DNA of 63,768 nucleotides, the filler included, from Welwitschia mirabilis (taxonomy: Eukaryota): assembly GCA_051453625.1 (NCBI GenBank). It is 6 parts of one record of this genome, joined end to end, with 100 filler letters (N's around TTAATTAATTAA, not from the genome) between each part and the next. Parts side by side here need not be neighbours in the genome. Positions count along the whole stretch, not along the records: positions 62,271 to 63,768 come from JBOZIK010000001.1; 5 more parts are not named here. One strand, given 5' to 3'. The number at the start of each line of letters is the position of its first letter. The first letter of the stretch is position 1. The position numbers and the translations under genes were made by a program. The notes beneath the pieces are model-generated. The model saw only the letters and a program-made list of their open reading frames with translations. It did no database searches and was not told where the DNA came from. Positions 1 to 63,768 of the stretch are shown in pieces.

Positions 1-495
1 AGTAACTGCAACTTAAACATAACTATGTGTTTCTCATTCACCACACTTAAAGTTATTCTCAATGACTCCTACTTATTCTCGACAACCCTCATTACACTGT
101 TAAATTCATATCATGTCTAGTTGATGTCATCCCAACCATGTTAGTGCTACCATTACTAGCTTCAACTTAGTAAAATTCCCAAACTTGCATCCTTCAAAAA
201 AGTAATTTGATTTTGTTCGATGTCAAGAAAGTATGAAAAAGCTTCAGTCTGATCTATTTTAAATTCAATCTAGATCATGACCACTCTTTGATTATGTAGA
301 ATTAATGTAATGCAAATATGAATTTACATCTATATTAAGTAGGTTTAAGATATATAATCCTTGCATTTCCTAATCCTCTTGCATTTTTATGCTTAATTAT
401 CTCTTCTCATCCTTTTCAATTCATGGAAAAATAACTTCATAAAAAGGTTTTCAAAACAAAACTTTAACTTTTGATATCAGAGGTGCGATAAAAAA

Positions 496-1054
496 GACAA
501 GGGTAAACGCATAAAGGGAACTAAAGTAAGCTCCAAGGAGGAAGATCAACCATTACAAGAGGATCAATGATATTCATCAGGATCCTCAACGATCCTCATC
601 CAACCCTCCTTGTGAGAAAAGCAACCATTTTTGCTACAGCACTCTAAAGAGCCTACAGAGAGAATTTTTTGCACTAAGTGCTAAGGAAAAAGACTATTTG
701 AAAAGGCTAAATAGGATAATAGGGGAAATGAATGTCTATTTCAAACAATTGTAAATGATACTTTTTAGAGAGGAGATTAATAAAGAAAGGGATGGAGTGA
801 GTGATAAATGGATAAATCTTCTCAAAAAGATTAAAACTTTCAAGAATCAAAGAGGAAAAAGCAACTAAAGTAAGTGGGTTAGATTTTCAAGAGGACTCTG
901 TTTAATGAAATATTATTGTATAGTACTTCATGAGTTTTATACAAGAAAGTTATGGTCTATGGAATATGAACTAATCTGTGTAAGTCTAGAAGACCATAAT
1001 TACATTTGTACAACTGTTAGAATTAAGAGTACTAATTTTGAATATGAGAAGTAA
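496..1054 (+). pseudogene. Decayed Athila-type additional (env-like/ORF-1-like) ORF remnant
   Basis: Hand translation gives DKGKRIK... and KWVRFSRG..YCIVLHEFYTRK...YICTTVRIKSTNF, resembling the W..F..LV.EFY...VRG pattern of Athila post-pol ORFs. Stops and frameshifts are present; boundaries are approximate. Confidence 0.4.
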
Positions 1055-3247
1055 GGACAGTTATGAAGCACTAAAACTGTAGCACAAGAATCTACAGCTT
1101 TTGCTTTTTTAAGTTTCTTGTACTATGAGTATGCTTTGAGGAGCTTAACCTTCTAAGTAATATAAATATAANNNNNNNNNNTTGTGAACACTCTAGTTGT
1201 TAAGGGATTAATAAAAACTTGATCTTGATGAAACTAATGAAGCTAAATCTTATGTAACAACTTGCTTATTAATGAAGTGTTTTCATTATTTCAATTAAGT
1301 ATTTCCTTAATGAATAGATGTTTTTATCTATCTTTATGTCTACAAATAAATAAGTTAATGGTTAGCATTTTAGCAAGTTACTATATATATTTCATTATTG
1401 TATTTTAGGTACAGGATACCAAGTGGCATAAAGATGAGNNNNNNNNNNNNNNNNNNNNNNNNNNNNNNNNNNNNNNNNNNNNNNNNNNNNNNNNNNNNNN
1501 NNNNNNNNNNNNNNNNNNNNNNNNNNNNNNNNNNNNNNTAGTATGTTAGTAAGTTAGTATATATATTTCGTTACTGTATTTTAGGTACAGGATACCAAGT
1601 GGCATAAAGATGAGATAGAAGGTTGAGAAGCAAATAGCATAATAACCTCAACCATTTTCCTATTCCTAAGGAGTAAAGAATGAAAACTAAAAAAATGACT
1701 AGGGTATAAAAATGTGATTAACAGCAAATGTGGTGATCTTTTTGGCACATAATGTATAGCAATAGATAAGGTAATGAGGTCATGTAAGGGAACGCCAGCC
1801 CACCTGCAAAGGTGTCAACAACACTTTCTCACATTCCATAGTATTACCAGAAAAGGAGAACACACTTGTTAGCTTATCTTTATGTACAATTGGTACTTAG
1901 ACATAAAAGATAAAAGCATTTGAATATCATTTTATGCATCTTTTATTACTTAAAAAACTAATATTACTTCTATCTCACTCCTGTNNNNNNNNNNNNNNNN
2001 NNNNNNNNNNNNNNNNNNNNNNNNNNNNNNNNNNNNNNNNNNNNNNNNNNNNNNNNNNNNNNNNNNNNNNNNNNNNNNNNNNNNNNNNNNNNNNNNNNNN
2101 NNNNNNNNNNNNNNNNNNNNNNNNNNNNNNNNNNNNNNNNNNNNNNNNNNNNNNNNNNNNNNNNNNNNNNNNNNNNNNAATTTTGAACTAAATAGTTAAC
2201 TTATAACTAGTGCTTTAGTAATCCTTCGTGTATTTTTATTTTAATGATGTGTGCTTATTTTAGGTTAATAATAGCACGATTTCTATATTTTCTAGCATTA
2301 TTTATAGTTTCTAATAATATTTTATCATACTTTCTGCATTTATTTTATAACATAAACCACCCATCACACATATACATACATACACACTGCCATTTTGGCA
2401 GGATACCTCATGATTATAATACAACATAATCAATGTAACAATAAATAAATATATAGGATGTCAAAACCAATAGCCTATATTCCATTAATTAAATTTCTAG
2501 TCTTAACAGACATAGTACAATAGAAGTTAAGGGATAAAGACAACTAATTAAATGCTTAATTGTTTTAATTAGCTTCATAGAATAATCACTAATTTAAATC
2601 ATTTTGTATATAAGATAACAAACAATGATTTGAGACATTTAATTCATATGTATGAACTTATAAGAAAATACATTTAAAGATACATATCCAAATGCATTAA
2701 GGCATGCTATAAGTAACTATTCATTGAGAAATATGCTAGACCTACATTATTGTATAATTATGCTATGCATAACATAATTGCATTATTTCATAAAAACACA
2801 GAGAATTACAACTAGGAAATTCAATAACTATTCCTTTTATGATGCTAATATAATAAAACTATTTCTATAAATTAAAATACTTACAATGATAATAAAATTA
2901 TAAAAATGGAATTTAATCATATTATGCCCTATATAATTTATTTACCTCTAAGAGCCATTACAAATTAGTGAATTTGTTTAACTATCTAATCCTTGTATTG
3001 GGTTCAAGGTAGTTTCCACTTTATCATTATAGTTTCTATTATCAACATCTCCTAAAGTCATTTTACTTAATCAATATTCTTATTAAGCAAAGCTAATATT
3101 AACACCATAATTATTTATCCCAAGGGTAGACCTTCCACATTAAGAGACTAATATTTATATCAAAGGCTATTAATTGTAATTATTATTTATCTAGTTTAAT
3201 ACCTTAAACTATTTCATTATATATAATTATATTTTAATATGTATATC

Positions 3248-4574
3248 TATTGCAATGTGTATTTGTAAAAAATGTTATGTTCTCAAAAAATCCTTAAAAT
3301 CATCAATATACATATATATTGCATAATACAACACACTAATATAGATGGGAGTGACTCAAATGTCATAATTCCCAATTGATTTCAAATGGAATAGTTATGT
3401 AATCTCTAAGTACAATAATAATAATGTAAAGTAATAATGCAGATAAACATTCTATGAAAATGAGATCCAAGTTCTATTCTACATTCAATATCTATCTAAT
3501 TACCAANNNNNNNNNNNNNNNNNNNNNNNNNNNNNNNNNNNNNNNNNNNNNNNNNNNNNNNNNNNNNNNNNNNNNNNNNNNNNNNNNNNNNNNNNNNNNN
3601 NNNNNNATCATAAAGATCGGCCCTGTATAATCTAGATCAATTAAGGAAAGCCATTACTAGATCAAGACCAACCTAAGCTATCAAGTGCATCAAGTAGAAT
3701 ATGAAAAAAATGTAATCTAAGAAATAAAATGCAATGCACTTAAGATAATAATGTTAATCTTAGTAAACGTTTCCCTCATGATCTATATCACAGATGAAGC
3801 TATTATGAAATTAGAAGCAACATAAACCATAAGAAATATGCACATAACAAATGATATGAAAAGGAAAATAGAGTTTTGATTAAGTTAAACAAAAAATTCA
3901 TGTTACAAAGTAGTAACACATTATTGAAATATAGGCAATTCAACACCAAGAAAGACATCTCTCTACAATAACAAAAGATGGACCTCCTACCCTTTAATCT
4001 CCTATCATGAGAATTTTTAGTGTAAAAAAAAAATGAAAATGGAATCAAGGGTAGAAGAGGTATATATTACAAAATAGACTGTAAAATCAGCAAATACTAA
4101 TAGATGTAGTAATAATCCTACCAGCTATGCAAGAATGTGTAAGACATATAGTCAAAGTTTAATGAAGTTTGGTAAATCATTATGTTTAGGTGTCATCCTA
4201 TTGGTCACCTAAATGTCATAGGAGATGATGCCACATTATACAAGTTTAACATTAGCTACTAGATTCATCGAGAAGCATCCTCCTTAGCTAAAGTACCTCT
4301 ATTGTCTATACAGTCATCTAGACAATGAGGTGGATGATGAAATTTTATAAAGTATTTCTTGTGTTAGGTTAGCACTTTTAATTGTAGGATTGCTACCTTA
4401 GATAGGAAGTATTGTAAATTACTTTAAATGCTATTAAATGTAATGAAGATTACATGTGTTTGTGACATTTACCTTAGCTCTCCATTATGAATAAACCTCA
4501 ACATAAACCTGTCTAATACCCTATAAAACTACTTAAGATACCCTATCAAATATAAATAATTTGGTAATATAATA
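3248..4574 (-). mobile_element. Athila-like solo LTR with 5-bp target-site duplication ATATC
   Basis: Reverse-complement similarity to the LTR at 35601-37137. Termini are decayed TGTTG..CAACA (TATTG at 3248, TAATA at 4574). ATATC occurs at both 3243-3247 and 4575-4579. No internal domain lies between the ends (one gap inside). Confidence 0.75.
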
Positions 4575-5155
4575 ATATCATATAAAATCATGATCCATAG
4601 TGCACACTTTGTCATATGACTTACATTAATTATACCTAACTAATTATATTTTACTACTACTTATTGGAAATATTCTTATAGCATGACATAAAGCGTATGT
4701 AATGTAAAGATTAGAATGCTAACATATTACCAAAAGGCATATAGTGACACTATTGTACAATAATATGGAAAGCAAAAGAAATTAGAAAAATTGTATCATC
4801 TAATTGAGTATGTTTGTAGTTAATGAGGACTAATCATCTCTCTAACATTTTATATCTTACATAAAATTATGTTTAAGGATGGACTCTTTATCTAGAAATA
4901 GACTTGGAAACTCACCTTTAAATTTTCATTATTATTTATAGTCAAATTTTATCTTATGTTTGGAAGATGTGAAGCCTTAAGCATAATANNNNNNNNNNNN
5001 TTGAGTGGTCATGGTAGTTGTGCTTTAATGGAAAGGTATAATAACTAAAATGTTGGATTTGATATCCCTCTTATACTTCAATACATGTCAAGGTGATAAA
5101 CAAATATGTCTCTCCTTTATAATATATATGTAATACTATGCATATGAGAGAACTT

Positions 5156-5258
5156 AATATAATATAATATAATATAATATAATATAATATAATATAATAT
5201 AATAGAATGTAACATAACATAACATAACATAACATAACATAACATAACATAATACAAC
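5156..5258. repeat. Compound pentanucleotide microsatellite (AATAT)n-(AACAT)n
   Basis: Directly visible: a run of AATAT units switching to AACAT units. Confidence 0.95.
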
Positions 5259-5349
5259 ATTATACATATGTATCATGTAATATAATACATATGTTATCTA
5301 TGTAGTATAATAATATAATATTAATAGATTAAAACATAATAATAAATAG

Positions 5350-7560
5350 TTGGACTACAACTATGAAACTTATTATATATATTCATGATAATAATGTTGA
5401 CAATTTTTATTCAATTAATTGAATAGGTTCATATTACGTATGAGAGCCCTCATTATAATTCTGCACTATAAGAGTCACTCATAAATTCACAACTATATAA
5501 TATATCCACATTATTTTATTATGTAATCATATTAACACCATTATTGCTTGGTGATACCTTTGGGTTTTATTTTCATATTGTTGTCCAATTAGTAAGTGGC
5601 TAAAATACAAGTTTTACTAAGGATGCATTATAATATGACATTAAGCAATGGTGTCACCAATCAATATTAAAAAGCCTTTTATTTTAATATAAGAAATAAT
5701 CATATTTAAAATATTAATATAATCTTAAAAATTTAGGCTAAGATTTTATTAGTTGTTTTAGCTCTTGTATTACATGTTTCATGTTCAAAATAAATATAAA
5801 ACCTTCCATAAATAAATTTAATTATATCCCCTTTGAGACCTAAACTATTGCCAAGGATTTTAAGCATGAAATTAATATTGCTATCATTCCATAGATTCTT
5901 GTGCTTGCTAAGGAAATAGTTAACATGCTGCAAATTTGCAATATGGAAAATATATTGACATGCATGTAAAGATTGTAAAGACATAAAATAAGTATCAAGT
6001 ATCTAGAATAACCAAAATACAAGATGTGCAACAAATATTCCCTAGGAACTAGTCATATCCATTCAACCAATAAGGAAGGTATTTAAGTAAGCACGTTTTT
6101 ATTTATTCATCTATATTATTTTTTTTGTATTAGATTTATGTAAGTATTTTATAATTATACATAAAAGATATAAAATATAGTTAATTCATTATCTCAAATC
6201 ATGAGGACTTATTATTTGATTTGGATGCTAAATGTTTGCCTATGTTTTTGGTTTACTTACACTGCAAGTCTAAAGATTTTTCAAGTAAATGCATATGTCT
6301 CTAGAGTGGAATACATAACTTAAAACCAAAGGATTTGTATTTAATAAGGCTCCAATATACTTTCATAATTAATCACTAACCAAAATTTTAGCATACAAGC
6401 CCTATAATTATTTTATTTCTACAAAATCAATTTAAATTTATTAAAAAGATACTTTAATGAATTTTATTGAATTTGATTTAAAATATTTTTCCTTATAAAA
6501 TAGTTGACAAAGTCAAAGATACACTAACATTTGCAACCTACAAATGACAATCAATCAAATGAAATCTACATGTGAAAATGTTAATAAAAAGATAGAATGC
6601 AAGTAAACTTGAATATCTATACTTTCTACTAGTTTCAGGTCATGCTCAGATGATCCAACTTTGCATGACATCCCTAAACTTGAAATTAATCTTTTTTATT
6701 TCTGTCATCAAGTTTTTATTTAAGGCCTTATGTTTCTATGGTAGCTAAGAGTGATATAAATATAAAAAATGATGGAAGCGAAGAGTGGTTTAGCATTGTA
6801 ATGAAGGAAATTATGCATGACACCATATGAGACTAGTTCATTTCTAGATGCACTTTAATATCATTAATTATCTTAAATTCCTTAATAGACATTGTCTTAT
6901 CTAGTATAGCAATCACGTTCAAAGGTCCATATGTAGAACCTTTGAACAAAATAGATGCATCATGTCCCTTGATGAAGTAATCCTAGTAAAACAAGCTCAA
7001 AAGCTTCATGACATTATAACCATTTTCTTTCACAAAATAAGTGTCTCTTGATATTATGATGCCCTCTGCCTATAGATATATCTTATCATAGAACATGTAA
7101 TTGAGGTTGGGAATAGGTTAAAAAAACACAGTTGACCTTTCACTTTAAAATAAAGTTATATTTTACTTCTAATGCTAGCCTTGCATTTGTTAGAACAATC
7201 GTAGCTATAAGAAAGAATAATGCTACATTTACTATGTTATTTCTCATGCTATTTATAGGAATATATATATAAAAATGTAGATGTGCTTGCATACTATTAT
7301 TTGTTAAAGAGAGCGATGGTCATTAAACAGATGAGGTCTATTCTTTATGGACATGTTCATTCTGTGGATCCATTACAAAATGATTCAACATTAAAATGAC
7401 ATAATCTTTACTAATATGCAATGCATTTTCCCTTTAAAGCTTCATAAGACAAAACCATAATAGCATTTTCCATAAAACAAAAAGTGGAGTATACAAAATC
7501 TGTGGGTAAAGATGAAATATTATCATTGAGCATAATTCTTACCATCCTTTATTTTTCTAT
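5350..7560 (-). pseudogene. Very degenerate Ty1/Copia RT-RNaseH remnant
   Basis: Minus-strand fragments occur in Copia order across several frames: KGKCIA..NVESFCNGSTE (cf. PGKKPIGCKWVYKVK..DGS.ER), LEVKYNFI (cf. LDVKNAFL), SQPQ, FIKGHDASILF, GFLILIGDTIA (cf. GY..FLG..LISW), NKFHS (cf. NPVFH). The match is weak. Confidence 0.3.
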
Positions 7561-8004
7561 TCCATTACATCTACAGATGAGTGATACCCTATCGCATGGA
7601 TAGTAATCATTATATTGTTGNNNNNNNNNNNNNNNNNNNNNNNNNNNNNNNNNNNNNNNNNNNNNNNNNNNNNNNNNNNNNNNNNNNNNNNNNNNNNNNN
7701 NNNNNNNNNNNNNNNNNNNNCCATAGATGCTTGTGCTTACTAAGGAAATAGTTAACATGCTGCAAATTTATAAGATGGAAAATATATTGAGATGCATGTA
7801 AAGATTGTAAAGACATAAATAAGTATCAAGTATCTAGAATAACCAAAATATAAGATGTGCAACAAATATTCCCCAGGAACTAGTAAAATCCATTCAACCA
7901 ATAAGGAAGGTATTTAAGTAAGCATGTTTTCATTTATTCATCTATAGTATTTTTTTATGTATTAGGTTTATGTAATTCTTTTATAATCATACATAGAAGA
8001 TATA

Positions 8005-8052
8005 TGTAACACCCCAACTTTAATTACCCTAATTAACCATAATTTTTTTTTT
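8005..8052. mobile_element. LTR retrotransposon terminus (TGTAACACCCC), truncated by the scaffold end
   Basis: TGTAACACCCC is a typical chromovirus (Tekay/Del) LTR end. It begins exactly where the duplicate 7721-8004 stops matching its counterpart ending near 6172. Confidence 0.6.
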
Positions 8053-8152
8053 NNNNNNNNNNNNNNNNNNNNNNNNNNNNNNNNNNNNNNNNNNNNTTAA
8101 TTAATTAANNNNNNNNNNNNNNNNNNNNNNNNNNNNNNNNNNNNNNNNNNNN
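8053..8152. other. Artificial contig-joining linker N44-TTAATTAATTAA-N44
   Basis: Exactly 44 N, a 12-mer giving stops in all six frames, then 44 N. The same structure recurs five times. Confidence 0.97.
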
Positions 8153-10112
8153 TGGGATAGCAAGACTATTCAATTTGAATTACCAAATCTTTAATAACAC
8201 CTATTACTTTCTTAATTGAAGTATTCACTAATTCTAAGACAATAAAAGTAGGCTCTATTCTATCCTCCAAACCAAGTCTCTTACAAATGGGAAGTGGCAT
8301 AATATTAACACTTACTCTAATGTCAATTAAAAATTTCCTGATCTTTTTATTTCCTCTATACTATAGCTACTTCTAGATCTTTAAAATTGGATGATTTTTA
8401 TAACACTAAATTTGGAAGGGATTGGGCAAAAGAAACCTTATAAGAGATAACTTATTTATGTTTTCTTATTATTAGGTCTTTTCATAATTTTGAGTACCCT
8501 GAATTTTCTTGTAAAAATTTCCAAAAGGGTAAATTTATGCTTATATTTTTAATCAAGGCTTTTAAATATTCATTGAAATATGAATTGTTGTGAAGCTATC
8601 CATTCAATGAGTGGTTTTTTAAGAAGGATTTTTCTTTTTATTTTTGCTAAAAGAAGGAAAGTTATAATCTTCTAATATCTTCTTCTTCATCATTTCTAAA
8701 GTTATTTCGAGAGGTGGAAGGTTTACATGAAAGAGGATTTGTTTCTTATCCACTTCTTGTAACAACCTTACAATCTTTTCTTAGTTCATTTGGATTTGGT
8801 AAAGGTTGTATTGCTAAAGTTCTTTGAGGTCTTTGGTTTGCCAACATTATTTGTTAAAGNNNNNNNNNNNNNNNNNNNNNNNNNNNNNNNNNNNNNNNNN
8901 NNNNNNNNNNNNNNNNNNNNNNNNNNNTTTCCATGTTGGTATTTGATCTTTTAAAGTTGGTATTTTATCTTTTAAAGTTGGCATTTTGTTTTCTAATTTC
9001 ATCCACAAGGTTTGTGATTGGATCATTTGGATATTAGTAGTTGGATGAACTTGGTGGGTAGTTTGAATTTTCGAATTGTTTCTAAAAGGCTAAGAATTAT
9101 ATTGAAAATGAGTGTCTAATATTTGTTGTGCTTGATTTTGGTATTGAAAGTTTTGAGATGGTTGGTTGAAAGCACAAATGTCTTTTCATATTAATTCTTT
9201 GTATGTTGGTAAAAGAGGACAATTTTTAGTAACATGATAATTATCCTCACATAAATCATAAGTTTGCATAACATTTCTATTGGTTGTTGATTTGGCATCT
9301 AAAATCATTTCCATATACTTCTCCAAAGTTATTATAAAATTTTTCATGGAATTAATAGGATTGAATTCTACCTCCTTTTATTATTTCACCTCTTTTAAGT
9401 CTTTGAGGAGTTAACCTACTATTTGATTCTTTTTAGGAATTGACCAAGCCTAACTTACTTTCATAAGTTCTTTTAGTTTTATCCAGGCATCATGTAATGT
9501 AAGGTTCATAAGGTTCTTACTACAAGAAAAATTTACAAGTTGTTTTGTGTGGGGAATTAATCCACTATAAAAATGGTCTAGTTTTTCTATTCTTGAAAAG
9601 GCATCTACTAGATTGGAGTGGATTGCTATAAAGAAATGTTTAAAAGTAGAGGAATAATCTACATTTGGTTTTTATTAAATGTTTATTACCTCTTTTTTTT
9701 CTTTTTCTTATAGTTTATTCACTTATAAATCTCTTTACAAAGGTTTCCTGGACTTGATCCCATGTTCTTAAGCTTTTATAGGGTATAGGTTTTAGCCAAA
9801 GTTTTGCCATATAATTTAATGTCATGAAAAAGATTACCATATATATTCTATCTGTTTTTTTCCTTCCCATTTACTAAGGTAAGTGTTAGTTATTCAATAC
9901 TTGCAATGTGTTAAAAGGGGATTCTCATTATTTTCTCCACTAAAAGTTAGGTAGTTATGTAAATTTTTAAGCTCAACATTTTCTATTGGGGGTAGGTTAA
10001 AAGGTGTTTGAATTTCTCTTTTTTAATTTTCTAATAATTCCCTCAGGGTAAGGTTTGCATTAGGAGTAGAAGATCCTACAACTTTGTTTTGCTTACTAGA
10101 GTCACTTTACAT
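8153..10112 (-). pseudogene. gag: Decayed gag and aspartic protease
   Basis: Minus translation: ANLTLRELL..EIQTPFNLPPIENVELKNL..TFSGENNENP (gag) and LIDIRVSVNIMPLPICKRLGL..VIKDLVIQIE (cf. Athila protease LxDLGASVNIMP). Many stops. Confidence 0.85.
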
Positions 10113-11426
10113 TGTGAATTGGTTTTCTCATTCTATAGGGTTTTGTCAAGAAAATCTAACTCGAAAAAAAAAAAAAATCAAAAGAAGGTTTGAGTGCATC
10201 TAGCGATCACTTTTCTGATTTGTTTTCTATATCCAACAGTTCTTCTTTGATGTTCTTTTTATTAGTATCTTTTCTCTTTGATATCTCTTTTCTATGTTAA
10301 CCATATCACGACATCCTATAAATAGAAATTAATAAAAAATAAATTTAAAAAAAAACTATTGTTCTGTTTGTCATAAGAACAACAAAAGGGATGACACACA
10401 TAGAAACCAGAATAAAAGAAATAGAACAAAAACCAAAATAGGAAGCAGAAAACATAGAAAATAGGGTTGTTGTTCTCCTGGTTACCCAAATGTCATAGGA
10501 GATGACAAAAACTAATTTATTGTAGAAAAATCAAAATTTGAAAATAAAATTAAAAATAAAAAGTATAAACTATCATCCTACTTATGATGCTAATGACAAA
10601 GGGGATAATCACAAATTTTTATAGAAAATTAAAATCAAAAAAAAAAAAACAAAACCAAAATACTATACATATAAAACCTACAGCTCCTAGTAAAATACAA
10701 TGTTGCATAGATAAATAACTAAANNNNNNNNNNNNNNNNNNNNNNNNNNNNNNNNNNNNNNNNNNNNNNNNNNNNNNNNNNNNNNNNNNNNNNNNNNNNN
10801 NNNNNNNNNNNNNNNNNNNNNNNAAAAAAAAAAATTTAAAAAGAGGTTTGAGTACACTTGGAGATCATTTTTCTGATTCGTTTTCTATATCCATCAATCC
10901 TTCTTTGATGTTCTTTTCTATTAGTAGCTTTTCTATTTGTTATCTCTTCTCTATGTTGATCATATCATAGCATACTACAAATATCGAGTAACAAAAAATA
11001 GATCTAAAATAATAAACTATCATCCTATCTATCATGGGACGATAGAAGGAATGACACACATAGAAACTAGAAAACTAGAAACAGAGCAGAAACTGAAATA
11101 GGAAGTGGAAAACACACAAATAGGATGTCATTGTCTTAGTCATCTAGATATTATAGAAGATGATAGAAACTAATTTATTTTAGAATAAAATTATAATCTA
11201 AAAATAAAACCGAAAGTAAAAATAGAACACTGTCATCCAGATTGTCATGGAAATGATAGAGGGGATGACCACTCTTTTTCTATAGAAAGCTGAAACTAAA
11301 ACTCAAAAACTACACATAGAAAACCTATAGCTCCTAATAAAATACAACATCACATAGATAAATAAATAAATAGAGGTATGATATACTCATCTAAATGATG
11401 AAATTTCTTGTACTTCTTAATAGCCT

Positions 11427-11444
11427 TTCCCAGCAATGGCACCA
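11427..11444 (-). promoter_or_regulatory. Primer-binding site, Athila-type (tRNA-Asp)
   Basis: The minus strand reads TGGTGCCATTGCTGGGAA, a mostly CpG-deaminated version of TGGCGCCGTTGCCGGGGA, immediately after the LTR end. Confidence 0.8.
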
Positions 11445-12533
11445 AAACATTGCGATGTTTATTTGTACAAGCTTTTATATTTAAAGAGATCCTGTCATTT
11501 ATCACTAAAATAGATATCTTACATAATACATCACATTAGTATAATGAGAGTTAATTCAAAATGTCATATCCACATTGAAGTCTATGAGTATGAGACTTAT
11601 ATTGCTTCACAAAATAATAGGAACTAGAAAATAAATAATAATGCAAAAAATAAAAGTACAATTAAAAATGCAATATGCAATTCAAACTAATATGCAATGC
11701 AAAGATAACCTTAATTCTACTTGTTTTTAGTCTTAACAAAGGCCATCCTTGATGATCTATGTCACCTAAGAAATTATCACTAAATCAAGGGAAATCATAA
11801 AATATAAGGGTAATTAAAAGACCTAAGATGTAAATATGAAAAGAAAACCAAGTTTTGTATTAAAATAGTAATAACATCTGAGTTACAAAACAGCTGGGTC
11901 TCAATGGAGGATACACAGCCCTCCACCAAGTGCATGTCTTTCTNNNNNNNNNNNNNNNNNNNNNNNNNNNNNNNNNNNNNNNNNNNNNNNNNNNNNNNNN
12001 NNNNNNNNNNNNNNAAGAAGAGTTAAAGGAGGGTTTATTTATAATAACATACAACAAAAAAATACAAATGGTAGGTGTAGAAAGGCACGCTCTTTTACAA
12101 CTTAGAAATAGATGAAACGGTCAATGGAAGTTATCAAATTTAATTACATGTTAGCATCGTCTGGATTGTTGTCTAGATAATAAGAGGGATGACAAAACAT
12201 TATAAAATATAATTTGATTGATGACTCATTGGTGATTCAGTGGTCCACATCAGCAGTTATCATCTTGCATATCATGGGAATAACAAAGGGGATGATGGAC
12301 TTCTTTGATAATTTCATTTGAAGAGAGCTTAGCATTTTTGTTATTAATCCTTCTTCAAAGCTCTATGCATCATAAAGTGCCTTTAATACATCAAATTTGG
12401 ATAAGAATTGCACATTTTTAAGATTTCCTCTGGTATCTCCAAAAATCATTAGAATTGCACCTAAATGTATATCAAAGCCCTACAAAAAAACTCATAAAAG
12501 CCCATCAAATAACCTTAAATTGGTAGCACAACA

Positions 12534-13770
12534 ATGATCAAAATAAAAATGCAAATAGAAAAATCAAGAAAATGCTTCAAAAATTAGTCTCTGTTAATAA
12601 GAAAACTTGGTCCTCTAAAATTAATGATGTTCTTTAAGCTTATCATACTACTTGGTGTAACTCTCTAGGTTTCTCACCCTATAAACTTATGTACAACAAA
12701 GTGTATGTATTACCAGCTGATGTTTGCTATAATTCTTATTAATTCATCCATCAACTTAACCTTGTAGACTTGAATAACAATCTTAAAATGTCATTAGCCC
12801 AACTAAACCATTTAAATAGAAAATGTACTCATGCCTTACATCGTCAACTCATTCATGAAACTCAAGCCAAGTTTAGACATGATAAAAAGATTATTCATAA
12901 ATAGTTTGAACCTGGTTAACTTATTCTTTTGTATAATACTTGAGTACACTTTTTACATAATAAGTTAACTTCTAAATAGTTAAGTCCTTATATTATCTAA
13001 GAAGNNNNNNNNNNNNNNNNNNNNNNNNNNNNNNNNNNNNNNNNNNNNNNNNNNNNNNNNNNNNNNNNNNNNNNNNNNNNNNNNNNNNNNNNNNNNNNNN
13101 NNNNAAAAACTATAAAAGCCCATCAAATAATCTTAAATTGCCAGCGCAATAATGATCAATCTAAAAATGCAAATAGAAAAATCAAGAAAATGCTTTAAAA
13201 ATTAATCTCTGTCAATAAGAAAACTTGGTCCTCTAAAATTAATGATGTTCTTTAAGCTTACCATACTACTTGGCATAACTCTTTAGGTTTCTCACCCTAT
13301 GAACTTATATACAATAAAGTGTGTGTATTACTAGTTGATGTTTGCTATAATTCGTATAAATCTATCCATCAAATTAACCTTGTAGACTTGAATAATGATC
13401 TTAAAATGTGATTAGCCCAACTCAACCATTTAAATGAAAAATGTACTTATGCCTTACATTGTTAACTCATTCATGAAACTTAAGCCAACTTTAGATATGA
13501 TAAAAAGTTATTCATAAATAGTTTGAACCTAGTTAACTTATTATTTTGTATAATACTCAAGTACACCTTTTACATAACAAGTTAACATCTAAATGATTAA
13601 GTCCTTATATTATTGAAGAAGTATACTTAAATGGCTCAGTTAAAATCTTCAATCTAAATACTAGAGAAATCCAAAAGGTTAATGGACAAAGGTTAAAACT
13701 TTATGAGTAACCTCTTGATGAAAATTTGAATATGATAGAAGCTCTTGTTTTGGAATCCCCTCTTCATTAG
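12534..13770 (+). pseudogene. pol: Gypsy integrase C-terminal half; first part present twice (12534-13004 and from ~13150)
   Basis: ANRKIKKMLQKLVSVNKKTWSSKINDVL*AYHTT..SLGFSPYKLMY..LP, then KLTSK*LSPY..KVNGQRLKLY (cf. NREIKRILEKTV..KDWS..DALWAYRTA..GMSPY and the GPY/F module). Confidence 0.9.
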
Positions 13771-16700
13771 AAGGACCTTTCTTTTGCAATTATCTAAATT
13801 CTTTCTTAATTCATTTCTTATGTAAGCATCATGTTATCCTTCAATATTTTTAACTTGACATATGTATTTACTTATAAAGTTTCCATGATTAGTAAAATTT
13901 TACTTGGGCATTTTTAATGATAAAATTAACTTCATCCAATTTTTAGATATTCGTATATCTAAGAACTTCATTTTAAAAGGAATATGCCTTGGTTCTTTTG
14001 CTTTCTTTTAATGATGTGATAAATTAGTTGTTTTAGCATGTTCTTACTTTGTTACTCATCTCATTTGTTTACTTTATCATTATAAGTACTTGGTTATGTG
14101 GAATGATACTCAGAAAAAAAAGAAAAAAATTAAAAAAAAAGAAAGAAGAAGAAAAAGAAAAAAAGCAATAAAAAACCATGCTATTTTATGTTATATCTCC
14201 AAAACATGTAATCANNNNNNNNNNNNNNNNNNNNNNNNNNNNNNNNNNNNNNNNNNNNNNNNNNNNNNNNNNNNNNNNNNNNNNNNNNNNNNNNNNNNNN
14301 NNNNNNNNNNNNNNNNNNNNNNNNNNNNNNNNNNNNNNNNNNNNNNNNNNNNNNNNNNNNNNNNNNNNNNNNNNNNNNNNNNNNNNNNNNNNNNNNNNNN
14401 NNNNNNNNNNNNNNNNNNNNNNNNNNNNNNNNNNNNNNNNNNNNNNNNNNNNNNNNNNNNNNNNNNNNNNNNNNNNNNNNNNNNNNNNNNNNNNNNNNNN
14501 NNNNNNNNNNNNNNNNNNNNNNNNNNNNNNNNNNNNNNNNNNNNNNNNNNNNNNNNNNNNNNNNNNNNNNNNNNNNNNNNNNNNNNNNNNNNNNNNNNNN
14601 NNNNNNNNNNNNNNNNNNNNNNNNNNNNNNNNNNNNNNNNNNNNNNNNNNNNNNNNNNNATGAAAAAAAATAAATTACTTTTGAGGCTATGAGAGTAGTG
14701 GTGTCCCTAATATCATTAGAGGTATTGCTTATTTTGTAGACTCATTTTTCTTTTTTTTTTTCTAGTACTTCCACATGATTACTCTACTTTTTAGATTCTA
14801 GTGTTGTTTTGATATGGCAGCTTATAAGTTCCTATCTTAAAACAGTTTTTTATCTTATCATTCAGTGTTCAATAACATTTGCATACTTGACATTATCATA
14901 ATCATTGTCTATTAGAGTGGAACTTTATGAATTTTTACATTATGTTATGCATCATTATTAGGTAATTTTATAATTGTTGTTAAGGGAATTTGTTAGATTA
15001 GCATTTAGGGTAAGAAAGTAATCTTCTTCATGTACCTAGTTATCCATTTTTATTTTTTTTTATTTAGTTTTTTTGTTGGATTTTTTTTTTGTGTTTTNNN
15101 NNNNNNNNNNNNNNNNNNNNNNNNNNNNNNNNNNNNNNNNNNNNNNNNNNNNNNNNNNNNNNNNNNNNNNNNNNNNNNNNNNNNNNNNNNNNNNNNNNNN
15201 NNNNNNNNNNNNNNNNNNNNNNNNNNNNNNNNNNNNNNNNNNNNNNNNNTATTTAAGGAGTCTTTGAGCATTGTTTTTTTTTATTTAGTTTATTTTCCTT
15301 CTCTATCATGGGATGTCCTTTAGTTTATTTTTCACTTTTTTCTTGTTTTCTATTTTCTTTCTATTGTTTTTCTATGTGTGTTTGTTTTTCGAATTTGTTT
15401 GATTTGACCTTTTTCTCTAAATAGCTTATTTGATGACTATTATCATAAACCTATTATCCAAATGACATAGGAGATAACACTCCTCCTCTATTCTTAGTGT
15501 AATTCAGGATGTCTTACTTCTTTTGGGTATTATTCTATAACTTTTAGCATAAATTTTTCATATTCTAAGCTTTCACGATCTAACTTTATGATGGGTTATT
15601 TGGATTAGTTTTTTATATTATGTGAATAAATTTAGGGAGAATTCCAAAACTTTATCTTGCAAGATATAGTAGTACACTTAGAGGTTTTCTATAGCCATGT
15701 TTTAGATCATTTAAAAATTTCCTTTATGATGATACTAATGAACTTAAATTCATCACTTTTTTGGNNNNNNNNNNNNNNNNNNNNNNNNNNNNNNNNNNNN
15801 NNNNNNNNNNNNNNNNNNNNNNNNNNNNNNNNNNNNNNNNNNNNNNNNNNNNNNNNNNNNNNNNGTTTTTCTATGTGTGTTTATTTTTCGGACTTGTTTG
15901 GTTTGACCTTTTTCTCCAAATAGCTTATTTGATGACTGTTATCCCACACCTATTGTCCAAACGACATAGGAGATTGACACTTCTCCTCTATTCTTAGTGT
16001 AATTTGGGATGTCTTACTTCTCTATTGGGGGTGTAGGACACCTTTTTGGGCATGATTTTATAATTTTTATCATAAATTTTTCATATTATAAGCTTTCACG
16101 ATTTAACTTTATGATAGGTTATTTGAATTAGTTTTTTATATTATGTGAATAAATTTATGGAGAATTCAGAAACTTTATCTTGCAGGATCTAGTAATACAC
16201 TTATAAGTTTTCTATAGCCATGTTTTAGATCATTTTAAAAAATGCTATATCTACTCTTGTCCCTTTTCTTTATGATGACACTAATTAACTTAAATTCATC
16301 ACTTTTTCGGAAGTTAGTGCTACTTAAGCCTGTCACATTAGCATTCCATGAGCCATCAAGTTACATTTTTATGATTTTTGTATGTGTATATCAATCATTT
16401 ATACTAACATGCTTAAGTAGGGGGCTTAGGAAAAGTTTTTAGCATTTGTTTCACTTACTTGTTGGTGACATCATTTTCTTACATAAATTAATAAAACTTA
16501 ATTTACATTTTTCAGCACTATTTTATCTTAGCTAAATTGGCTTACAATCTAGTTGATCACTTACTTTGTNNNNNNNNNNNNNNNNNNNNNNNNNNNNNNN
16601 NNNNNNNNNNNNNNNNNNNNNNNNNNNNNNNNNNNNNNNNNNNNNNNNNNNNNNNNNNNNNNNNNNNNNNNNNNNNNNNNNNNNNNNNNNNNNNNNNNNN

Positions 16701-18303
16701 NNNNNNNNNNNNNNNNNNNNNNNNNNNNNNNNNNNNNNNNNNNNNNNNNNNNNNNNNNNNNNNNNNNNNNNNNNNNNNNNNNNNNNNNNNNNNNNNNNNN
16801 NNNNNNNNNNNNNNNNNNNNNNNNNNNNNNNNNNNNNNNNNNNNNNNNNNNNNNNNNNNNNNNNNNNNNNNNNNNNNNNNNNNNNNNNNNNNNNNNNNNN
16901 NNNNNNNNNNNNNNNNNNNNNNNNNNNNNNNNNNNNNNNNNNNNNNNNNNNNNNNNNNNNNNNNNNNNNNNNNNNNNNNNNNNNNNNNNNNNNNNNNNNN
17001 NNNNNNNNNNNNNNNNNNNNNNNNNNNNNNNNNNNNNNNNNNNNNNNNNNNNNNNNNNNNNNNNNNNNNNNNNNNNNNNNNNNNNNNNNNNNNNNNNNNN
17101 NNNNNNNNNNNNNNNNNNNNNNNNNNNNNNNNNNNNNNNNNNNNNNNNNNNNNNNNNNNNNNNNNNNNNNNNNNNNNNNNNNNNNNNNNNNNNNNNNNNN
17201 NNNNNNNNNNNNNNNNNNNNNNNNNNNNNNNNNNNNNNNNNNNNNNNNNNNNNNNNNNNNNNNNNNNNNNNNNNNNNNNNNNNNNNNNNNNNNNNNNNNN
17301 NNNNNNNNNNNNNNNNNNNNNNNNNNNNNNNNNNNNNNNNNNNNNNNNNNNNNNNNNNNNNNNNNNNNNNNNNNNNNNNNNNNNNNNNNNNNNNNNNNNN
17401 NNNNNNNNNNNNNNNNNNNNNNNNNNNNNNNNNNNNNNNNNNNNNNNNNNNNNNNNNNNNNNNNNNNNNNNNNNNNNNNNNNNNNNNNNNNNNNNNNNNN
17501 NNNNNNNNNNNNNNNNNNNNNNNNNNNNNNNNNNNNNNNNNNNNNNNNNNNAGATAGTCCTTGTGACAGAAAAACTAAGATCTAATTGGAATCCATTACA
17601 TTTTTATTTCCTTTCACTGCATTTCATTTTCATTCACTTGCATTACATTTACTTGTTTATTTTCGTCTAGTTTTTATAAGATAAAAGATCCAAAAATATA
17701 TTGGAAATCAATTTTCTAACTCTAAGCCTAGTGCTTTTATTGGTATTATGATATTCAGGTGAACTCCCATTTATACTAGCATGTGTCTTNNNNNNNNNNN
17801 NNNNNNNNNNNNNNNNNNNNNNNNNNNNNNNNNNNNNNNNNNNNNNNNNNNNNNNNNNNNNNNNNNNNNNNNNNNNNNNNNNNNNNNNNTTTCCATTCTA
17901 CTTCATATTGTAGTCATCATTCTACTTGGTAGATTTCATAGTTTATGATGGTTAAAAACTAGTTAAATGCTCTTCTGAATTGTTCTAAATTATAATGAAG
18001 ATAGTTCTTGTAATAGAAAAACTAAGATCTAAGTGGAATCCATTACATTTTCATTTTCTTTCACTGCATTTCATCTCCATTCACTTGCATTACATTTACT
18101 TGTTTATTTACTTATAGTTTTTATAAGATAAAAGATCCAAAAATATATTGGAAATCAATTTTCTAACTCTAAGCCTAGTGCTTTTGTTGGGATTATGACA
18201 TTCAGGTGAACTCCCGTCTATACTAGCGTGTGTTTTTTTCAAGTCATTTGATTTATAAGTTTACCTAAAGGACTTCAGGCTTATATAAATTCACACTGCA
18301 ACA
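12534..18303 (+). mobile_element. Athila-like element, 3' part (integrase C-terminus, 3'UTR, PPT-like AAGTAGGGGG at ~16415-16424, 3' LTR ending ..CACTGCAACA)
   Basis: An integrase remnant is followed by long non-coding DNA, a purine tract, and an LTR whose CAACA end at 18303 abuts Copia coding sequence. Several gaps and duplicated blocks lie inside. Confidence 0.7.
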
Positions 18304-21020
18304 TTGTCTCATTTGCAAATTTTTGGATCTAAATGTTATGTTAAAAATAGGAAGCCTGATCAATATAAATTAGAACCTAGATCAAAATATTATATTTTTC
18401 TTGGTTACTCTAGTGAAAGTAAGGCTTATGGATGTTATAATTCACATTTCAAAAAGGTTTGAGAATGTATTAATGTGAAATTCATGCCTTTTGAATCATC
18501 TAATCCTATTTCTACTACTGATGATAATGATTCTTGTGGTGTCATATCTAGTGAATCTAAAGATGATAATGATGAGTAAATAGCACTTGAACAAACCCCT
18601 ATTGATGGCACAAGTCCTAGTACAAATAAAATGTCCATTCCTACACAAAGTCAAGGTGGAAATGAAACCAAAAATTTTCCTAAATTGTAGGATCAAAATA
18701 TTGATACTCACTCAAAACATAAGAGGATAACCTCTTATCATGATCTATCCAACATCATAGGTCCTAGTGAAGCTCCTATAAGAACAAGAAGTTAGCAAAC
18801 TCTTAGTGTAATCTTAAAAGCTAAGATATGCGATAACATTCTAAAATATTATTTAGCTTTACGATGTGNNNNNNNNNNNNNNNNNNNNNNNNNNNNNNNN
18901 NNNNNNNNNNNNNNNNNNNNNNNNNNNNNNNNNNNNNNNNNNNNNNNNNNNNNNNNNNNNNNNNNNNNNNNNNNNNNNNNNNNNNNNNNNNNNNNNNNNN
19001 NNNNNNNNNNNNNNNNNNNNNNNNNNNNNNNNNNNNNNNNNNNNNNNNNNNNNNNNNNNNNNNNNNNNNNNNNNNNNNNNNNNNNNNNNNNNNNNNNNNN
19101 NNNNNNGGCATAGATTATGATGAAACTTATGCTCCTATTGCTTGTCTTAAATCTATTAGAGATTTTCTTACCTGTGCTTCCAAAAATTGTATGATTGTTT
19201 CACAAATGGATGTCAAATCTACCTTCCTGAATGGGGTTCTTGAAGAAGAGGTATACATCTCACAACCCTAAGGTTTTATAAAATAAGATATAGAAAATCA
19301 TGTTTATTTATTAAAAAATACATTTTATGATTGGAAACAAGCCCCATGGACTTGGTTCTCAANNNNNNNNNNNNNNNNNNNNNNNNNNNNNNNNNNNNNN
19401 NNNNNNNNNNNNNNNNNNNNNNNNNNNNNNNNNNNNNNNNNNNNNNNNNNNNNNNNNNNNNNTTTATGATTGGAAACAAGCCCCATGGACTTGGTTCTCA
19501 AGGCTAGATTCTTATATATGAAATCATGGTTATAAGAAATGTTATTTTGAAAATACTTTGTATAAGAAAGCCATTAAAGGCCATTCAATTTTTATCTTAA
19601 TCTATGTTGATGATATAATATTTGATGGCACAGATAAGAAGTTGATTGACAAGTTCAAGAATGATATGACAAGAGAGTTTCAAATGACTAATATTGGCCA
19701 ACTCTCTTATTTCNNNNNNNNNNNNNNNNNNNNNNNNNNNNNNNNNNNNNNNNNNNNNNNNNNNNNNNNNNNNNNNNNNNNNNNNNNNNNNNNNNNNNNN
19801 NNNNNNNNNNNNNACATTGCATGGTTGGAAACAAGCCCCAAGGACTTGGTTCTCAAGGCTAGATTCTTATATATGAAATCATGGTTACAAGAAATGTTAT
19901 TCTGAAAATACTTTGTATAAGAAAGACATTAAAGGTCATTTAATTTTTATCTTAATCTATGTTGATGATATAGTATTTAATGGCACAGATAAGAAGTTTA
20001 TTAACAAGTTCAAGAATGATATGATAAGAGAGATTCAAATGACTAATCTTGGCCAGCTCTCTTATTATNNNNNNNNNNNNNNNNNNNNNNNNNNNNNNNN
20101 NNNNNNNNNNNNNNNNNNNNNNNNNNNNNNNNNNNNNNNNNNNNNNNNNNNNNNNNNNNNNNNNNNNNGACTAATCTTGGCCAACTCTCTTATTTCTTTG
20201 AATTCAGATTCAGTAAAACCCAAGAGGCATATTCTTAAATCAAGGTAAATATGCTTTTTACATGTTAAAAAATTTGATATGCATGAATGCAAATCTATCT
20301 ACTATCCTTTATCAACTAATCACAAAATCAAAAGGGACATGAAGGAAGATGAGGTTGATAAGAACACCTATAGATCTATGATTGGTAGTTTAATATATCT
20401 AACTGCAACTCATGTTGATATTCAATATGCTATTAGCTTGATGTCTAGATTTATGACTTGTCTAAGAAAGACTCATCTTGATTTTCTTAAAATAATATTA
20501 CTTTATATTGAAGACGCATTGGATTATAGACTCTTTTATAAGATAAATAACAATATCAAATTGTTAGATATGTTGATGCAAATTGGGCTAGCAGTCTCAA
20601 TTATTGAAAAAGAACAAAAGGATATGCAATGCTTTTTGGAGGAAGCCTTTTCTCATGGTCAAGTAAAAAAAAATCTTTTATGGCTCTTTCTACCACTAAA
20701 GCAGAGTACATAACAGTTCATTTAGCAAGCCAACAGTTGGCATGACTTAATAAATTGCTTGAAGATTTTACTATTCTTGTTAAAAAGCCTATACATCTGC
20801 TATGTGATGGTGCTTCTACTATAGCAATTTCCAAGAATCCAGTCATGCATGCAAGAACCAAGCACATCAATATAAAGTTTCATTTCATTTGAAATCTAAT
20901 TAAAGATGGACTTATTATTCTTGATTATTATCCCTCCAAGTTATAACTTGCTAATTTTTTATGAAATCCCTAGATAAGAAAAGATTCCAAGATTTGAGAG
21001 AGAGGTTGTAAATCCTTAAC
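18304..21020 (+). pseudogene. pol: Ty1/Copia pol remnant (integrase C-term/SH3-like, RT, RNase H), possibly SIRE lineage
   Basis: HLQIFGSKCYV..KLEPRS..IFLGYSSESKAY; GIDYDETYAP; QMDVKSTFLNG; KQAPRTW; IYVDDI; YRSMIGSLIYLT; ALSTTKAEY; KNPVMHARTKHINIKFHF. Stops, frameshifts and gap-associated duplications are present. Confidence 0.93.
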
Positions 21021-24000
21021 ATTCAAGTCAAGCAAGAGAAGTAATTAACAGGTAAAACTTTTCTAGTTCTTGTTCTAATTCCTATTTATTTAAGTGATTA
21101 TTTTACATAATTATGAAGTTACAACTATGTGATTTAAAGTTTCTAAGTCATGGAGTCATCAACATGAGTGTTTTGCATTTTGACCTTAATGTTAAGGAAG
21201 AGTTTGAAGAGATATTATGATATGCCATTAAGATCATAATNNNNNNNNNNNNNNNNNNNNNNNNNNNNNNNNNNNNNNNNNNNNNNNNNNNNNNNTTGCA
21301 TTTCTTATTGTGTGTATCTACATTCATCTCATAACTTAAAATGATTACTAAATCCTAATTTTATGGTCACATTTATTTTGAAGTTATGAACTCTTTTCTT
21401 AAATTGTAGTATAATATCTATCATGTTAAATATTCAAAAAAAAATTCTTATTAGCTTTTATCCTACTAATTCATAAATAATATTTTAAGATTCCTTTGTT
21501 AACCATAAATAAAGAAGCATTTGGAAATAGTACTTCTTTTTCAAACCTAATATGGTGAAGCTAAAATTTTAAGGTCTAGGTTAAAATAATTTCTCTCCTC
21601 TATGACAAGAACTTATTTCTCGTTTACCATTACCTCCCCTCTTTACATCCTACTGTCTGCCATGGCGTTATATTCCTAGACATTTGTTATCTCCTCTGCA
21701 CTCATCTTCTCACTCCATTTCTTCCTCTTTTTCACTAGTGTTACCCTAATCTACTATTTCCCAGCGCAGATCTTCTGAGAAGATTATCAAGCTAGCTTCT
21801 ATGAAACCATAGAGACATACAATTACTTCAAGAGATGAGGCTTTCTCTCTATAAGACGCTTGATGGTTTTGGCCTAAAATGATAGAAATATACTAAAAGA
21901 AAGTATCCTTCACCTTTACCAAAGACATTTTAAATTTCTAAGAGCCTCTAGCCTTCCATGCATAGCATTTCATAGAAAGAATCACTGAAACCCTCGAATG
22001 ATAAAACCTNNNNNNNNNNNNNNNNNNNNNNNNNNNNNNNNNNNNNNNNNNNNNNNNNNNNNNNNNNNNNNNNNNNNNNNNNNNNNNNNNNNNNNNNNNN
22101 NNNNNNNNNTTGGCCTGAAATGATAGCAATATACTGAATGAAAGTATCCTTCACCTTCACCAAAGACATTTCAAATTTCTAAGAGCCTCTAGCCTTTCAT
22201 GCATAGCATTTCATAGAAAGAATTACTGAAACCCTCTAATGATGAAATCTCGCATTGAAATTTGCAACCAATGTTATTTCGCCAAATGCACATCTGCTAA
22301 GAAAGGACACTCCTAAGAGGAAGGGAACTCTTGAGAGATAAAAATCCATAGAAATGAAAATGCGAGGCCACTGGAGAATTTACACTCATGCACAGATTTG
22401 ACACTGAGAAGACAGTAGCAAACCCATCACCTATAGAGAATGCAATATGTTCAACAATCCTACTAACTTGACCTATAAGGAAGTCAATCGTGATATTCTA
22501 TGACCCAATGCTTCACTATTACCACTGCTAAGGACATTAGTACCCTCAACTGAGAGCACTTCCTTCATGGTTTACTCTTTTTTGTTATGGAAAATATTCT
22601 TAATAATCAAAGGGGATAGCGAAGATGGTAGCATTTAAAGATAAAATAGTCGTTTCCTTGTTTTTTATTAGACATTACTGAAACCAAGGATGAAATTCTT
22701 TTCTATGTTCTCCACTTGATCTTCACTTTCAAATTTGAGGGATTTTACAATTTTTAAATGTCATTAGATTTAATGGATATTGTGTTATTACTTAAATAAA
22801 TTCATGATTGATGAAGTTGGGATTGGTTAGAATTATTCAAGTCATTGTAAGAATTAGAGTGCCTCCATGGCTAGGAGCTTGAAAGCACCCTTAAAAAAAT
22901 TGTTGAATTAGTTTTTTTTTGAAAGGCACAGACATAGTGAATCGCTATTATATTCAAATAATGCTTGTTTGTTTTTATCATGATAAAGTTTCATCTCTGG
23001 TCATCCAAGCAGGCATAGCAATAAGTACTTTCTTCTTTATAAGAAAAGAAGACATGGATTATCCATTTCAAAATCCCACATCCTAATGGCAGAACAAAGA
23101 AATCAAGAGGTACAAGAGCATTTGTGCAATCTCATCTATTATTTGAAAATAAAATGGTGAAGNNNNNNNNNNNNNNNNNNNNNNNNNNNNNNNNNNNNNN
23201 NNNNNNNNNNNNNNNNNNNNNNNNNNNNNNNNNNNNNNNNNNNNNNNNNNNNNNNNNNNNNNNNNNNNNNNNNNNNNNNNNNNNNNNNNNNNNNNNNNNN
23301 NNNNNNNNNNNNNTCTAAAAAATCTTATCAAAGCCTTATCCTTGCCAAATTAAGCTTTGGATAATTTATTTAAGGGGCATGCTCTCTCAGTAAAAGTGTG
23401 TGGGATGTTGAAATAAAAGCTCCTCTTTCTCTATGATTTCTAATCTGAGTCTTGAAAAGAGCAACCAATATTCTGACCATGCCTAGATCTAGGCCATTGT
23501 GTGATATACAAAAACATCCAGAAAGCATAGATCCATCTCAGGCTCTTGCATTACATCTACATCAGATTNNNNNNNNNNNNNNNNNNNNNNNNNNNNNNNN
23601 NNNNNNNNNNNNNNNNNNNNNNNNNNNNNNNNNNNNNNNNNNNNNNNNNNNNNNNNNNNNNNNNNNNNNNNNNNNNNNNNNNNNNNNNNNNNNNNNNNNN
23701 NNNNNNNNNNNNNNNNNNNNNNNNNNNNNNNNNNNNNNNNNNNNNNNNNNNNNNNNNNNNNNNNNNNNNNNNNNNNNNNNNNNNNNNNNNNNNNNNNNNN
23801 NNNNNNNNNNNNNNNNNNNNNNNNNNNNNNNNNNNNNNNNNNNNNNNNNNNNNNNNNNNNNNNNNNNNNNNNNNNNNNNNNNNNNNNNNNNNNNNNNNNN
23901 NNNNNNNNNNNNNNNNNNNNNNNNNNNNNNNNNNNNNNNNNNNNNNNNNNNNNNNNNNNNNNNNNNNNNNNNNNNNNNNNNNNNNNNNNNNNNNNNNNNN

Positions 24001-26171
24001 NNNNNNNNNNNNNNNNNTTTTTTCTTTTTTTTAGGTTAGCAATGCATAAACAATCAATATCTGAAATAGAAACTAATGAGACTTAATCATAAAATAATAG
24101 GATAATAAGCAAAATCTTGTCTTCTTTAAGCTAGCATCCTCCAGAATGTAATGATAGGTCTAAAAAATCTCATCAAAGCCTTATCCTTACCAAATTAAGC
24201 TTTGGAGAATTTATTTAAAGGGCATGCTCTCTTAGTAAAAGTGTGTGGGATGTTGAAATAAAAGCTCCTCATTCTCTATGATTTCTACTCTGAGTCTTAA
24301 AAAGAGCAACTAATATTCTGACCATGTCTAGATCTAGTGCTATTGTGTGATATACAAAAACATCCAGAAAGCATAGATCCATCTCAGGCTCTTGCATTAT
24401 ATCTACATCAGATTCAGAGATAGTATAGATCCATCTCAATCATTTACAATGATTGCAGAGGCTACAAAAATCTAGGTTTTAATTTTTCTCTTATTCAATT
24501 AATTTGTATAAATCTTAGTCGAGAAAGATTAGTATTAGAAACAAAATCAAAAGCTTTTCTATATGTATTCATTTAACTTCTAGTGTGAATTTCCAGATTT
24601 CATCAGAAAGATAAATAATTTAACAAGCCCTCATATGTATTCTTAATCAATGACAATTGAAAATAATAACAGTTTTATTTTATGACACTTTCACAAGAAC
24701 TACTATCATACACTTTCGTAAAGTAGGAGCGTTTGAATTTTGATGAATATTTTTTACATTCTGTTTATAATCATGGGTTACTTGAACTTTTAAAAAATAC
24801 TACATGGACAGTGTTAACATGTAAAAATTAACATTTATCTCAAGTATATGAGGGTAATTTATCATAGTGAAGACATTAATTTAATTGGTTTAATTATAAA
24901 AATATGTCTTTAGCTATTTTCTATATCATAACTAATCTTAATGCATTTCCCCATGATATTTTTAGGAATTTTACAACATTTTAAAGTATGTGGCATAAAA
25001 TGGAGATAAATTGGTAGAAAATGTCAATAGTGGTTACTTATATAGTAGTGTTGGTCATTTAATGAAACTTTACTTTAAACATACATTTTAAAACCATATT
25101 GGAAATGTGATTAACTTCTAGTTATAAGCTAAATTAGTTACTACATTAGAAATAACCATTATTGATAGTCACATGTGGTGGTGATGGGGGTGATAATATT
25201 AGAGGCATATGATGAAACTATTAGTTGGTAGAGGCTTCATGATCTAAAGACCAAGTTTTAAACTCATACTAATAATCTCCATCAAATACAACAAGATGAA
25301 ATATCTGATCATCCTACCTAATGCTACATGATAAAAAATTATGTCTACTCACATAATACTAAAAGCCAAAGATTCCAACCATCCCAATCTTATGTTTTCC
25401 TATAAAAAGGACTAAGCAATCCTTATTGTGAGGATACTTTAGTGGAAAAATCTTTGAAGAAGAGAATTCTTCAGAATGTATTTCTAAGCTTGTTATTTGG
25501 AAGTATGCTAGCTTTGAGGCTAGTGTTGATGAATCTATATCAACTACATTCTTTTTTTAGTGTAACATANNNNNNNNNNNNNNNNNNNNNNNNNNNNNNN
25601 NNNNNNNNNNNNNNNNNNNNNNNNNNNNNNNNNNNNNNNNNNNNNNNNNNNNNNNNNNNNNNNNNNNNNNNNNNNNNNNNNNNNNNNNNNNNNNNNNNNN
25701 NNNNNNNNNNNNNNNNNNNNNNNNNNNNNNNNNNNNNNNNNNNNNNNNNNNNNNNNNNNNNNNNNNNNNNNNNNNNNNNNNNNNNNNNNNNNNNNNNNNN
25801 NNNNNNNNNNNNNNNNNNNNNNNNNNNNNNNNNNNNNNNNNNNNNNNNNNNNNNNNNNNNNNNNNNNNNNNNNNNNNNNNNNNNNNNNNNNNNNNNNNNN
25901 NNNNNNNNNNNNNNNNNNNNNNNNNNNNNNNNNNNNNNNNNNNNNNNNNNNNNNNNNNNNNNNNNNNNNNNNNNNNNNNNNNNNNNNNNNNNNNNNNNNN
26001 NNNNNNNNNNNNNNNNNNNNNNNNNNNNNNNNNNNNNNNNNNNNNNNNNNNNNNNNNNNNNNNNNNNNNNNNNNNNNNNNNNNNNNNNNNNNNNNNNNNN
26101 NNNNNNNNNNNNNNNNNNNNNNNNNNNNNNNNNNNNNNNNNNNNNNNNNNNNNNNNNNNNNNNNNNNNNNN

Positions 26172-28011
26172 GTAAAACCCTAAATTTCTATAGTTGAAAA
26201 TCTTCAAACTTGATGCTCTAATACCAAAATGTGATGCTTGCATTTATAAATTTAAACTTATAAACGTTACTTATTTTACCAAAGGATTATGACCTCATCA
26301 TTCCCCTCTACCATATGTATTAATTATGAAATAACACACAATTTTAATAAAAATCTAGCACATGAAAACTCCTAATTTTAATACGCTTTATAAATATAAA
26401 TTTTATAGTAATTAATAATTAATAATTAATGATACCCCTCATCAAGCTTATGTATAGTAGATGTTAAATATTTTTGGAAGAAAGAGAGAAACATATGACT
26501 TTTTCTTGAGACTTTATTTTTAATAAATAGACAATAATATCACATTAAAGGCATGATATCAGATTTTAAATATTTTTGGAAGAAAGAGAGAAACATATAA
26601 ATTTTTCTTGAGATTTCATTTTTAATAAATAGATAATAATATCACATTAAAGGCATAATACTAATTTTAACTCTCACAGTTAGACTATTAATCTTAAAGA
26701 AATGATTGCATGTGGCATCTAAAAGAAATTGCTAGCTTCAGACATTAATGAAAACTAATTCAAAAAAAGGAAATCACAATTAATGTTCAATAAATCTTTT
26801 GAGGTAATTACATAATTGAAGATTTGAAATTTTCGATAAAAATTTCTCAAGAAAATCATGAAGAATATTTGATCAAATTATCATATTTCATTGCCTATGT
26901 ATATATAAGAAAAGATCTTCTTACATATTTGCTCAGNNNNNNNNNNNNNNNNNNNNNNNNNNNNNNNNNNNNNNNNNNNNNNNNNNNNNNNNNNNNNNNN
27001 NNNNNNNNNNNNNNNNNNNNNNNNNNNNNNNNNNNNACATTTTCTTGAGATTTTATTTTTAATAAATAGACAATAATATCACATTAAAGGCATAATACTA
27101 ATTTTTAATACTCACAGTTAGACTATTAATCTTAAAGAAATGATTGCATGTGGCGCCTTAAAAAAATTACTATCTTTAGACATTAATGAAAACTAATTTA
27201 AAAAAAGGAAATTACAATTAATGTTTAATACATCTTTTGAGGTAATTACATAACTGAAGATTCGAAATTTTCGAGAAAAATTTNNNNNNNNNNTTATCAA
27301 GAAAATCATGAAGAATATTTGATCAAATTATCATATTTCATTGCCTATGTATATACAAGAAAAGATGTTCTTACACATTTGCTCAGTGAATCAATTGAGA
27401 AATTTCATAAAACTACAAGATAAACACATAATGAGATAGAAATTAACTATCAATGCATATCCATGAAATGTTATTTAAGAGAGGTATAATATATCCTCAA
27501 ATCACAGTCTTATAGTACTAAAATTTTAGAATTTATGAAGGATTACAAGATTATTCAACAAAATTTCCAATAATACTAAAATATTAATCCTTCATATTAT
27601 CATGCTCACAGCGGCAATTATACTTCCAAATTTTTCCACTTGTTATACAAAAGTATGGGATGATAACTGTAAAAATATCATAGCTTCCAGTATGGTCTAG
27701 GCAAGGGTAGGTAAAATAGAAAGGNNNNNNNNNNNNNNNNNNNNNNNNNNNNNNNNNNNNNNNNNNNNNNNNNNNNNNNNNNNNNNNNNNNNNNNNNNNN
27801 NNNNNNNNNNNNNNNNNNNNNNNNNNNNNNNNNNNNNNNNNNNNNNNNNNNNNNNNNNNNNNNNNNNNNNNNNNNNNNNNNNNNNNNNNNNNNNNNNNNN
27901 NNNNNNNNNNNNNNNNNNNNNNNNNNNNNNNNNNNNNNNNNNNNNNNNNNNNNNNNNNNNNNNNNNNNNNNNNNNNNNNNNNNNNNNNNNNNNNNNNNNN
28001 NNNNNNNNNNN

Positions 28012-28053
<42 letters not shown>

Positions 28054-28707
28054 ACACACACACACCCCATTAACTTCATTGCCTCATTCAATGATCTATG
28101 AAGCACATTGCCTTATTTGGCAATCTGTGGAACTACATAATCATAAGTTCACGACATTGTATTAACAAGAAATGTGTAATAAGATTTGATCATGAAATAT
28201 CAACTCATATCAAGAATAATATAACATTAAATCATTGAGTACATAAGGTAGCAGGAGTCAAGANNNNNNNNNNNNNNNNNNNNNNNNNNNNNNNNNNNNN
28301 NNNNNNNNNNNNNNNNNNNNNNNNNNNNNNNNNNNNNNNNNNNNNNNNNNNNNNNNNNNNNNNGTAATAAGATTTGATCATGAAATATCAACTCATATCA
28401 AGAATAATAGAACATTAAATCATTGAGTACATAAGGTAGCAGGAGTCAAGAATTAAAAAAGACTGATTTTATTTTTACCAAGCATCACATGATTCTACAT
28501 TTATTTTGCAAGAATATAAAAATGATAAACTCATTAATGGAATGCATATAAAAAAAGGACCAACAAGAAATCAGGAAAGAATAAAATCATACCCATATCA
28601 AATCACGATGTTTGAGGTTTTCAAAGATCTTCCACATTTTTAAAGCTCCTAGAACTCCTAAGCTCCAAGATTTAAAGGAAAGGTTTTTTTGGAAAGAATA
28701 ATCTATA
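26172..28707 (-). mobile_element. Tekay/Del-like LTR fragment (same family as 31168-34307 and 56030-57393)
   Basis: Long collinear similarity to 32170-33850. Contains a GCTCTAATACCA PBS-like unit near 26216, the ~29-bp CCTCATTC..GATCT repeats and a microsatellite. Confidence 0.7.
28012..28065. repeat. (CA)n microsatellite inside LTR
   Basis: Directly visible; left end truncated by a gap. Confidence 0.95.
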
Positions 28708-28807
28708 NNNNNNNNNNNNNNNNNNNNNNNNNNNNNNNNNNNNNNNNNNNNTTAATTAATTAANNNNNNNNNNNNNNNNNNNNNNNNNNNNNNNNNNNNN
28801 NNNNNNN
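28708..28807. other. Artificial contig-joining linker N44-TTAATTAATTAA-N44
   Basis: Same exact 100-nt structure as at 8053. Confidence 0.97.
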
Positions 28808-29342
28808 AAAGAAGATATTATAGAATTTTCTTTACCAATTATCAAAATCAATTTGCAAAATTTATTGCTTCTTAGAAAGATGACAATACCAAATATTACC
28901 AAGATCATAGTTGTTAATGCACTAACAGAGCATAGCAATGATTGAGATTACTTAAATTCAGTCTAAATGTAAAAGGGGATTTATCTTCAAAAACCTTCAT
29001 AATTATATCTTACTACTGAAGTACATGTAGGATAGTGGTAAAGGAAATGGATCTGCACAAATTTCATAGACATTTTAGAGTAAAGGCAGTTGAGAAGAGT
29101 ATTATTACCAACAAAATTAAACCTTTAATTCGAGTTCTGAAGCTTTCTACTAAAACATTTCAGAGAAGGAAAGTATCGGCACCTACATAAGAGTCGTGCT
29201 GAGAAGACGAAGGAAAGACACACAGGAGGGAAGGAAGATAAATGGATTTGTATCCAGTCTGAGTGAAGGGAAGAATAACCATTTCTTCATTTAAAATGAA
29301 TTCTAAGCCTAAAAATCTATTTTATGCTATCTTTATTCTCTC

Positions 29343-30345
29343 CTACAGAGTACAGACGTATCCAGTTTGCTTATCAAATGCTAGCACAGAATCAATCAGA
29401 AGAGCATTCAACATAATCTGCACAGAAGCCTCATAAACTGACCGGTAGTAGTGCGCTCTGTCATCTGTGCAAGACTCTTCGCAACCTTCGGAGAGCTTTT
29501 GCATGTCAAGAAAAACTAGCAGCCCTCCATCGTCACGCAGAAGTATACTCTCCTTTAGTTCAAAGGAATACACAGAACAGACCTTCGATGTCATCCATTC
29601 CCTCTTCAGCAACACCATCGACTGATGTTTAAGCCTTGGGAAACAACTCCATCATAAAAGAGAGAACGTTAGGCTGCGAAGGGGCCAAGCAGTTGAGCAC
29701 GATAACTTCTTGGTTGCATGCGTGTGGGTCCTCAGGAAAAAGATCTTCTGCCTCAACTCAGATTAGTAAACCTTGGGTAAGCCACTTGTAGAAGATGACT
29801 TGAGCTGAGATTTGCAGGATTACAGGAGAAGTTAAGCGTTCCTACTCAGAAATTTTGGATAAATGCCTACCAGCTGACACCACGCACAGTTTTTCTGAGT
29901 GTCTTTCAGCTGCTGAATGGATGAGAATTTAATCATAAGCTGGTCTTGATATCTTTGAGCATGTGAGAGATTGTGAACTCTGTTTGATTGAAAAGATTTG
30001 TGTTTCTACTTTATTCAGTTTCTCCGTTGTTCCTGCATTATTTTCCTTGTCCATTTTCATAGACCGTGCTATGCTCAACACCATAAACACCGTCATTAGC
30101 TCTGCAACTGGTGCTCGTAGATGAAACTTCTCTCATCTGTCTATCACCAGTGTCTTGTGTCTTAACCTATCGTTGACATTCTTAGGTAGTGAATTCACGA
30201 ACGAGGAGGAGGGAAGGTATGCACAATGTTGAAAGAGGATCATCATACTCACCACTTTGAAATCCACTGCCTTCCTTCCTTAAGCAAGACCTTTCTCTTC
30301 CTTGAATTTCAATTCACCTTTGCAAATCCAATATGAGGTGCCAGA
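29343..30345 (-). pseudogene. Unidentified decayed reading frame (~330 codons) in a GC/CpG-rich island
   Basis: One minus frame runs 30345 to ~29563 with only 6 stops in ~260 codons. It overlaps, via an apparent frameshift, the 91-aa ORF 29343-29618. No family recognised. Confidence 0.4.
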
Positions 30346-31152
30346 TTAAATGGAAGTAATCAATGTGGGCCTCTACTTTATTTTCTTTTGGCCTCAAACA
30401 TAACACCCCTGCTTATTTAAGATTAACAATGAGAATGCTGTTGGATATGTTTACTTCTCATAATGCCCTTCTTTTGCCATACTAATTTTGTCATTTCATA
30501 CAACATAAGTTAGTTGATAATGGCATATAATGTTTGTGGCATTTACACTGTAACGCAGTCCTTCTTATGGGCCCATAACTGTCATTCATATAATTTATTT
30601 ACATCTAACGCCACATCAAATCATCATAATATCTTTATGATACCTGGCTGAAATTCATAACTCCACCATTAGATATTGTTGCTATGGAGGTGTTGAAATA
30701 TAAAGGAGGACATGCACACTGTTATGCTAGAGGTTTCATTGGTATCGAATGACAATTTAATTCTTTTCATATAGTCTCATTTAAATAATAATAATATTAT
30801 TATTATTTAGTTTTATTATCTATAGTTTACTTTATTTTTATGATGCTTCAACATCTATATATATATATATATATATTTCCTACTACCTTAAAGTAATAGC
30901 CATTTACATGGGTAGATAAATACATTAAATTCTTATCTAGATAGCAGAGTATCTGATTACCATTACTAATTTATTAAGCACATACTGTCAACTCTAGATT
31001 TAAAAGCTAAAACTTATAATAAATTATGCCTAATGAAATTGCAACTTAGGCTTTAATGTTGAATGTATAATGCTCTCATAATAACTACATCTGATGAAAT
31101 TGTAATCTGGTATTATCATTAAAAGTCATACCTAACAAACTTGCAAACCTAG

Positions 31153-31346
31153 GCTCTGATATCAAAATGTAACATCCTAAATTTCTATAGTTGAAAATCT
31201 TTATCTTTAATACTCTGATATCAAAATGCAACATCCTAAATTTCTATAGTTGAAAATATTTATCTTTAATGTTCTAATACCAAAATGTAACATTCTAAAT
31301 TTCTACAGTTAAAAATCTTTATCTTTAATGCTCTAATACCAAATGT
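31153..31346 (-). repeat. 59-bp tandem repeat, each unit = LTR-end motif + tRNA-iMet PBS
   Basis: PBS complements (GCTCTGATACCA-like) at 31153, 31212, 31271 and 31330, exactly 59 bp apart, each followed by AA(A)-TGT/TGC. Confidence 0.9.
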
Positions 31347-33250
31347 GGTACTTGCAATTCTAACTTTAAACTTATGGACATTACTTATTTTACCAAATGA
31401 TTTAGTGCTCATCATTCCCCTCTACCATATGTGTTAATTATGAAATAACCCACCATTTTAATAGAAATTTAGCACATGAGGACCCCTAATTTTAATGCTC
31501 TTTAAAAATATAAATTTTATAGTAATTAATAATTAATAATTCTCATCATCAAGCCTATTTATGATAATATTTAAATAATTTGGAAGGAGGCAGGAAACAC
31601 ATGATCTTTTCTTGAGATTTAATTTATAATAAATAAATATTAATATCACATTAAAGGCATAATATCAATATTCTATACTCATAATTAGACTCATAATCTT
31701 TAAGAAATGTTCACAAGAGGTGTCATAAATAAATTGTCAACTTCATACATTAACAAAAATTAATTCAAGAAAATACAATCACAATTACATTCAATACAAC
31801 TTTTGAGGTAATTACATAACTAAAGATTCAAATTCCAAATAAACCTCCTCAAGACGGAATGAAGAATATGTACTCAAATTTTCATGTTTCATTGTAAAAA
31901 TATTTAAGGAAAATATCCATTATTAAATACAGTATGAGTCCTCGAGCTAGATTTTATAAAATGCAAATCATATATATAATAGAATGGAGTTCATCTTTCA
32001 TCACAACTAAGGAATATTAAGTATAAAAACATATTGCATTCTCATAAACCTCAGGCATATGACACCAAGNNNNNNNNNNNNNNNNNNNNNNNNNNNNNNN
32101 NNNNNNNNNNNNNNNNNNNNNNNNNNNNNNNNNNNNNNNNNNNNNNNNNNNNNNNNNNNNNNNNNNNNNTGATGCTCTGATGTCAAAATGTAATGCCTGT
32201 ATTTATAATTTTAAACTTATGAATGTTACTTATTTTACCAAAGGATTAAGACCTTACCATTTCCCTCTAACATATACATTAATTATGAAATAACCTATAA
32301 TTTTAATAAAAATTTAGCACAGGAGGACTCTTAATTTTAACGCCCTTCATAACAATAAATTTTATAGTAATTAATAATTAATGATACCCCTCATCAAGCC
32401 TATTTATATTAGATTTTAAGTATTTTTGGAAGAAAGAGATAAACATATGACTTTTTCTTGAGATCTCATTTTTAATAAATAGAAAATAATATCACATTAA
32501 AGTCATAATACTAATATTATATACTCACAATCATACTATTAATCTTCAAAAAATGACTACATGTGATGCTTAAAACAAATTGCCAACTTCATACATTAAT
32601 GAAAACTAATTCAAAAAAAGACAATCACAATTGACATTTTACACATCTTTCAAGGTAATCACATAATTGAAGATTCAACTTTTCAATAAAAATTTCTCAA
32701 GAAAAGCATGAAGAATATTTGATCAAATTATCATATTTCATTACCTATGTATATTCAAGAAAAGATGTTCTTACACATTTGCTTAGTGAATCAACTAAGA
32801 AGTTTCATAAAACTATAAGGAAAACACATAATGAGACAGAAATTAACTATCAATGCACATCTACAAAACATTTTTCGAGAGAGGCATAACATATCCTCAA
32901 ATCACTATCATATAGTACAAAAATTTCAAAATTTATGAAGTATTATAAAATTATTTAGTAAATTTTCCAATAATACTAAAATATTAATCCTTCACAACCT
33001 CATGCTCATAGCAATAATTATACTTCCAGATTTTTTCACCTCTTACACAAAAGTATGGGATGAGAACTATGAAAATCTCATAGCTCTTAGTATGGTCTAG
33101 AAAAGGCTAGGTAAGATAGAAAGGATTTTTTAATGGTTAATATAGGAAAGACAAGTAAGGACTCTAAGAAAACAAGTTATATCTCAAAACACTAACCTTC
33201 TAGTTATGAAACGGTAATAATCAATATATATTTTTCATAAATTCTCAATC

Positions 33251-33465
33251 ACTTCATTACCTCATTCAGTGGTCTGTGAAGTTCACTACCTCATTCAGTA
33301 ATGTGTGAAGGCCACTATGTCATTCAGTGATTTGTGATTATCATATATATATATATATATACACACATACATACATAGCTACATATATACATACATACAT
33401 ATCATTAACTTTACTATCTCATTCAGCGATTTGTGAAGCCCATTACCTCATTTTGTAATTTGTGG
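33251..33465. repeat. ~29-bp LTR repeats (CACTACCTCATTCAGTGATCTGTGAAG-like) interrupted by a TA/CA microsatellite
   Basis: Five decayed units, with a TA/CA/TACA tract at ~33343-33400. Confidence 0.8.
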
Positions 33466-35600
33466 AATTACATAAGTTTAAGACATTATGTTAATGAGAA
33501 AAGTATGATAAGATTTGACCATAAAATATCAAATCACATCAAGAACAATATAGCATCAACTCATTAAGTACAGAAGGTGGTAAAAGTCAAGACTTAGAAT
33601 AAGATTAATTCTATTTTTATCAAGCATCACATGATTATACATTTGTTTTGCTAGAATATAAACATGACAAACTCATTAACGAGATGCATATAAAGAAAGG
33701 ATCAATAAGGAAGCCAAAAATAATAGAACCATACCCATACCAAATCATAGTATTCAAGGTTCTCAAAGATCTTTCATGTTTTAAAGCTCCTAGACCTCCT
33801 AAGATCCAAGATTCAAAGGTAAGGTCTTTTTGAAAAAAATAGTCTATACTTGATAGAGGAAGAGCTCTATTTATAATGAGAGAACATAGGTAAGGTAAAA
33901 GGACTCAAGAATTCAAAAGGACACATCATGAGCCAACAGTAAAGGTGGAGGTTTCATAATGTCTCATAAACGCTTGCCTTGCCATCAGGCACTTTAATAA
34001 TATAAAAAGAATGTTTTTTATTTCATCACATTTAATCATAATAACGAGGAAAATAAATAACAAGCCTCCAAAATTAACATTTAATCATGCATAATTTCTA
34101 GGAAGTGCAAAAATAATAAATCACCACCACCACAGGGACACCTTAATCAAGATAAAAAGAACTCAAAGCATAATTTATTATAATAACATCTCAAGAACAT
34201 AATATTTGTATTAGTAGAAGATTTCAAAAGAATTCAATCTTTTCTAAAGAATTCATTAAACTTAAACTTTTCATTTGTTTAAAAACAATAAAAATGTGGA
34301 TGTGACATGTAATTCCTAGTTTTTTATGAAATAGTAGTTTTTCATCCTTAATTTTAAGTGCAATTATCATGGTACTTTAATACTTAAACGACACTACATT
34401 GAAAAAGGTATAAAGGATCAAATTCTATTTTGTTTACGAAGTGAGTTAAGTTTACTTCTTGATTGTGGCCATCTTATTTGATGGATCTGAAGCATTTTGA
34501 TTCTTACTTTTTAGGTTTACAATAGGTGATGAAGGATTAAAATGTCCAAAGAATTAACCAATACTCATGTGATGAATGAGATTATATTACCATGATTTAA
34601 GTTATAACAACTTAAAAATCTAAGGTTTATTTAAGGAATTGATAGCATATTATTGAAGTAAAGGTATTGTTAATAATTATTTAAATTATACCTTTAGAGA
34701 TAGCTCATCTTCCTACCTCAGTGTCAAAGTTTAATCTCATAAAAATCTTGATTTTCAATTTTGTTTTGAATTCTTATAAGTTAGAGAATTTTGAATTGTC
34801 ACTATTTATTTTTCTACATTGATTTGTCCTTGCGAAAAGAATAACATCAAGACTCTACTACAATGAGGGGCTTAATTTATAAATTATAAGAACTAGACAT
34901 GAACAAATGTTTGATGGTGTTGTCAAGGATAATGGCATAATAACTACATAAAAGGCACATAATATTTTCTTTTTTGTAATTTCTATTTTAGTTTTTTAGT
35001 TCTAGCACTTCTAATGGTTAGTACTAATTACTCCTACTATTATCAAACTATTTTACTTCATTTTTAGTTTTTTTCTTTTATTTCCATACTTTAAATGGTG
35101 GGTATTAATCTATTTGTAGTAATATGTAAACTAGTCTATTTTCTAAGTTGTATTAAGATTTTACTCTAATCTAGATATAATTTCTATATTAGAGCTTTTG
35201 TGATTATGGGTTTAACAATTTTTTGTAGGCTTACAACTTAAATGAGAATAAAAAATAAGGACATTAAAAATTAATAAGAAATCATCCTTTTATTTTATTT
35301 TATATTTTTATAAATTTCCATTACAGTAGTTAGTTTTAGTTTTTCTATGAATTTTTAGTTGTTAAAGTTTTCTAAAAAATATATTTAGGGGTTTTTCATA
35401 GGTTTATTTTCCATATTTTGCTATCTATTTTCTATGGCTTGTTACACAAATCAATTTGCATAATCATGAATGTAATGCCTTTCTCTTTTTATATTGTTTC
35501 CCTAAAGAAGACTGATGCCATCATAAATAATAACTAGTGCTATTATCCTTTTAGAAAATTTCACTATCAAATATTATAGAGAACTTTCTTTGGATCCCCT

Positions 35601-38312
35601 CATTGTGCTGTCAACTTATGTATATTTGATAGGGTATTTTGAGTGGTTTCATAGGATATTAAATAGGTTTATGTTTAATTTCCATGATAATGAAGAGCTA
35701 GTATGAAAGAGATAAAAATACATAATCTCCATGATATTTTGCAGCATTCAGAGTAGTTTCTAATACTTCTCCATTCTAGAACAGATTTCCTACAAACATT
35801 GAGGCTAAATACATTAGATGAACACTTGTAAAAGCCTATCATCCACTTAATTATCTAGATGATAGTATGAATGACAGAATAGTTGATGCCAATGAGGATA
35901 CTAACTATGATCAATCTAGAAAATGATGTGGATAATCTATGAGATGGTATTGTACTCTATATTGTCTAAATGACTAGCCAAATGACAGTTCTTGTAATGT
36001 TACACTGGACATTCATCTAACTTCTATCACTTATTTTTATGTTTCTTTTGATGTGATTGTTAGGGTTGTATCCACACTTGTCTATCTATCTTATTGCTGT
36101 GTATTGAGTCAATAAGTGTTAATTATATCCTTAACTCCTATTTCTCTTTATTTGCATTAGAAATTATCATGATAGGAGATTAAAAGATTGAAGATCCATC
36201 CTTATAATTATAGATAAGTGTCTTCCTTGATGTTGGGCAGAGTTTCCTCCATTGAGATGTAGCTACTTTGTAATACAAATGTGGTTTGAGTAATACAAAA
36301 GATTTCTTTTCCAATTTCTATGCTTATTTGTTTTTATCCCTTATGTTAGTTCTAATTTGGTANNNNNNNNNNNNNNNNNNNNNNNNNNNNNNNNNNNNNN
36401 NNNNNNNNNNNNNNNNNNNNNNNNNNNNNNNNNNNNNNNNNNNNNNNNNNNNNNNNNNNNNNNNNNNNNNNNNNNNNNNNNNNNNNNNNNNNNNNNNNNN
36501 NNNNNNNNNNNNNNNNNNNNNNNNNNNNNNNNNNNNNNNNNNNNNNNNNNNNNNNNNNNNNNNNNNNNNNNNNNNNNNNNNNNNNNNNNNNNNNNNNNNN
36601 NNNNNNNNNNNNNNNNNNNNNNNNNNNNNNNNNNNNNNNNNNNNNNNNNNNNNNNNNNNNNNNNNNNNNNNNNNNNNNNNNNNNNNNNNNNNNNNNNNNN
36701 NNNNNNNNNNNNNNNNNNNNNNNNNNNNNNNNNNNNNNNNNNTTTCTTTTCCACTTTCTATGCTTATTTGTTTTTATCCCTTATGTTAGTTCTAATTTGG
36801 TAACATTTTCTTAAGTAATATAGGTTATGAGGGTAACCTTTATCAAGGTTAAGCATTATTAGTTTAGATGCATTATTATTTTTAATTCCTAGATTTACTT
36901 TGAATAAGTGTATTGCATTATACTTTTCTGCATTGCAATTTATTTCTATGGGTAAAATACAAAGTGTTTCTTGATGGAAATTAATTCTCTTACTCTAGAT
37001 TAGGCCTTTAATAGATAACGACATTTGGGTTAAATCTTGTTTATATTAGTGTATTGTGTTATGTAGACATCTATTTTATTTTTGAATGAAAGGATCTTCT
37101 TGAGCTTAAATCATTTTCACAAATACACACTACAACATTTTGGCACTATTGGCAAGAAAAGATGCTTTGAGTTAAAGAGTCATTATTGCTCTAGTAAGTA
37201 TTTGAATCTTAGTTTAGATGCTTGCCTACAGTAGCATTGTATTTTTATCTATAGTAGCATAGACTTTTTTTTTCTATAAATTTTAGTTTTTCATTTCAAA
37301 ATAAAAGTTTTATCATCCATTTCATTGTTTAGACAATGTATGACAATGATAGTTTCTGTGCCTTAAGTTTTTACCTTTTGTTTCTATTAAAATTTTTTGT
37401 AAGATTTTTCCTATCATTCCCTTTATTGTCTAGATGATTTAAGTAAATGATTGCTATCTATGTTTCTGTGTCTATCAGTTTTTTATTTTTGTTTTCTACA
37501 TTTTCTATTTTTTATATTTTTTGTGTTTTTGTCATTCAAATAACTATAGGGATGACACTCCATGCATTAAAAACTGAGCATGTATGGTAAAATCTAGTAA
37601 GAAATAAAAATACTAGAAAGAGTGATTTTTCATAGAGGAAAATATCCAAGAAGGTTTAATTGGTCTCAAAGCTAATTGAAGTAAGCATACAAAGGTATGT
37701 AAAATTTAAAAATTCTAGAGATATCTACTTTTATTTTTTCGATGTCTAATTTTATAAGAGAAATTATTTTAGAATATTATGTTAACTATAGTTTTCAATT
37801 CCCAAAAATGTCTAGCTCATCGCAAAAACAAAAACACCTCATTTCACCAAATCCACTTCTTTTCATTGGAACCCCTACAACCGCACCCATTAAAACCAAT
37901 GCTAATGTCACCCTTAGAGATGTAATCACTAATAAGAAATGTGAAATCCAAATCCCTTTTGATTTACCTCTTAGTAATGATATTGAACTTAGAAATTTAA
38001 ATGCATATTCCATTTTTAGTGGTGAATTTAATGAGAACCCTTTACAACACATTACCGACATAGAACAATTAGTGCTCACTTTAGAAAATGATAAAAAAAG
38101 AATAAGTGATAAAACTTACATGTTCATCTTTCCGATCACTTTAAAAATAAGGCTAAACTTTGGTTAAAAACAATCCCTTATAAAATTTTAAAATAATAGA
38201 GTCAAGTTTAAAAAGCCTTCATTCAAAAATTCATAAGTGAAACCACCATTAGAAAACATAAGAAAGAAGTAACCAACTTCCAACAACTACCTAATGAAGA
38301 TTATGTGTCTAC
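35601..38312 (+). mobile_element. Athila-like element 5' part (LTR 35601-37137, PBS 37141-37158, 5'UTR, gag start)
   Basis: The LTR ends ..ACACTACAACA, then TTT-TGGCACTATTGGCAAGAA (decayed PBS), with gag from 37808. It is a diverged paralog of 38413-40560. Confidence 0.85.
37808..38312 (+). pseudogene. gag: gag N-terminal remnant
   Basis: MSSSSQ..NVTLRDVI..IPFDLP..ELRNLNAYSIFSGEFNENPLQHI..FIFPITLK, the Athila gag pattern (F.G...E.P..H, LFP.SL). Frameshifted and cut by a gap. Confidence 0.85.
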
Positions 38313-38412
38313 NNNNNNNNNNNNNNNNNNNNNNNNNNNNNNNNNNNNNNNNNNNNNNNNNNNNNNNNNNNNNNNNNNNNNNNNNNNNNNNNNNNNNNNN
38401 NNNNNNNNNNNN

Positions 38413-41400
38413 AAGAATTGAGATTAAAGAGACAAAAACACACAATCTCTATAACATTTTGAAGTATTTAGAGTAGTTCCTAATATTTCTTATTTCTAAG
38501 ACAAACTTCCTATAAATATTGAGTCTGAATGTATTGGATGAACACTTGTAGAAGCTTATTTTTCACCTCATCATCTAGATGATAGTACAAATGATAGAAT
38601 AGTTAATGCTAATGAGGATGCTGACTATGATAAATTTGACAAATGACATAGATCATTTATAAGGTAGCACCATCCCCTATATCATCTATATGATCAGCTA
38701 GATGACACCTGTTGTAATGTATTACTAGACATTTATCTAACTCATACTATTTATTTATTTGTCTTTATCATGGTTGTTAGAGTTGTACCTTTATGTGTCT
38801 TTCTGTTTTATTGTGTGTTTTGTGTCAATAAGCATTGATTCTACTATTGACTCTTATTATCTTTATTTACATTAGAAATTCTTGTGATAGGAGATCGAAA
38901 GATCGAATATCCATCCTTGTAGTTATAAAGTGATATATTCCTTAGTGTTGGATAGAGTTTTCTCCATTAAGATGTGGCTGCTTTGTAACATAGATGTGCT
39001 TCAAGTAATACAAAAGATTCTTTTCCATTTCATATGCTTATTTGTTCTTATCCCTCATAGCTTATGTTGCTTCTAATTTGATAATAGTTTATTAAGTGAT
39101 ATAGGTTATGAGGGAAACCTTTATCAAGGTTGAGCATTGGTTTAGATGAATTATTATTTTATTTTCATAAATTAACTTTGCATAAGTATGTTCCATTTTA
39201 CATTTTCTACATTGCAATTTATTCCTGTAGGTATAATGAATTATAACATTTTGATTAAATCTCATTTATATTATTGTATTATGTTGTATAGATATCTATT
39301 TTTATTTGTAAATGATAGGACCTTCATGAGTCTAAACACAAACACACACTGCAAAACCTTGGTACTATTGCTAGGAAAGGCTACTTGGAGTTTGAGAGTT
39401 TTCTTTGCTCTAGTGAGTACTTAGATTTAGATTCAAGTGCTTACCTATAGTAGTATTATATTTCTATCTATAGTTGTATGGATGTTCTTTTTGTGGTATT
39501 TAGTTTTTCTATTTTGAAATAAAAGTTTTGTAAGTTTGGTTTCTACTTTATCATCTAAATGACATGTGACAATGATGTCCTCTATGCCATAAGTTTTTAG
39601 CTTTTTATTTTTATGAAATTTACTTTTAGGGTATTTCTATCATCTCCTCTATCATCTAGACAACTCAGTAGATGATAGTCTACTATCTGTAGTTTTTGTG
39701 TGTATTAGTTTTACATTTTTTTGGTCTACATATTCCAATTTTTTATGTTTTCTATGTTTCTGTCATCTATAATATCGTCTAGATGACTATAAGGATGATA
39801 CTTTATGCATCAAAAACTAATCATGTATGATAAAATATAGTAAGAAAGAAAAATACTAGAGAGATTAACTACTCATAAAGGAAAATATTCAAGAAGGTTT
39901 AATTGATTTTGAAACTAACTCAAGTATACATAGAAAAGGTAGTTAAAGTTTTAAAATTACAAAAATATTTACTTTTATTTCTTTAGAATGTGATTTTGTA
40001 AAGAAATTTTTCCAAAACATTATTTTGATAATAGTTTTCAATTTCTAAACATGTCTAGCTTGTCGCAAAAATGAAAGTAACCCACTTTACTAAATCCATC
40101 CCTTATCATTGGAACCCCTACAACTGCATCTATTAGAATTAATGCCAATGTCACCCTTAGAGATTTGATCACTAATAAATGCAAGATTCAAACTCCTTAT
40201 GATTTATCTTCCAGTGATGATGTTGAACTTAGAAACTTAAATTCCTATTCCATTTTAAGTATAGAACTTGATGAAGATCCTTTACAACACATTGCTGACA
40301 TAGAATAATTAGTGCTCACTTTAGGAAACAGTAAAAAAATAATAAGTAATAGAACTTACATGGTTATCTTTTCCATTACTTTAAAAGTAAATCTAAACTT
40401 TGGTTCAGAATGATTTCTTATAAAAGTTTAAAATCATGGATTTAAGTTTATAGGCCTTCATTAAAAGATTCATGAGTCAAACCACCATTAGAGACATAAG
40501 AAAGAAGAAATCAACTTCTAACAAATGCCTAATGAAGATTATGCCTCTACCTATAAAAGAATTTTTGTTGCTTTATATTTAAATCTTGTAAATGATTTTT
40601 CTTAATAGGAATTAATATACTACTTTTATAACTAATTAAATAGTCGAATAAAGCAATTATTTAACTTTTCATGTGGAGGTAATTTATTAACATAACTTTA
40701 AAAAATACATGGAAAGTATTGCAAGAGTTGGTATAAATGAGTCAAACTTGGCCTAAACCCTTATCTAGAGAAAACTGAACTGCAAGTTAAATCATTAAAG
40801 ATTTTAAAGAGGTTAAATATAAAAAATAAGAAATAAGAACTAAAAATGAACCAACAAATGTCATTAAGAATTTCATCTCAAATTTAGAGAAATATACTCA
40901 AATGATTCTGGATAAAAAAGTGGTAATTGAAAAAAGTGTAGTTGTAGCTCCTACTTATGATTTATGCAAAAATAACTATCAAGTTACAAAATAATGTCCT
41001 TTACTTCCAATTTACAAAGAAATAATTTATAAGAAAGTATGTGCTTTCAGTCAAATATATTCAAAATTTAACCAAAATCAAAACCAAAGTCAAGTCCAAA
41101 ATCACAACAATTTTCAACCTAGGATGAGTGGATAACTAAACTTTAAAAATTTTTAAACAAATCATCCTAACTTTTAACTATTTAAAAAGAGATTTGAGAA
41201 TATAAATTTCTAATCAAACAAATTAAACAATCAAGCAAGCTCATTCAACTCACAAAATAAAGATGATTCTCTTAGGAATTCTATTAATGAGTTGAGAAAA
41301 ATACAAGAAAGAACAAAATCTAACATTAAAAATCTTGTAAGTATTTTGTAACAAATTATGCTTGCTAACCAAATACCACAAGAGTCACTTGTCACTTAAC

Positions 41401-44300
41401 CTTTACTAAATCCAAATAAAGTTAAGAAAGATTATAAGGTAGTGACAAGAAGTGGAAATGGTACAATTCCTCCCACCTATGAGGCTTTCACATCAAAAAG
41501 TGATAAAAATGATAAATAAGAGGACATAGAAATTTTAAAAAATCATTCTTTTCCTTTACCATTAAATAATAAAAAGAAAATTTTTTACATAAGAAACCTG
41601 CTATCGATTGGTTAGATAGATTAAATATAAATCTTGTTTTTAATGATTATGTAAAAACCGTAATGAAAAATATGAGTATCAACTTACCATTTTGGAAACT
41701 TTTTCAAGATAATCCTAAGTATCCTAAGTTGTGGAAAGACCTAATTCAAAGAAAGCAAACATAAAACATCTCTAGTAAAGTCTTTTTAGCTTAATCTATT
41801 AACAACTTAGTTTTACAAAAATATTTAAATTTAAGGATCTAGGGATAATAATTGTTAGTATTACTTTAGAAGAAAATCGAAGGATTAGGAAAGAATTGAT
41901 TGATGTTAGAGCTAGTGTCAACATTATGCCCTTATACATGTATTAGAGACTTGGCTTGGAAGATAGAACAGAGCCAATATAGGTGGTTTTAGAATTGTCT
42001 AATATTAAGAAATCATTAGGTATGATTAAGGATCTGGTCATTATGGTGATTATCCTTTACTTCTAGGTGGAGCATTTTGTGCAATATTCCACTGTATTAT
42101 AGATATAAGAATTGGTTTGATGAAGTGTCATTTAGAAAATAAAAAGTCTTCAATAAGAGTATTTGATGCAACTAAAAAAGATTTGGAAATTTATTTTAGT
42201 GTGAAAGAAGAAATAAGGCCAACTTTATTTGTATAGCACTATCCACTTCAGAAGAGATGATCCTTGCTTCACAAATCAACTTTGTTTAATAACTGATAAG
42301 AAGTAGATAACTTGAATGTTTTTAATGAAAATCAACTTGATTTTTACCATATAGAAATTGACCATTTTGATTTGGAGAGTAGAGAGAATGAGTCTATCAA
42401 CCGTGTGGAAGTCCAAGATCTAAGCAAAATTGAGATTTTATATTTTAATGGTGGTCATGCACTACTGATATCCGAATGATAATCTAAGATGACAAAGTTT
42501 TCTCTTGAAAATTTAATAAAAAATAAAAATCTAAACTTAAATATGAATATAAAACCTTTATTCAATGGAGTGAAATACATTTTTTTAAATAATGATCTAA
42601 ACTAATCTTTAATTATTAACAAAAATTCTTTCTCTCAATAAGAATCAAGTCTAATATCTCTTCTGCAATCTAAGATAAATGCATCTTCTTGGTCCCATCA
42701 TAATTTTATAGCCATTCTTACCTTAATTATCTAATATAAACTCTACCCTAAAAAAAACACAAAACCTATTAGATAACCCAAATGTAGGCTTAATCTAATC
42801 CTTAAGAAAGTTGTTAAAGAAAAAATCATAAAATTAATGAATGCTAGAATCATTTATGTAATAGCTGATAGTGAGTGGATTATCCCTTTATAGTAGTACC
42901 TAATAAAGGTGGAAAATGAAGGATGTGCATAGACTTGAAAAAAACTAAATAAAGTAACTAAAAAAAGACCATAGTTTTTTGCCTTTCCTTAATTAGATAC
43001 TTGATAGGATTTAGAGATATGCATTTTATTATTTTCTTGATGGATATAGTGGTTAAAACTAGGTTTGCATTACTAGTGAGGACTAAGCCAAAACTACTTT
43101 TACTTCATCTTTTGGTACTTTCACTTTTTAATGCATGCCTTTTGAACTTTGTAATGATTCTGGTACTTTTGAGTGTGCTATGATAGGTATTTTTTATAAT
43201 ATTTTAGAGGATTCAATTGAAATTTTTATGAATGACTTCTATATTTATGCTAAAAATTATGAATAAATTTTAGAATGATTAGTGAAAGTCCTTAACTATT
43301 GCATTTATAGTGGCCTACATTTGAGTTGGAAAAAAGTTTATTTCTTATAGAAAGTGGAATTGTTTTAGGTTATCATATTTTAAAAAAGAGGATTAGGATG
43401 GACTCTTCAAAAGTTGGTATTATTCAAAAAATAAATCCTCCTATAAATGTAAAATAAGTTAGATATTTTCTTGATCATTGTGTTTTTTATCATTAGTTTA
43501 TTCATGATTATGCAAATAATTGTAAACCCTTTACTCATTGCTATAGTAAGAAGCTAAATTTAAATGAAATGAATCTTGTTAGCTTGCTTTTGATAGGCTT
43601 AAACATAAACTTTCTTATGCTTCTATTATAATAAGACCCAATTGGGAAAAAGGATTTGAATTAACATGTGATGTGAATAATATTGCCATGGGTGGGGTAC
43701 TTTATCAAAAATATAGAAATGATGTAAAAGTTATATTTTACCATAGCAAATCTCTATCTAGAACTCAAATGAATTATACCACTAAAAAGAAAGAAATGTT
43801 AGCAATTATCTTTTGCATTGATACACTTAAACATTATCAGCCTTTATATAGATGTTTATACTGATAATGCTACTATCTGTTACCTCATAACTAAGAAATA
43901 TTCTAGTGCTAGATTGGTTAGATGGATCCTCCTTATGAAAGATCTTAATTTGACCATCATAGATAAATCAGGAAACCATAATTGTATTGTTTATCATTTG
44001 TCTCATCTTTCTTCTCCTCCTAATGATTATATTATTGATGATCCTTTTCTAGATGAGAAACTTTTACTATATCTTCTACTCATAATCCTCCTTTGTATGC
44101 AAATATTGTTAATTATCTTGTGACCATGAAAACACCACAACATTAAACTTATAATTAAAGCAAATTTTTTCTCTATAGAATAGGTAACTATAAATGGATA
44201 GAGCCACATTTTTACCATAGGCGTAAAGACCAAATTATGAGAAAATGCACACTTGATTGGGAAAAATCTAAAATCCTTCATCTTTATTATGGTAATATTT
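38413..44300 (+). mobile_element. Athila-like element (partial 5' LTR, PBS 39360-39377, gag-PR-RT-RH, start of IN)
   Basis: An LTR homologous to 35700-37137, the PBS TGGTACTATTGCTAGGAA, and Gypsy domain order downstream. Confidence 0.9.
40051..44290 (+). pseudogene. pol: Decayed gag-pol (gag, protease ~41890, RT ~42760-43420, RNase H ~43650-44020)
   Basis: LIDVRASVNIMP; KPIR*PKCRLN..VVKEKIIKL..IIYVIADSEW; RMCID; LDGYSG; IEIFMNDF (FMDD) at ~43216-43239; FELTCDV..AMGGVL; NYTTKKKEMLAIIF; VYTDN..ARLVRWILL. Confidence 0.93.
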
Positions 44301-44453
44301 ATGGATTTACTTTTATTCCATCCGGTCAATCCCACAAAAATCTAGTCAACCCCATGTGATGCCGTGAGTTACACAAGTCGCTTGAGTGAGAAATTTGATG
44401 ATTCCAATTTCTTATGGCTCCATATCTGATCAACCTCATCTAGGTCCGATCAA

Positions 44454-44553
44454 NNNNNNNNNNNNNNNNNNNNNNNNNNNNNNNNNNNNNNNNNNNNTTA
44501 ATTAATTAANNNNNNNNNNNNNNNNNNNNNNNNNNNNNNNNNNNNNNNNNNNN
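44454..44553. other. Artificial contig-joining linker N44-TTAATTAATTAA-N44
   Basis: Same exact 100-nt structure as at 8053. Confidence 0.97.
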
Positions 44554-44789
44554 ACTCCTTTCCATTCAATTCAGGGACACTGGTTCTCGAGGTTATAGGT
44601 CTGGTCGACCCCATCAAAAATCCAATAAACGCCTTTAGATGCAGTTTATTTTTTTATTTACTTCAAGTGCGGTTAATCACTTAAAAATTTGGTCGATCCC
44701 ATCTTAAGGTTAGATGAACTAATAGGTTTTTAATGCTTAGAAATTAATGATTTTGGTTTCCCCTTTCAACCTATAAGTAATTTAACATC

Positions 44790-45990
44790 TTTTGCACAAG
44801 ATTAGATAATGATAGGGAGAAAGTCCTCCTTATCAATAGGAACCTCCAAAACAAGTGATTCTATCATGTTCATGATTGCATTAAAAGATCATTTATATAG
44901 TTATAGCCATTGTCCATTAACTTTCTGAATCTCATTAGTCTTTAAATCTGATATCTAAATAGAGCCATTAGAATGCAATTTCTCTGTAAGATAGGGACCT
45001 AACCATTTATAAGTTAACTTGTTATTTAAAAGGTGTACTCTAGTGTTGTATAAAAGAATAAGTTAACATGATTCAAACTCTTTATGAAATATCTTTTTAT
45101 CGTGTTTGGACTTTGCTTGGGCTTTTCATCAAGGTGATCTAATTGTGCTAATCTATATTTAAGATTCTCATGAAGATCCACAAGATTAAGTTAATGAGAA
45201 GCATGTTAAGAGTTATAGCATACATCAACAGGTAAGATACAAACTTTACCCTACACAAGTTCATAAGGTGGAAAACTAAGAGAAGTATACTAAGTAGTAT
45301 AGTAAGCCCAAAAACATTGTTAAGCTTAGAAGCCTAAGATTTCTTATTAATAGACACAAGGTTTTGTAACATTTTCTTAGTACCTCTATTGGAATTTTTA
45401 ACTTGTTCATTATTCTAAGAATGATAAGCACAAGCTACTTTATGTTAAATTCTAAAGGATAAAATAAGTTTTCTAAAAAATTAATTGATAAAATAATTTT
45501 CTTAATCACTAATGATAATTCTAGAAAAATAAAATCTCTAAAAACATGAGTTCTAACAAAATTATAAACAGTTTAAGCATCATTCAAAGAAGTAGAAATG
45601 GATTTAACTCATTTAGTCACATAATCTAGAGCCACTAAAATGTAATGTTTATCAAAATAAGTGGGTGCATAGGGCTTCTAAAATTAATAATCCAATAATT
45701 AAAAGGTTTACATTCAAGAATAAGTCTAAGGGGCATCTCCTGAGAATGAACAAGGATACCATAATGCTGATAAGAATCACACCTTTTAGTAAAATCAAAA
45801 GAATTTTAAAAATATTAGACTAATAAAAACCAGAATGGAAAATTTTCATAGCTAACTTTAAATCTCTAACATTTATGAAATTCTAAGAAATACTAAAATA
45901 TAGATTTTGATTCATATCTTAAACAAATGACATAAAAGCTTAAATAACATGAACTAAGGAAAACTCCTAAATAACTTGCAATAAGAAGAA
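44790..45990 (-). pseudogene. pol: Athila-like integrase remnant
   Basis: Minus translation: CDSYQHYG..QEMPL..ILECKPFNYW, YILVALDYVTK*V, KKS*ASKLNNVFWAY..FPPYELV.GK, KLTYKWLGPY, KVNGQWL. Confidence 0.88.
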
Positions 45991-46424
45991 ATTTATAATA
46001 AAATATTAAAATAAACTTAAAAACAAGGGACAAAAGATGGAGAGAAAATTAACATTAAAAACATACTTCTCAAACATCATGGAAAGCATATGAAATGGAT
46101 GATCATATGTTATTTATTAAAAAATTAAAATTAGAGTAATTCATGTTGAAGATGATTCAACTAATGTTGACTTGAGTATACTTAACTTTAGTTTAACTTT
46201 ATATTGAATATTTCATTAATTAATTAAGATTAAATAAAGCTTAATTTTTAAAATTAATAAATAAAAGGAAAGTTGGCATTACAATAGAGAACTAAATGTT
46301 ACATAAGCTAGGCCAACATTAAATTGGGTGTTTGATGTCATAATTGAGAGGCTAATTTCACAGTTATTCTTATGTTATACTAGTGAGATCATCATTGTAT
46401 AGTAATCCTTAATGTGGCACTATA

Positions 46425-47215
46425 AAGCCTAATATTACACCTTCTCTAACATTACATTAATGACCTAATATCACACTTACCTTAATGTTGACATCATGAC
46501 TCAACATTACATACTAATCCCTAATATTGTATTATAATTTTTGATGTCACACATGCTCTCTTATTGTAATGGTAGTTCTAACTTCATATATTGGATCCTA
46601 GTTTTCTACTACAAGGTTTAATGTTAAGCTATAAAGCCTGACATCATACTAGTTATGACATCACATTGATGAGGATATCTGACATTAGACTATCAAGTCT
46701 AACATTGTAGTTTGTAAGACTTCGTACTAGTGACTACAACATTAAATAATTAAGCTTAACATCACACTCTGAGATTCAATGTTATACTATGAAGCCTAAT
46801 GTTACACTTGCTTCAACATTTCATAGTGAAACTTAATATTCCTCATGAGGTCTAACATTTCAATATAAAGTGTGTGTCATACTTACCTTAATTTTGCATT
46901 GATGGACTCGATAGCACATAATTAATTTTAATGCTTTTCAATGATACCTAACATTACACTCTAAATCTTAATGTTAAAGTTTTCATAACACCATATTATG
47001 AAGCCTTGATATTACACTTTGAAACTCAAAGTAACACTATAGATTCTAATATTGCATAGTAAAGCCTAACATCATACTTTTTCAACATTACCTATTACAT
47101 ATTGACATCATACCATGAGGCCTAATGTTACACTTGACCTAACATTATAATGTAAATTTCTGATGTCATACAAAGAAGTCCAACATTACACTATGGAGCT
47201 TAACATCACACTTAT
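46425..47215. repeat. Degenerate ~19-21-bp minisatellite (consensus ~GCCTAACATYACACTATGAA)
   Basis: More than 25 recurrences of an (C)TAACATTACACT/TGACATCATACT core at roughly 20-bp spacing. Confidence 0.75.
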
Positions 47216-50200
47216 ATTTCCATTATTACATTTAAATCTTTTATGTTAATTTAAGCATCTTAATTTCTAGGATTTCTTTGGACCTCTTATAATAACTATA
47301 ATGGTTAGTTTAATTACATAACATCATATTAGTCATCTAATTAACTTAAATGGAAAATAATATAAGCTAGTTTAGGTTGTTTCATATGTGGATTTAAGAA
47401 GAAATAAAATGACTAAAGAGTTATGAAAGAAAGAGTAAATACTCTAATTTAACATTGAATATTAGTTCTATATCTTTCACTTTTAAACTAAATATCATTT
47501 TTGAAAGCTATATGGAAATCACATAGAACTTACTAATAATATTACTAATCTCCTATACCATTAGAAATTTGAATCCTAGGATCTGGTCATTTAGGATATC
47601 TAATAAAAACTAGAAGATCACTAAAATTACATCTTTAACATTAACATAGTCAATAAATTCTATAGTTGATATTCATTAATTTAGAGGTCAACTTCTAATA
47701 CTTCTTATTTAGCTTCATGATCCTACATAGGAGAACTAGAAGAATAGTAAGTTAGTAAAGATGATTTATCTTTAATTTCATAAAGGAAGAGCTAGTACTA
47801 ATAAGAAAGTTATGGCATGATGTTGTAATGCTAACTTGATCTATTTAATACACTTGTGAAGTATAGTTTTAAGTCCTATTAATAGTTTTTTATAAGAATT
47901 TATGTAAATTATATAATACTTCCATACAAGTTAAAAGATGTAGCAATTTCCCAAATAAGAAGCCATTTTTGAATGATGAAGAACCAAAGCCATGTGATGA
48001 AGATATATTGGTCGTCCTCCATGTCATGGGGATGACAGAGAGGATGATAATCAAAAAAGTATGTTTGTCCTTTGTGTCATGGGGATGATGATTGGAATGA
48101 CAATTAGTGTTTTTAACACATGCTAATCATTAATTAGCTGATGGAGTATCATCCTCTATGTTATGGAGATAATGCCAGGGATGACCATTAAAATAATTTG
48201 TAAAGTTAATCAAATTATTATAAAAGAATGGATCTAACTTTAAACCTGTTTATTTTACACCCTTTAGCCACTTATTCTAATATATAAATAGATCCTTTTA
48301 GACCCTATTCAAAATCATCTTTTACATCTACATTCTTGTGACAATTGGAAATTAAAGGTGAGAAGATTCATTCTACTTATGAGAAGGACCACCTTGGTAT
48401 TAGACAGTGAATCTTTNNNNNNNNNNNNNNNNNNNNNNNNNNNNNNNNNNNNNNNNNNNNNNNNNNNNNNNNNNNNNNNNNNNNNNNNNNNNNNNNNNNN
48501 NNNNNNNNNNNNNNNNNNNNNNNNNNNNNNNNNNNNNNNNNNNNNNNNNNNNNNNNNNNNNNNNNNNNNNNNNNNNNNNNNNNNNNNNNNNNNNNNNNNN
48601 NNNNNNNNNNNNNNNNNNNNNNNNNNNNNNNNNNNNNNNNNNNNNNNNNNNNNNNNNNNNNNNNNNNNNNNNNNNNNNNNNNNNNNNNNNNNNNNNNNNN
48701 NNNNNNNNNNNNNNNNNNNNNNNNNNNNNNNNNNNNNNNNNNNNNNNNNNNNNNNNNNNNNNNNNNNNNNNNNNNNNNNNNNNNNNNNNNNNNNNNNNNN
48801 NNNNNNNNNNNNNNNNNNNNNNNNNNNNNNNNNNNNNNNNNNNNNNNNNNNNNNNNNNNNNNNNNNNNNNNNNNNNNNNNNNNNNNNNNNNNNNNNNNNN
48901 NNNNNNNNNNNNNNNNNNNNNNNNNNNNNNNNNNNNNNNNNNNNNNNNNNNNNNNNNNNNNNNNNNNNNNNNNNNNNNNNNNNNNNNNNNNNNNNNNNNN
49001 NNNNNNNNNNNNNNNNNNNNNNNNNNNNNNNNNNNNNNNNNNNNNNNNNNNNNNNNNNNNNNNNNNNNNNNNNNNNNNNNNNNNNNNNNNNNNNNNNNNN
49101 NNNNNNNNNNNNNNNNNNNNNNNNNNNNNNNNNNNNNNNNNNNNNNNNNNNNNNNNNNNNNNNNNNNNNNNNNNNNNNNNNNNNNNNNNNNNNNNNNNNN
49201 NNNNNNNNNNNNNNNNNNNNNNNNNNNNNNNNNNNNNNNNNNNNNNNNNNNNNNNNNNNNNNNAGCTTATCTTAATTGCAATTTAAGTGATATAAATTTT
49301 TAATTAAAATAGTTTACAAGGATCAATCTAACTGACAGTAGATTGGAAGTTTAATTAATTCATTGCATTAGAATTGCATTTATTACATTGCATTTCATTC
49401 CATTACATTGCATTCCATCTTAATCTTGAATTATTTAGTTTTATTTCCTTTAAAGCAAAATTCTAAAAATATATCATTCTTCCCTTTATCAAATTAATGT
49501 TTCAAATTCTCTTGTAAAAGTTTTCTCTAAGTGTATGACATTTGGATTGGTCCTACTATACAAATGTGTATTGTGTGCAATTAGAATATTAGCTTTTTAG
49601 ATATTACAAGTTAAATTTAATCTTTAGAATATTAGAATTNNNNNNNNNNNNNNNNNNNNNNNNNNNNNNNNNNNNNNNNNNNNNNNNNNNNNNNNNNNNN
49701 NNNNNNNNNNNNNNNNNNNNNNNNNNNNNNNNNNNNNNNATTGTGTGCAATTAGAATATTAGCTTTTTAGATATTACAAGTTAAATTTAATCTTTAGAAT
49801 ATTAGAATTAGAAACACAAATACACATCACAACATTTTGGCATCATTGCTAGGGAAGATTTTAAGAGAAAAGGAAGATTGTCATTACTCAAGTAAGTACT
49901 TTGAAATAATTTCAATTTATTTATTTGAGTAGTATTGTATTTTATCCTCTTGGATTTACTTGCAATTGCTTAATTATCTTTTGATCTACAAGTAATTGTT
50001 TAATTATCCATTTGGAGTGTACTTTAATTTTTTTCTTGCAAATTGTAATTTTTATTTCTTGTAATTTTTTTTCTTTACTTTCAAGTGTAACTTTAAGAAT
50101 CCATATTTCAATTCATCAATCTATTAGGTCTACCACCCACACTTTGTATGATCTTGAGGATTACCACATTGATTATTATTTGCAATAAACTTGGTCTATA

Positions 50201-50600
50201 CTTTTTGGTTCACGTGATCTGAGTGATTTCCATATTTATTTATATATCCTACTACTTGCACCTTTGAGTGATCTTAGAGATTGATACCACTTGAATGTAA
50301 AGAAGTTTGTTTAATATAAATTAATCTTACAAGATAATGGTAAATAGCAGTAAAGACAAATACACTTGTGAAAAACATTTCCTTGATGAAGTAATCAAAG
50401 AAGGTTTGCTGAACTTTAATTCAAGAACTTGAGGTAAGAAAGAAAAATTTAATTCTTTAATTCAGTAAAATGATTATTATACATTTACTATTTCTTGTTT
50501 GCATGCTCATGAGTCTTTGAAAATTTCTAAAAATCAACCAAATTCTACTAAGAATCTTGTCTCTTCTCTTTTTCCCAATCATCTTAGTACTCTTACCTCT

Positions 50601-53050
50601 ATGCCATCTAATAAATCTTATAATTCAAATGTCACTTTAAAGTATATGTTAGCCAACAAGAATAGGGATCTTCAAAACCCATTTGACCTACCCCCTGAAG
50701 ATGATGTAGAGTTAAAAAACTTGAATGCCTATCCTATCTTTCCTGAAGAACCTAATGAAGACCCATTCCAACACATAACTAATATTAAACAACTCATTTT
50801 TACTTCAAGAAATGGGAAAATAAAATTTCAAATAGGATCTACTAGATAATCTTTTATTTATCTTAAAATGAAAAGCAAAAAATTGGCTTAAAACCATTCC
50901 CCATAGAAGTCTTAAGTCATGTAATTATGTATAAGAAGTTTTTATCAAATGGTTCATAAATGAGACAGTAATGAGGATAAGAAGAAGAGAAGTAAAAAAT
51001 TTTCAAAAATACCCTCATGAATATTATGCCTTAACATATGAAATATTCTTGATTGTTGTGTCATTCAACCCAGTGAATGAGTTTGAAAAATAAAAACTTA
51101 CTAATACACTTTTATAGTGGATTGAATAGTCAAACCAAACAAATGATAAATTTTTCATGTGAGGGATATTTATTCACTTTAACCTTAGATAATGCTTTGA
51201 ACTTGTTATAAGACCTTGTATAAAGAAGTTAGAATTGGCCAAAAAACACATGTAAAGATACTAGAGCTAGAGGTGAAATGCTTAGAAAATCAGAAAAACT
51301 ACAACATGAAGAAGAACAATCAAAGTTCAACACCCTACTTAGTGATCTTACTAGCATATTGTAGAGTTATACAAAAACTCTAATTGATGAAAAATTACTA
51401 AATCAACTCAACCATTGTGAAATATGTGATGCAAACTATCACTCTACCAAGAAATGCCTAGCTTTACCAACTTGTAAAAAGGCCATATTCAATAAAGTTT
51501 ATGCATTTAATCAAAGACCAAATAAATTTGGAGATAACCAAAAATATTCACCAAGCAATGATGAACCTTCAACATCTTTCCAACCTTCATTTAATAATAA
51601 ATTTAGAAGTCATAACTCTCAGCCTAATGTTTTCAACTATAATAAAAATTAACCTTATAGAGAAATAATGGAGGAACTCAAAAAGACACAAGATACCACT
51701 AAAGAGATATTAGAAAATTAAAATAAAAATTTATAAAATTTGATTGACCTTTTTTATCAAAACATGTTAGGAAAACAAAGACCTCAAATATCACTTGCCA
51801 CTCAAACTATTCCAAATACAAATAATGTAAAGAAAGATTGAAAAGTAGTAACTAAAAGTGGACGTAATACTACTCCTTCTGACAAACCTTTAACTTCTAT
51901 CTATAAAGAAAGACCTAAAGAAGATGATATTGAAATTCTTGATCAATTAAACTTTTCTAAATCTAATAATAATAACCAACATCCCAAGGAGAAGGCTACC
52001 CCATAGCTAGAAATATTAAACAACAATCCAACTTATGATGAGTGGTTAAAAACAGTTATGAATGATTTTATTATCAATCTATCCTTTTGGAAAATCATTT
52101 AATACAACTCCAAGTACAAAAAAATTTGAAAGAACTTAGTAAAAAGAAAATGAAAAAGAGTAATTCCAAGTAAAGTATTCATTGCACAATCTCTTTGCAA
52201 GTTAGTTTCTCAAAAATATCCTAAGTTTAAAGATCCAAGGGCAACCACTATTGGTATTATTTGGGAATAAAAAAGAAAATTAAGAAATCCTAATAAACAT
52301 AGGAGAAATTATCAATATTATGCCTTTTCACATTTGTGAAAAAACTTGGATTAGAAGGTAGAATTAAACCTACTAAAATTGTATTGGAATTGGCTGATGC
52401 ATCAATTAAGAAACCTATAAGAGTAATCAAAGATTTAGTGATTCAAATAGAAGAATCTTTCTACCCTATAGATGTGGTAATTATAGAGGTGAAACATAAT
52501 GGCAGATATCCTCTACTTTTAGGAAGAGCCTTTTGTTAAATAGCCTCTTGTGTCATTGATACTCACACAGGGATGATGGAATGTCATAGAGGTAATAAAA
52601 AGTTTAGTATTAGAGTATTTGATGCTGATGAGAAAGACATTAAATATGAATTAGACATAGAAGAAAATGTTAGGTCATCCATGTTAGTTTAACATCATCC
52701 TTTAGAAGAAAGACTCCTTTCATTACATAAGTCTATCTTGTTAAAGGATGAGGAAGAATCTTCTATTATCTCCTTGTAGCCTCAATCCAGATCTTTTAAA
52801 CCACTCTTTCAATAATGATTTTCATAAGGACTTTAAACCCATATTTAACCATGATATTTAACATGTAAGATCCATTAAAAATCTTTTACATCAAGATGGG
52901 TGTTCTACAATTATGAAGCATGAAAATAATCTTTAACTTAAAGACTTATCTAATGGTTTGAAATACATTTTCTTAAATCATAATCCTCATAATCCATTAA
53001 TCATTAGTTCTTAACTTTACCCTTTCCCAGAAAAATCCCTAATTAATCTT
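50601..53050 (+). pseudogene. gag: Decayed gag-protease
   Basis: NVTLKYML..NPFDLPPEDDVELKNLNAYPIFPEEPNEDPFQHI; CEICDANYHSTKKC; KFKDPR; INIMP..KKLGLEGRIKPTKIVLELADASIKKP..FYPIDVVI..PLLLGRAF. Confidence 0.9.
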
Positions 53051-53059
53051 GTTATTAAG

Positions 53060-53370
53060 GATGAAATTACTAGAATTATAGACATAGGTTAAATTATGCT
53101 TTTGCATAACACTCGAGTACATCCTATACATAATAAATTGACCTCTCAATGGCTCAGTCCTTATTGTGTGGAAAGGATACATTCTAATGGCTTTGTTGAG
53201 ATCTCCAATCTTCAAACTCAAGACATCCAAAGAGTAAATGGACAAAGTTTAAAACTTTATACATCTTTAGATGATTGTTATTATACCTTAAACATGATAG
53301 AAGTAATTAATTTGGAATATCTTCTTTGCAAAAAGAAAGATCTTCCCTTGGCCATCTACTATTTGTTATT
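53060..53370 (+). pseudogene. pol: Integrase C-terminal tail (GPY/F module) only
   Basis: LLHNTRVHPIHNKLTSQWLSPY..HSNGFVEI..QRVNGQSLKLY, directly following the pre-RT linker. Confidence 0.85.
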
Positions 53371-56029
53371 AGCTTTATTTCTTGGTTTAATTTATGAGAC
53401 TACTTAATCATCTTTAACTTGATTTATGTCTAACATCTATAGGTATTATCATGATTAAGTAATTCTTTACTTTGAGCTTTCCTATGATCAAGATTGTATT
53501 CAACCAATCTTAATATATTCCAATATCTACAATCAATCTCCTTAGTTTTATGGCAAAATATCAATTATGTTAATTTGATGCTTACTTTTAATCATATACT
53601 TTGTGAGCTTATCATTCCAATGATTAATTAAAGCTAAAAAAAAATGGGGATCCTAACTTAATAGAAAAGAATAAAAAAATGAAAATAAATAGGAAAATAT
53701 GAAAAAAATAAAAAAGGAAAGAAATAGAAAGAAAAATAAAAATGAATCACTCTCTTGCAATTATATCATGATGCACTACCGTAAGCATACTGGGGCACAT
53801 TTCCTTGAGAGGAACCTTTGACAATATGATATGGTAGCTATGGAAACTCCACCAAAGGATTAGTTGGCAATGATCTAGCTTTAGCTTACAGTTTCTTATA
53901 TTCTTGGTAGTGGTTGCACTCTCATCATTATGATGAAGAGCGTTGTTTAACACTCCATTCACTAAAAACTTCCTTCACTCCAAGGCACATACTTTGAGAG
54001 CATATGAGTATATTAATCATTAGATGAAATCTTATCAAAGTAATATGGTTGTCATAGCTGAAGAGTAATTGAATTATAGTCCAAACATGACTTGATACCT
54101 TGTTAAACATCATCATTAAATATTATCGTTATAACTACCCTTTCGGATGGTACTCTATGATGTTCTACATTAAATCATGCATTTCTATATCAAGTAGCTT
54201 TATAACTTACTAAGAAATTTTCCTAAGTTGGAATTTAGGCAAAAGATTAATCTTCATCATGTTCTATCTTGTCCATTTTCCTTTTTTTTCTTATCTTAGT
54301 TTGTTGGTTTATCTTTTTAAAGTTATTTTTCTTACCTTTTCTAAAACAATGTTTAGGACTTTGTCATTTTCTATTCTACTTATTACAATTTTCATCACTT
54401 AATTATTATACATAAAATCAAATTGAACTCTACCTTAACACTCTCCTTTCCTTTAAAAATCTTCCTTTTATAACCTCATTTGGCACTTAATCTTGCAATT
54501 ATGAAATATTACCCTACTTCACCTTTTCTTTATGACTTATGTAATTTTTCTATGGTGTTAAACTTAATGATTTATAATATACATAAATTTTACTTATAAT
54601 TTTTCATAGATGTATTTCACATGTTGTACTCTTAATTCTAAATGATATACATGTTTTGAGTCTTTTTACATTAGCTGGCTCACAACTTATTATTTACTTA
54701 TTTTTTTAGGGATTGAAAAATGCCAAGTGGAGGGCTANNNNNNNNNNTTTCAGGTCCTATTGATAGTTTTTTTAGTGGGCTTTAAACAAATTCTATAAAG
54801 CTTTCATATAGGTTAAAAGATGCAATAATTTTCCAAATAAGGAGCAATTTTTGGAAAATTATGAACTAAAGCAATGTGATAAACAAATAATGGTTGTTCT
54901 CTATTTCATGAGGATGATAAAGGAAATGACAGTCATAAAATTATGGTTATCCTCTATGTCTTGGGGATGATGATCGAGACAACAGTCAGTATATTTGAAA
55001 CATGCTAAGCATTAGTTGGTAAATGGGGTGTCATCCTTTATGTCATGAAGATGACATAATAGATGGCAGTTAAAATTATTTGTAAACTTAATTAANNNNN
55101 NNNNNNNNNNNNNNNNNNNNNNNNNNNNNNNNNNNNNNNNNNNNNNNNNNNNNNNNNNNNNNNNNNNNNNNNNNNNNNNNNNNNNNNNNNNNNNNATTCA
55201 ATAATTAATCAATAATATCAAAAATGCGGAGTCTAGGTTAATGCAAAAGGATTTAAAAAATGAAAAAAAAGAGGGAAATATTAAAAAAAGAAAGAGAAAG
55301 AAAAGGAAAAGAAGAATAAATCACCCTCTTGTAATTATACCATGATGTACTGCCGTAAGCATATAGAGGCAAATTTTCTTGAAAGGGGACTTTGGTTGTA
55401 TGATATGGTAGTTATGGAAAATTCACTAAAGGATTAGTTGGCCATGATCTAGCTTTAGTTTGTAGGTCCTTATTCTCTTGACAGTGGTGTCACTCCCCTC
55501 ATCATGATGAATAGCATTGTTTAACACCCCATTAACTAAAACTCCCTTCACCTTAAGGCATAGACTTTGACAACATATGAGTATATTAATCATTGGATGA
55601 TATCCTATCAAAGTACTATGATTGTCATAGCTAAAGAGGGATTGTTTTATAGTCCAAACATGACTTAATACCTTGCAAAATATAACCATTAGATATTGTC
55701 ATCATCATTACGCTTTCAAATGGTACTCTATAGTATTTAACATTGAATATTACATTTCTATATCAAGTAGCTTTATAACCTTTACCAAGAAGTTTTGCTA
55801 AGTTTAAATTTTAGGCAAAACTTTAATCTTCTTCATGTTATGTCTCATCCATTTTTCTCTTCGTCTTTTCTTAGTTTGTGGATTTTTATTTTCAAAGTCA
55901 TTTTTTTACCTCTCTCAAAATAATGTTTAGGATGTTGTCATGTTTTAATCTACTTGTTACATTTTTCATCACTCGATTATTATACATTAAATCAAATTAA
56001 GCTCTACCTTAACCATTATTTTACATGAT

Positions 56030-57393
56030 TATAACACTCCAAAAATACTAATGTAGGAAATCTTTAAACTTTAATGCCCTGATATCAAAATGTAACACCA
56101 CAATTTCTAATGTTAAAAACTTTTGACTTACTCTGATGCTATGATACCCCAAAACGAAATACTTGCTTTTCTTGGGATTTAAATTCCTTTAGGAAGGAAG
56201 GAAAGTCTTTTGTCCACATTTTAAAGAAATTTTATCAAAGATATGTTATAAAACTTCTAATATATTCAAGAAAACATCAAGTTATTACAAAATCTTTTAA
56301 GGTTTTCCAATAAAATTTTCCAATGTAATTTTTCAATTACAATATAAGAATAATGCACAAATTCAGGTCTATTACAAAAAGATACCTAAGAATCCACAAT
56401 CTTCCAATTTGATATCCAATTTAATATTTCACATACATGGGTAGAGATTCAAGGTTTTAACAAATTTCATTAGATAATAACTAGAAAATATGACCTCTAA
56501 TAAATAAATTTTATTTCAAGAAGTAAAATCATCATTCCATATAAAAATGCAAGTCACACAATTATGAATGAATAGAGTCTCTTTCTTTTCAAATGATAAT
56601 TAATCATATTGACTGTTCATGTAATCAGATAATTAACTCTAATAGCCCAATGAAATATAATAATCAGGATATTTTTCCACCATTATAGATCCAACGATCC
56701 ATCATGAACTCATGCCATCTCAGCAATTATCACTTGTCACAAAAAGATATGGAATGAGAACTATGAAAATCTCACAGCTCCCAGTATGGTCCAGGCACGA
56801 ATAGGTATTTTGATAAGATATTTCAATGATCAAGATCACAAGAAAAAGNNNNNNNNNNNNNNNNNNNNNNNNNNNNNNNNNNNNNNNNNNNNNNNNNNNN
56901 NNNNNNNNNNNNNNNNNNNNNNNNNNNNNNNNNNNNNNNNNNNNNNNNCAAGAATAGGTATTTTGATAAGATATTTCAATGATCAAGATAACAAGAAAAA
57001 GTTCAAGACTTTTAAAAAATCCAATACATACACAAAAAATAAACTCATAGTTATGAACGAGAGTATCAAATATAATATATATAATAATCATTAACTTATC
57101 TGCCTTGTTCGGTGATCTGTGAATCCCACTGCCTCATTTGGTGATCTATGGTTCTCATATAATATTTAACTTTACTTCCTCATTCAGCGATCTGTAAAGC
57201 ACACTGCCTCATTCGGAGATCTGCGGTACTCATATGCATATACGAAATCTCAATCATCATTAATTTCATTGCCTCATTTGGTGATCTGTGAATTCCACTG
57301 CCTCATTCGACACCTCATTCAGTGATTTATGGGATTCTCTCTTCACTGCCTCATTTAGGGATCTGTGAAGTCCACTGCCTTATTCGGTGATCT
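56030..57393 (-). mobile_element. Tekay/Del-like LTR fragment inserted next to Athila 3'UTR sequence
   Basis: Begins TATAACACTCC (decayed TGTAACAC). Contains PBS-like units at 56076 and 56138, shares the AGCTCCCAGTATGGTC block with 27682 and 33082, and carries the 29-bp repeats. Confidence 0.7.
57098..57393. repeat. Array of ~29-bp repeats (CACTGCCTCATTCGGTGATCTGTGAA) with variable spacers
   Basis: About nine units, often paired at 29-bp spacing and separated by AT-rich spacers of varying length. Confidence 0.9.
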
Positions 57394-57493
57394 NNNNNNN
57401 NNNNNNNNNNNNNNNNNNNNNNNNNNNNNNNNNNNNNTTAATTAATTAANNNNNNNNNNNNNNNNNNNNNNNNNNNNNNNNNNNNNNNNNNNN
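57394..57493. other. Artificial contig-joining linker N44-TTAATTAATTAA-N44
   Basis: Same exact 100-nt structure as at 8053. Confidence 0.97.
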
Positions 57494-57771
57494 CATTGCA
57501 ATTTATTTTAGAAGGTTAGGGTTATATAATTTTCTCTTGAAAGTAACTATTTTATTTCCATACTTTGGCCTTCGACGGATTATGACATTCGGATCACTCC
57601 TATCTATACTAATGTGTTATGTTTATGCTTATTATTTGTGATTAACAAGATTTAGATTAGGATGTGAATGTTGCATAAATATGCACCGCAACATCTTAAC
57701 ATCATTGTTGGGAAGGGCTTCTTAGAATTCAAGAGTTGTCGTTGCTTCGGTGAATATTCCAAATCTTTGTT
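57494..57771 (+). mobile_element. Athila-like LTR 3' end (..CACCGCAACA at 57693) with decayed PBS (57697-57714)
   Basis: The GATTATGACATTCGG..CTATACTA..GTGT block is shared with 18190-18232; the PBS-like TAACATCATTGTTGGGAA follows. Confidence 0.7.
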
Positions 57772-57871
57772 NNNNNNNNNNNNNNNNNNNNNNNNNNNNN
57801 NNNNNNNNNNNNNNNNNNNNNNNNNNNNNNNNNNNNNNNNNNNNNNNNNNNNNNNNNNNNNNNNNNNNNNN

Positions 57872-60800
57872 AACATGTGAAGAGAAAGACAATCATGAAA
57901 ATCAAATAAAAAGTACACCATGAGTTTTAGTTAAAAAAATACATAGAAGGTGAGATACAAAATATAAAAAAATAATTTCCCTTAACGTCACATAATAAAC
58001 TCTGTCTGTGCAGTTGGATCAAGATCAACAAGGAAATGAAGGTCTAATGATGTGAAAATAGAATGAATCATCTCATCTCCTTGACCACGAACAGCCTTTA
58101 GAAGATCTNNNNNNNNNNNNNNNNNNNNNNNNNNNNNNNNNNNNNNNNNNNNNNNNNNNNNNNNNNNNNNNNNNNNNNNNNNNNNNNNNNNNNNNNNNNN
58201 NNNNNNNNAATGAATCATCTCATCTCCTTGACCACGAACAGCCTCTATAAGATCTACTATAACACTTTGCTATATGAATACAATGCACTAGCACACATTA
58301 ATTAGCTATTCCTTAGAGTACTGGAATTTCCTCTCAACTATTAAAATCCTTTTCTCTAATGTCTGAGTCCTCTGATCTAAGGTATGGATCCTTTAATCTA
58401 ATCTTTAGATATTATGATCAACAAAGCTCCTAATGGTCTTAGTGGTCTCTGCCAGAAGGGACTGGATTTGCTCAAGTATTACTATAACCATAGGTCTCTA
58501 TACTTAAGGTCTCTCTGCTTCTCCTAGTACTTAGATATCCATGCCCTATAGATAGAAAGTGGAAGTCTGAATATGTGAAAGGCACTACTCACCAATGGGC
58601 TCTGGTATCCCAAATCATCTAAATAAAGCTGAGAGAAGGCATGGATAACCTAGAGTTTGTAACTATCATGCCTCGACTATCGATTTAAGTCTTCTTCATA
58701 TGAATGTCGGTAGGTCCATCTGCTCTTCTTACCTGAAAGCTACTAATATCTGTAAATGTGTGATCATTGCATAACTATTTTGAAATAATGGGATGATTTT
58801 ATGAATTAGCCCTCTATGAAAAACTCTATATGCAGGGGTCAAATATGTAACAAGCACTCTTAACTTGTCTAGGGTCAAATTTGCCAGAATATCTAATGTT
58901 GTTCCATATGCACGACACTCCTCTATCCCTCTAGCAAAATGAATATGTAAACTCCTCATTCCATCTAAGTCTATCACTACTATAATGTGGTGTAAGAGTA
59001 TGACTACCTCATGATCTCGAATAGAAGATATAATCATGTTAACTAGGTGATCATGAAAGTCTGGATGATACTCAATGTGTATGATGTCATAAAACTCCAT
59101 AGTTTTTAATACATAATAAGTTCCTCATGCATCTAGAATTTAATGGAGTTAAAGATTTAATAGTATCTAATCAACCTTAGCCTCTAGTCAGCTTATAAAG
59201 TCTCTAAAATTGCACTTAACATGGATGGTGGCTATTTCAATAGTTAATAAACATCTGTGTCAAGGTAGAGGATGTAAAGGCCCTACACACTTAACCTTTG
59301 AAGGTACTAATGAGTCCTCCTCCTACTTTATAACCTTGACCTTGACCTTAGCATATCTGGCTCTATGTGTATGGGGCCTACTCAATCAAAAATATAGAAA
59401 AAGGTTATGCAAGATTAGATAGACAAGTCAAATATGTCATGTGGATGCTCAATAATGACCCTCAAAATTTTTAAAAAAATATAAAGAATGATGAAAATAC
59501 ATCCTACCCCTGAAAGTAATAATACATCCTCTATTTTCTAGTTATGAGAAGAAAATTCTGAAATGCATGAAAAATGAAAAAGTAGTTTTTTTAAGTGGTT
59601 CCGAGATATGGTGAAAATTCGAAGTGCTCAAATGGAAAATCTAATCTAGTAGAATCATAAAACACATCTAATTGATCAATTTTCCCTAATGAACCACTAT
59701 TTTTTCATCTTCAGTTTGTAAGAAATTGAGTGTGAAAGATAAAAAGTTAAAATTTTCAGTGTAAAACACACAATTAATCATAACTTTTAAAATATGTAGT
59801 GAAATTCAAATATGTCAGTTTCAAATTGAAGAGCACAAGAAACTAATAAACATACATGAAAATTACATGTGGAAAGGTAAAAAATGAGATTAAAAATTAA
59901 AAAACAAGAAGGAAAAAAATACCTCATTTTGAGAATTTTGCAAAAAACTTAGAAATCTAGAAGTGAAACTAGCTGGGATAAAATCCAAGGTGATGGTAAG
60001 GACTAGGGGTTCTCATCTCTTTAGAAAAATGGAGAAAAATAAATAAAAAGAATTTAGGCCACAATTTTATTACACTTTCATCCAATCATGTTATCTGGAA
60101 GATAGCACTAGGACAACTATAAAAAAAATTAGACTATTATCCCTCTGGTGTTGTCTGGACTACTAGGTGGATGATGGAACTTTGAAAATTTTTGTAAGAA
60201 TAAAGATGTCAACTAAGAAAGTTAGGCTTAGATATGATCATCAAGGTATAAGAATTTATCAAAAAGCTCAAAAAGATCAGACAAGAAGAAAGAAAATTGT
60301 GAAAANNNNNNNNNNNNNNNNNNNNNNNNNNNNNNNNNNNNNNNNNNNNNNNNNNNNNNNNNNNNNNNNNNNNNNNNNNNNNNNNNNNNNNNNNNNNNNN
60401 NNNNNNNNNNNNNNNNNNNNNNNNNNNNNNNNNNNNNNNNNNNNNNNNNNNNNNNNNNNNNNNNNNNNNNNNNNNNNNNNNNNNNNNNNNNNNNNNNNNN
60501 NNATGCTAAACAAAAATGATATTGCATGAACAAATAATAAGAAAACTACTAAATGATAAGATCCTATGTAAGAATAATAAAATGTAGAAATGAATTTAAA
60601 ATAATAAACTAAAAGACTAAAGAAAAGCAAAATGAAAATGGACATAAGAAATAAAGAGAAGATTGCTTATCTACCCTAAATTCTAAACTAGCAAATCCCC
60701 AACAAAGACATCATAAATCCACTTAAGTAAAAATGCATGATAAAATGTATAAACTATATAAAATTACACTAAAAAAGGTAGTGATTATGATGATGCCTAA

Positions 60801-62170
60801 AGTTAAGTTCTTAAAATAATGAATGATAAGATCAAAAGCTACTTAGAAATAAACTCACCTGTTCACACCTCATAAACACACTTGAATTCTCAAAAGTAAA
60901 ATGATCATGTGGAAATACTAAGAGTTTAAAAAATGAACAATGCCTTTGATGATAGCAAGAACACCACTGGTCCCATAATATTAAATTTTATTACAATTAT
61001 TCCATAACAAGAGGAGTGCAATAGTCAGAGAAGTAAAAACCCATGAAGCATGACCAACTAACCCCTTAGTTGANNNNNNNNNNNNNNNNNNNNNNNNNNN
61101 NNNNNNNNNNNNNNNNNNNNNNNNNNNNNNNNNNNNNNNNNNNNNNNNNNNNNNNNNNNNNNNNNNNNNNNNNTTCTTAAAATAATGAATGATAAGATCA
61201 AAAGCTACTTAGAAATAAACTCACCTGCTCACACCTCATAAACACACTTGAATTCTCAAAAGTGAAATGATCATGTGGAAATACTAAGAGTAAAAAATGA
61301 ACAATGCCTTTGATGATAGCAAGAACTCCACTGATCCCATAATATTAAAGTTTATTACAATTGTTCCATAACAAGGGGAGTGCAATAGTCAGAAAAGTAA
61401 AAACCCATGAAGCATGACTAACTAACCCCTTAGTTAAGTTTTGACAGCTACCAACACTGCTAAAGGTTCCTTTTGAAAACATTTACCCTAGTGCAATAGG
61501 ACATCATGGTAACTATGTATTTTCTTTAAGTACAAAAAAAATTTCCACATGATCACACAGTCAAAAAGACAAAAATAAATAAGTGGCATAAGATACAGAA
61601 AAGAGTACTCCTAAACAACCAAATCTTACACCATAAAAAAAGCACAATAACTGAGACATCTTCCCTCAAAATGAAGTCCATATACATAAGAATGTCTAAA
61701 GATTAGGTAAATCAAATCTTATGATTGTAAAAATTCCCAAGTGTAAATACTAGTTATGGAAACTTCATAAAGAAACACATAAGTCAAGTTTAAAAGATGA
61801 TCAAGTGATATCATAACATTCATTAAAGGAATAAGCTAAGAAAGAATTTAGATAATAATAGATTGAAAGTCCTTCTCATTGAGGGAAACCTCCAAAACAA
61901 GTGAATTTACCATGTTCAAGATTATATTAAAAGATATTTCATATAGTTTCAACCTTTGTCCATTAACTTTTTGAATCTCCTTACTCTTTAAGGTAAAAAT
62001 ATTAATAGAGCCATTAGAATGCACTTTTCTATAAGATAAGGATCTAACCATTTAGATTTCAACTTATTATTTAAAAGATATACTCTAGTGTTGTATAAAA
62101 GGATAAGTTAACCAGGTTTAAACTTTTTAGGAAGTAATGTTTTATCATGTTTAAATTTAGCTTAGGCTAT
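57872..62170 (-). mobile_element. Athila-like element 3' internal region (integrase tail, long spacer, additional ORF)
   Basis: Integrase tail at 61848-62170 (VRSLSY..HSNGSINI..QKVNGQRLKLY), a spacer resembling the reverse complement of 13800-15050, then the extra ORF. Confidence 0.8.
57988..59450 (-). pseudogene. Athila additional post-pol ORF (env-like / ATHILA ORF-1 / Transposase_32-like), decayed
   Basis: MEFY..ISSIRDHEVVILLHHI..YRVFHRGLIHKIIP..MITHLQIL..MDLPTFI..LGYPCLLSALF..FGIP matches the EFY / VRG / LH..I.P / LPYP.L pattern. Same strand as, and downstream of, integrase. Ends approximate. Confidence 0.7.
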
Positions 62171-62270
62171 NNNNNNNNNNNNNNNNNNNNNNNNNNNNNN
62201 NNNNNNNNNNNNNNTTAATTAATTAANNNNNNNNNNNNNNNNNNNNNNNNNNNNNNNNNNNNNNNNNNNN
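62171..62270. other. Artificial contig-joining linker N44-TTAATTAATTAA-N44
   Basis: Same exact 100-nt structure as at 8053. Confidence 0.97.
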
Positions 62271-62481
62271 CCTCATAGGAGTCCTATATGTGGAATACAG
62301 GACCCGCAAAGAGAGGGAAGAGAAAGTAAATTTCTAGAACCATGTCATTCAGGTAAATACAGATCTGGATGTTAACTTATTTCAAAAAAAGGGGGGAAAG
62401 ATTTCGGGAATGTTATGATTGAATTTAGTGGTTATGAGATAGGCATTAAGTTAATGTTAGAAATGTTATGATTAAGTGCAG

Positions 62482-62592
62482 TGATTTGAAGTGCTTGATG
62501 GACTCTTAGGATGCCCATGGAAAACAGTGGGACTGGCTTTCAACTGCACATTTCTACTATTTGGATCAGTGATACAACTCATAGGCTATGCT
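62482..62592 (+). pseudogene. AUX1: AUX1/LAX auxin influx carrier single-exon fragment
   Basis: After a TGCAG acceptor: *FEVLDGLLGCPWKTVGLAFNCTFLLFGSVIQLIGYA, versus AUX1/LAX WFEVLDGLLGxxWKAxGLAFNCTFLLFGSVIQLIACA. The first codon has decayed from TGG to TGA. The exact paralog (AUX1 vs LAX) is not resolvable. Confidence 0.93.
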
Positions 62593-62950
62593 TTCATCGC
62601 AGTAAGACAAATATCATTGTTACTATCAAAGGATTTTAGACCTTGGACAATAGCTATGAGGATAGAATTTATCTAATTCTATTGAAGAACATTGGAAGAA
62701 ATTTCTTCACAGACATATCCTAGGGTTTCTAGAGTTACTTATTTCAAAACGGTGATTTTTTACCTTTGTGAAACTCCCATATTGGTAAGCAAAACTCTGA
62801 CCAATTTTGGCAACTTGTAGCAGGGAATTTCTTAGTCCTACATAGGCAATAAGAAAAACCTCGGTAAGTTTTGTTCCTAAATGACAAAGATGATCCTAAA
62901 CAACATTCCAAGCATTTTCATTAGGCGATTGAACATTAATAAGGAACTGT
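62589..62950 (-). pseudogene. KPNB1: Importin beta-1 (karyopherin beta 1) N-terminal HEAT-region fragment
   Basis: Minus translation EIPCYKLPKLVRVLLTNM..LK*VTLETLGYVCEEISSNVLQ*N*INSILIAIVQGLKSFDSNNDICLTAMKA, versus plant importin beta ELPQKQWPELI.SLLSN..KQATLETLGYLCEEVSPDVV.Q..VNKILTAVVQGM....NNDVRLAATRA. Confidence 0.85.
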
Positions 62951-63067
62951 ATTATATCTACTACCATTTCAGAAATTGAAAAGAAAGAAACAATATGAAA
63001 GTGTAGCCAAAGAGTTCTAGAAACAAAGATGAAGTAGAAATCCTGCCTTGATTTGATTCACAGAAGA

Positions 63068-63277
63068 CGAGCAACGAGCAATGAGTGAGCAACAAGCAAC
63101 GAGCAACGAGCAATGAGCGAGTAAGAAGCAACGAGCAATGAGCGAGCAACGAGCAATAAGTGAGCCATGAGTAACAAGCAATGAGCATGTAATAAGGTAA
63201 TGTCGAGCTAGCGAGAAGCGAGGAGCTAATAGTGTACGAGCGCAAAGCGAGCGAGGAGTAATCACGGAGCTAGCGAG
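63068..63277. repeat. GC-rich short tandem repeat (GAGCAAC/GAGCAAT 7-mers with 11-mer variants)
   Basis: Directly visible; lies just inside the CACTA subterminal region. Confidence 0.9.
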
Positions 63278-63582
63278 TTACATTTGAGGTGTTTCATTTG
63301 ACTAAACCACACACGTTGGGTAAGGGTTTTGCTTTTAGCAGCACACATAGGTGTATTTTTTAAGGTTTTTTAAGATTAACCTTTTAAGGCGTTTGTTTTG
63401 TTAAACGCCTTAAAAGCCATTGCCCAATAAACGCCTTAAAAGTTCAAAAAGATCGCCACCTTTTTATGGCATTTGTCTCTTAAACACCTTAAAATATCAA
63501 AATATTTAAGCGATCTGATCAGCGGGGGATTTTAAAGCGTTTATTAAAAAAACACTTTTAAAAGCCTCTATTTCTTATAGTA

Positions 63583-63768
63583 TGTTGGTTAAAAACTAGT
63601 TAATACTCTTCTTAATTAATCTAAATTATAGAGAGACTATTCTTTATGGCAGAAGGATTATGAACCAAGAGAGTTCATTTCATTTCCACTTGCATTACAT
63701 TTACTTATTTATTTCATTATAGTTTTTATAAGATAAAAGATTAAAAACATATTGAAAATCAATTCTCT
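63583..63768 (+). mobile_element. Athila-like LTR fragment (CACTA insertion target)
   Basis: Collinear with 17946-18170 (GGTTAAAAACTAGTTAA..CACTTGCATTACATTTACTT..TTTATAAGATAAAAGAT). Confidence 0.85.

Follow-up and report, generated by a model that had tools for sequence, protein, structure and literature searches.

A tail-to-tail AUX1/LAX–importin-beta-1 fragment chimera beside a candidate, degenerate CACTA transposon end

Introduction

Pack-type elements are defined by the TIRs of their superfamily, together with a TSD, around host-derived sequence that often comes from several loci (PMC8903248, PMC6379663). [quoted passage not shown] That CACTA elements capture gene fragments is already well documented, and the case presented here is at most one more example.

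The present study concerns a locus at the end of the window, by which we mean the whole 63,768-nt stretch (63.8 kb) of AT-rich, plant-like draft DNA that was analyzed. There, a piece of an AUX1/LAX auxin-influx carrier gene and a piece of an importin-beta-1-like gene are joined tail to tail, next to sequence that resembles the end of a CACTA transposon. Its closest counterparts are the Pack-CACTA elements described in Arabidopsis by Catoni et al. (2019, PMC6379663) and in maize and rice by Gisby and Catoni (2022, PMC8903248). In the visible 1.3 kb of the present element, general similarity searches turned up no transposase-like similarity. It differs from the elements presented in those two accounts in having one visible end, a TACTA terminus, and heavily decayed cargo. 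With the soybean CACTA elements (cited in PMC6379663) and the Chenopodium Jozin elements (PMC8978399) it shares subterminal repeats, tandem arrays close to an end, and captured, non-functional exon pieces. However, as they are presented in those sources, the soybean and Jozin elements are defined from both ends and/or from transposase domains, whereas the present element is defined from one end alone. The outcome is also the same as in Pack-MULE and Helitron chimeras, namely decayed chimeras that contain introns and are built from pieces of unlinked genes. Our literature search found no paper that deals with CACTA elements, AUX1, and importin together; supplements (for example, Table S1 of PMC8903248, on captured genes) and most subscription journals lay outside that search.

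Results

The locus occupies a separate scaffold of a gap-rich draft

The window contains 50 N runs, 7700 N in total. An identical 100-nt linker (N44-TTAATTAATTAA-N44) occurs in it five times, starting at 8053, 28708, 44454, 57394, and 62171, and splits it into six scaffolds. Linkers of this six-frame-stop kind are presumably a common way of joining unordered scaffolds. The last of the five bears directly on the locus:

62171–62270: scaffold linker N44-TTAATTAATTAA-N44; the sequence on its left is a different scaffold

A separate scaffold starts with position 62271 and continues to the window end at 63768. Because the linker lies at 62171–62270, the sequence left of 62271 is presumably no true neighbor of the locus and the 5′ extent of the LAX piece described below is cut off; the left edge of the gene-fragment region is an assembly edge and not a biological one. 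The linker is a warning against taking the upstream sequence as context. An Rfam search of 62271–63768 gave no matches at E up to 0.1.

Parts of this scaffold are tiled by near-exact Logan contigs from four runs, which belong to three studies and carry two organism labels. Contigs from run X1 with 0–1 other letters cover 62339–62618, 62706–62961, 63031–63409, and 63456–63629, and other exact or near-exact contigs cover 62406–62554 (X7, 0 other letters), 63031–63270 (X2, 0), and 63080–63340 (X10, 1). The best-matching run could be the source sample, and the independence of the contig support from the assembly is uncertain. The depths reported below are summed contig depths, that is, sums over Logan contigs and not copy numbers.

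A small, unplaced scaffold in a draft this rich in gaps, and in a repeat-rich context, is where one might expect short-read misassembly to have produced either the junction of the two gene fragments or the joint to the flanking repeat. We regard such an artifact as very improbable, given that the contigs from all four runs tile the stretch with 0–1 other letters and that 62271–63768 contains zero N.

An AUX1/LAX fragment retains a complete intron

The left part of the locus comprises three features:

62272–62352, plus strand: AUX1/LAX exon piece, AUX1 residues 96–121; 5′ side cut by the scaffold edge; TAG at 62335–62337
62353–62481, plus strand: retained intron, 129 nt; GT at 62353–62354, AG at 62480–62481
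62482–62592, plus strand: AUX1/LAX exon piece, broken inside the exon, from residue 122 to about 156–158; TGA at 62482–62484

An earlier, sequence-only reading of this DNA had placed an AUX1/LAX exon with its splice acceptor at 62482–62592 on the plus strand, and the searches bear this out: the piece matches residues 123–156 of Arabidopsis AUX1 at E 4.8e-13, with 31/34 residues identical in the alignment, and an AG stands directly before it. That reading had taken the LAX part to be a single exon piece, which proved too short, since an upstream piece and the full intron are also present. The upstream piece encodes 27 residues in one plus-strand frame; among solved structures it matches Arabidopsis LAX3 (9h61) at E 2e-6 and AUX1 (9jdr) residues 96–121 at E 7.1e-5. 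The AUX1 homology is interrupted at residue 121, where the GT stands, and picks up again at residue 122 past the AG, 129 nt on. The whole intron, with both its GT and its AG, is kept between the two LAX exon pieces, which directly indicates that the fragment derives from genomic DNA and not from cDNA, and the sequence supports the earlier suggestion that pieces of two genes were fused as DNA. The intron contains a dispersed-repeat piece, at about 62348–62457: the alignment of a 414-nt contig (X10 record 9) is confined to 62348–62457, and depth is raised at 62371–62470.

The reading frame of the LAX part is neither open nor full-length, with two in-frame stops (TAG at 62335–62337 and TGA at 62482–62484) and homology that ends within the exon at 62586–62592. 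The TGA occupies residue 122, where Trp is expected. Related contigs carry G in place of A at 62484 in eight cases in X2 (56.7/62.9 of the depth), in seven in X7 (21.4/34.6), and in one in X10, and in 0/14 contigs in X1. Since the related contigs thus mostly read TGG at 62482–62484, the TGA is peculiar to the present copy or to a few copies, and the present LAX copy is a mutated derivative. A Pfam search with the 37-residue LAX piece returned no families at E up to 0.01.

An importin-beta-1-like fragment lies on the opposite strand

To the right of the LAX part, the minus strand carries one clear and one possible block of importin-beta homology:

62589–62831, minus strand: importin-beta-1-like fragment, residues about 123–199; 81 codons in one frame, with four in-frame stops
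62847–62876, minus strand: possible further importin-beta piece, residues 32–41; same frame, colinear, ten residues, weak

Read on the minus strand, 62586–62747 matches residues 146–197 of human importin beta-1 at E 1.2e-8, with matches to 12 further importin-beta chains, so that both gene families expected from the earlier reading were returned by the searches. Against a representative library of 1.84 billion proteins, the importin piece gave 57 matches at E up to 0.001. Five of the matched proteins were used for tblastn, four of them importin-beta-like, and these aligned over 62589–62831 in a single frame of 81 columns (P0003, E 1.3e-21; P0004, 5.6e-17; P0006, 2.2e-14; P0016, 7.3e-13). In Pfam, P0006 has the domains TPR_IMB1 (E 1.2e-100) and IBN_N. 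A word-indexed search of the piece against longer proteins yielded seven candidates, none at E up to 0.001, and Pfam returned no families for the fragment at E up to 0.01. The block has no frameshift, and its four stops in 81 codons, at 62760–62762, 62739–62741, 62679–62681, and 62673–62675, leave a reading frame that is neither open nor full-length.

The importin segment had been proposed to extend from 62589 to about 62950. The proposal holds to 62831 and possibly through 62847–62876, where tblastn matches are weak (E 0.31 with P0016, 1.8 with P0001, and 6.2 with P0006), but beyond 62876 tblastn gave no match. If the ten-residue piece is real, then the fragment would have an internal deletion of residues about 42–122, about 80 residues. 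At the other side of the fragment, tblastn with the five proteins found no homology past importin residue about 199. A likeness to importin residues 1–20 noted by eye at 62910–62969 was discarded, there being no tblastn match to it with the five proteins at E up to 50.

The two fragments meet within seven bases

62586–62592: tail-to-tail junction, 7 bases into which either gene homology can be extended

The LAX homology can be traced to 62586–62592 and the importin homology to 62586–62589, with up to 7 shared bases. The two homologies therefore meet or overlap at 62586–62592, in agreement with the earlier claim that AUX1/LAX and importin-beta are joined directly and convergently. A 2028-nt contig of organism B (X2 record 18, 81% alike) matches 62446–62591 and then diverges, the behavior expected of a LAX paralogue or parent. 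Because this match stops at 62591, the LAX-type homology ends at the junction.

Reads spanning 62592 had been named as a check on the junction. A 280-nt Logan contig (X1 record 1, one other letter) covers 62339–62618 and crosses it, but only 26–32 letters of that contig lie to the right, depending on where in 62586–62592 the junction is placed, which is borderline against the 31-letter rule, and the junction-bridging contigs come from one run among the matches listed.

In a rival explanation, the chimera is not mobile cargo. A LAX pseudogene broken within an exon would have been joined, by double-strand-break repair or as filler DNA, to a stretch bearing part of an importin-beta gene together with the truncated end of a transposon, and the transposon end would lie nearby by accident or through an aborted or one-ended excision that was never mobile. 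The scaffold edge at 62271–62272 interrupts the LAX homology, which may be much longer leftwards; because the LAX piece runs into that edge, it could be part of a long LAX pseudogene and host DNA rather than cargo. In addition, no TIR-like or subterminal motif was found near 62593, and the scaffold is unplaced and repeat-rich. We nevertheless consider this explanation somewhat unlikely. In plants, multi-gene, intron-containing chimeras typically lie inside Pack-type elements, as far as they are treated in PMC8903248 and PMC6379663, and here the fragments start within about 50–100 nt of the multi-copy terminal segment described next.

A multi-copy terminal segment contains a minisatellite and subterminal repeats

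Three features follow the importin fragment:

62900–63075: inward portion of a multi-copy segment, judged from contig depth to be a putative transposon-family terminal region
63067–63187: minisatellite of 7-nt GAGCAAY-like units (TRF), with looser copies to about 63260; repeat family D3
63281–63564: subterminal repeat region with AACGCCTTAAAAG-like motifs in both orientations (motif counts, fold, depth)

Summed depth over 62921–63570 is tens to hundreds in 4/4 runs, against 2–6 for exact contigs; at its inner part, 62921–63070, it is 75–177 in X1 and 329–582 in X2, against the same 2–6 for exact-match contigs. By this depth, the terminal 650–700 nt are multi-copy. The present copy differs from most others, with near-fixed other letters at 62929, 62962, 63002, and 63061. 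In contrast to this segment, the gene fragments have a depth of 7–41 at 62771–62870, near that of single exact contigs (2–6), and the difference fits a Pack element.

In the minisatellite, TRF reports a period of 7 with 14–19 copies, and a period of 32 with 91% matches. Beyond it, the 13-mer AACGCCTTAAAAG occurs three times exactly and twice with 2 mismatches in 63381–63541, in both orientations. At up to 2 mismatches there are 7 matches in the window, against 1.35 expected, and 0/100 shuffles reach 7; when 3 mismatches are allowed, 8 sites lie between 63281 and 63541. The subterminal region includes a 36-nt palindrome at 63381–63416, and the DNA of the region folds much better than its shuffles do (z -4.53). 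Summed depth at 63371–63420 is 390–1420 across four runs, and the aligned contigs have loose ends on both sides of the palindrome without a consensus (agreement 0.42–0.51). The palindrome motif is therefore dispersed in many unrelated contexts, as would be expected of a transposon subterminal motif.

Eight metagenome loci with two subterminal motifs 5–35 nt apart were also considered and set aside as unrelated: BLAST gave motif-level matches of 40–51 nt for 2/8 (E 5.8e-4), and no family member was found among them.

The candidate terminus reads TACTA and overlaps a very-high-copy repeat

The right-hand end of the scaffold comprises the candidate terminus and its flank:

63570–63582, minus strand: TIR-like 13-mer TACTATAAGAAAT, candidate degenerate CACTA terminus, bordering the subterminal repeats on their outer side
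63583–63768: flank, a very-high-copy repeat that is tandem elsewhere in the window; the homology begins somewhere in 63570–63583

The 13-mer TACTATAAGAAAT lies just outside the last subterminal motif, in the expected orientation, and has 1 mismatch to the 12-mer CACTAYAAGAAA. Compared with the maize En1 TIR, for which Table 2 of PMC3193017 gives CACTACAAGAAAA, it matches at 10/13 positions, with 3 mismatches: it agrees with the En/Spm terminus at positions 2–5 and 7–12, and differs in having T rather than C at position 1, T at position 6, and T at position 13. The sequence-only reading had reported a CACTA TIR with subterminal repeats close to the gene fragments. Of this, the subterminal repeats stand, given the shuffles above, but a literal CACTA is absent from 63570–63582; the terminus reads TACTA and overlaps the flanking repeat. 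With up to 3 mismatches allowed, the terminal 18-mer was found only once in the whole window.

In the flank, summed depth is 3965–33496 in three runs and 857–1712 in X10. Copies of the flank repeat at 17552–18330 in the window are 84–87% identical to it, and include two units that are 92% alike and about 447 nt apart. Because the flank-repeat contigs align from 63581 in 4/4 runs, and the BLAST alignment to the in-window copy starts at 63570, with 9/13 gapless matches in 63570–63582, the true boundary between element and flank is somewhere in 63570–63583. The data allow three readings of this overlap: the CACTA end may lie at 63582, with its last base changed from G to A and two chance matches to the flank; the terminus may have been shortened by a few bases; or it may have been lost. 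The candidate right-hand triplet of a 3-bp TSD is 63583–63585.

That the carrier belongs to another superfamily (Helitron, MULE, hAT, or PIF) or is an unclassified repeat, with the CACTA-like 13-mer a chance match in AT-rich DNA, is a reading that the terminus invites. The 13-mer is without the defining first C, its outer bases align to the flank repeat too, and comparable sites are common: 38 on the terminus strand and 69 in the window have at most 3 mismatches to the En1 13-mer, and 37 window sites have at most 2 mismatches to CACTAYAAGAAA, against 23.6 expected. Sites with at most 1 mismatch to CACTAYAAGAAA number only 4 in the window on both strands, and by our own arithmetic, which is partly post hoc, the chance that a TIR-like site falls no more than about 20 nt from the edge of the cluster is roughly 5e-4 to 1e-2. 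However, close direct and inverted motifs over about 280 nt, ending beside a TIR-like motif, are the CACTA pattern as set out in PMC8978399. Unlike in Pack-MULEs and Helitrons, neither a long MULE-type TIR nor a Helitron-type CTRR end with a GC-rich hairpin is seen by eye in the visible 1.5 kb. Hence we judge a carrier of another kind improbable.

The same terminus also enters into the non-cargo explanation raised above, which draws on the presence of one visible transposon end with an imperfect terminus.

Discussion

The reading that we prefer, at about an even chance, is that the locus is either a Pack-CACTA-like element that has decayed or a one-ended deletion derivative, and that it carries gene fragments captured at the DNA level. 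Collectively, the subterminal repeats, the TIR-like motif, the adjoining minisatellite, and the gene fragments agree with published CACTA ends. Among the features that characterize Pack-CACTA elements, we find direct and inverted subterminal repeats and sequence derived from host genes, the latter in a putatively internal position. We infer the CACTA superfamily, the placement of the fragments inside the mobile unit, and the route of their capture. Three points speak against the preferred reading: the terminus is TACTA and not CACTA, its outer bases can be aligned to the flank repeat, and the LAX piece may be host DNA. In particular, the "TIR" may belong to the flank, or the real terminus may be absent.

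Under the Pack-CACTA-like reading, a non-autonomous, CACTA-like (En/Spm-type) transposon end, now decayed, would carry on its inner side a tail-to-tail chimera of two genes. One part of this cargo would be an AUX1/LAX auxin-influx carrier piece, consisting of two exon pieces and an intron, and the other an importin-beta-1-like piece from the N-terminal HEAT-repeat region. Both would have been captured as genomic DNA and not as cDNA, and joined inside exons by repair or template switch, possibly with a few bases of microhomology. The two main blocks, which contain six stops in all and are free of frameshifts, would later have decayed by point mutation, and the element end would sit within a unit of the very-high-copy repeat. 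Because the contigs related to the fragments are 81–91% alike to them, the sequence suggests that the capture event is old. If the Pack-CACTA-like reading is true, then the locus is a further, decayed case in which a DNA transposon has captured and shuffled gene fragments.

The earlier reading had considered coding unlikely, on the grounds that both fragments carry stops, and it had pointed to a possible antisense relation to LAX; both statements are upheld by the present analysis, the second as a matter of geometry. With two stops in the LAX part and four in the importin block, making six in frame, and with both genes truncated and no Pfam families found, the locus is predicted to encode no protein. 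By the strands of the fragments, transcription running inward from 63582 on the minus strand would be antisense to the LAX exons. A far-reaching extension of this geometry is that the locus belongs to an amplified Pack-CACTA family, whose inward minus-strand RNA, sense to importin and antisense to LAX, feeds small RNAs acting in trans on auxin-influx carrier genes. We regard this as extremely improbable. If it were true, a transposon-borne fragment would modulate auxin transport, and only that scenario would be biologically notable. For annotation, the LAX and importin-beta similarities at this locus are best marked as pseudogene fragments and not as genes.

Repeats within and beside the chimera

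The candidate decayed CACTA end beside the AUX1/LAX–importin-beta-1 chimera is flanked by a very-high-copy repeat, located in the window at:

17552-18330, very-high-copy repeat
63570-63768, very-high-copy repeat

Summed contig depth, which is not a copy number, reached 3965-33496 in three public sequencing runs and 857-1712 in a fourth (X10), versus 2-6 for exact single contigs. Because two in-window units that are 92% alike have a spacing of ~447 nt, and an N gap separates them, this repeat may be a satellite. The 36-nt palindrome at 63381-63416, a perfect stem, is made of the subterminal motif; in the four runs it occurs in numerous unrelated sequence contexts, at a depth of 390-1420 and with loose ends that lack a consensus on both sides. 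Two repeats fall at 62348-62473, in the retained LAX intron. One is a dispersed-repeat piece of ~110 nt, seen from a 414-nt X10 contig that matches 62348-62457 only; the other is the 12-mer AATGTTATGATT, repeated directly and without change at 62409 and 62462.

Observations elsewhere in the window and in the protein library

Five identical linkers (N44, TTAATTAATTAA, N44) separate the parts:

8053-8152, linker
28708-28807, linker
44454-44553, linker
57394-57493, linker
62171-62270, linker

The window is therefore six scaffolds in a string, and adjacent scaffolds should not be taken as genomic context for each other. A tandem duplication at 60808-61435 (spacing ~365 nt, 95-97% alike; repeat families D5 and D7) sits in the unrelated scaffold upstream of the chimera scaffold. 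A 198-nt stretch at 9518-9715 is bounded by two inverted CACTA-TIR-like motifs; it could be a very small element derived from CACTA, or the arrangement could be due to chance:

9518, +, CACTA-TIR-like 12-mer, TACTACAAGAAA
9704, -, CACTA-TIR-like 12-mer, AACTATAAGAAA

In the representative protein library, two predicted proteins carry an importin-beta N-terminal piece fused to unrelated domains, namely P0001 (Ribosomal_L7Ae + IBN_N + EFG_IV) and P0003 (IBN_N + TPR_IPO5 + RSE1 beta-propeller + EMP70); these look like further multi-gene chimeras or faulty gene models.
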